IMG/VR virus record: IMGVR_UViG_2740892234_000011
Reading direction: 5' to 3' (one strand)
Source of the DNA: a virus
Taxonomy: Duplodnaviria > Heunggongvirae > Uroviricota > Caudoviricetes
Length of the DNA stretch: 6,206 nucleotides
Shown: positions 1-6,206 of the stretch, in pieces
Numbering within the stretch: position 1 is the stretch's first letter
Layout of the letters: each line of letters begins with the position of its first letter
Program-made: the position numbers and the translations under genes
Notes under the pieces: generated by a model
Database searches by the model: none
The model's input: only the letters and a program-made list of their open reading frames with translations
What the model was told of the DNA's origin: nothing

Positions 1-425
1 GGATGATGTCAATCATCCAGGCGGCCAGATTCTGTTGAGCAAGTTGATCCAGTGAATCAGATGTCTGCTCCCGCAGCTGGTTGTCGCAGTGCCAGCACAA
101 CACCATCGCGCCGGTACCGTAACGGTGAATGACGGTTTCGCTGTGATGATAATCACCGTGTAGCCACTGGCAGGATTTCACGTGACGTAATAACCAGTCA
201 GACAGTGCACCAGCGCCACCCGCAGCACGGATCACCCGCTCATCGCTGAAAAATGGCAGTAGTGATTTATCTTCCGCCAGCGGCTGGTGAACGGCAGGTA
301 CAACCCCGGACGGCAGAGCTCGCATGCTTTTTGGTTCCGGCTCCACCAGTATTCTGCCGTTATGGAATGCTGACATTGATTCACGGCCTGGCTTAACGAT
401 AACCAGACCGAGTTCCGGTACCAGA
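1..425 (-). CDS. Partial CDS, copy A: lambdoid-prophage protein, YdfU-like (possibly DUF968); C-terminal side runs off the window start, N-terminal side cut by the N-gap
   Basis: Own minus-strand translation is open from 425 to 1: LVPELGLVIVKPGRESMSAFHNGRILVEPEPKSMRALPSGVVPAVHQPLAEDKSLLPFFSDERVIRAAGGAGALSDWLLRHVKSCQWLHGDYHHSETVIHRYGTGAMVLCWHCDNQLREQTSDSLDQLAQQNLAAWMIDII. Not in the ORF track because it has no stop inside the window. YdfU/DUF968 label is a context-and-memory guess. Confidence 0.55.
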
Positions 426-435
426 NNNNNNNNNN

Positions 436-759
436 ATGTATGACAGTTTCGCTGTGATGATAATCACCATGAGGCCACTGGCAGGATTTAACGTGACGTA
501 ATAACCAGTCAGACAGTGCACCAGCGCCACCAGCAGCACGAATCACACGCTCATTGCTGAAAAATGGCAGTAATGATTTATCTTCCGCCAGCGGCTGGCG
601 AACGGCAGGAACGACCCCGGACGGCAGATTACGCATGCTTTTCGGTTCAGACTCCACCAGCACCCTGCCGCCATGAAATACCCGCATGGATTCACGGCCT
701 GGCTTAACGATAACCAGACCGAGTTCCGGTACCAGAACAGGTCGAAGTAATACCCGCAC
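436..759 (-). CDS. Partial CDS, copy B: N-terminal part of the same YdfU-like protein; GTG start at 757-759, 3' side cut by the N-gap
   Basis: Frame reads VRVLLRPVLVPELGLVIVKPGRESMRVFHGGRVLVESEPKSMRNLPSGVVPAVRQPLAEDKSLLPFFSNERVIRAAGGAGALSDWLLRHVKSCQWPHGDYHHSETVIH, a diverged copy of block A. GGAGG lies 4 nt upstream of the GTG. The 232..759 track ORF is a chimera across the gap. Confidence 0.5.
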
Positions 760-761
760 AT

Positions 762-869
762 TACCTCCAGATCCGTTGCTGGAATGTGCGGGACGGACGC
801 GGTGGCCGTTCGGAGTAAGGGAGCCTGACGGAGATTATCCAGTGACGGTAGTCGAGGCTAAGGGCTTTT
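762..869 (-). CDS. Partial CDS: C-terminal 35 codons of a second copy of the small Arg/Cys-rich prophage protein (compare 992..1270), 5' side cut by the N-gap
   Basis: Minus-strand translation KALSLDYRHWIISVRLPYSERPPRPSRTFQQRIWR then TAA at 762-764; near-identical to the C-terminus of the 992..1270 product. Confidence 0.4.
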
Positions 870-879
870 NNNNNNNNNN

Positions 880-990
880 CGGCTCCACCAGTACCCGGGT
901 ATTGTGGAATACCGGCATGGATTCACGGCCCGGCTTAACGATCACCAGCCCGAGTTCCGGTACCAGAACAGGTCGAAGTAATACCCGCAC
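880..990 (-). CDS. Partial CDS, copy C: N-terminal 37 codons of the YdfU-like protein, 3' side cut by the N-gap
   Basis: GTG at 988-990 one nt after the upstream stop, GGAGG 4 nt upstream; translation VRVLLRPVLVPELGLVIVKPGRESMPVFHNTRVLVEP matches copies A and B. Confidence 0.45.
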
Positions 991-991
991 G

Positions 992-1270
992 TTACCTCCA
1001 GATGCGTTGCTGGAATGTGCGGGACGGACGCGGTGGGCGTTCGGAGTAAGGAAGCCTGACGGAGATTATCCAGTGACGGTAGTCGAGGCTAAGGGCTTTT
1101 TTAACCTCGCATCCGCGCCTGCGGTAACACTGAATGAGCCATTCGGCCTGTTCTTCAGTGCATGGGGGATGCTGGTACCAGTCAGATTTGAATGCGTGAA
1201 AACACCGTCCGCGCCTGCTGGCAAAGACGGCAGAATCATCAGAATTGTATAATTTGGTATCGTGCGCCAT
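992..1270 (-). CDS. Small Arg/Cys-rich prophage protein, 92 aa, in the position rem occupies next to hokD in the K-12 Qin prophage; function unknown
   Basis: ATG at 1268-1270, TAA at 992-994: MAHDTKLYNSDDSAVFASRRGRCFHAFKSDWYQHPPCTEEQAEWLIQCYRRRGCEVKKALSLDYRHWIISVRLPYSERPPRPSRTFQQRIWR. The track's TTG start at 1351 is rejected because it sits inside the terminator hairpin. Weak SD, so coding status is not certain. Confidence 0.45.
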   Translation of the reverse strand: MAHDTKLYNSDDSAVFASRRGRCFHAFKSDWYQHPPCTEEQAEWLIQCYRRRGCEVKKALSLDYRHWIISVRLPYSERPPRPSRTFQQRIWR

Positions 1271-1342
1271 CGGTTGTCTCTGCTGGCGCAGCAGGTGCCA
1301 GTTGTTCAGGCTGGCGTGCGAATTGTAAACCAGAATGCCAGG

Positions 1343-1370
1343 AAAAAACAAAACCCGCCGAAGCGGGTTA
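1343..1370 (-). terminator. Rho-independent terminator on the minus strand, belonging to an orphan hok-mRNA 3' end copy
   Basis: Stem acccgc(1353-1358), loop cgaa, stem gcgggt(1363-1368); on the minus strand followed by UUUUGUUUUUU (plus 1343-1352). Confidence 0.55.
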
Positions 1371-1446
1371 AGTGCGGGTGCGTTGAGGATGCCTGATTCA
1401 TCAGAGGTGGCGAGGGATTTCTCCCCCGCCGGGTCTCTTACTCCTC
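1371..1446 (-). promoter_or_regulatory. Orphan copy of a hok mRNA 3' UTR (fbi-like stem-loop region), truncated by the N-gap at 1447
   Basis: About 90% identical by eye to 1799-1867 immediately 3' of the hok stop; the stem ggcgaggga/tcccccgcc has one mismatch relative to the perfect stem at 1840-1861. Confidence 0.45.
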
Positions 1447-1674
1447 NNNNNNNNNNATAAAGTATAAATAAACTGGTTCCAGTGTAAAGCCCCTACATTA
1501 ATGGAATAAAAGTCAAACAACAGATTGTTGGGATAAACACAACGCTTATTATTAAAAGCGATTAGATAAATTAAATTTTAATGTTATGCAATTTTACCAG
1601 ATCACCATAACATCTCGTTTGAAACCACCGAAACAACAACCATATCAATATTGATTATGTTAAAGTGAGTAAAT

Positions 1675-1761
1675 ATGGAAAACAACAAATCTGCACATTA
1701 CGCTCCTTTTTTATCTGTGATACTTTTTGTTTTATGCTGTGTGTGGGCATTATTTTTATAA
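1675..1761 (+). CDS. Hypothetical small hydrophobic peptide, 28 aa, possible small membrane protein
   Basis: ATG 1675 to TAA 1759-1761: MENNKSAHYAPFLSVILFVLCCVWALFL, with one predicted transmembrane helix; partial SD GTGAG 6-7 nt upstream. Sits in an AT-rich non-coding stretch, so chance occurrence is quite possible. Confidence 0.2.
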   Translation: MENNKSAHYAPFLSVILFVLCCVWALFL

Positions 1762-1772
1762 AAATATTTACA

Positions 1773-1798
1773 GATAAAATAAACCCGCCGAAGCGGGT
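1773..1798 (-). terminator. Rho-independent terminator of the hok mRNA
   Basis: Stem acccgc / gcgggt with cgaa loop (1783-1798), followed on the minus strand by UUAUUUUAU (plus 1773-1782). Confidence 0.6.
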
Positions 1799-1867
1799 TA
1801 AGTGCGGGTGCATTGAGGATGCCTGACACATCAGAGGTGGCGAGGGATTTCTCCCTCGCCGGGTCTC
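1799..1867 (-). promoter_or_regulatory. hok mRNA 3' UTR with fbi-like stem-loop
   Basis: Perfect 9-bp inverted repeat ggcgaggga-tttc-tccctcgcc at 1840-1861 immediately 3' of the hok stop, in the position of the fold-back-inhibition element of plasmid R1 hok mRNA. Confidence 0.5.
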
Positions 1868-2023
1868 TTACTCCTCAGGTTCGTAAGCTGTGAAGACAGC
1901 GACCTCCGTCTGGCCGGTTCGGATTCGTACCTCGCAGAGGTCTTTCCTCGTTACCAGTGCCGTCACTATGACGGTTAAACAGATGACGATCAGGGCGATT
2001 AACATCGCCTTTTGCTGCTTCAT
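1868..2023 (-). CDS. hokD: Hok/Gef-family type I toxin, 51 aa, HokD/RelF-like
   Basis: ATG 2021-2023, TAA 1868-1870: MKQQKAMLIALIVICLTVIVTALVTRKDLCEVRIRTGQTEVAVFTAYEPEE. Single TM helix plus conserved C-terminal RKDLCEV..TGQTEVAVF..YE as in Gef/HokC and HokD. SD AAGGAG 9 nt upstream. Family is certain; the hokD-versus-hokC paralog call is from memory. Confidence 0.85.
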   Translation of the reverse strand: MKQQKAMLIALIVICLTVIVTALVTRKDLCEVRIRTGQTEVAVFTAYEPEE

Positions 2024-2080
2024 AGCCTGCTTCTCCTTGCCTTTCGGCACGTAAGAGGCTAACCTACGTTTGTGAAGCAT
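1868..2080 (-). CDS. mok-like reading frame, 70 aa, in-frame N-terminal extension of hok
   Basis: ATG at 2078-2080 gives MLHKRRLASYVPKGKEKQA followed by the complete Hok sequence, the same arrangement as mokC/hokC in E. coli K-12. Confidence 0.5.
   Translation of the reverse strand: MLHKRRLASYVPKGKEKQAMKQQKAMLIALIVICLTVIVTALVTRKDLCEVRIRTGQTEVAVFTAYEPEE
2037..2065 (+). promoter_or_regulatory. Putative sok antisense promoter
   Basis: -35 TTGCCT (2037-2042), 17-nt spacer, -10 TAACCT (2060-2065), antisense inside the mok N-terminal codons. Arrangement mirrors what I recall of the R1 sok promoter; not verified. Confidence 0.4.
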
Positions 2081-2150
2081 AGATTGGGCCTCAGATTAAT
2101 GTTAAGCGTCTTGCAGGACGCGTAATGTTAACTGGGGCTTTTCTCTGTCT
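2072..2150 (+). ncRNA. Putative Sok-like antisense RNA, complementary to the hok leader and mok start; ends approximate
   Basis: Starts just downstream of the putative -10, is complementary to the mok start/SD region, and contains a hairpin gcgtc-ttgcag-gacgc (2106-2121). The 3' end is not defined and the N-gap begins at 2154. Confidence 0.3.
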
Positions 2151-2153
2151 GCC
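2081..2153 (-). promoter_or_regulatory. hok mRNA 5' leader (mok-proximal part), truncated by the N-gap
   Basis: Minus-strand sequence GGCAGACAGAGAAAAGCCCCAG...GCAAGGAGAAGCAGGCTATG is collinear with what I recall of the R1 hok leader. Confidence 0.5.
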
Positions 2154-2163
2154 NNNNNNNNNN

Positions 2164-2284
2164 CAAAGCATGAAATTGGCCTCAGATTAATGTTAAGCGT
2201 CTTGCCGGACGCGTAATGTTAACTGGGGCTTTTCTCTATCTGCCTTTTGGTGTTCATGCCTGAGGCAGATAGCCTCAAGCACCC
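2164..2284 (-). promoter_or_regulatory. hok mRNA 5' leader, second copy, including the 5'-terminal hairpins; begins at a mok ATG (2169-2171) at the gap edge
   Basis: Minus strand reads GGGTGCTTGAGGCTATCTGCCTCAGGCATGAACACCAAAAGGCAGATAG...: a 5' hairpin GAGGC/GCCTC and a long-range stem ctatctgcc/ggcagatag, matching the 5' end of R1 hok mRNA as I recall it. Differs from block D at two positions in the 67 nt they share. Confidence 0.55.
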
Positions 2285-2290
2285 GCAGCA

Positions 2291-2319
2291 ATTCTAACTA
2301 TCCAATAGATCAATGCCAA
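2291..2319 (-). promoter_or_regulatory. Promoter of the hok mRNA
   Basis: On the minus strand: -35 TTGGCA (plus 2314-2319), exact 17-nt spacer, -10 TAGAAT (plus 2291-2296), about 7 nt upstream of the inferred hok mRNA 5' end near 2284. Confidence 0.6.
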
Positions 2320-2671
2320 CTTCTTTTCCTGCAACATCTCTCATCATAAGTGACCCAAATTCATCCAATCAGCACAAAAGAAACATTTAAAGCGTGAATG
2401 CTACCGAACGTTCATTTCAATTACATCGTTTTGATTTTTAACAGTTTTCACCTCAACAAATCAAATGGCATTAGCATTCATCATGGAAGAAAGACTGATA
2501 AAAATGATCATTTTCAATGACTTATGATCACACCGGGTATTGCCAAGTCATTCCTTTTACGCCAGGATACCCACAAGTGAGTAGTCGAGGAGAGTTTGCC
2601 AATTTTTGCGATATAAATTTCAATGTCCGAAGAACCATTAATTGTTAATTGATTCTGTATAAGGTATTAAC

Positions 2672-3769
2672 ATGACAATTTCATATATTCCTATTCTGAA
2701 AGCGAAACGTTCTGAGTTATCAGCTTTATCGCAGCTATCCATTGAAAAGAAATCAAAAATTTTGCCATTACTCGAAATTGAACCAGTGCCAATTGACCCT
2801 GATTCAGGTATTGCCTTAAAGAGTTATAACGAGACTCTTATAGAGTTCGGAAAGAAAGTCTCAAAATCTTGCTCAGATATGCAAGGTGTTTATATTGATG
2901 GATTATTAATTGAAGAGCATTTTATTTCTCCTGAAGATCATTACCCTATAATAAATGCGGTTAATCAAGTTAGAGATATGGGGATAAGAGTTATTCCTGT
3001 CAGTTCACCAACTCGCCCATCTAACTATAAAAGAGCGATTGATGAATTAATGCAGAATGAAATATGCTTGAGATTAACCACGTTAGATCTGGTTAACCCA
3101 CAATTAATAACGCATTACATTAATCATCTGGGAATTCCTTTATCAAATATTGATATAATTATTGACTTAAGAGATGAGTTAACCGAGGATAAAATTAATT
3201 CCGGCGAACTATATACTTTGGCAATGGGATTGATAAACAATCTGGCGCACCTCAATGAATACAGAAAAGTGATTCTTTCTGGGGGTTCATTTCCTACAGA
3301 TCTCAGTGATATTTCTGTTGGTCTATATTCTCAACCTCGAATCGAGTGGATTTTATGGCAGAGTTTAATGAATAGAAAAGAACTTGCCAGAAATGTGATT
3401 TATAGTGATTATGGAGTACAGCACCCCGACTTTAATAGGCTTTCGACGCGATTCCCTAGCGTATCTGCCAGCGTCAGATACTCTGGAGATAATGACTTTT
3501 GGGTATTTCGAGGAAGAGTAGCTAATCGCTTTGGTTATGAACAATATGGTAAACATAGTGAGGATATTCTTGCTCATCGAGAATATTCAGGGCCTACATT
3601 CTGTGCGGGAGATAGAGACATAGAATATTATGCAAACGAGTATCAAGCCTACAAAGCCAATCCCTCTGGTAACTATAAATTTGGTAGCCCAGAGGTATGG
3701 CGTAGGATTGGGCAAAACCATCACATAACTAAGGTTGTTGAGCAACTCGCCACTCTTTACGGGCTTTAA
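2672..3769 (+). CDS. Hypothetical protein, 365 aa, no family confidently assigned; candidate component of a two-gene defence module
   Basis: Single long ORF, ATG 2672 is the first start after an in-frame TAA at 2660-2662, stop TAA 3767-3769; AAGG 7 nt upstream. AT-rich codon usage unlike the flanking genes. Soluble-looking, only 3 Cys, no obvious Walker, HNH, HEPN or PD-(D/E)xK motif. N-terminus MTISYIPILKAKRSELSAL. Confidence 0.85.
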   Translation: MTISYIPILKAKRSELSALSQLSIEKKSKILPLLEIEPVPIDPDSGIALKSYNETLIEFGKKVSKSCSDMQGVYIDGLLIEEHFISPEDHYPIINAVNQVRDMGIRVIPVSSPTRPSNYKRAIDELMQNEICLRLTTLDLVNPQLITHYINHLGIPLSNIDIIIDLRDELTEDKINSGELYTLAMGLINNLAHLNEYRKVILSGGSFPTDLSDISVGLYSQPRIEWILWQSLMNRKELARNVIYSDYGVQHPDFNRLSTRFPSVSASVRYSGDNDFWVFRGRVANRFGYEQYGKHSEDILAHREYSGPTFCAGDRDIEYYANEYQAYKANPSGNYKFGSPEVWRRIGQNHHITKVVEQLATLYGL

Positions 3770-4307
3770 GTTTAACTCGAACAGCTTCACGAAGCTCGCC
3801 AACATCCATACTATTGGCGAGTTTTGACCATAAGACGCGTTTAGGTTTATTTTTCAAATTCTGTAGCTCCCCTACATCACTTAATAGGGAAAGCAATTCA
3901 TCTTTCCAAAGAAGCATTGTTAAGGAAAGTTTGTCCACTTGTGGATTCAACTTGCTAGTTCGAATTGTTTTTAAATGGATACCTTGCCGTGCACCTTGCG
4001 TAACTTGCTTTATCCCCCACCATGATGGAACTATGCTTAAAGCATCATAAAGATGGCAATCAGAGACAACCAAAGTTACTTTATCCATCACTGATGAGTA
4101 ATGTTGCACCTGCGCTGGTAATCTGAGCAAGTTATCACTCTTGCTCTTCAACTCATAACCATGTATAAGCCCATTGATCACTGCTATATCAGCTCTGCTA
4201 GCCCCTAGATTCATCGTAAACTCATCAATGATTAGGGTGTCAGGATCTTTATGATGATCTCTCAGAATCTTGGCATGCACAGCCTTTCTTACATCAATGT
4301 CTCTCAT
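3729..4307 (-). CDS. Hypothetical protein, 192 aa, with a PD-(D/E)xK nuclease-like signature; candidate effector of a two-gene defence module
   Basis: ATG 4305-4307 is the first start after an in-frame TGA; stop TAG 3729-3731. N-terminal region ...TLIIDEF TMNLGASRADIAVINGLIHGYELKSKSD gives E29, D40, E52-x-K54 in alternating hydrophobic strands, typical of the restriction-endonuclease fold. The C-terminal half looks helical. The 3' end overlaps the 365-aa CDS by 41 bp. Confidence 0.8.
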   Translation of the reverse strand: MRDIDVRKAVHAKILRDHHKDPDTLIIDEFTMNLGASRADIAVINGLIHGYELKSKSDNLLRLPAQVQHYSSVMDKVTLVVSDCHLYDALSIVPSWWGIKQVTQGARQGIHLKTIRTSKLNPQVDKLSLTMLLWKDELLSLLSDVGELQNLKNKPKRVLWSKLANSMDVGELREAVRVKLKARKEWRVAQQP

Positions 4308-4612
4308 ACCATAGTTGCGCTTTCATCGACTCTCTCAAGCCATGATTCTATATCATGGTTCGCATGAATGCCATTTGATATGACCAGTGGTTAAACATTG
4401 CACAGAAAAGTGGATGTGTATTTTAACAAAAGCAATGACGGCTAACCATGTTGGTATGTCGATAAAATGTTTCAACGTAAGCATTATCTGTTCCGCCCTT
4501 TCAGACGGTCTCCTGATGTTCTGAGGGTGCAGAATCCCTCCGGTTAAGGATTTAATAAAAATCGTTTCTGATTTAAATCTTCAGTATTTAGTTGTTAGTC
4601 GGTTTATAGCCT

Positions 4613-4924
4613 TTATGCTTCGGCCTTATTTCGCAACCAGACACAAACCGGGCCATCTTCCGTATCATGAATGGAACCAATAAACCAGCCATCGCCCTCT
4701 GGTCGTTCCGGTTCCCATGCAGAAATATCAGCATCACACGCATCAAGGTCAGCACATCCTTCATCTCTGAAGCAGAGGACGTATTGAAGATTATTTTCCT
4801 CCATCCAGGCGTTAAACTCTTCCGTTGAAATATATTCCCGACCGTCACAGAATTTTTCATATTCAGGATGCGTCCAGCAGCCATATTCATCACGTACTAC
4901 TGGTGTTTCTTTAATTTCATTCAT
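4613..4924 (-). CDS. Hypothetical acidic prophage protein, 103 aa
   Basis: MNEIKETPVVRDEYGCWTHPEYEKFCDGREYISTEEFNAWMEENNLQYVLCFRDEGCADLDACDADISAWEPERPEGDGWFIGSIHDTEDGPVCVWLRNKAEA. Its start overlaps the stop of the upstream gene (4917-4924), and GC content is typical of the prophage backbone. Confidence 0.7.
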   Translation of the reverse strand: MNEIKETPVVRDEYGCWTHPEYEKFCDGREYISTEEFNAWMEENNLQYVLCFRDEGCADLDACDADISAWEPERPEGDGWFIGSIHDTEDGPVCVWLRNKAEA

Positions 4925-5171
4925 TTCTGTTCTCCCACGTTTTCAGACTTTCACCACAGAACGGACAAAATGAAACCCGAACTGGTAATTTAGAAAATTC
5001 ACCGGAACGCAACATCACAAAATCAGGACCGCGAGTTAAACTCTCATTCCAGATTTTGTATATCAGCAGACCTTTTCGCATCGTGTATTCAGCATCATGC
5101 TCAAGGGACTTTGCCAGTGCTGCACATGGTTCTATCTTGTTGCCATTAACCTGGCATTTTGATTCACTCAC
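4917..5171 (-). CDS. Hypothetical small Cys-containing prophage protein, 84 aa, possible zinc-ribbon
   Basis: MSESKCQVNGNKIEPCAALAKS...VSFCPFCGESLKTWENRNE with Cys at 6, 16, 69 and 72 (CPFC). Its start overlaps the Ren-like stop by 4 nt. Confidence 0.65.
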   Translation of the reverse strand: MSESKCQVNGNKIEPCAALAKSLEHDAEYTMRKGLLIYKIWNESLTRGPDFVMLRSGEFSKLPVRVSFCPFCGESLKTWENRNE

Positions 5172-5590
5172 CGCACCACCTCCTCAAAATTCCCCTGATA
5201 AAACGCCAGTACGCGCTGCATAACTTCGCTCTTCCGGCACTCGAGACAGATTATGTTCAGACGCCTGTCGTAGCGGCGTATTTCGCCATCTGGTAATGAC
5301 CAGATAAGGTCCGGATCAACCGCAGATGGTTTCTTCAGCTTTGCCCTTGAGAGTTTTTTGCGGGCATTTTGCCAGTCTTTACGAGCCTGTTCAGACGGGA
5401 ATAACCCGTAGCCAGAATTGTATACATCGCCACTGGCAACCAGCTCTCTGGCCAGAACGCTCATCAGATATCTTGTTGCCCCAGTTTTAGTTTCCAGTTG
5501 TCGTAACGTCTCGCGCCCACTCTGGCGTACGAGTTCAACAACCTGCCCTTTAATTTTTTCCCGCTCTTCTTGTGTAAAAACTTTTGCCAC
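5168..5590 (-). CDS. Lambda Ren-like protein, 140 aa
   Basis: GTG start 5588-5590 with AGGAGG 4 nt upstream. The C-terminus CLECRKSEVMQRVLAFYQG resembles the lambda Ren C-terminus FKECRQSAAMKRVLAVYG as I recall it, and ETKTGATRY resembles Ren AALTGATV. Position downstream of replication genes matches lambda ren. Confidence 0.7.
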   Translation of the reverse strand: MAKVFTQEEREKIKGQVVELVRQSGRETLRQLETKTGATRYLMSVLARELVASGDVYNSGYGLFPSEQARKDWQNARKKLSRAKLKKPSAVDPDLIWSLPDGEIRRYDRRLNIICLECRKSEVMQRVLAFYQGNFEEVVR

Positions 5591-5737
5591 AAGCCCTCCT
5601 GAAAATTACCCCATGACCTGAAATCTGTTACCCTCTGAATCCCGGCGGAATTTCGGTGTCCGGTTCAGAAATATGATTAACACAACGCTGGTTGTTCGTG
5701 CCGCTTACCGGGAGCAACCAGGGGTTTNNNNNNNNNN

Positions 5738-5971
5738 CTCCTGCTCTCACGACAAATTATGTTCTGGTGCCTGTCGTAGCGGCGTATTTCGCCGTCTGGT
5801 AACGACCAGATAAGGTCCGGATCAACCACTGCAGGTTTCTTCAGCTTTGCCCTTGAGAGCTTTTTACGGGTATTTTGCCAGTCCTTACGCGCCTGTTCAG
5901 ACGGGAATAACCCGTAACCAGAGTTGTATACATCGCCACTGGCAACCAGCTCTCTGGCCAGAACGCTCATC
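5738..5971 (-). CDS. Partial CDS: internal fragment of a second, diverged Ren-like gene copy, bounded by N-gaps on both sides
   Basis: Translation MSVLARELVASGDVYNSGYGLFPSEQARKDWQNTRKKLSRAKLKKPAVVDPDLIWSLPDGEIRRYDRHQNIICRESR parallels residues 44-120 of the 5168..5590 product with several substitutions. Confidence 0.45.
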
Positions 5972-5981
5972 NNNNNNNNNN

Positions 5982-6206
5982 AGCCAGGTATCTTGTGTAA
6001 CGCCTCACACCATCCAGCATGGCCTCTGGTGGCACCCCCTCGCGTAATCTGGCCTTCCAGGCACTGAAAGCGGATTTCTTCGGGTTTGCCCCGGCTCGTA
6101 ACGGGTATTCCCGCCAGACCTGCTCGAACACATCCGGATAATCCACTCGTCCCACAGGCTGCCCGGTGTTTTCCGGGACTACCCGATCGGCTTCCCGCTG
6201 AATGGC
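5982..6206 (-). CDS. Partial CDS, truncated at both ends: prophage early-region protein, probably replication-associated
   Basis: Minus-strand frame open from the window end to the gap: AIQREADRVVPENTGQPVGRVDYPDVFEQVWREYPLRAGANPKKSAFSAWKARLREGVPPEAMLDGVRRYTRYLA. No family recognised with confidence. Confidence 0.45.

Follow-up and report, generated by a model that had tools for sequence, protein, structure and literature searches.

Composition of the window

The window, i.e. the whole stretch of 6,206 nt that was analysed, contains genes of lambda-like prophages together with a hok/sok type I toxin-antitoxin region, and is divided by runs of N into seven blocks (B1–B7). Six such runs, each exactly 10 nt long, had been reported in the first-pass annotation, and all six were located; neighboring blocks overlap at 84–96% identity. 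The following blocks, genes and spacers were assigned.

1-425, minus strand: B1, internal fragment from the N-terminal half of a DUF968 gene; 4.97-Mb prophage copy of NZ_CP027544.1
436-869, minus strand: B2, first 108 DUF968 codons (start codon at 759) and 3′ end of the 92-aa gene; 0.95-Mb prophage copy
880-1446, minus strand: B3, DUF968 start (880-990), 92-aa Arg/Cys-rich hypothetical gene (992-1270), hok terminator (1352-1369) and hokD 3′ end; mosaic of two copies
1457-2153, minus strand: B4, 324-bp insert with 28% GC (1457-1780), hok terminator (1782-1799), hokD CDS (1868-2023) and part of the hok leader/sok region
2018-2284, minus strand: sok antisense RNA/hok leader (Rfam RF01794), written twice across the B4/B5 spacer
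2164-5727, no strand: B5, hok leader/sok, beta and cII-like genes, two small genes, DUF977 gene and 3′ end of a replication-initiation gene
2672-3769, plus strand: Beta-family protein gene, 365 aa (Pfam PF14350 Beta_protein, 3.8e-52)
3729-4307, minus strand: sce7726/phage P4 cII-like gene, 192 aa (NCBIfam NF033832, 1.7e-56)
4613-4924, minus strand: small phage gene, 103 aa (phrog_1372, 1.6e-55)
4917-5171, minus strand: small phage gene, 84 aa (phrog_4030, 2.1e-39)
5168-5590, minus strand: DUF977/Ren-like gene, 140 aa (Pfam PF06163, 1.2e-29; PHROG 142 'Ren-like exclusion protein', 3.8e-47)
5738-5971, minus strand: B6, internal fragment of a paralogous DUF977 gene of the 0.95-Mb prophage, placed between B5 and B7
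5982-6206, minus strand: B7, backbone prophage; internal fragment of its replication-initiation (replisome organizer-like) gene
426-435, 870-879, 1447-1456, 2154-2163, 5728-5737 and 5972-5981, no strand: 10-N spacers

All five between-block overlaps were obtained with E-values <= 1e-23. B1 126-425 matches B2 437-736 (89.7% identity, 300 nt), B2 652-869 matches B3 883-1100 (92.2%, 218 nt), B3 1351-1446 matches B4 1781-1876 (95.8%, 96 nt), B4 2075-2153 matches B5 2166-2244 (92.4%, 79 nt), and B5 5233-5465 matches B6 5739-5971 (91.0%, 233 nt). Since the blocks on either side of a spacer share homologous coordinates, the 10 N of each spacer hold a place and do not give the length of a gap. Several details of the earlier description could be refined. 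B1, B2 and B3 had been described as carrying parts of the same two genes, which is correct for B2 and B3, but B1 lies wholly inside the DUF968 gene. The two substitutions in 67 nt given for the hok leader apply to the last 67 nt, while the full overlap comprises 81 nt with eight differences. The description of 5738-5971 as a diverged internal copy of the Ren-like gene agrees with the 91% identity to B5, and the label 'Ren-like' itself with PHROG 142, the Pfam name being DUF977. The seventh block (5982-6206), a fragment of a replication-initiation gene whose full-length form is matched by phrog_3729, was missing from the first list of blocks.

For hok/sok, a Hok/Gef ORF is present (Pfam PF01848 HOK_GEF, 3e-23, on 1868-2080, minus strand), and the gene is annotated as hokD in closed genomes. 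RF01794 scored 108.8 bits over 267 nt in the window versus 119.8 bits over 176 nt in the closed locus; the match is stretched to 267 nt because the 176 nt are extended by 81 duplicated nt and 10 N. As had been noticed before, the 3′ side of hok differs between the blocks, with the 92-aa Arg/Cys-rich gene in B3 versus the AT-rich 324-bp stretch of 28% GC in B4. A match to isrK at 1348-1429 reached 27 bits versus a gathering score of 50 and, being below this threshold, was attributed to the hok terminator hairpin. The gaps also give rise to fused ORFs, for example one of 175 aa at 232-759 and one of 188 aa at 686-1252. The gap-crossing 175-aa ORF is not on record, and the junction pattern including the Ns gave no match in viral contigs.

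The beta and cII-like genes of block B5

The beta-family gene (GC 37%) was additionally matched by PADLOC PD-Lambda-2_C (1.8e-41) and weakly by PADLOC 'beta' (2e-4, N-terminus only), and the cII-like gene by PADLOC 'cll' (2.4e-28) and PF26915 Phage_P4_cII (precomputed match). Both genes are convergent, with a 41-nt overlap at the beta 3′ end. At least two different lambdoid prophage backbones carry the low-GC cassette with this pair (~2245-4556) in the same position, with the hokD/sok leader on one side and the Ren-like region on the other. The PHROGs assigned to the two small genes are of unknown function, and in the closed genome both genes bear the annotation 'hypothetical'.

PD-lambda-2 consists of a HigB-like protein (A), a HigA-peptidase (B) and a beta-like protein (C) (PMC9519451), and the two tested systems, gop-beta-cII and PD-lambda-2, each include a Beta-family protein (bioRxiv 10.1101/2023.04.06.535777; PMC9519451). 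Like gop-beta-cII of satellite phage P4, the B5 cargo encodes a Beta_protein-family and a P4 cII-like (sce7726) protein; however, the B5 pair is without gop, convergent, and located beside hokD in a lambdoid prophage instead of a P4 hotspot. No gop toxin gene was found by the pair, as 2245-2671 and 4308-4612 contain no ORF >45 aa and the neighboring genes have no PADLOC match. With PD-lambda-2 of E. coli, the pair shares the beta-like C component, but no homologue of A or B was found in B5, i.e. there is no adjoining HigB-like or HigA-peptidase gene. The gop-less pair might conceivably form an autonomous two-gene abortive-infection or exclusion module instead of being a remnant of the P4 system or PD-lambda-2, a reading which we consider doubtful.

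Provenance of the blocks and their boundaries

Closed genomes were compared with the blocks, and three prophage loci of the clinical E. coli 2013C-3264 (NZ_CP027544.1) at 5.22, 0.95 and 4.97 Mb are designated here L001, L002 and L003, with L001 as the backbone. This genome alone holds five of the seven blocks at 100% identity, split among three prophages megabases apart, the block-source loci being separated by up to 4 Mb. B1 is identical over 425 nt to L003 7001-7425 (4,972,045-4,972,469) and shows 85.6% identity to the backbone L001. Two blocks come from L002, namely B2 with 100% over 434 nt to 7001-7434 (951,569-952,002) and B6 with 100% to 11200-11433 (955,768-956,001). B5 matches at 100% over 3564 nt both L001 5391-8954 and locus L011, thus two closed genomes, in agreement with the earlier statement that only 2164-5727 is surely contiguous. 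B7 is identical to L001 9026-9250 and begins 71 nt past the B5 end in the closed genome, where B5 and B7 together lie at 5,223,2xx-5,227,xxx; the missing 71 nt are a string in common with the 0.95-Mb prophage.

Projected on L001, B1 falls at 4001-4424, B2 at 4125-4557, B3 at 4337-4774, B4 at 4775-5471 and B6 at 8460-8692, in addition to B5 and B7 at their identical matches. The starts rise monotonically without any change of orientation, and the 6146 bases of the blocks are packed onto 5250 bp. B6 is nested within the B5 span, and the distance from B6 to B7 is ~333 nt there. The early-right region of 2013C-3264 (5.219-5.232 Mb) comprises the replication gene, the DUF977/Ren-like gene, the small genes and the cargo, followed by hokD/sok, the 92-aa gene, DUF968, RusA and the antiterminator. 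This gene order is the backbone order of the window. In comparison, the window contains the additional paralogous fragments B1, B2 and B6 as well as variant bases in B3 and B4, and it is devoid of L001 4001-4336 (5′ part of the backbone DUF968 gene), 4567-4706 and 8955-9025.

For the whole window and several blocks, the top-scoring closed-genome matches include O157:H7, O26, O111, O103 and O121 strains. The setting suggested before, i.e. enterohaemorrhagic E. coli, is thus in accordance with the closed-genome comparison, and the host of the strung-together prophage pieces is a Shiga-toxin-type E. coli. The variants B1, B2 and B6 also occur, each at 100%, in many different strains, and DUF968 is present at up to nine places per genome (six in the reference strain).

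The right ends of five of the seven blocks (B1, B4, B5, B6 and B7) are located exactly 48 nt inside a string present in two prophage copies; for B1 this string is common to L002 and L003. A random position shows such a 48-nt stop at a frequency of 0.0033, which gives P(at least 5 of 7) ~8e-12. The last 48 nt of B2 are identical to B3/L001, and the string of B2 common to L002 and L003 comprises 181 nt. The right end of B3 is an exception, as it is just 20 nt inside a shared string. In the true loci, an exact inter-copy repeat is found right before each block start without reaching into the block. These repeats comprise 53–122 nt for six blocks, and the one before B5, shared with five other prophage variants (not within the reference genome), has 105 nt and ends one base before the block. 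The left block ends therefore carry no k-1 shared bases, and the 48 nt are present at right ends only.

In a simulated k = 49 graph built from the three closed loci only, B6 is a single unitig minus its first 48 nt with both ends exact, and B1, B2 and B7 are exact runs of three, four and three consecutive unitigs, respectively. The graph also reproduces the B3 start, the B4 start and the B5 end. The right end of B3 and the copy switch in B4 fit k = 49 only with further unsampled copies.

Both B3 and B4 are mosaics. B3 is identical to L001 in 880-1109 and to L002 in 1053-1446, and the change from L001 to L002 falls in a 57-nt stretch identical in both and thus not shorter than k. No 100% match to B3 was found among 5,426 closed genomes, the best being 99.8% in O157:H7 LSU61. 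The 121-nt pattern over the switch is present in 23 viral contigs, which are otherwise only ~93% identical to B3. For B4, 1457-1966 is identical to L001 and 1925-2153 to L002, with only 42 shared nt at the change among the three sampled loci. Among the 5,426 closed genomes, no match to B4 was above 98.7%, and a single donor for its hok part was not found, as every sampled locus differs at 5–13 positions. A 191-nt B4-specific pattern is absent from species-representative genomes; in viral contigs it is confined to five prophage contigs without N runs and without the AT-rich insert. Because B3 and B4 have no 100% match, strain 2013C-3264 is not the source strain itself, and the prophage set of the latter is a presumed one. 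Two readings come into question for B3 and B4, namely contigs that were collapsed or are chimeric, and recombinant copies that truly exist in the source strain. The B3 switch was rejected as proof of a chimera, since O157:H7 LSU61 has the entire block at 99.8% and B3 may be a natural recombinant copy. The earlier conclusion that at least two hok-bearing prophages with different neighbors are involved is likewise correct.

Origin of the window

We are highly confident that the window is an ordinary artefact, a scaffold from short-read assembly that joins pieces from three or more related lambda-like prophages by 10-N spacers. The earlier interpretation as fragmented lambdoid prophage repeats in a short-read scaffold is substantiated by the five blocks found at 100% in three prophages and by the boundaries at branch points of a k = 49 graph. 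The N runs are placeholders of fixed length, the source loci are non-adjacent, and the block boundaries coincide with graph branch points except for the right end of B3.

An E. coli with several related lambdoid prophages would have been assembled from short reads to draft level with a de Bruijn graph of k = 49, and the scaffold would have originated there. Each block would correspond to one graph node, or to a few nodes resolved into a short run, belonging to a single prophage copy; it begins at the first base that differs from the paralogues and stops after including 48 nt (k-1) of the next stretch in which the copies agree. In scaffolding, nodes of different prophages would then have been put on one coordinate axis, probably by links running through the short shared stretches, and every junction would have received the minimum 10-N spacer because overlapping nodes give zero or negative estimated distances. 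The 5.22-Mb prophage is the backbone, contributing the left parts of B3 and B4 as well as B5 and B7; B1 stems from a second and B2 and B6 from a third prophage. We take Velvet to be the assembler that probably fits the block pattern best; it uses an odd k and a minimum gap of 10 N, and when a node follows a gap, its first k-1 bases are omitted.

Ordering of k = 49 contigs by alignment to a one-prophage reference and concatenation by start with fixed 10-N spacers, which would still be an artefact, could explain why the blocks are strictly start-sorted on one prophage in one orientation, including B6 nested in the B5 span, and why all six gaps have 10 N although the true distance between B6 and B7, for instance, is not small. 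Stand-alone contigs, however, would keep k-1 shared bases at both ends. The 48 nt occur at right ends only, which points to an assembler that wrote out the sequence by concatenating its graph nodes; moreover, a greedy insertion of B6 would presumably make the B6-B7 distance negative and so lead to the minimum gap. Reference-guided ordering is therefore rather unlikely. We give even less weight to a mixed culture or metagenome, in which the blocks would come from different strains instead of paralogous prophages of one genome. In favor of such a mixture, the genome matching the other five blocks lacks a perfect counterpart of B3 and of B4, and each variant block is found at 100% in many different strains, but one closed genome holds B1, B2, B5, B6 and B7 at 100%, so that within-genome paralogy suffices, and the boundaries were reproduced by a simulated graph of the loci of this one genome.

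The probability that the window is truly colinear, with N runs masking short stretches or with a real tandem array of diverged partial copies, appears negligible. Nothing was found in favor of it beyond the formal possibility named in the first-pass annotation, in which a closed assembly with N runs as masking was the refuting case. That case is excluded by the overlap of adjacent blocks by 81–495 nt in homologous coordinates and by their 100% matches at three different loci. Furthermore, the best-matching closed genomes have the pieces at a single locus and not in a tandem array, the locus being shorter than the window (5250 bp in the top match), and biology offers no reason for block ends at exactly 48 nt.

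The window as an assembly scaffold of several prophages resembles mis-scaffolded or collapsed paralogous prophage repeats of STEC in the many near-identical lambdoid prophages, the breaks at inter-copy stretches and the copy-specific contigs joined by placeholder gaps. There is no essential difference; unusual here is that the boundaries directly reveal the k-mer size (49) and the way in which nodes were represented. The window as a whole is no real stretch of chromosome but an artefact of a known kind. Accordingly, no biological meaning should be read into the order of the genes, their copy number, or an ORF or RNA that extends across a 10-N run. Trustworthy as written is only 2164-5727, together with the B4-B5 and B5-B7 backbone adjacencies known from closed genomes. 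Given a closed relative, the provenance of such a scaffold (k = 49, node-wise emission) is recoverable from the sequence alone.

Block structure and origin in closed genomes

Six runs of exactly 10 N each (426-435, 870-879, 1447-1456, 2154-2163, 5728-5737, and 5972-5981) separate seven blocks (B1-B7), one more than the first-pass annotation had listed. By all-against-all BLASTN of the blocks, neighboring blocks were found to overlap in homologous sequence: B1 and B2 over 300 nt (89.7% identity), B2 and B3 over 218 nt (92.2%), B3 and B4 over 96 nt (95.8%), B4 and B5 over 79 nt (92.4%), and B5 and B6 over 233 nt (91.0%), so that the earlier description as an N-run mosaic with diverged overlapping copies was right. 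Two details needed adjustment. B1-B3 had been taken as copies of the same two genes, while B1 carries the DUF968 gene only; and the two substitutions in 67 nt noted for the hok leader hold for the last 67 nt of an overlap comprising 81 nt and eight differences.

Among 5,426 complete E. coli genomes searched with the whole window, that of strain 2013C-3264 (NZ_CP027544.1) has the top locus, in which seven pieces amount to 97% of the query yet span only 5250 bp. On this prophage at 5.22 Mb (L001, the backbone), the blocks overlap in a single orientation with their start coordinates in sorted order.

Blocks of the window and their positions on L001
B1: window 1-425; L001 4001-4424
B2: window 436-869; L001 4125-4557
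B3: window 880-1446; L001 4337-4774
B4: window 1457-2153; L001 4775-5471
B5: window 2164-5727; L001 5391-8954
B6: window 5738-5971; L001 8460-8692
B7: window 5982-6206; L001 9026-9250

B5 and B7 are 100% identical to L001, but B1, B2, and B6 only 86-91%. Searched separately, these three blocks have perfect matches elsewhere in NZ_CP027544.1, B1 at 4,972,045-4,972,469, B2 at 951,569-952,002, and B6 at 955,768-956,001. This genome is annotated with three separate lambdoid prophages of one common gene order (replication gene, DUF977, variable small genes, hokD, 92-aa gene, DUF968, RusA, antiterminator). With perfect matches at all three, the five blocks derive from three paralogous prophages that one genome can hold. 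The backbone DUF968 gene (L001 3399-4447) is annotated as a frameshifted pseudogene in 2013C-3264 and is intact in CP055951.1, whose locus is otherwise identical to L001.

Block ends and the k=49 graph

The B1/B2, B2/B3, and B5/B6 overlaps each close with an exact 48-nt run at the block end. When compared with the three closed loci, B1, B4, B5, B6, and B7 each have their right end exactly 48 nt inside a string found in two prophage copies. At random positions, a shared terminal run of precisely this length has a frequency of 0.0033, so that its presence in five of seven blocks corresponds to P ~ 8e-12. The left ends, tested against the same three loci, have no shared string; in the true loci, an exact inter-copy repeat (119, 53, 61, 68, 122, and 71 nt for six blocks) lies upstream of every block start and stops one base before the block. 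A 105-nt string common to five other prophage variants also ends exactly at the start of B5.

A de Bruijn graph with k=49 was simulated from the three closed loci alone. In this graph, B6 emerged as a single unitig lacking its first 48 nt, exact at both ends, and B1, B2, and B7 each corresponded exactly to a series of consecutive unitigs; the positions at which B3 and B4 start and B5 ends were reproduced as well. The 71 nt absent between B5 and B7 are a node that the 0.95-Mb prophage (L002) shares. The blocks are copy-specific nodes of a k=49 graph, concatenated by position on a common axis. Short shared nodes would have linked nodes of different prophages; since the nodes overlap on the axis, estimated distances would be zero or negative, and a minimum spacer would therefore be set at each junction. 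Velvet works with odd k, inserts at least 10 N, and emits a node appended after a gap without its first k-1 bases. We take it to be the best-fitting assembler for the window, and this node emission would account for the left/right asymmetry of the block ends.

The overlapping coordinates of the blocks, their 100% matches at distant loci, and the 48-nt signature rule out both a colinear sequence with masking and a true tandem array. A less likely alternative is that the blocks were ordered on a reference and joined with fixed spacers, which would account for the sorted block order but leaves the one-sided k-1 overhang unexplained. That the blocks stem from a strain mixture is improbable, and such a mixture is unnecessary because a single genome supplies five of them.

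As for its limits, the window begins (1) precisely where a block begins, directly after the 119-nt inter-copy repeat of the true locus, and its last base (6206) is also the last base of a block, 48 nt inside a shared string. It is thus likely to be either a piece of a longer scaffold that was cut at N runs or a record in full. Just upstream, the node of the backbone itself (L001 4000-4323) would be expected.

The mosaic blocks B3 and B4

Neither B3 nor B4 has a perfect match among complete E. coli genomes, the best being 99.8% for B3 (O157:H7 LSU61) and 98.7% for B4. Position by position, B3 is identical to L001 at 880-1109 and to L002 at 1053-1446, and B4 to L001 at 1457-1966 and to L002 at 1925-2153. 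The L001-like part of B4 includes an AT-rich insert of 324 bp, present in L001 alone among the three loci, and the hok part fully matches none of the sampled copies. Each of the two blocks could be a contig that is chimeric or collapsed from a bubble, or else a genuine recombinant copy; the arrangement of B3 does occur in nature. Two points misfit k=49 unless the source genome has further prophage copies: the right end of B3 (within 1399-1446) lies only 20 nt inside a shared string, and where B4 switches from L001 to L002 (1925-1966), the sampled loci share only 42 nt.

The insert (1457-1780; L001 4775-5098; 28% GC) separates the hok terminator from the 92-aa gene, where the other two copies have 33 nt instead. 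The closed genome has no annotation for it, and its sole ORF (1665-1826, plus strand) encodes a hydrophobic product of 53 aa. At least 80% of B4 is present in 578 closed genomes.

Encoded genes and distorted annotations

Genes in the window
1868-2023, minus strand: hokD
2672-3769, plus strand: beta-family gene
3729-4307, minus strand: P4 cII-like/sce7726 gene
4613-4924, minus strand: small gene, function unknown
4917-5171, minus strand: small gene, function unknown
5168-5590, minus strand: DUF977/Ren-like gene (PF06163; PHROG 142)
B7 and end of B5, minus strand: replication-initiation gene (phrog_3729)

Past the beta gene follow the hok leader/sok, hokD, the terminator, the AT-rich insert, the 92-aa gene, and DUF968. 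The convergent beta-family and P4-cII-like/sce7726 genes form a cassette (~2245-4556) of low GC content (37-41%) between the hokD/sok leader and the Ren-like region. The identical beta protein was found in 2241 blocks of the contig collection, and the gene adjoins the cII-like gene in 10/10 places inspected, which represent at least two different backbones (DUF968-type and Fic/DUF1367-type); in the other backbone, similarity to B5 stops near 4556. No gop and no HigB/HigA-like genes accompany the beta gene here, its only partner being the cII-like gene. The pair may form a two-gene module for exclusion or abortive infection.

Two long ORFs, 232-759 (minus strand, 175 aa) and 686-1252 (plus strand, 188 aa), read through 10-N runs and are artefacts fusing fragments of different prophage copies; the 175-aa product has no record in the protein-to-contig index. 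An Rfam isrK match over the hok terminator hairpin (1348-1429, minus strand) is sub-threshold (27 bits vs. a gathering score of 50) and most likely a chance or partial match. The Rfam sok match (2018-2284, minus strand) straddles the B4/B5 spacer and measures 267 nt in the window vs. 176 nt in the closed locus, the extra length being exactly the 81 duplicated nt plus 10 N. It is a concrete case of an annotation distorted by the scaffold. The window is, as the first-pass annotation had proposed, an assembly artefact, one of a well-known kind, and its mosaic structure is a real property of the record, not a biological feature.

Follow-up and report, generated by a model that had tools for sequence, protein, structure and literature searches.

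The hok/sok locus (parB) of plasmid R1 encodes a stable hok mRNA that is processed slowly at its 3' end and an unstable antisense RNA, Sok, whose duplex with the mRNA is cut by RNase III (PMC9841398). This locus sits on a plasmid, and its documented role is post-segregational killing. A prophage counterpart, hokW/mokW/sokW of Stx2 phage 933W (Sakai Sp5), has been characterised as a functional type I system with a partial dependence on RNase III and Hfq; upon RecA-dependent prophage induction SokW disappears, HokW appears and phage release is doubled (PMC8621323). The hok loci of Escherichia coli K-12 are described as inactive, and the chromosomal loci of natural isolates as active, in a passage of PMC1635323 that cites Pedersen & Gerdes 1999.

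The stretch of viral DNA analysed here (the window; 6,206 nt of the Caudoviricetes record IMGVR_UViG_2740892234_000011) carries a cassette of the same kind. It is very probably a standard hok/mok/sok type I toxin-antitoxin module of lambda-like prophages, of the hokD/hokW type and already known. The initial annotation had taken positions 1773-2319 as one intact, contiguous locus, and this is not the case: the window presents ∼120 nt from the 5' end of one allele followed by ∼375 nt from the 3' end of another.

Elements of the cassette and their relatives

The elements of the cassette are listed with their coordinates in the window.

2319..2291, minus strand: hok promoter, TTGGCA-17-TAGAAT, agreeing with the consensus at 10/12 positions
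2284..2273, minus strand: tac (GGGUGCUUGAGG), mRNA nt 1-12; by homology, the putative 5' end of the hok mRNA
2282..2256, minus strand: local 5' hairpin of the predicted fold, tac nt 3-13 with nt 19-29
2080..1868, minus strand: mok frame (from the list of open reading frames), 70 codons, an N-terminal extension in frame with hok
∼2072-2142, plus strand: predicted Sok RNA, ∼71 nt, allele A, by homology to the sokW misc_RNA of 933W
2037-2065, plus strand: sok promoter, TTGCCT-17-TAACCT, inside mok
2023..1868, minus strand: hok toxin gene, 51 aa (PF01848)
1818..1806, minus strand: fbi, CCUCAA-U-GCACCC, 48 nt past the hok stop codon, partner of tac
1799..1773, minus strand: intrinsic terminator, AACCCGC-UUCG-GCGGGUU (hairpin 1799..1782) with a U-rich tail

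The toxin is a small hydrophobic protein of the Hok/Gef family, matching PF01848 (HOK_GEF) with 82.9 bits (cut-off 22). It falls in PHROG 251 ('MokW-like host killing') and is identical residue for residue to HokD/RelF of K-12, while none of the PADLOC models matches it. The SD of hok, AAGGAG at 2038..2033, lies 9 nt ahead of the hok ATG. The overlapping mok frame has its own SD, GAGG, 8 nt upstream of the mok ATG, and its layout is that of the annotated mokW and of the R1-type locus. The promoter, the mok-like frame, the 51-aa Hok with its SD and the terminator of the initial annotation are all found where it had placed them, and the hok/mok/sok type I identity that it proposed is borne out by Pfam, Rfam, alignment to R1 and 933W, and covariation in 39 diverse loci.

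The hokW/mokW/sokW cassette of 933W has the same architecture and order of elements, with 93.4% nucleotide identity. HokW is 92% identical to the Hok of the window, the sok promoter is identical and the tac/fbi offset is the same. The two cassettes differ at the Hok C-terminus (VFTAYEPEE in the window versus VFVDYESEK in 933W), in the Sok 5' tail, in mok codons 2-5, and in the -35 and upstream flank. Their positions differ too: the cassette of the window is flanked by cargo genes and DUF968, close to the Q region, and that of 933W is located towards the end of the record. Closer still in sequence is the mok/hok of Rac-SA53, with 96.8% nucleotide identity to the unit.

Homology to R1 hok/sok takes in tac, the 5' hairpin, ucb, the mok SD, the in-frame mok, the sok promoter inside mok, the hok SD and fbi, every element being in the same order; the leader had been read from the outset as having the 5' hairpin and long-range stem of R1. 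R1 Hok, however, is only 43% identical to the Hok of the window, and R1 has a longer first hairpin, a shorter Sok-complementary hairpin, and a different fbi offset and bulge.

In K-12, the Qin prophage retains a hokD (relF) remnant. This remnant encodes an identical Hok, is nearly identical in its coding region, its 3' UTR, fbi and the terminator, and shares the DUF968 (ydfU) and Q side of the neighbourhood. Its homology begins only ∼20 nt before the hok ATG, where relBE replaces the promoter, tac, the mok start and sok, all of which are retained by the loci underlying the window. The contrast that had been drawn with the inactive K-12 loci is real in this respect, but it has long been known, as a passage in PMC1635323 indicates.

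The -10 of the hok promoter aligns with its counterparts in 933W, Rac-SA53 and R1. In most phage copies, homology to the query begins only at about this -10 (query position 65), which indicates that the hok -35 derives from the variable flank. The putative transcription start, placed by the start of the Rfam model and the R1 alignment, falls 7 nt past the -10, and most of the loci scanned have kept the tac motif that follows. Weak Rfam matches at the two hok terminators of the window, to isrK (27 bits, gathering score 50) and rsmX (21.7 bits, gathering score 56), are terminator look-alikes. The hok terminator is also usable from the plus strand.

An intact prophage copy had been presented as worthy of note. 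At least 80% of the 415-nt unit is present in 4018/5426 complete E. coli genomes, about three quarters, and full-length units occupy a median of 2 places per genome, with a maximum of 9. In IMG/VR there are at least 576 relatives of this Hok, of which 80 loci, all encoding an identical Hok, were kept. With hokW/mokW/sokW annotated in 933W and hokW-sokW validated experimentally (PMC8621323), an intact copy is not exceptional. The cassette is among the commonest small mobile modules in E. coli, a near-identical relative is characterised, and its presence here has little biological import.

Two prophage copies joined at a scaffold gap

The leader of hok is interrupted in the window by a run of 10 N, and the following features bear on how this region was assembled.

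2154..2163: scaffold gap of 10 N, within the leader of hok
2244..2164, minus strand: allele-B leader copy, ending at the contig end and 100% identical to NZ_CP027544; it holds ucb (2229..2223), the Sok-body-complementary hairpin, the mok SD (2183..2180) and the mok ATG (2171..2169) plus 5 nt
2153..2075, minus strand: allele-A leader copy, with ucb (2138..2132), the mok SD GAGG (2092..2089) and the mok ATG (2080..2078)
1446..1346, minus strand: part of a third hok locus from another prophage copy, truncated at the 1447 gap and comprising the final codons, the 3' UTR, fbi and the terminator

A direct repeat flanks the gap (2075-2153 and 2166-2244; 79 nt, 92% identical), and with the duplicate the leader exceeds that of every homologue by 91 nt. 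In the printed sequence 257 nt separate the conserved GCTTGAGG motif from the hok ATG downstream, compared with 165-166 nt in the nearest relatives and 137-178 nt in all motif-bearing loci fetched except two outliers.

Taken at face value, the duplicate would be a true 91-nt tandem duplication of the leader, making this a naturally disrupted variant in which the Sok-complementary hairpin is longer and regulation is probably disabled or altered. The duplicate is indeed present in the window as printed, and Infernal still aligns the duplicated leader if it is allowed a 110-nt insertion. Such a duplication is nevertheless extremely improbable. The insertion in the RF01794 alignment opens exactly at the gap, and the copies are parted by exactly 10 N, as at five other joins in the window: there are six 10-N runs in all, every one flanked by direct repeats 90-94% identical. 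The Sok-target allele on one side of the gap is not that on the other; either allele occurs on its own in other genomes, and the hybrid obtained by an in-register join has no second instance among the 90 loci examined.

BLAST searches with the seven N-delimited pieces of the window lead to the same reading. The contig 2164-5727, which carries the hok promoter, is 100% identical to NZ_CP027544 (E. coli 2013C-3264). The piece 1457-2153 is 98.6% identical to the same genome, in whose coordinates, where the locus is single-copy and contiguous, it overlaps the first by 81 nt; its ten differences all lie at or beyond position 1967. The latter contig begins in a 2013C-3264-type prophage and drifts, via the conserved coding region, into another hok copy. 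A search of 166 fetched loci found no exact source for it (the best match was 98.4%), which is consistent with the contig being a hybrid of two copies. A third partial copy at 1346-1446 is 94% identical to 1776-1876, and its hok 3' end directly follows the DUF968-side flank.

The printed layout is an artefact, in which two contigs from different prophage copies, overlapping in the leader, were abutted with 10 N. The window as a whole is a mosaic in which contigs derived from repeats, in a strain that carries several lambdoid prophages, have been put in the order of a reference, and features that span an N-run in it are not to be read as real junctions. The hok allele that adjoins the cargo is unreadable in the window because its hok-proximal part has been replaced by the other copy; it is presumably that of the complete genome, which is 100% identical over 3.5 kb.

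The contiguous locus and its prophage setting

Collapsing the leader duplicate restores a canonical hok transcript of 415 nt, from 2284 to ∼1779. Uninterrupted copies of the collapsed 1153-nt region are present in 8 complete genomes, with 99.6% identity in NZ_CP027544, where the locus is annotated as hokD and adjoins a 'beta family protein'. The mok frame is open in this allele as well. To judge from its sequence, the contiguous locus in NZ_CP027544 is intact and has the full regulatory set: promoter, tac, mok start and sok are all kept.

The setting in NZ_CP027544 is that of a lambdoid prophage: cI/Cro, YdaT, replication genes, DUF977, sce7726, the beta protein, hok, DUF968, RusA and Q. The neighbours of hok on the cargo side give matches to two PADLOC models, PD-Lambda-2_C and 'cll', and to the sce7726 family.

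Folding of the hok mRNA

The pairing that closes the mRNA is formed by nt 1-12 (2284..2273) with 1818..1806, giving 12 bp with one bulged U. In the collapsed 415-nt mRNA the minimum-energy and centroid folds are identical and pair nt 1-12 with nt 376-388 (-174.8 kcal/mol, z=-9.7). A perfect 9-bp fbi-like stem had been proposed earlier; it exists in the DNA (TGCGGGTGC, 2287..2279, with GCACCCGCA, 1811..1803), but the tac-fbi pairing conserved in the family is a different one, and 3/9 pairs of the proposed stem lie upstream of the homology-based +1.

Conservation of the tac-fbi pairing extends well beyond E. coli. In most of 62 unique loci, which span at least eight enterobacterial genera (among them Escherichia, Photorhabdus, Kluyvera, Pantoea, Erwinia and Enterobacter), the best partner of the first 12 nt within the 3' UTR lies 44-56 nt past the hok stop codon. 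The two strands of the pairing change in a compensatory way among these loci (GGGUGC/GCACCC, GGGCGC/GCGCCC and GAGA/UCUC; U4-A versus C4-G, G12-C versus A12-U); the long-range pairing is thus both present and covarying. When the structure is projected on an alignment of 39 sequences, paired cells make up 77.2%, compared with 37-45% for slid partners, and 48 pairs are changed on both sides, compared with 21-31. Pair 4/461 of this alignment is C-G in 21 sequences, U-A in 11 and U-G in 3. When the minimum-energy fold of the window is projected on the MAFFT alignment, the outer half of tac/fbi scores poorly, because the bulge shifts the register between subfamilies; the duplex search sequence by sequence is more informative.

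In the minimum-energy fold the mok SD (nt 102-105) is paired to ucb at the base of the long Sok-complementary hairpin, through GCC.CAG (nt 56-62) with CUG.GGC (nt 100-106), and is thereby sequestered. This helix-5 base is kept by 34-39 of the 39 sequences, one of its pairs being split into 17 G-C versus 16 A-U with zero half-changes.

The local tac hairpin is predicted in nascent fragments of 30 and 45 nt and in the 3'-truncated mRNA (duplex -18.3 kcal/mol), and it fits the metastable structure described for R1 hok mRNA (PMC9841398). Alternative duplexes of tac with ucb (-10.7 kcal/mol) and of the SD with dcb (-9.3 kcal/mol) are predicted to be possible, although off the predicted optimum. Minimum-energy folds of the 3'-truncated mRNA yield only the local tac hairpin; the open conformation of the literature, in which the mok SD is free, is not recovered. 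The elements and the possible alternative pairings are those described for R1 hok mRNA (PMC9841398).

The predicted Sok antisense RNA

A sok-like promoter on the plus strand inside mok had been proposed, and it is present at 2037-2065. It shares positions with the hok SD and with dcb, GCCUC (2059..2055). The sequence ahead of the annotated sokW in 933W is identical to it, and TTGCGC-17-TATCCT of the R1-type locus is its positional homologue. Mutation of the sokW -10 abolishes antitoxin activity and unmasks the toxicity of HokW, and Sok supplied in trans rescues partly; the primers of that study replace precisely the matching -10 region (PMC8621323). The -10, TAACCT, agrees with the consensus at only 3/6 positions, although the sokW promoter of the same sequence works. 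A generic promoter scan found 4 promoter-like sites versus 3.7 expected in shuffles, i.e. no enrichment; it caught the hok promoter and missed the sok promoter, and is uninformative either way. Taken together, however, the elements exceed chance by a wide margin, as the Rfam match (E=8e-25) and the fold of the collapsed mRNA (z=-9.7) show.

The predicted Sok RNA consists of a ∼13-nt single-stranded 5' tail and a long imperfect hairpin, followed by a U-tract, GGGGCUUUU, and is complementary to nt 52-122 of the hok mRNA. At the level of sequence, a putative cis-encoded antisense RNA gene is complete here, from its promoter in mok through tail and hairpin to the terminal UUUU.

The Rfam match named 'sok antitoxin (CssrC)', RF01794, should not be mistaken for this gene. 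In the window it runs from 2284 to 2018 (108.8 bits, E=8e-25, with the 110-nt insertion), on the hok-sense strand, from tac to the hok AUG over 157 model positions; on the contiguous locus of NZ_CP027544 it reaches 119.8 bits without the insertion, both scores being above the gathering score. RF01794 in effect models the hok leader and not the ∼71-nt Sok of the opposite strand, and a match to it marks the leader rather than a Sok gene.

Mechanism and role

By analogy with its relatives, the sigma-70 promoter would drive a stable hok mRNA, ∼415 nt long in the real unit. The pairing of tac with fbi would close this mRNA, with ucb meanwhile sequestering the mok SD. On the R1 model, slow trimming of the 3' end would strip fbi; tac would then refold locally and the mok SD and the small target hairpin would become exposed, leading to translation of mok and to the coupled translation of Hok, a 51-aa membrane toxin. 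A constitutive, unstable Sok of ∼71 nt, made from the opposite-strand promoter inside mok, would pair over the mok start, and the mRNA would be blocked or destroyed. Homology, the order of the elements, predicted structure and covariation are what the present sequence shows, and the processing, the instability of Sok and the toxicity are in this scheme carried over from R1 and hokW-sokW; neutralisation of Hok toxicity by the cognate Sok has been shown for the 93%-identical hokW-sokW (PMC8621323).

The most likely role of the cassette, drawn by analogy, is in the timing of lysis: on prophage induction Sok would be lost, and Hok would damage the inner membrane, hastening lysis and phage release. 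The experimental basis is one study of one homologue, hokW-sokW. Prophage stabilisation (addiction) would then likely be a by-product.

Addiction may instead be the primary function, with cells killed when they lose the prophage or the segment that carries the cassette. R1 hok/sok is a classical case of post-segregational killing (PMC9841398, PMC1635323), the abundance of chromosomal hok copies has been read as consistent with genetic stabilisation (PMC1635323), and the present unit is very widespread, in up to 9 places per genome. Several copies would, on the other hand, blunt addiction if the Sok RNAs of co-resident paralogues cross-neutralise, and a primary addiction role is possible but somewhat unlikely. 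Divergence of Sok-tail alleles would argue against such cross-neutralisation.

The reported exclusion of phage T4 by hok/sok had been put forward as a tie between the cassette and the adjacent cargo. The corresponding function would be abortive infection or phage exclusion, in which transcription shut-off by a T4-like phage depletes Sok and frees Hok, making the cassette a functional partner of the defence-like cargo with its PADLOC and sce7726 matches. With R1 hok/sok on a high-copy plasmid, the plating efficiency of T4 fell 42% and its plaques were ∼85% smaller, as summarised in PMC8621323; the effect is modest and, in that summary, reported only at high copy number. The hok cassette of other phages adjoins many different, unrelated neighbours, so that its linkage to this cargo is non-specific, and the sole experiment on a prophage copy indicates help to the resident phage (PMC8621323). 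Exclusion as the main function is therefore quite unlikely, and the tie to the cargo is thematic only.

Variation in the Sok tail

Diversity per alignment column across 90 hokD-type loci, of which 76 are unique, is highest at mRNA nt 105-128, in a sample whose selection for an identical Hok depresses diversity in the coding region. These nucleotides form the top and loop of the small mok-AUG hairpin and are the complement of the Sok 5' tail. In prophage copies that are otherwise >95% identical, this top and loop are the only strongly varying part. At least 10 Sok-tail alleles can be distinguished, most of which still fold into a hairpin, and the Rfam consensus has a stem at the same place.

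Predicted duplexes between tail and target are far more stable for cognate pairs (-32 to -35 kcal/mol) than for non-cognate pairs (-11 to -19.5 kcal/mol). Two tail alleles co-occur in the present assembly, and co-resident loci usually differ in tail allele, in a handful of genomes with more than one fetched locus that is too small for statistics. Selection in polylysogens for Sok/hok pairs that are orthogonal to one another could underlie the diversity, a tentative and rather doubtful proposal. If it is true, each prophage would keep its own trigger or addiction and would not be silenced by the Sok of its neighbour. A literature search for earlier discussion of Sok-tail hypervariability returned only noise, which does not establish its absence from the literature. 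The diversity of Sok-tail alleles poses a cheap and testable question on cross-talk among co-resident type I systems. The 3' UTR is also fairly variable among hokD-type loci.

Assembly of the window

The whole window (1-6206) is a mosaic of seven contigs linked by 10-N runs (426-435, 870-879, 1447-1456, 2154-2163, 5728-5737 and 5972-5981). Each join is bordered by repeats with 90-94% identity, in which different prophages contribute variant copies of their DUF968, hok and DUF977 regions. Window positions 2164-5727 and 5982-6206 are 100% identical to the complete genome of E. coli 2013C-3264 (NZ_CP027544), in which the hok locus is contiguous; the remaining contigs have 86-98.6% identity to this genome and show overlaps in its coordinates. 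The junctions spanning the N-runs are not real. The following features lie in the window:

1346-1446, minus strand: fragment of a third hok locus, comprising its 3' end with the final codons, fbi and the terminator; belongs to another prophage copy
1675-1761, plus strand: unannotated 28-codon ORF, MENNKSAHYAPFLSVILFVLCCVWALFL, with an SD-like GTGAG
2018-2284, minus strand: match to Rfam RF01794 'sok antitoxin'
2672-3769, plus strand: Beta_protein gene (PF14350; PADLOC PD-Lambda-2_C, 140 bits)
3729-4307, minus strand: sce7726-family protein gene (NCBIfam, 191 bits; PADLOC 'cll')

The prophage copy behind the third hok fragment lacks the AT-rich 1457-1770 segment. An Rfam isrK match on this fragment (27 bits, sub-threshold) was rejected, being just the hok terminator.

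Diversity and extent of the hok cassette

Among cassette copies more than 95% identical, variability peaks at the 5' tail of Sok, the predicted antisense RNA, and at its target, the mok-start hairpin of the hok mRNA leader (window 2066-2092 and 2164-2183; loci L086-L165). There are at least 10 alleles, two of them present together in the window's assembly, and the cognate tail-target duplexes are predicted to be ∼13-20 kcal/mol more stable than the non-cognate ones.

The RF01794 matches, both on the minus, hok-sense strand (2018-2284 in the window, 6562-6737 in the comparison locus L001), run from the 5' end of the hok mRNA to the hok AUG. The family therefore marks the hok leader and not the ∼71-nt Sok gene opposite, and annotations based on it would be wrong in both strand and extent.

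In most phage copies, homology to the cassette sets in around the hok -10 (position 65 of the query; window 2291-2330). The -35 and all sequence upstream derive from the variable flank, and the mobile unit appears to extend roughly from the -10 to the terminator.

Neighbouring genes

The 28-codon ORF converges on hok, and the two share a bidirectional terminator. Against NZ_CP024245 it has three differences in 87 nt, compared with about 15 in the preceding ∼75 nt. Its product, which may be a small membrane protein, had no match in Pfam, NCBIfam or PHROG. The overlapping, convergent Beta_protein and sce7726 genes adjoin hok and are probably defence-type cargo; PADLOC matched only one PD-Lambda-2 component.

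Records from other taxa

E. coli-type hok loci, identical or nearly so, also occur in records titled Veillonella (a MAG), Acinetobacter, Xanthomonas, Streptomyces, Ferruginibacter and Oscillibacter (L015, L025, L031, L063-L065). Most are on short contigs, and contamination or mis-binning of the assemblies is the most likely explanation.

Follow-up and report, generated by a model that had tools for sequence, protein, structure and literature searches.

An AT-rich segment carrying two convergent genes beside the hok gene of a lambdoid prophage raises the question of what such a pair does for the element that carries it. The window analysed here, a whole stretch of 6,206 nt of viral DNA, had been suggested to hold a compositionally foreign cargo at positions 2320-4612. 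We found the GC content of this region to be 37.9%, as against 50.2% for positions 1-2319 and 49.6% for positions 4613-6206; the contrast is thus real, and only the initial estimate of a GC content in the mid-30s was slightly low (sliding windows within the region range from 33 to 42%). On one side, a consensus scan recovered the hok promoter-like site on the minus strand (TTGGCA-17-TAGAAT, 2319..2291), exactly where it had been placed, and on the other side lies the 3′ flank of the expected 103-aa ORF (4613..4924, minus strand). Homology of the flanks to other E. coli prophages breaks at approximately 2296-2320 and restarts at approximately 4493, with differing cargo in between, and together with the GC contrast these breakpoints delimit an insert at 2321..4492, in a slot with variable content within a Rac/Qin-type lambdoid prophage. 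The same slot is occupied by DUF551 and DUF4014 genes in O157:H7 strain 8368, while in K-12 Qin flxA-ydfV-relB-relE adjoin hokD, which supports the variable cargo slot of the original prediction. The adjoining addiction locus is readily recognized (hok, Pfam HOK_GEF, 3e-23; sok, Rfam, 8e-25). The insert is 100% identical to the corresponding region of E. coli 2013C-3264, and therefore the N-runs elsewhere in the window have no effect on it. As the original prediction held, the ORF list for 2320-4612 contains exactly two long ORFs, which are convergent and overlap by 41 nt; all others are at most 78 aa.

The smaller gene (3729..4307, minus strand) encodes a 192-aa protein that belongs to the sce7726/P4-cII family. 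It matches NCBIfam sce7726 (NF033832) over profile positions 1-183 of 184 with 191.1 bits against a cut-off of 70, Pfam PF26915 (Phage_P4_cII) and the PADLOC model ‘cll’ (2.4e-28), and BLASTP aligns it to P4 cII itself with an E value of 2e-17. All 28 family members compared, P4 cII included, have E29, D40, E52 and K54, and this catalytic tetrad and a QxxxY motif are likewise invariant across phyla. The AlphaFold model has a restriction-endonuclease-like fold, an alpha/beta core whose D...(D/E)xK residues sit on the strands canonical for the PD-(D/E)xK superfamily, followed by a helical C-terminal domain of weak structural similarity to SAP. The PD-(D/E)xK signature noticed earlier is therefore genuine, and we consider the protein a predicted PD-(D/E)xK nuclease (RecB/MmcB-like) with E52 and K54 as catalytic candidates. 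When both proteins of the pair and their family profiles were compared with all PDB chains, no usable match emerged for either. The small protein differs from RecB/Cas4/MmcB-type nucleases in that it has no sequence-level match to a solved structure and no Cas4-type cysteine cluster, and in its C-terminal helical domain and obligate Beta partner, which are specific to the sce7726/P4-cII family. A homologue in Gordonia phage Powerball carries the annotation ‘exonuclease’.

The 365-aa product of the larger gene (2672..3769, plus strand), which had initially not been placed, is a full-length Beta protein (Pfam PF14350, E 3.8e-52, 178 bits against a cut-off of 27), the family of both P4 beta and PD-lambda-2C. 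Its best PADLOC match is PD-Lambda-2_C (1.8e-41, residues 4-362); the PADLOC ‘beta’ model covers residues 4-40 only (2e-4), indicating that Beta here belongs to a divergent subfamily. PF14350 was its only family in Pfam and NCBIfam, and low-stringency scans of the same two collections revealed no second family in 29 diverse Beta proteins. The protein is predicted to fold as a (beta/alpha)8 TIM barrel extended by helices at its C terminus, and a structure search returned generic TIM barrels. Conserved polar residues fall at or just after the predicted strands of the barrel region, and with its barrel and conserved pocket the modelled Beta looks like an enzyme.

A PD-(D/E)xK nuclease convergent with a second gene on mobile DNA recalls convergent type II restriction-modification pairs. 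By analogy, Beta could be a TIM-barrel enzyme that, like the TGT/DpdA transglycosylases, modifies nucleic acids and so labels the cell’s own DNA or RNA, leaving the nuclease to cut incoming DNA without the label. The partner here differs from those of type II systems in being no recognizable methyltransferase or other modification enzyme, and we regard this explanation as unlikely. We also know of no restriction-modification family in which a dual-coding antisense overlap like the one joining these two genes is conserved.

The closest characterized relative is gop-beta-cII of satellite phage P4 (DefenseFinder/PADLOC Rst_gop_beta_cll), published by Rousset et al. [quoted passage not shown] Its toxicity is set off by the phage accessory gene orf184 (Silas et al., bioRxiv 10.1101/2023.04.06.535777), and a 2024 survey still listed the system as of ‘unknown function’. 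In P4, gop-beta is followed by a convergent cII, so the two loci share a Beta-family protein and a convergent cII-family nuclease. Each locus also resides at a variable cargo site of a mobile element, and in P4 this site is a known defence hotspot. They differ in carrier (a lambdoid prophage here, rather than a P4-like satellite), in sequence (only 23% and 28% identity to the P4 proteins), in the approximately 70-aa C-terminal extension of P4 cII, and in spacing, as P4 beta and cII lie 27 nt apart with an annotated terminator whereas the genes here overlap. They also differ in gop, present in P4 and absent here. Upstream of beta lies a non-coding leader (2321..2671, plus strand) with no gop-like gene, no same-strand ORF of at least 50 aa occurs within 400 nt upstream of beta, and tblastn of P4 gop against the window gave nothing (best E 3.2). 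Nor was gop found in any of 80 related genome loci; the PADLOC gop model matched P4 gop alone. We considered whether hok, as a membrane toxin, might stand in for gop, and rejected this candidate because prophages whose cargo is unrelated carry hok/sok at that position too. By sequence, then, the pair comprises two of the three components of gop-beta-cII, without gop. The original prediction did not recognize it as a named system: both genes match components of one, and the gop-less two-gene form is itself not named. The literature searched contained no published system made up of beta and cII alone, and the PADLOC models cover the individual proteins. In the literature we consulted, no defence role is reported for cII, and the demonstrated toxin of P4 is gop.

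Beta also links the locus to PD-lambda-2, which as published consists of three co-directional genes with no nuclease (PMC9519451). The beta homologue of that system, PD-lambda-2C, is required for defence but is dispensable for neutralizing the toxin (Vassallo et al., 2022, PMC9519451). Beta here corresponds to component C, as its PADLOC match (1.8e-41) indicates, and natural PD-lambda-2-type operons often have a convergent cII-like gene following beta, as in this prophage. In contrast, the HigB-like component A and the toxic component B (Xre-HTH plus M78 peptidase) are absent among the ORFs of the window; homologues of component A were found only in other loci, and component B lies upstream of beta in 13 other loci. 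A search for related loci that started from one PD-lambda-2B protein returned none. Published clone coordinates had suggested that the PD-lambda-2 clone contains a truncated cII; this was withdrawn as unproven, and some natural PD-lambda-2-type operons truly lack cII. The small protein is, in addition, a full-length sce7726 above the curated cut-off, and thus resembles the sce7725/sce7726 pair (NF033831/NF033832). Its partner here is PF14350 Beta, not sce7725, whose model scores 12.3 bits against a cut-off of 60 over the N-terminal 35 residues of Beta only, and reaches weak matches in just 5 of the 29 diverse Beta proteins. The literature on PF14350, sce7725 and sce7726 yielded incidental genome-annotation mentions only.

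These relatives bear on whether the pair might be purely an addiction module, a nuclease toxin with Beta as antitoxin that stabilizes the prophage and has no anti-phage role. P4 gop is toxic without beta, and Beta is reported as its antidote (PMC9122126); the pair is tightly interlocked and adjoins a second addiction locus, hok/sok. Against this, both characterized relatives protect against phage (PMC9122126, PMC9519451). A 365-aa TIM barrel that looks like an enzyme would be an unusual antitoxin, so the role of simple antitoxin suits Beta poorly. Moreover, cII-like genes exist without beta (Myxococcus phage Mx4, Xenorhabdus koppenhoeferi), which implies that the nuclease is not necessarily lethal alone, and genes neighbouring the pair at other loci often belong to defence systems. 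We therefore think it improbable that addiction alone explains the module.

How far the two genes depend on each other was assessed across 80 genome loci from many phyla (73 of them distinct) and 80 viral contigs, a set collected by cII motifs and supplemented by narrower alignments and look-ups starting from beta. A convergent beta directly follows the cII-like gene in 76 of the 80 genome loci and in 79 of the 80 viral contigs, and all four look-ups from beta found a convergent cII gene. Relatives of cII occur in at least 450 species-representative genomes and at least 180 viral contigs. The linkage is asymmetric: cII is almost never found without beta, while beta at times occurs without cII and is found with other partners, and what lies upstream of beta varies between gop, HigB plus Xre/M78 peptidase, FRG, or nothing. 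This asymmetry fits a scheme in which beta is a shared regulator with exchangeable effectors, and the sequence comparisons suggest that the unit conserved across phyla is the convergent beta-cII pair, with gop and HigB/Xre-peptidase as variable additions. Divergence in one protein tracks divergence in the other (Pearson 0.77, Mantel p 0.001). In 98% of locus pairs the nuclease is the better conserved of the two, with a median identity of 42% compared with 28% for Beta; the lower conservation of Beta may in part be an ascertainment effect, since the loci were retrieved via cII motifs.

The rates and folds can also be read with the roles reversed. Beta would then be the effector and act by catalysis, for example by breaking down or altering a nucleotide, a cofactor or a nucleic acid, and the cII-like protein would be a DNA-sensing or regulatory partner. 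Beta is common to all variants, has the enzyme-like conserved pocket and is required for PD-lambda-2 defence (PMC9519451), and the SAP-like match of the nuclease’s helical domain, weak as it is, would suit a DNA-sensing partner. However, invariance of the tetrad and QxxxY motif across phyla argues for catalysis and not binding alone, and Beta evolves much faster than the nuclease, as sensors usually do. We give this reversal about a one-in-ten standing, in other words slight. P4 cII owes its name to a regulatory (clear-plaque) phenotype, a further point in favour of the reversal.

The setting of the pair speaks to whether it belongs to a conflict system at all. Here it sits in the early-right region, with recombination and nin-type genes (rusA among them) close by, and this location, along with the ‘exonuclease’ label of the Powerball homologue, would be compatible with a role in the prophage’s own life cycle, in recombination, replication or lysogeny control. 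Yet RefSeq names the pair (‘beta family protein’ and ‘sce7726 family protein’) in just 93 of 5426 complete E. coli genomes, its composition is foreign, and sister prophages carry unrelated cargo in the same slot. A second two-gene variant in E. coli occupies another prophage slot, flanked by the Rz lysis gene and the terminase gene Nu1. Elsewhere the pair adjoins conjugation genes or lies in defence islands, many immediate neighbours of related loci are defence genes, integrases or phage genes, and the pair also occupies P4’s known defence hotspot (PMC9122126). A life-cycle function is accordingly very unlikely. The original prediction had proposed looking for co-occurrence of the two genes and for prophage or defence-island locations in other genomes, and both were found. 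In phage Rac-SA53 the authors noted the two genes under the labels ‘beta’ and ‘CII phage-like protein’.

At their 3′ ends the two genes overlap in antisense over 41 nt (3729..3769), a segment that codes for beta residues 353-365 and nuclease residues 180-192, among them the invariant R183 and the conserved W186 of the nuclease. Of the 73 distinct genome loci, 70 have a 3′ overlap, as do 78 of the 80 viral ones, and its codon phase is always 2 mod 3. Counted from the codon of beta H351 to that of nuclease W186, the spacing is 30 nt in 57 of the 73 loci; where another value could be measured, it mostly (33, 54, 69 and 186 nt) deviates from 30 by a multiple of three. Because the phase is the same in every overlapping locus, about 150 in all, the comparison indicates that this shared dual-coding segment is ancestral.

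Taken together, we slightly favour the interpretation that the insert at approximately 2321-4492 is a horizontally acquired two-gene module, the gop-less core of the gop-beta-cII family, that protects the lysogen against other phages. Homology and context thus support the defence or abortive-infection idea of the original prediction, although the module is not unrecognizable, as its family is known. We infer that protection by the two-gene form would come about through abortive infection or direct attack on DNA, with the nuclease, which has RecB-type motifs, as the proposed effector and Beta as a fast-evolving sensor or regulator that may hold it inactive until a phage cue arrives. The convergent, 3′-overlapping layout would keep the genes inseparable, and antisense transcription may couple their expression. 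A more ambitious version, which we put forward as tentative and rather doubtful, is that the pair is an ancient, self-sufficient immune core found across phyla, an enzymatically active TIM-barrel sensor with a RecB-like nuclease. In such a scenario, gop-beta-cII and many PD-lambda-2-type loci would be elaborations with added toxins, the phase-locked overlap would be a functional device for mutual control at the transcriptional or RNA level and not a frozen accident, and Beta might act on a nucleotide or some form of nucleic acid, in which case the pair would represent a new enzymatic sensing logic in phage defence. Beta is a component common to gop-beta-cII and PD-lambda-2, and the locus, as the simplest natural form of the Beta context (Beta and a cII-like nuclease with no added toxin), offers a clean starting point for asking which cue Beta detects or which reaction it catalyses, and if it is the nuclease that does the killing. 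If the two-gene form does defend, defence-annotation tools are probably missing a widespread system.

Upstream of beta, a region not conserved among relatives, we found no conserved promoter or operator. For the nuclease gene, a consensus scan placed a promoter-like site (ATGGCA-18-TAGAAT, 4345..4374, minus strand), a candidate at the consensus level only; it overlaps an extended -10 element, TGnTATA (4355-4349, minus strand), in which TG-TATA is unchanged across seven aligned upstream regions from Enterobacterales. Downstream of beta, 20-57 nt beyond its stop and within the nuclease coding region, RNA folding identified a terminator-like hairpin on the plus strand (3790..3826; -18.4 kcal/mol, z = -3.45 against shuffles) that has a stem of 13 bp, the 3′ arm of which extends across a U tract. 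By consensus features, this hairpin may act as a putative terminator for beta.

The region at 2320-4612 has a GC content of 37.9%, against 50.2% and 49.6% in the two flanks, and the ORF listing for it holds no ORFs longer than 78 aa other than ORF A (2672..3769, + strand, 365 aa) and ORF B (3729..4307, - strand, 192 aa), which are convergent and have 41 nt in common. These figures confirm the original prediction's description of two convergent ORFs, overlapping by 41 nt, in DNA more AT-rich than its flanks. The interpretation that came with it, a defence system of no recognised kind, stood in part: judged from sequence, a role in conflict or defence is very probable for the locus, but the pair is recognisable, because family matches and existing labels in public annotation already name it. 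ORF A belongs over its full length to Pfam PF14350, 'Beta protein' (E 3.8e-52), its top PADLOC model is PD-Lambda-2_C (1.8e-41), and it is 23% identical, in an end-to-end alignment, to beta of satellite phage P4. ORF B falls, likewise over its full length, in the sce7726 family (NCBIfam NF033832, 191 bits where the cut-off is 70), hits the PADLOC model 'cll' at 2.4e-28, belongs by precomputed assignment to Pfam PF26915 (Phage_P4_cII), and is 28% identical to P4 cII (E 2e-17). Of 5426 complete E. coli genomes, 93, chiefly from Shiga-toxin-producing lineages, have the pair under the RefSeq labels 'beta family protein' and 'sce7726 family protein', and the depositors of phage Rac-SA53 called the two genes 'beta' and 'CII phage-like protein'.

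In P4 the gene order is gop (+), beta (+), cII (-). The convergent beta/cII arrangement is common to P4 and the window, whereas gop is absent from the window, and the 27-nt gap between the P4 genes, which carries an annotated terminator, is replaced in the window by the 41-nt overlap. No P4 gop homologue was found in the window by tblastn, and no same-strand ORF of at least 50 aa lies within 400 nt upstream of the window beta. The gop-beta-cII system guards against lambda and P1, and older work cited in the same study found gop to be toxic without beta (Rousset et al., PMC9122126); its toxicity is set off by the phage accessory gene orf184 (Silas et al., bioRxiv 10.1101/2023.04.06.535777). PD-lambda-2 comprises a HigB-like A, a toxic Xre-peptidase B and a beta-like C, with C required for defence and dispensable for toxin neutralisation (Vassallo et al., PMC9519451). 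By its gene content, the window locus belongs to the known gop-beta-cII / PD-lambda-2 kind, as a two-gene variant that lacks gop.

In a scan with each species represented by a single genome, at least 450 cII-like relatives came up, of which we analysed the best 80, spanning Proteobacteria, Acidobacteria, Firmicutes, Chloroflexi, Actinobacteria, candidate phyla and others. Among these best 80 of 450, a Beta-family gene lies directly downstream of the cII-like gene in 76, convergent every time, and two of the four exceptions are at a contig end. Viral contigs have the convergent arrangement at 79 of 80 loci analysed, and in four of four look-ups begun with divergent Beta proteins, a PF26915 gene lay convergent to beta. 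Pairwise identities of beta and nuclease correlate across 71 loci (Pearson 0.77, Mantel p 0.001). At one Xenorhabdus koppenhoeferi locus (L014, 6001-7810, on a contig shared with locus L132), the cII-like gene has no beta after it and is followed by co-directional protein-kinase-like (165 aa) and PP2C-phosphatase-like (241 aa) ORFs, which may be a partner replacement for beta.

Of 73 distinct genome loci, 70 have beta and nuclease overlapping at their stop ends. These overlaps range from 11 to 167 nt and are all 2 mod 3 in length, as are those of all 78 overlapping viral loci. In 57 of 73 loci, exactly 30 nt separate the first base of the codon for a conserved Beta histidine (H351 in the window) from that for a conserved nuclease tryptophan (W186 in the window), and most other measurable spacings (33, 54, 69, 186 nt) differ from this by multiples of three. 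Given this fixed phase and codon spacing, a single homologous segment encodes both C-terminal helices, one on each strand, and its phase is unaltered across phyla; in the window it spans both strands of 3729-3769, where the codons for nuclease R183 and W186 face those for Beta residues 353-365. Within the nuclease gene, a stable hairpin with a U tract after it (3790-3826, + strand) could terminate the beta transcript, and the resulting antisense transcription may be regulatory. A promoter-like site upstream of the nuclease gene (4345-4374) contains an extended -10 that is conserved. At 4308-4340 (- strand), the window has ~27 nt fewer between the extended -10 and the nuclease start than six other Enterobacterales, which would give its nuclease mRNA a shorter 5' leader.

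The genes upstream of beta vary. A PD-lambda-2B-type Xre/M78 protein is encoded there, on the same strand, in 13 loci, five of which additionally have a HigB-type PD-lambda-2A; one locus has an FRG / PDC-S15 protein on the same strand, P4 has gop, and the Enterobacterales clade containing the window has nothing. Most PD-lambda-2B homologues, when taken as the starting point, are without beta; among the eight that do have it, cII is present in four and clearly missing from two, and the other two are at a contig end. Viral contigs L179 and L182 encode HigB-like, Xre/M78 peptidase and beta proteins and no cII-like gene. These partner surveys indicate that cII almost never occurs without beta, and that beta occurs with other partners or without cII. 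Of the two proteins, the nuclease is the better conserved in 98% of locus pairs, among loci retrieved via cII motifs. Mainly because of this asymmetry in linkage and conservation, we propose that in the two-gene form beta would be the shared sensor/regulator and the nuclease the effector. Against Enterobacterales loci L015-L020, the window nuclease is 53-57% identical and beta just 26-28%, suggesting that beta was either exchanged or diverges much faster than the nuclease. Natural PD-lambda-2-type operons (HigB-like, Xre/M78 peptidase and beta) often have a convergent cII-like gene overlapping their beta end (loci L023, L041, L045, L047, L050, L055, L061 and L062, and further L077, L079, L080, L083, L085, L088 and L090), a nuclease gene that the published three-gene definition does not include. 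The interlocking of the pair across phyla, the fixed phase of its antisense overlap, the variety of toxins upstream and the occurrence of cII beside many PD-lambda-2-type operons go beyond the searchable literature, and with these comparative findings together the window locus is of moderate interest as a minimal model for the gop-beta-cII / PD-lambda-2 family.

The host element is a Rac/Qin-type lambdoid prophage, in which the module lies between replication/nin-type genes and hokD-Q, with flanks shared with sister prophages up to ~2296-2320 and again from ~4493; elsewhere this slot carries DUF551/DUF4014 genes (O157:H7) or flxA-ydfV-relBE (K-12 Qin). The window also holds a hok promoter-like site, a hok CDS (Pfam HOK_GEF), sok (Rfam) and a 103-aa ORF. 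A second E. coli two-gene variant, to which 29 of the 80 analysed viral contigs belong, occupies a different site in a lambdoid prophage, flanked by the Rz lysis gene and terminase Nu1 (L091, 3134-4763; also L092 and L093), with a 206-aa nuclease 54% identical to that of the window, a 355-aa beta and a 59-nt overlap. In both the window and L091 the nuclease gene is co-oriented with the surrounding phage operon and beta opposed, so read-through from lytic phage promoters would raise nuclease transcription and oppose that of beta, though two cases could be chance. Immediate neighbours at other loci include integrases, phage lysis genes and primase genes, as well as many defence genes: MzaA, KwaB, dCTPase, dGTPase, BrxH, DrmD, PbeA and methyltransferases. 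In phage Rac-SA53 (L002, 10154-10919), an IS1 element has inserted between the module and the rac22 homologue, ~166 bp ahead of the nuclease start codon, and may interfere with sequence upstream of the module.

The region of interest is unbroken and 100% identical to the E. coli 2013C-3264 chromosome. Six runs of exactly ten N (426-435, 870-879, 1447-1456, 2154-2163, 5728-5737 and 5972-5981) each have near-duplicate segments on either side, for example 2080-2153 and 2164-2240, or the DUF977-like ORFs at 5168-5590 and 5677-5970, and the window looks like concatenated alternative assembly paths, not a single true contiguous molecule. Relative to the matching complete genome, the window has ~91 nt more between hok and beta. 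A weak isrK-like sRNA match at 1348-1429 (- strand; 27 bits against an Rfam gathering score of 50, E 0.008) adjoins a GC-rich hairpin and has a near-copy at ~1785-1866, duplicated across an N-run.

Follow-up and report, generated by a model that had tools for sequence, protein, structure and literature searches.

The closest described relatives of the gene pair considered here are found in two published defence systems and in a pair of catalogued protein families. The original paper on P4 is reportedly that of Ghisotti in 1990. The gop-beta-cII system of P4 guards against lambda and P1; when beta is missing, Gop is toxic (Rousset 2022, PMC9122126). Gop is the toxic component of P4, a small protein with two transmembrane segments (PMC9122126), and the system is triggered by a phage accessory gene, orf184 (bioRxiv 2023.04.06.535777). 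PD-lambda-2 consists of a HigB-like protein (A), an Xre-HTH/M78-peptidase protein (B) and a Beta_protein (C) (Vassallo 2022, PMC9519451). The last of these, the beta-type PD-lambda-2C, is needed for defence and not for neutralisation of the toxin (PMC9519451).

The NCBIfam models for sce7725 and sce7726 are named after locus tags of Sorangium cellulosum and neither carries a function; P4 cII itself is labelled as a member of the sce7726 family in RefSeq. An HHpred search with P4 cII has been published (Rousset et al. 2022 Table S3, PMC9122126) and returned PF06319 MmcB-like at 99.76%, together with AHJR-like, NucS and DpnII-MboI families. The link of P4 cII to PD-(D/E)xK enzymes (MmcB-like, NucS) is thus already known. 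MmcB is described as an endonuclease of the PD-(D/E)xK type with a part in resistance to mitomycin C (PMC9578287). The literature found on cII/sce7726 proteins consists of genome-annotation mentions and defence-system papers, and holds no biochemistry of any member.

The convergent pair and its prophage setting

The locus lies within a stretch of 6,206 nucleotides, referred to below as the window. Its features are collected in Table 1. The 192-aa reading frame of the original prediction (3729-4307) is present as claimed and runs on the minus strand, the plus frame there being full of stops. On its sequence, the protein is a catalogued member of the large P4 cII/sce7726 family. A resemblance to sce7726-like partner proteins had earlier been put forward and proves correct: with NF033832, the NCBIfam model of the sce7726 family, whose curated cutoff is 70 bits, the protein reaches 191.1 bits (E 1.7e-56), and the match joins residues 1-184 of the protein to positions 1-183 of the 184 in the model. 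The identical protein in RefSeq (WP_001204666.1) already bears the name 'sce7726 family protein', beside a 'beta family protein', so with NCBIfam and Pfam families also in existence its identity is not new. The PADLOC model 'cll' (PDLC02989) matches with an E-value of 2.4e-28, and in phage Rac-SA53 an identical protein is annotated as 'CII phage-like protein'. Among the matches listed, PF26915 (Phage_P4_cII) is precomputed on 120 of 120 homologues, one of them 99% identical. A local Pfam-A hmmscan of the 192-aa protein returned no family at E <= 0.1, from a library apparently lacking the PF26915 model. The family is large: when 1.84 billion cluster representatives were searched with a profile, 5,426 clusters (50% identity) passed E <= 1e-3, and 1,268 of them passed E <= 1e-30.

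Table 1. Features of the beta-cII locus, in window coordinates
Feature	Position	Strand	Basis
P4 cII / sce7726-family gene, 192 aa (stop codon 3729-3731)	3729..4307	-	ORF list, HMMs, RefSeq
N-terminal PD-(D/E)xK nuclease-fold domain, about residues 1-120	3948..4307	-	
Three-strand catalytic core, residues 24-56 (E29, R38, D40, E52, K54, S55)	4140..4238	-	sequence, invariance
C-terminal helical domain, about residues 121-192	3732..3947	-	
365-aa beta-family partner gene, TIM barrel	2672..3769	+	Pfam Beta_protein
41-nt antisense overlap of the two 3' ends	3729..3769	.	coordinates, sequence

The partner matches PF14350 (Beta_protein) with an E-value of 3.8e-52. It is closer to PADLOC PD-Lambda-2_C (E 1.8e-41) than to P4 beta (PDLC02985, E 2e-4), and its match to sce7725_fam reaches only E 0.1, over residues 5-39. 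The overlap of the two genes codes for beta residues 353-365 on the plus strand and for cII residues 180-192 on the minus strand. No clear Shine-Dalgarno sequence was found before the cII start, and promoter and terminator scans of positions 2100-4700 give counts equal to shuffled expectation. In the window, the regions upstream of the two genes have in common an inverted match of 16 nt with a 13-nt exact core, ATCAAATGGCATT. This core was considered as a general regulatory motif and rejected, shared upstream motifs in the other 77 loci being not above shuffled controls.

The prophage that houses the pair is lambdoid and Rac-like; hokD/sok lies on one side of the pair and small nin-region genes on the other, and the GC content of the pair is 34-41% against about 50% in the flanks. 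Identical beta-cII DNA is found in 93 of 5,426 complete E. coli genomes, where RefSeq annotates it as 'beta family protein' and 'sce7726 family protein'; some part of the query is matched in 791 genomes, and only these 93 hold the pair. The region searched for a gop-like gene runs from the end of an N-run (2154-2163) to the start of beta at 2672. Positions 2164-2671 contain no plus-strand ORF of at least 50 aa, and RefSeq annotates nothing there. Likewise, no A or B gene of PD-lambda-2 occurs within the window according to the ORF list, the PADLOC models and RefSeq. With neither gop nor genes A and B of PD-lambda-2, the locus represents the bare beta-cII core of those validated systems. Other bare pairs, paralogous variants in E. 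coli and enterobacteria, sit in different moron slots of lambdoid prophages, with lysis genes on one side and the terminase on the other. In the Gordonia phage Powerball the pair has an 89-nt overlap and adjoins HicAB and an integrase.

Active site and predicted fold

The original prediction drew a PD-(D/E)xK nuclease-type signature from residues 24-56, which read TLIIDEFTMNLGASRADIAVINGLIHGYELKSK. Translation confirms E29, D40, E52 and K54, as well as the D-to-E spacing of 12. The bare pattern [DE]-x5-20-D-x8-20-[DE]-x-K is found in 64% of 20,000 shuffles of the same protein; the motif alone is therefore not above chance, and the weight must come from conservation and fold. In an alignment of 50 sequences reaching down to 46% identity, all four residues are invariant, as are R38, N45, G46, S55, D58, R62, Q66 and several others. 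A broader set consists of 75 distinct sequences drawn from 80 species-level genome loci plus P4 cII. In all 75, P4 cII included, the residues E29, D40, E52, K54, S55, D58, R62 and Q66 are unchanged. A QxxxY element (Q66, Y70) lies in the helix downstream of the ExK strand. Chance was considered as the source of the conservation of the motif and was rejected. PD-(D/E)xK derivatives without catalysis normally lose the catalytic residues.

An AlphaFold2 model built on the alignment (pLDDT 93.6, pTM 0.88) consists of two helices, strands at 25-32, 37-44 and 48-54, a helix at 63-73, a strand at 76-82, a further helix, two strands and four helices. It contains the alpha-beta-beta-beta-alpha-beta core of the PD-(D/E)xK superfamily, and E29, D40 and the E52/K54 pair occupy three consecutive strands of the predicted restriction-endonuclease-like fold. 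The expected strand positions of D40 (37-44) and of E52 and K54 (48-54) are borne out by the model. E29, which had been placed in a helix, falls instead in the strand at 25-32. The description of the remainder as helical holds for residues 126-181, which form a helical domain, and fails for residues 63-116, over which the nuclease core continues. Short turns (33-36 and 45-47) join the three strands, so that, by hairpin register, D40 would be the cross-strand partner of both E29 and E52; from this register, the side chains of E29, D40 and E52 would lie on one face of the sheet. The C-terminal helical domain carries invariant or near-invariant residues of its own (W134, E137, K181, R183 and W186) and is possibly DNA-binding.

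The best structural matches of the model are to 3dnx (SPO1766), Can2, NucS, SfsA and restriction enzymes. A Foldseek check against PD-(D/E)xK families had been proposed with the original prediction; Foldseek matches 3dnx, a structure from PF06319, with an E-value of 4e-5 and a probability of 1.00, and SfsA at 0.97. Among PDB chain sequences, the alignment profile and a single-sequence search with P4 cII returned only chance matches (TAF1, HisF), and 3dnx was not recovered. The link between the 192-aa protein and solved nucleases, as seen through the model, is at the level of the fold only. Taken together, the invariant residues and the restriction-endonuclease-like fold support the PD-(D/E)xK assignment, and the protein is a predicted nuclease.

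Pairing of beta and cII across homologous loci

A scan of one genome per species gives 391 loci, of which 80 were retained. In each of the 77 loci with a beta gene, which are spread over many phyla, beta and the cII-type gene converge. Of the other three loci, two are cut by contig ends and one, in Xenorhabdus (L010), is a real exception, so that pairing is seen in 77 of the 78 homologous loci for which the flank is available. Beta is likewise missing beside the more distantly related cII-like genes of phages Mx4 and vB_BceM_WH1, solo homologues that sit in early-gene arrays.

The two genes of the obligate pair are physically interlocked. Their 3' ends overlap in 75 of the 77 loci (median 53 nt, range 11-158), and every overlap length equals 2 mod 3, i.e. 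a single fixed antisense phase. The distance from the invariant cII R183 codon to the invariant beta H351 codon is exactly 39 nt in 67 of the 77, and loci with this register are found in Proteobacteria, Firmicutes, Actinobacteria, Acidobacteria, Chloroflexi, CPR and others. Beta and cII also co-diverge (r = 0.85, Mantel p = 0.001). Mean identity is 44% for cII against 31% for beta, cII being the more conserved of the two.

No third gene is universal among the 77 loci. The commonest encodes an Xre-HTH/M78-peptidase protein (PD-Lambda-2_B, E 5e-81) and lies just upstream of beta in 15 of them; a HigB-like PD-Lambda-2_A is also present in at least six of those 15, and a DUF6932 protein is encoded further upstream in four loci. 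With PD-lambda-2B-like peptidases as the anchor, the order is peptidase, beta and then a convergent Phage_P4_cII gene with a 50-nt overlap in all seven places sampled, and a HigB gene stands upstream of the peptidase in six of the seven. The published PD-lambda-2 clone, which protects against lambda, has no more than 396 nt downstream of beta, too little to hold a complete convergent cII gene.

Proposed function and relation to known systems

The finding as it stands changes little in what is on record, since the protein is named, the families exist and the PD-(D/E)xK link is published. Its value lies in a sharper question, namely the role of cII in gop-beta-cII and PD-lambda-2. The comparative data support beta-cII as a conserved unit, with its nuclease site under absolute constraint and its genes interlocked. 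Active-site mutants of cII are a clear and cheap experimental target. Three side points are also worth recording: the tail-to-tail overlap in a fixed register, the presence of a beta-cII core in both published defence systems, and the absence of cII from the definition of PD-lambda-2.

The beta-cII pair is most likely a prophage-borne anti-phage module, and on balance the 192-aa protein would probably act as a Mg2+-dependent DNA endonuclease effector controlled by beta in a two-gene defence cassette. In E. coli the cassette is carried as a moron of low GC content by a lambdoid prophage of the Rac type. The N-terminal domain of cII would supply a complete metal-binding and catalytic set (E29, D40, E52 and K54, plus Q66/Y70), with the faster-evolving beta sensing infection or restraining the nuclease. 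The antisense overlap may couple the expression of the two genes and hold them together. When another phage infects the cell, the nuclease would be freed onto DNA, and that phage would be excluded or its infection aborted. Beta and cII would then form a conserved core to which different toxin modules are attached, and this is the most economical reading of the loci. The PD-lambda-2 clone defends without a complete cII, which means that beta can act in defence without it; cII-like genes without beta (L010, and those of Mx4 and vB_BceM_WH1) indicate in turn that the cII protein is not necessarily toxic alone. These facts speak against cII as the effector, as does the identity of the known toxin of P4, which is Gop and not cII.

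An arrangement akin to restriction-modification is unlikely. In such a pair the TIM barrel of beta would modify DNA or a nucleotide chemically, in the manner of a transglycosylase or glycosylase, and so protect self DNA, and cII would cut unaltered incoming DNA. Convergent order would serve this purpose as in many type II restriction-modification systems. However, about 50 unrelated TIM barrels match beta at least as well as TGT and DpdA do, cofactor or precursor genes were not found accompanying the pair, and cII has no obvious sequence-recognition domain. Beta also works with partners that are not nucleases (Gop; HigB/Xre-peptidase), and in PD-lambda-2 it serves defence rather than self-protection (PMC9519451). 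It is likewise improbable that cII is mainly a DNA-binding regulator with the nuclease fold as a binding scaffold, for instance one that represses the beta operon or prophage genes. Against this, the four catalytic residues and QxxxY are invariant in the 75 distinct sequences, from a family of 5,426 clusters, and other loci do not conserve the 13-nt motif that lies upstream of both genes in the window.

A further alternative is an MmcB-like phage nuclease of DNA repair or recombination, serving the replication or repair of the prophage itself with beta as a repair cofactor. The MmcB-like family is the closest relative both structurally and by HHpred, MmcB acts in the repair of mitomycin C damage (PMC9578287), and within the prophage the surroundings of the gene are the replication/nin region, with RusA close by. 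The position of the solo homologues of Mx4 and WH1 among early genes fits as well, as does the annotation of one actinophage homologue as 'exonuclease'. Nevertheless, this explanation is very unlikely, given that the pair is an accessory cassette of low GC content and patchy distribution, which occupies several different prophage slots and also the defence hotspot of P4. Most lambdoid prophages with the same flanks are without it (93 against 791 genomes), and it is linked to toxin-antitoxin-type modules. The reading of cII as a nuclease effector under the control of beta may be carried a step further, although only tentatively. It is conceivable that beta-cII is an autonomous, ancient and very widespread two-gene immune module that joins a TIM-barrel sensor or enzyme to a PD-(D/E)xK effector, with the fixed-register overlap as an antisense switch. 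Under this more doubtful extension, gop-beta-cII and PD-lambda-2 would be elaborations of the module in which cII has been overlooked as the common effector.

The described systems resemble the locus to different degrees. The catalytic core fold of the 192-aa protein is held in common with Can2/Card1, Cap4, NucS and type II restriction enzymes, and with defence effector nucleases (Can2/Card1, Cap4 etc.) it may also have in common the logic of a nuclease effector under the control of a sensor. Unlike Can2/Card1 and Cap4, it has no CARF or SAVED sensor, is partnered by a TIM barrel and is not accompanied by a cyclase or signal-generating gene. MmcB-like proteins (DUF1052, PF06319) are related at the level of the fold, and the 192-aa protein has no PF06319 match (hmmscan, E <= 0.1). 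In contrast to it, they are without a helical domain at the C-terminus, and they are not known as partners of beta proteins. In comparison with the sce7725/sce7726 pair, the cII of the window passes sce7726_fam, whereas its partner belongs to the Pfam Beta_protein branch and not to sce7725_fam.

The two validated systems are closer. The beta of the window matches PD-Lambda-2_C, the window differing from PD-lambda-2 in having neither A nor B. In the natural loci sampled, A, B and C are followed by a convergent, overlapping gene of the cII family; the published system is defined without cII. In P4 the gop gene lies upstream and directly abuts beta, whereas the window is without it. The P4 cII protein is longer at its C-terminus (264 aa, against 192 aa in the window), and a 27-nt gap that holds an annotated terminator lies between P4 beta and cII, an atypical arrangement, whereas the pair in the window overlaps. 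P4 cII is nonetheless of the same protein family, with 28% identity over residues 22-127 (tblastn) and all catalytic residues kept. Its partner is likewise of the beta family and likewise convergent, and both systems are carried on mobile elements of E. coli.

A shared 3' end of two convergent genes

The cII-type gene, which encodes a P4 cII/sce7726-family protein with a PD-(D/E)xK nuclease fold, converges on the beta gene, which encodes a Beta_protein TIM barrel. A tail-to-tail overlap between the two is found in 75 of the 77 cII-anchored loci that encode beta (within L002–L081, many phyla). The length of the overlap is 2 modulo 3 in every overlapping locus, and exactly 39 nt lie between the invariant codons R183 of cII and H351 of beta in 67 of the 77. 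The C-terminal motifs conserved in cII and in beta are thus encoded by the same ~40 nt, read on opposite strands.

The beta partner is absent beside the cII-family gene in a Xenorhabdus locus (L010) and in phages Mx4 (p30, L088) and vB_BceM_WH1 (gp062, L089). The two phage genes are 32–35% identical to the query and sit inside co-directional gene arrays.

Features of the beta-cII region and its neighbours
Feature	Window position	Strand	Support or remark
hokD-type type I toxin gene	1868-2080	-	Pfam HOK_GEF, E 3e-23
sok antisense RNA	2018-2284	-	Rfam RF01794, 108.8 bits
Inverted match, copy upstream of beta	2457-2472		16 nt, 94%
cII/beta 3' overlap	3729-3769	opposite strands	
Inverted match, copy upstream of cII	4367-4382		16 nt, 94%
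DUF977 protein	5168-5590	-	Pfam E 1.2e-29

The inverted match upstream of the two genes contains a 13-nt exact core, ATCAAATGGCATT, and a weak promoter-like site on the minus strand (4374-4345) overlaps with the copy upstream of cII. Since conservation of the match was looked for in the homologous loci and not found, it may be lineage-specific or due to chance.

Probable acquisition and surroundings of the cassette

The GC content of the beta-cII cassette (window 2500-4300) is 34–41%, compared with 48–55% in the flanks, and among the 791 E. coli genomes with a match to part of the 2.2-kb query only 93 carry the cassette. Both observations point to a horizontally acquired moron. The hokD-type gene and sok antisense RNA adjoin the beta gene, and an N-run (2154-2163) falls within the sok match. 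The DUF977 protein matches PHROG 142, annotated 'Ren-like exclusion protein' (E 3.8e-47), and may provide this prophage region with a further exclusion function.

The window itself is a scaffold of short pieces linked by six 10-N runs (426, 870, 1447, 2154, 5728 and 5972). The pieces in 1-1446 are variant copies of one DUF968/hokD-flanking prophage segment, and part of the DUF977 gene is repeated in the piece at 5738-5971. These pieces look like collapsed repeat variants of several lambdoid prophages.

Relation to PD-lambda-2

In PD-lambda-2-type loci, the Xre-HTH/M78-peptidase shows unusually strong conservation, with 63–75% identity among a Gammaproteobacteria MAG, CPR/Patescibacteria and Scalindua (P0317–P0436) and >7,000 matches at E ≤ 1e-10. 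Such conservation suggests that this peptidase spread recently and widely by horizontal transfer. Downstream of the HigB-like, Xre-HTH/M78-peptidase and Beta_protein genes, natural operons of the PD-lambda-2 type have a Phage_P4_cII gene in convergent orientation and with an overlap. This arrangement occurs in 15 of the 77 cII-anchored loci (including L019, L039, L071 and L076–L081), and in all seven places when the search is anchored on the peptidase (L090–L096). The published three-gene PD-lambda-2 clone is too short for the Phage_P4_cII gene of the natural loci.

Follow-up and report, generated by a model that had tools for sequence, protein, structure and literature searches.

What does a prophage gain from a pair of convergent genes, the larger of which encodes a 365-residue protein described in a first-pass annotation as having no assignable function and as a likely sensor or regulatory partner? 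We addressed this question for a 6,206-nt stretch of viral DNA (IMG/VR record IMGVR_UViG_2740892234_000011), hereafter the window, by combining family assignment, structure prediction, a survey of related loci and comparison with characterised defence systems.

The Beta gene and its prophage setting

The window is a mosaic in which runs of ten N part the segments and the flanks are partly duplicated, at 90-94 % identity; the central part, positions 2164-5727, agrees with the E. coli 2013C-3264 chromosome at 100 % identity. The host element is a Qin/Rac-like lambdoid prophage, and the gene pair lies between its replication/Ren-like genes and hokD. In the Qin prophage of K-12 relBE directly adjoins hokD, so the pair takes the slot that is held there by a toxin-antitoxin locus. 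The features discussed below are the following.

2285-4612: low-GC cargo block holding the Beta and nuclease genes only, flanked by hok/sok and by the phrog_1372 gene
2596-2624, plus strand: promoter candidate of the first-pass annotation, TTGCCA-17-TTCAAT, present and unsupported
2661-2664, plus strand: Shine-Dalgarno element AAGG of the Beta gene, 7 nt 5' of the ATG, read from the sequence
2672-3769, plus strand: Beta-family gene, 365 aa, predicted TIM barrel
3729-3769: 41-nt dual-coding overlap of the convergent 3' ends (Beta residues 353-365, sce7726 residues 180-192)
3729-4307, minus strand: sce7726/P4-cII-family gene, 192 aa, with a predicted PD-(D/E)xK nuclease domain (E29, D40, E52-x-K54) and a C-terminal helical domain
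3790-3826, plus strand: hairpin of 13 bp followed by UUUU, just 3' of the Beta stop and within the nuclease coding sequence
4345-4374, minus strand: candidate sigma-70 promoter of the nuclease gene, ATGGCA-18-TAGAAT, from a scan, a consensus match only

The cargo block begins immediately after the end of the Sok RNA at 2284 and has a GC content of 37.9 %, against 55 % and 49.6 % in the two flanks. An Rfam search of the window returned Sok, plus sub-threshold isrK and rsmX in the flanks, and left the cargo empty. Upstream of Beta there are only ORFs of 40-43 aa, which have no matches, and a third component of the kinds known from related systems (gop, HigB or an Xre-peptidase) was absent from the window according to PADLOC, Pfam and the ORF sizes. 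Together with its 387-nt upstream segment (2285-2671), the cargo is present in 1.7 % of complete E. coli genomes (93 of 5426), and the carriers listed were largely STEC serotypes such as O111, O121, O26 and O103.

The Beta gene is the longest ORF in the window and starts with an ATG; since an in-frame TAA stands at 2660-2662, this ATG is the only possible start and an upstream extension is excluded. The ORF has a GC content of 37.2 % (GC3 29.8 %), in keeping with the AT-rich codon usage that had been described. The lack of a signal peptide or transmembrane segment was likewise borne out: the N-terminus is not signal-peptide-like, no hydrophobic segment was detected (maximum Kyte-Doolittle mean over 19 residues, 0.94), and the AlphaFold model is a compact soluble barrel. 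A reading of the gene as a pseudogene or annotation artefact was rejected, given the full-length HMM match described below, an ORF that is intact in 93 genomes and a high-confidence model.

The upstream signals fared less well. The two hexamers of the sigma70-like promoter proposed for Beta are where they had been reported (TTGCCA at 2596-2601 and TTCAAT at 2619-2624, with a 17-nt spacer). The pair was not listed by a consensus promoter scan, because its -10 element lacks the A at position 2, and with 8 promoter-like sites the scanned region was at the level of its shuffles, which gave an expectation of 8.1. Moreover, an upstream alignment with related genera did not recover a conserved promoter, and the candidate is therefore no better than chance. 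For the nuclease gene, the alignment of the equivalent upstream region in relatives did yield a conserved element, TCGTGCTATA, which is extended -10-like.

A predicted TIM-barrel protein with a conserved pocket and a predicted nuclease partner

The profile search that the first-pass annotation had suggested placed the protein firmly in a family. Residues 5-356 matched positions 1-341 of the 342 of Pfam PF14350, Beta_protein (E 3.8e-52, 178.3 bits, gathering cut-off 27), that is, the full length of the model, and PHROG 9159 was matched with an E-value of 5.5e-145. In RefSeq the identical protein, WP_000156213.1, is named 'beta family protein', and the 192-aa partner carries the name 'sce7726 family protein'; the record of phage Rac-SA53 labels the pair 'beta' and 'CII phage-like protein'. 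Both genes were thus already annotated, and with Beta-family proteins being components of two validated anti-phage systems, the statement that no function could be assigned no longer holds. The suggestion that the N-terminus belongs to a sce7725-like Beta family was right as to Beta and wrong as to sce7725: the NCBIfam model NF033831 scored 12.3 bits (E 0.1) over residues 5-39 only, with a cut-off of 60. The cut-off was likewise missed by eight further Beta proteins taken from paired loci. We therefore regard sce7725 as a partner family in its own right, perhaps distantly related. When the Pfam threshold was relaxed to E values up to 10 in search of an enzyme family that might have been overlooked, neither TGT nor any other appeared. 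The Beta family is large, comprising about 4,300 clusters at 50 % identity.

The N-terminal motif that had looked conserved is so. All of 34 homologues, with identities down to 25 %, share Y5, P7, L9, K12, E15 and A18, and Y5 and E15 are retained in 71/75 loci. The window protein has the whole Y-x-P-x-L-K-x-K-x-x-E motif together with D165, D246 and H351, the last three being present in 75/75 loci. The near-invariant residues of the family are E15, D76, R134, D165, R223, D246, R269/Y270, W343 and H350/H351, and they are 93-100 % conserved over 75 loci from many phyla. An AlphaFold2 model built from family alignments (pLDDT 93.5, pTM 0.92) predicts a TIM barrel of alternating beta and alpha elements, extended by helices at the C-terminus, in which the near-invariant residues would sit at or just past the barrel strands. 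The strand ends of a TIM barrel are the usual location of an active site. The model therefore suggests an Asp/His/Glu plus Arg/Lys pocket that may carry out a metal-assisted reaction on a phosphorylated ligand, or bind one, and a conserved pocket of this catalytic-looking kind suggests that Beta is an enzyme rather than a passive regulator. Sequence and profile searches with Beta and with the nuclease against all PDB chains gave nothing significant, and the similarity of Beta to TGT/DpdA-type transglycosylase barrels was no better than to dozens of unrelated TIM barrels.

The small partner that had been surmised for Beta is the convergent 192-aa protein. Its residues 1-184 matched positions 1-183 of the 184 of NCBIfam NF033832, sce7726 (E 1.7e-56, 191.1 bits, cut-off 70). 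PADLOC 'cll' and Pfam PF26915, Phage_P4_cII, describe the same family, and PF26915 is carried by homologues of the partner. Its AlphaFold2 model (pLDDT 93.7) has a restriction-endonuclease-like alpha/beta core with an E...D...(D/E)xK signature, which points to a predicted nuclease of the PD-(D/E)xK superfamily, and E29, D40, E52 and K54 are conserved in 75/75 loci. Family membership, both predicted folds, the intact nuclease motif and the conserved catalytic-type pocket are established here.

A phase-locked convergent overlap in related loci

The pairing was then followed beyond E. coli. A degenerate-pattern scan limited to one genome per species gave 79 loci, spanning Enterobacterales, Firmicutes, Actinomycetota, Chloroflexota, Acidobacteriota, Gemmatimonadota, Nitrospirota, Saccharibacteria, Bacteroidota, Myxococcota and others. 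HMMs of both families located the nuclease gene in 78/83 sources, and in all 78 nuclease-bearing sources it lies downstream of Beta and convergent with it. Three of the five sources that lack it leave no room for it on the contig, and in 2/78 an IS element or a CHAT-protease gene is inserted between Beta and the nuclease. Loci sampled via the nuclease, or via the B protein of PD-lambda-2, have the same Beta/nuclease layout.

The two genes overlap at their 3' ends in 72/75 adjacent pairs. The overlaps range from 4 to 140 nt, with a median of 44 nt, and that of the window is 41 nt long. The overlap length equals 2 modulo 3 in 71/72 overlapping pairs, which is to say that a single phase is used. 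The three adjacent pairs that do not overlap, P4 among them, have gaps of arbitrary length. Since stop codons can move only in steps of three, a constant phase implies an overlap that was never lost and re-created; the 3' overlap of Beta and nuclease is ancestral and continuously inherited.

Terminator-like hairpins were not enriched after the two stop codons (4 % and 9 %, against 6 % in controls), and the same hairpin method did pick up the known P4 terminator, so that Beta and nuclease transcripts would generally run into each other. In the window the hairpin at 3790-3826 (MFE z-score -4.2) could act as a local, window-specific terminator of the Beta mRNA. We rejected the notion that a terminator embedded at this point is conserved, since RNAalifold gave no conserved pairs and terminator-like hairpins were not enriched over 75 loci.

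The two proteins also co-evolve (Mantel r 0.84, reached by 0/999 permutations), and in 95 % of comparisons it is the nuclease that has diverged less of the two. A slower nuclease and a faster Beta are as expected for an effector with a faster-evolving sensor. The first-pass reading of Beta as a sensor or regulatory partner is plausible.

The positions that the pair occupies vary. Another E. coli variant of Beta/cII lies between lysis genes and the terminase gene Nu1; in a Wohlfahrtiimonas prophage the pair is directly downstream of the CI repressor and co-directional with it, in the position of rexAB in lambda; in Gordonia temperate phages it is near the integrase, and Mycobacterium temperate phages carry it too. 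A solo sce7726-like gene without Beta was seen in phage Mx4, within a co-directional gene array.

Relation to PD-lambda-2 and gop-beta-cII

PD-lambda-2 consists of a HigB-like protein A, an Xre-HTH/M78-peptidase protein B that is toxic alone and neutralised by A, and a Beta-family protein C (Vassallo et al. 2022, PMC9519451). The last, PD-lambda-2C, was described as 'related to a P4 phage antitoxin', and is required for defence and not for toxin neutralisation (PMC9519451). The window Beta matches the PADLOC models of PD-Lambda-2_C over their full length (PDLC03983, E 1.8e-41; PDLC03984, E 1.7e-38) and has the full pocket set of PD-lambda-2-type Beta proteins; by these matches PD-lambda-2C is its closest studied relative. 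It differs from that system in lacking A and B, for which 27-28 related loci do have genes upstream, and in having the nuclease, which is not part of the published three-gene definition.

A convergent overlapping sce7726 gene ends the PD-lambda-2-type operons in 7/7 loci sampled via B and in 27/79 sampled via Beta, and all seven of the former have the four-gene layout HigB, Xre/M78, Beta and, convergent with it, cII. Among the loci sampled, PD-lambda-2-type operons thus usually include the nuclease as an overlooked fourth gene. The PD-lambda-2 clone from ECOR42 has flanks of about 390 nt by its coordinates; it therefore holds no intact nuclease gene and defends without one. The upstream genes at the 79 loci were clustered, and the clusters, confirmed by Pfam and PADLOC, gave the following architectures.

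A, B, Beta and nuclease: 9 sources
B, Beta and nuclease: 18 sources
A, Beta and nuclease: 1 source
A, B and Beta, without nuclease: 1 source
Beta and nuclease only: 48 sources
Beta alone: 6 sources

More distant HigB/ImmA pairs exist without Beta and cII. The Beta/cII and HigB/ImmA-type modules are separable.

The second relative is the gop-beta-cII system of satellite P4 (Rst_gop_beta_cll in PADLOC), which protects against lambda and P1 and is non-essential in P4 (Rousset et al. 2022, PMC9122126). There beta is the antidote to the toxic Gop (PMC9122126; Ghisotti et al. 1990 as cited there), and the phage protein orf184 triggers cell killing (bioRxiv 10.1101/2023.04.06.535777). P4 and the window share the same convergent pair of beta and cII, RefSeq calls the P4 proteins 'beta family' and 'sce7726 family', and P4 cII shares 28 % identity with the nuclease of the window (E 2e-17). 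The window has no PADLOC match to gop, and its Beta is 23 % identical to P4 beta, with the PADLOC 'beta' model matching the N-terminus only (E 2e-4); P4 beta has lost several of the near-invariant pocket residues; the P4 genes are 27 nt apart with a terminator, whereas those of the window overlap; and the window locus is a lambdoid prophage rather than the cos-proximal hotspot of P4. On these comparisons the window Beta has far more in common with PD-lambda-2C than with P4 beta.

Further known systems were compared as well. In the sce7725/sce7726 pair, the window partner is a genuine sce7726 member, and over its first ~35 residues Beta is similar to the N-terminus of sce7725; Beta as a whole is below the sce7725 cut-off. 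Lambda rexAB and the relBE and hok/sok loci of Qin/Rac are likewise accessory low-GC cargo in prophage hotspots, but have no sequence or fold kinship with the pair, which moreover is arranged as a convergent overlap. A type II toxin-antitoxin operon has two co-directional, co-transcribed genes; the window pair converges, with overlapping 3' ends, as do 72/75 related pairs.

The Beta/nuclease pair is the core that the PD-lambda-2-type and P4 gop-beta-cII systems have in common, and its stand-alone two-gene form fits neither published definition. A further result is the phase lock of the 3' overlap, which is kept in many phyla; this arrangement, the co-evolution of the partners and the occurrence of the pair in both validated defence systems are established by the present data.

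A proposed defence module and the alternatives

We lean modestly towards the explanation that Beta and the PD-(D/E)xK nuclease form an autonomous anti-phage module borne by the prophage, with the nuclease as effector, Beta as an enzyme-like sensor or controller, and coupling through antisense pairing or interference. The module would be a horizontally acquired 'moron' of a Qin/Rac-like lambdoid prophage, most likely shielding the lysogen from other phages by abortive infection or superinfection exclusion. Beta may bind or turn over a phosphorylated or nucleotide-type ligand, or respond to a phage trigger, and in this way gate a nuclease that would cut nucleic acid. With no terminator between the genes the two mRNAs would run into each other, and antisense pairing or transcriptional interference probably keeps the nuclease low and tied to the expression of Beta. 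The defence role of the two-gene form, the assignment of sensor and killer and the antisense coupling are all things that we infer. In favour of defence we counted the gop-beta-cII and PD-lambda-2 precedents, the low-GC block beside hokD and the prophage hotspots. Against it stand the PD-lambda-2 clone, whose defence without an intact nuclease gene means that the nuclease is not always an essential effector; the description of P4 beta as an antidote to Gop and not as a sensor, with the caveat that extrapolation from P4 is weak because its beta lacks several pocket residues; and the Beta-less sce7726-like gene of Mx4 and the unsupported Beta promoter.

The same data could be read as an addiction module that stabilises the prophage, in which the nuclease is the toxin, Beta an antitoxin that binds and blocks it, and phage defence incidental. 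P4 beta does neutralise a toxic protein, Vassallo et al. chose the term antitoxin when relating PD-lambda-2C to P4, the two genes are tightly co-inherited, and the prophage slot, which adjoins hok/sok, is that of relBE in K-12. We nevertheless consider this reading unlikely, since type II pairs are normally co-directional autoregulated operons and Beta and the nuclease are convergent in 78/78 sources, a passive antitoxin would have no need for a 365-aa TIM barrel with an Asp/Arg/His pocket conserved across phyla, and PD-lambda-2C is dispensable for toxin neutralisation. Toxin-antitoxin and abortive-infection roles are not mutually exclusive. More improbable still is a restriction-modification-like scheme, in which Beta would modify the host DNA or nucleotide pool in the manner of DpdA/TGT transglycosylases and the nuclease would cut unmodified incoming DNA: the TGT-type matches stood out in no way from those to dozens of other barrels, Pfam at E up to 10 gave neither TGT nor another enzyme family, PD-lambda-2 defends without the nuclease, and both it and gop-beta-cII behave as abortive infection, with a single phage protein triggering killing in P4.

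Finally, the pair might serve the life cycle of the phage and not defend the host at all, through lysogeny control, as in the historical reading of the P4 gene as 'cII', or through recombination and DNA processing. Some sources call the partner a 'regulatory protein' or an 'exonuclease', one prophage has the pair between cI and recT/yqaJ, and the solo gene of Mx4 stands among co-directional phage genes. A life-cycle function seems very improbable to us, however, for genes that occupy at least four unrelated prophage or satellite positions as well as non-phage chromosomal contexts in many phyla, that are present in only 1.7 % of E. coli genomes, and that in P4 are non-essential and confer defence.

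A wider conception also suggests itself, which we think less likely than not. Beta/cII may be an ancient, self-contained immune module of many phyla. Its TIM barrel would be a catalytically active enzyme that licenses the nuclease, either by making, destroying or sensing a small signal of the phosphorylated or nucleotide kind or by sensing a phage protein. The phase-locked overlap would be an antisense or interference switch, PD-lambda-2, with HigB and the Xre-peptidase as its front end, and gop-beta-cII would be decorated versions, and the nuclease, absent from the present PD-lambda-2 definition, would be the ancestral effector. In the literature on sce7725, sce7726, PF14350, gop-beta-cII and PD-lambda-2, neither a mechanistic nor a structural study was found. 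Since the two-gene core occurs alone in E. coli prophages, it provides a minimal 2.3-kb construct for studying the function of Beta. Our survey also suggests that the three-gene definitions of PADLOC and DefenseFinder miss the stand-alone form, together with the nuclease in PD-lambda-2-type loci. Should the pair turn out to be an ordinary exclusion module of the toxin-antitoxin kind, the result would be incremental. A TIM-barrel immune sensor or enzyme, if true, would be an unusual addition to bacterial immunity, and the convergent overlap, kept in so many phyla, is a rare example, open to testing, of a gene layout that would serve as a regulatory device.

Composition of the window and flanks of the cargo

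The window is not a single natural contiguous sequence. Its segments are joined by runs of ten Ns, and only 2164-5727, of the whole window, matched a single genome at 100 %. The ends of these segments are mutual repeats with 90-94 % identity, and the structure looks like a set of stitched-up flank alleles, that is, alternative versions of the flanks. The joints, the repeats and the genes flanking the cargo, the low-GC block that holds the Beta and nuclease genes, are the following (window coordinates):

Ten-N joints: 426-435, 870-879, 1447-1456, 2154-2163, 5728-5737 and 5972-5981
Repeated segment ends: 126-425/437-736, 652-869/883-1100, 1346-1446/1776-1876, 2075-2153/2166-2244 and 5233-5465/5739-5971
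1868-2080, minus strand: toxin gene of the hok/mok type (match to Pfam HOK_GEF, E 3e-23)
2018-2284, minus strand: Sok antisense RNA (Rfam RF01794, 108.8 bits)
4613-4924, minus strand: phrog_1372 gene, 103 aa
4917-5171, minus strand: phrog_4030 gene, 84 aa
5168-5590, minus strand: gene for a DUF977/Ren-like exclusion protein, 140 aa

On its left side the cargo is directly adjoined by the hok/mok-type gene and the Sok RNA, with an N joint falling inside the Sok match, while on its right side lies a trio of prophage genes (phrog_1372, phrog_4030 and DUF977/Ren-like) that overlap each other by a few bases, as in an operon. The 101-nt element present in two copies (1346-1446 and 1776-1876, 94 % identity) contains the hairpin AAACCCGCCGAAGCGGGTT. 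On the minus strand, Rfam matched both copies below threshold, to isrK (27 bits versus a gathering score of 50) and to rsmX (22 bits). Between the copies lie about 330 nt that are very AT-rich and ORF-poor.

Sequences upstream of the nuclease gene

An extended -10-like element, TCGTGCTATA, is conserved in the relatives some 60-70 nt 5' of the ATG of the nuclease gene sce7726 (L004-L010); in the window, the equivalent region holds the candidate sigma-70 promoter at 4345-4374 on the minus strand. Unlike this region, that upstream of Beta showed no conserved element in the relatives. The Shine-Dalgarno sequences of the nuclease genes were weak or absent. In the Rac-SA53 phage (L100, 3674-4439) an IS1 is inserted 166 nt 5' of the nuclease start, with AAACATTT as its target duplication, at a site equivalent to window ~4464-4471; despite this insertion, both the Beta and nuclease ORFs are still intact.

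Exceptions to the tight Beta-nuclease pairing, and PD-lambda-2-type loci

Three loci were exceptions to the tight pairing: a CHAT-domain protease and a 151-aa ORF separate Beta from the nuclease in L067 (6109-8582), a DDE transposase (IS) does so in L076 (6031-7467), and L063 (6346-7194) carries an A-B-Beta operon without the nuclease and with an unrelated methyltransferase downstream.

In loci of the PD-lambda-2 type (L033, L039, L040, L044, L048-L052, L055, L056, L059, L061 and L077) an extra ORF of ~200 aa, for which Pfam and PADLOC returned no match, occupies the gap of ~525-600 nt between the Xre-peptidase gene and Beta. Further unassigned ORFs were seen upstream in the actinobacterial loci. 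Plasmids from Acinetobacter (L094) and Paraburkholderia (L095) encode pairs of HigB and ImmA/IrrE (Xre-peptidase) proteins, the latter with ~40 % identity to PD-lambda-2B-type proteins, but carry neither Beta nor cII, which shows that the A/B front end is a module that can be separated from these genes.

Other prophage positions of Beta

A distinct second Beta/cII (nuclease) pair, of 355 aa and 206 aa with a 59-nt overlap, was found in E. coli (L083-L085; in L083, cII at 3134-3754 and Beta at 3696-4763). It resides in lambdoid prophages between the lysis gene Rz and the terminase gene Nu1, a hotspot different from that of the window pair. In a Wohlfahrtiimonas prophage (L098/L099, 3501-5840) Beta follows immediately 3' of a gene for a CI-type repressor (HTH_3 + Peptidase_S24) and has the same orientation as that gene, with cro in the opposite orientation to Beta. 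Lambda rexAB holds the same position, and this rexAB-like place downstream of the repressor suggests that the Wohlfahrtiimonas Beta is expressed in the lysogen.

Follow-up and report, generated by a model that had tools for sequence, protein, structure and literature searches.

A conserved 41-bp tail-to-tail coding overlap between a Beta-family gene and a cII-like, nuclease-type gene in a lambdoid prophage

Antiparallel coding overlaps in bacteria usually span a few bases and are young and poorly conserved. In the stretch of viral DNA analyzed here (6,206 nucleotides, hereafter the window), two convergent genes share as many as 41 bp at their 3' ends, which raises the question of whether such an overlap is an accident of gene arrangement or a maintained feature that couples the two genes. 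An earlier note, made from the letters of the sequence, had suggested that antisense or transcriptional-interference coupling between a putative effector and its partner could result. The features concerned are as follows.

2672..3769, + strand: Beta family protein gene, product a predicted TIM barrel (ORF, Pfam, PADLOC, RefSeq, AlphaFold model, Foldseek)
3729..4307, - strand: sce7726 family / P4 cII-like gene, product PD-(D/E)xK nuclease-like (ORF, NCBIfam, PADLOC, motif, model)
3729..3769, both strands: convergent (3'-3') overlap of the two coding sequences, 41 bp (ORF list, sequence, RefSeq)

The program-made ORF list gives Beta as 365 aa with the stop codon TAA at 3767-3769, and the cII-like protein as 192 aa with the stop codon TAG at 3731-3729. 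The sequence itself and the RefSeq annotation concur with this list on a real tail-to-tail overlap: in E. coli 2013C-3264, RefSeq/PGAP contains the identical two coding sequences and the identical 41-bp overlap, and names the products 'beta family protein' and 'sce7726 family protein'. The overlap and the dual coding of these 41 bp are near-certain. Codon position 1 of each gene lies opposite position 1 of the other, 2 opposite 3 and 3 opposite 2. The earlier count of 13 shared codons for each gene needs a slight correction, since 13 amino-acid codons are not contained in the overlap; the actual content per gene is 12 sense codons, the stop and two nucleotides of a thirteenth codon.

Both products could be assigned to known families. 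Beta matched Pfam PF14350 (Beta_protein) with 178.3 bits (cutoff 27), its residues 5-356 covering positions 1-341 of the 342 in the profile. In PADLOC, the match to PD-Lambda-2_C (PDLC03983, E 1.8e-41) was far better than that to the P4-type beta profile (PDLC02985, E 2.1e-4, 37 residues only), and no NCBIfam model, sce7725 (NF033831) included, was matched at E <= 0.01. The AlphaFold model (pLDDT 92.2) shows alternating beta and alpha elements, a barrel and a long final helix (residues 340-362), which is confidently modelled and extends into the overlap. Foldseek matches of this model were TIM barrels only, with low TM scores. H351 is invariant among relatives, and H350, I352, T353 and L359 are conserved in at least 90% of them; the C-terminal motif is located as follows.

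3716..3757, + strand: codons of the conserved Beta C-terminal motif N-H-H-x-T-x-V-V-x-Q-L-x-x-L (alignment of relatives)

The 192-aa protein matched NCBIfam NF033832 (sce7726) with 191.1 bits (cutoff 70) over residues 1-184, and the PADLOC profile 'cll' (PDLC02989) with an E-value of 2.4e-28. The PADLOC names 'beta' and 'cll' derive from satellite phage P4. The best PDB match of its model (pLDDT 93.7) was SfsA (prob 0.99, E 1.5e-2, TM 0.39), followed by splicing endonucleases, XPF and Can2. A PD-(D/E)xK motif, D40...E52-x-K54, was invariant in 34 aligned cII-like homologues. With this motif and a weak-to-moderate fold match, the protein appears nuclease-like and can be described as a putative PD-(D/E)xK nuclease. 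K181, R183 and W186 in its C-terminal motif were also invariant in the alignment.

4188-4190, - strand: codon of cII-like D40
4152-4154, - strand: codon of cII-like E52
4146-4148, - strand: codon of cII-like K54
3747..3770, - strand: codons of the conserved cII-like C-terminal motif L-K-x-R-x-x-W-R (L180-R187; alignment)

The host element of the locus is a lambdoid (Rac/Qin-like) prophage, in which the two genes are flanked by replication/nin-type genes and by hokD-rusA-Q. Region 2300-4560 was 100% identical to E. coli 2013C-3264; among complete E. coli genomes, 93 covered 80% or more of this region, and in 92 of these the identity was 99% or higher. The cII-like gene runs in the direction of the early-right operon of the prophage (cro to Q), and Beta is antisense to that operon. 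The Beta/cII-like pair stands alone here, because no ORF of at least 50 aa was found on the + strand upstream of Beta (2230-2671; largest 43 aa). The sole Rfam match in the window was sok of the adjacent hokD locus. A tblastn search of phage records with Beta returned Rac-SA53 and otherwise distant Gordonia phage matches only, P4 beta being too divergent for this search. A consensus scan suggested one candidate promoter.

4345..4374, - strand: candidate promoter-like site upstream of the cII-like gene, ATGGCA-18-TAGAAT (9/12 consensus matches; the number of such sites in the region was not above that in shuffles)

To what extent is the overlap shared by related loci? Two sets were analyzed: 80 loci from one-genome-per-species GTDB contigs, retrieved via the alignment of the 34 cII-like homologues, and viral contigs of IMG/VR. 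Beta was present in 78 of the genome loci and convergent with the cII-like gene in every one of them (78/78). Homologous loci did share the overlap described in the earlier note, which was observed in 76 of 78 scorable genome pairs (11-167 bp in length) and in 75 of 79 viral loci (77/79 convergent). Since all overlap lengths in the genome pairs were 2 mod 3, a single relative frame is used throughout, and the frame was always identical in the viral contigs as well. The two genome pairs that do not overlap have gaps of 39 bp (L011) and 14 bp (L012). Of 81 related loci, 78 have a Beta-type gene next to the cII-like gene, as does the window. Among the three that gave no Beta match, two are cut by contig ends, one of these retaining the last 17 residues of Beta in the expected place; L010 was the only locus in which a cII-like gene truly lacked Beta. 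No third gene was common to all loci, and PD-Lambda-2 A/B occurred in a subset only. Source groups were Pseudomonadota, Myxococcota, Acidobacteriota, Bacillota, Chloroflexota, Patescibacteria, Melainabacteria, Gemmatimonadota, Desulfobacterota/Thermodesulfobacteriota and Armatimonadota, and the overlap is spread over more than 10 bacterial phyla. The two-gene module is carried by mobile elements, namely prophages, P4-like satellites and plasmids. Identity of the cII-like proteins to the query was as low as 39%, and Beta was more divergent, with phmmer E-values of up to ~1e-13. Conservation on this scale marks the overlap as an old feature, far beyond chance, that is kept by selection. With regard to orientation, it should be noted that convergence may be kept because single genes are seldom inverted, and not by selection, a point that counts against coupling.

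The register between the two proteins was analyzed by mapping two anchors in each locus, the codon of cII-like Trp W186 (3750-3752) and that of Beta His H351 (3722-3724). Their spacing was exactly 25 nt in 68 of 79 loci. It was 28 nt in three loci, 49 nt in one and 64 nt in four loci of an enterobacterial group, and single loci had 65 nt (L012), 66 nt (L011) and 336 nt (P4). The in-frame variants retained the ORF overlap, and the out-of-frame variants were the loci without it. In the enterobacterial group with 64 nt, the conserved cores lie apart and a short ORF overlap is retained; inspection of its 39 additional nucleotides for a duplication of the shared core showed no obvious repeat. P4, L011 and L012, which have no overlap, and this group with its separated cores speak against a required role of the overlap. 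A further point against it is that a fixed register could survive for the plain reason that two essential C-termini with 17 nt in common can be unlinked only by a duplication.

Which gene constrains each base was then examined by counting the nucleotides at every position of 59 unique sequences aligned in register. To the left of ~3744, Beta codon positions 1 and 2 alone were conserved and Beta third positions were free; to the right of ~3760, cII-like positions 1 and 2 alone were conserved. Between these limits, positions constrained by Beta only and by cII only interleave.

3744..3760, both strands: dual-constrained core, 17 nt, Beta Q358-L359-A360-T361-L362 opposite cII-like R183...W186-R187
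3744: A in 57/59; Beta second, cII third codon position; constrained by Beta
3747: T in 58/59; Beta second, cII third; constrained by Beta
3748: C in 55/59; Beta third, cII first or second; constrained by cII
3750: C in 59/59; Beta second, cII third (W186); constrained by cII
3751: C in 57/59; Beta third, cII first or second; constrained by cII
3752: A in 56/59; Beta first, cII first or second; constrained by cII
3756: T in 49/59; Beta second, cII third; constrained by Beta
3760: C in 58/59; Beta third, cII first or second; constrained by cII

The base at 3750 is fixed by cII despite being a cII third position because TGG is the only Trp codon. The codon of Beta residue 361 begins with A, which faces the T of TGG. 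Beta codons 359 and 360 end in C (55/59 and 57/59) because these bases serve cII Arg187 and Trp186. Conversely, cII-like Arg187 is encoded by CGA or AGA in 58/59 sequences because its third base doubles as the second base of Beta L/I359, and the Ala (GCC)/Ser (TCC) switch at Beta residue 360 is the synonymous CGA/AGA switch in the cII-like gene. Because single-gene constraints interleave in this manner, both reading frames are translated, and purifying selection acts on both across the DNA they share. The earlier note had named, as an outcome that would refute it, a 192-aa protein that really stops upstream; the tail of this protein, however, carries the invariant K181, R183 and W186 and the conserved R187 within the overlap and is therefore translated. 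It is thus hardly credible that the overlap is an annotation artefact in which one ORF ends earlier or is no gene. The last five cII-like and the last three Beta residues are indeed unconserved, and the extreme termini have low model confidence, as an artefact would have it; however, both proteins match curated families over essentially their full length, near-invariant or conserved Beta residues (L359, L362) lie in the overlap together with the invariant cII-like ones, and each gene holds the synonymous sites of its partner fixed, by which an artefact is essentially excluded.

Outside the core, the constraint is one-sided. Beta motif codons from 3732 on face the variable cII-like tail and 3729-3731 face the cII-like stop codon, and the cII-like motif codons mostly face the variable tail and the stop codon of Beta. 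Past the cores, each protein runs through its unconserved residues to the first stop, and the likeness among the cII-like tails is an antisense shadow of the Beta N-H-H-x-T-x-V-V-x-Q-L helix. The alignments show that, on either flank of the core, the sequence is set by the conserved motif of one protein, and the partner has a variable tail that continues to the first stop. Such tails, unconstrained and of a length that lets the overlap range from 11 to 167 bp, are what would be expected if the two genes had extended into each other once, as a structural accident that became frozen and has no regulatory role. The overlap would then persist since both C-terminal motifs share ~17 nt, which only a rare duplication could separate; embedded or Rho-dependent termination would handle transcription and the antisense effect would be negligible. 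The small number of anchor-spacing changes (~5 in-frame and 3 out-of-frame events) agrees with this account, and so does the existence of separated lineages, of which P4 at least is functional. In addition, RNAalifold found no consensus RNA structure in or beside the overlap (56 sequences in register). On the other hand, loci that have lost the overlap remain convergent, which counts against an accident. GC-driven passive extension of the tails was also considered and rejected: passive read-on predicts that overlap length depends on GC, and the two were uncorrelated (rho 0.13, p 0.32). A frozen accident is a serious contender, to which we would give distinctly less than an even chance.

The shared core might also act as a genetic interlock. 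Shared essential codons would mean that loss of one partner inactivates the other, a fail-safe for a possibly harmful effector. This is an improbable account. It can point to the 17 nt that encode conserved residues of both proteins, to the mobile elements on which the module is carried, and to L010 as the one case of a cII-like gene without Beta. It is, however, purely inferential, the harmfulness of either protein being putative; lineages with separated genes persist, and the extreme cII C-terminus may be dispensable, given that L042 has no residue after the Trp and three loci lack that Trp.

The earlier note held that convergent transcripts must overlap, and geometry bears this out, as convergent RNAs that reach their own stop codons are complementary. 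Its statement that there is no intergenic terminator is literally correct, because there is no intergenic DNA, and a consensus scan found no terminator at the junction; but a terminator-like hairpin lies farther on, within the cII-like ORF.

3790..3826, + strand: candidate intrinsic terminator or 3' hairpin of the Beta transcript (RNAfold), within cII-like codons 161-173

The hairpin has a 13-bp stem, an 11-nt loop and a UUUU run in and after its 3' arm in the + sense, with a dG of -16.8 kcal/mol (RNAfold), and the region downstream of the Beta stop in the window has a z-score of -4.5 versus dinucleotide shuffles. In the whole family, the first 130 nt past each stop were compared with control segments by minimum free energy (MFE) and z-scores.

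Beta sense, 130 nt past the Beta stop: mean min-MFE -16.6 kcal/mol; mean z -1.84; z below -2 in 46%
Beta-sense controls deeper in cII: mean min-MFE -11.8 and -11.5 kcal/mol; mean z +0.26; z below -2 in 4%
cII sense, 130 nt past the cII stop: mean min-MFE -12.7 kcal/mol; mean z -0.24; z below -2 in 11%

The difference between Beta-sense segments and controls was significant (Wilcoxon p ~4e-7 for MFE and 1e-7 for composition-controlled z-scores), and no hairpin enrichment was observed in the 130 nt past the cII stop. The Beta-side hairpins vary in position between lineages, have unrelated sequences and are followed by a T-rich tail in 22 of 72 cases. Because positions and sequences differ in this way, structure was probably selected repeatedly, the target being a 3' hairpin that is a candidate terminator of the Beta transcript within the cII-like gene. 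Lying inside the cII-like ORF, such a hairpin would shorten the antisense overlap of the two mRNAs without abolishing it. Hairpins that are strand-asymmetric, non-homologous and placed just past the Beta stop suggest selection on transcript ends, which counts against a frozen accident. A simple intrinsic-terminator pattern had a low yield past both stops (7% and 18%, versus 3-6% in controls), and missed the hairpin of the window itself because its U-run pairs into the stem. A palindromic coding hairpin at R-G-L-K-S-K-P-R showed synonymous-site covariation weakly above shuffle (p ~0.01, relatedness uncontrolled).

On the basis of these results, we propose that the 41 bp form the common 3' end of an old two-gene module, made up of a TIM-barrel Beta (+) and a nuclease-like cII/sce7726 protein (-), in which Beta is dampened from one side. 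A full-length mRNA of either gene would be complementary to part of the other, because no DNA lies between them. Beta transcripts would probably terminate 20-60 nt into the cII-like ORF, at a hairpin (here 3790-3826). Transcripts in the cII sense, with no recognizable terminator, may continue antisense into Beta, and in this prophage read-through from the early-right operon may likewise do so. The likely outcome is that cII-sense transcription would dampen Beta in cis and mainly from one side, because polymerases collide head-on and/or RNase III cuts the 3' duplex, and the Beta:cII protein ratio would thereby be tied to the transcriptional state of the element. Antisense or transcriptional-interference coupling of the two genes, as the earlier note had suggested, appears plausible, at even chances or slightly below, so that the reading in the note is partly supported; the toxic nuclease that it saw held in check in this way is putative, as judged from the PD-(D/E)xK motif and the fold. 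For the explanation as a whole, an old shared 3' end together with one-sided dampening of Beta, we consider the chances evenly balanced. If head-on transcription does set the balance between Beta and the nuclease, systems with an obscure trigger would gain a mechanism of activation that can be put to the test; if the coupling is false, the locus still illustrates the evolutionary lock-in of an overlap.

Convergent transcripts with overlapping 3' ends are known to take part in control, as in type I toxin-antitoxin systems (par/Fst-RNAII, TxpA-RatA), in 'excludons' and in RNase III processing of overlapping 3' UTRs. The present locus shares their geometry, with two convergent units whose 3' ends would be complementary, so that one could lower the output of the other. 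Unlike in type I toxin-antitoxin systems, the partners here are two conserved proteins (365 and 192 aa) rather than a small toxin and a non-coding RNA. The complementary segment, moreover, is itself dual-coding and keeps its register across phyla. In a stronger form of the proposal, the fixed-register overlap would be a selected control device of a widespread TIM-barrel and PD-(D/E)xK defence core, little characterized so far: head-on transcription, whether it came from the side of the nuclease or from the operon of an invading or induced phage, would turn Beta off and thereby activate the module, and the shared essential codons would interlock the genes against separate loss. We think this unlikely. 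If true, the segment would be among the oldest conserved antiparallel dual-coding segments in bacteria and would represent a new regulatory logic for defence. In either form, a stretch of 17 nt that encodes conserved residues of both proteins, in one register across more than 10 phyla, provides a clean natural case for dual-coding constraint, for example an Arg codon limited to CGA/AGA by the Leu of the partner.

The gop-beta-cII system of P4 contains the same two protein families, P4 beta being a 'beta family protein' and P4 cII a 'sce7726 family protein', and its beta (+) and cII (-) are convergent as in the window. This convergent arrangement has reportedly been known since 1990, when Ghisotti and colleagues are said to have mutated the cII terminator of P4 and to have ascribed the resulting temperature-sensitive phenotype to reduced beta expression; a text search of the literature returned no match for the terminator-mutant result. 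Control of the Beta:nuclease balance by head-on transcription, if it occurs, would explain that old observation. P4 differs from the window in several respects. It has the toxin gene gop (Gop, 133 aa) upstream of beta, which the window lacks; its cII is 264 aa long, with a long additional C-terminal region; and its genes do not overlap, a 27-bp gap with the annotated rho-independent terminator of cII lying between them. This terminator, like the reported phenotype of its mutant, fits the idea that cII read-through into beta matters, and its location precisely at the junction is at odds with a frozen accident. The system defends against lambda and P1, Gop is toxic without beta, and the known toxin in P4 is Gop, not cII (Rousset et al., 2022). 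Judging from P4, the overlap is dispensable for function, because P4, with genes uncoupled by a terminator, still defends. With regard to the PADLOC system gop_beta_cll, cll is present in the window and gop is absent.

The NCBIfam sce7725/sce7726 pair agrees with the window in one member, the 192-aa protein belonging to sce7726, and differs in the other, the 365-aa partner being Pfam Beta_protein with no sce7725 match. Literature on sce7725, sce7726 and PF14350 consisted of incidental mentions, none of them on gene arrangement, and no paper was found on the overlap, on its fixed register or on the dual coding. Both gene families and the convergent arrangement in P4 are already known, and the overlap, the fixed register and the dual coding appear to be new, no prior description having been found.

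PD-lambda-2 is the other system related to the locus. The window Beta, which is nearer to PD-Lambda-2_C than to P4 beta, matches component C as strongly as does the Beta of a locus with the full A-B-C set, whereas the HigB-like A and the HTH-peptidase B are absent from the window. Because it lacks gop as well as A and B, the window locus belongs to neither gop_beta_cll nor PD-lambda-2; it is a two-gene form that shares a core with both. Beta and the cII-like nuclease-type protein are the common core of P4 gop-beta-cII and PD-lambda-2, by which the defence module is redefined. PD-lambda-2C is required for defence and dispensable for toxin neutralization, and the published description lists three genes and mentions no convergent cII-like partner (Vassallo et al., 2022). 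In 13 of the 80 related loci, PD-Lambda-2 A and B were located directly upstream of Beta and a cII-like gene overlapped Beta convergently, which gives PD-lambda-2 an unlisted, convergent fourth gene in these loci.

Directly upstream of Beta, the predicted TIM-barrel gene that corresponds to PD-Lambda-2_C, the genes PD-Lambda-2_A and PD-Lambda-2_B were identified in 13 of 80 related loci (L019 at 4001-7122, L037, L041, L043, L046, L051, L057, L058, L073, L075, L076, L079 and L081), with profile matches at E values of 9.6e-41 and 2.5e-150, respectively. In these loci Beta was also overlapped by the convergent cII-like gene (by 158 bp in L019). Thus, PD-lambda-2, which was published as a three-gene system, often has an unlisted fourth gene, the convergent cII-like gene. 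Among all 81 loci, the Beta partner was truly missing only from L010 (Xenorhabdus koppenhoeferi; cII-like gene at 4001-4561), where no Beta homologue was found within 2.8 kb downstream. The C-terminus of Beta was degenerate in L011, from the neighbouring species X. vietnamensis, which also has a 39-bp gap.

On the Beta-sense strand, stable hairpins were enriched within the cII-like ORF, over the first 130 nt that follow the stop codon of Beta, both in the window and in the equivalent regions of L002-L081, and their sequences and positions varied from lineage to lineage. The hairpin of the window is:
3790-3826, plus strand, stable Beta-sense hairpin within the cII-like ORF
An equivalent test in the related loci revealed no hairpin enrichment past the cII-like stop. 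Codons 149-156 of the cII-like gene (equivalent to window 3840-3863) specify a conserved peptide, R-G-L-K-S-K-P-R, and in many lineages (for example, L003, L007 and L008) its coding sequence is an almost perfect inverted repeat, CGT GGC TTG AAA AGC AAG CCA CG. Third-position complementarity in this repeat was only weakly higher than in shuffled sequences (1.05 vs 0.82, p ~0.01). The window itself has no such inverted repeat at these codons, and its peptide there is NLKNKPKR.

With regard to prophage context, the early-right operon (cro to the Q antiterminator) in L001 (E. coli 2013C-3264, 4668-13122) was co-oriented with the cII-like gene and antisense to Beta; therefore, lytic transcription, once antiterminated, must run through Beta in the head-on direction. 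The same Beta/cII region was present in phage Rac-SA53 (KU052037.1, 14652-17687; 99.6% identical), where it is cut in two by an IS1 insertion. The module of L069, an actinomycete assembly (Nocardiopsis yanglingensis), was nearly identical to several Stenotrophomonas modules (L056, L060, L063, L067 and L071), which points to either contamination or recent transfer.

The window contains six runs of exactly 10 N (426-435, 870-879, 1447-1456, 2154-2163, 5728-5737 and 5972-5981), each with near-duplicate sequence on both sides, for example:
2085-2153 and 2174-2243, near-duplicate flanks
1340-1446 and 1780-1876, near-duplicate flanks
5168-5727 and 5738-5971, near-duplicate flanks
The window looks like alternative copies of lambdoid-prophage segments joined together and not a single contiguous natural sequence. 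No N occurs in the Beta/cII region (2300-4560), which matched complete genomes over its whole length. A classical antisense-controlled toxin, hokD/sok (1868-2284, minus strand), lies ~400 bp from the Beta start:
1868-2080, minus strand, hokD type I toxin ORF
2018-2284, sok antisense RNA of hokD (Rfam RF01794, 108.8 bits; the match runs across an N-run)
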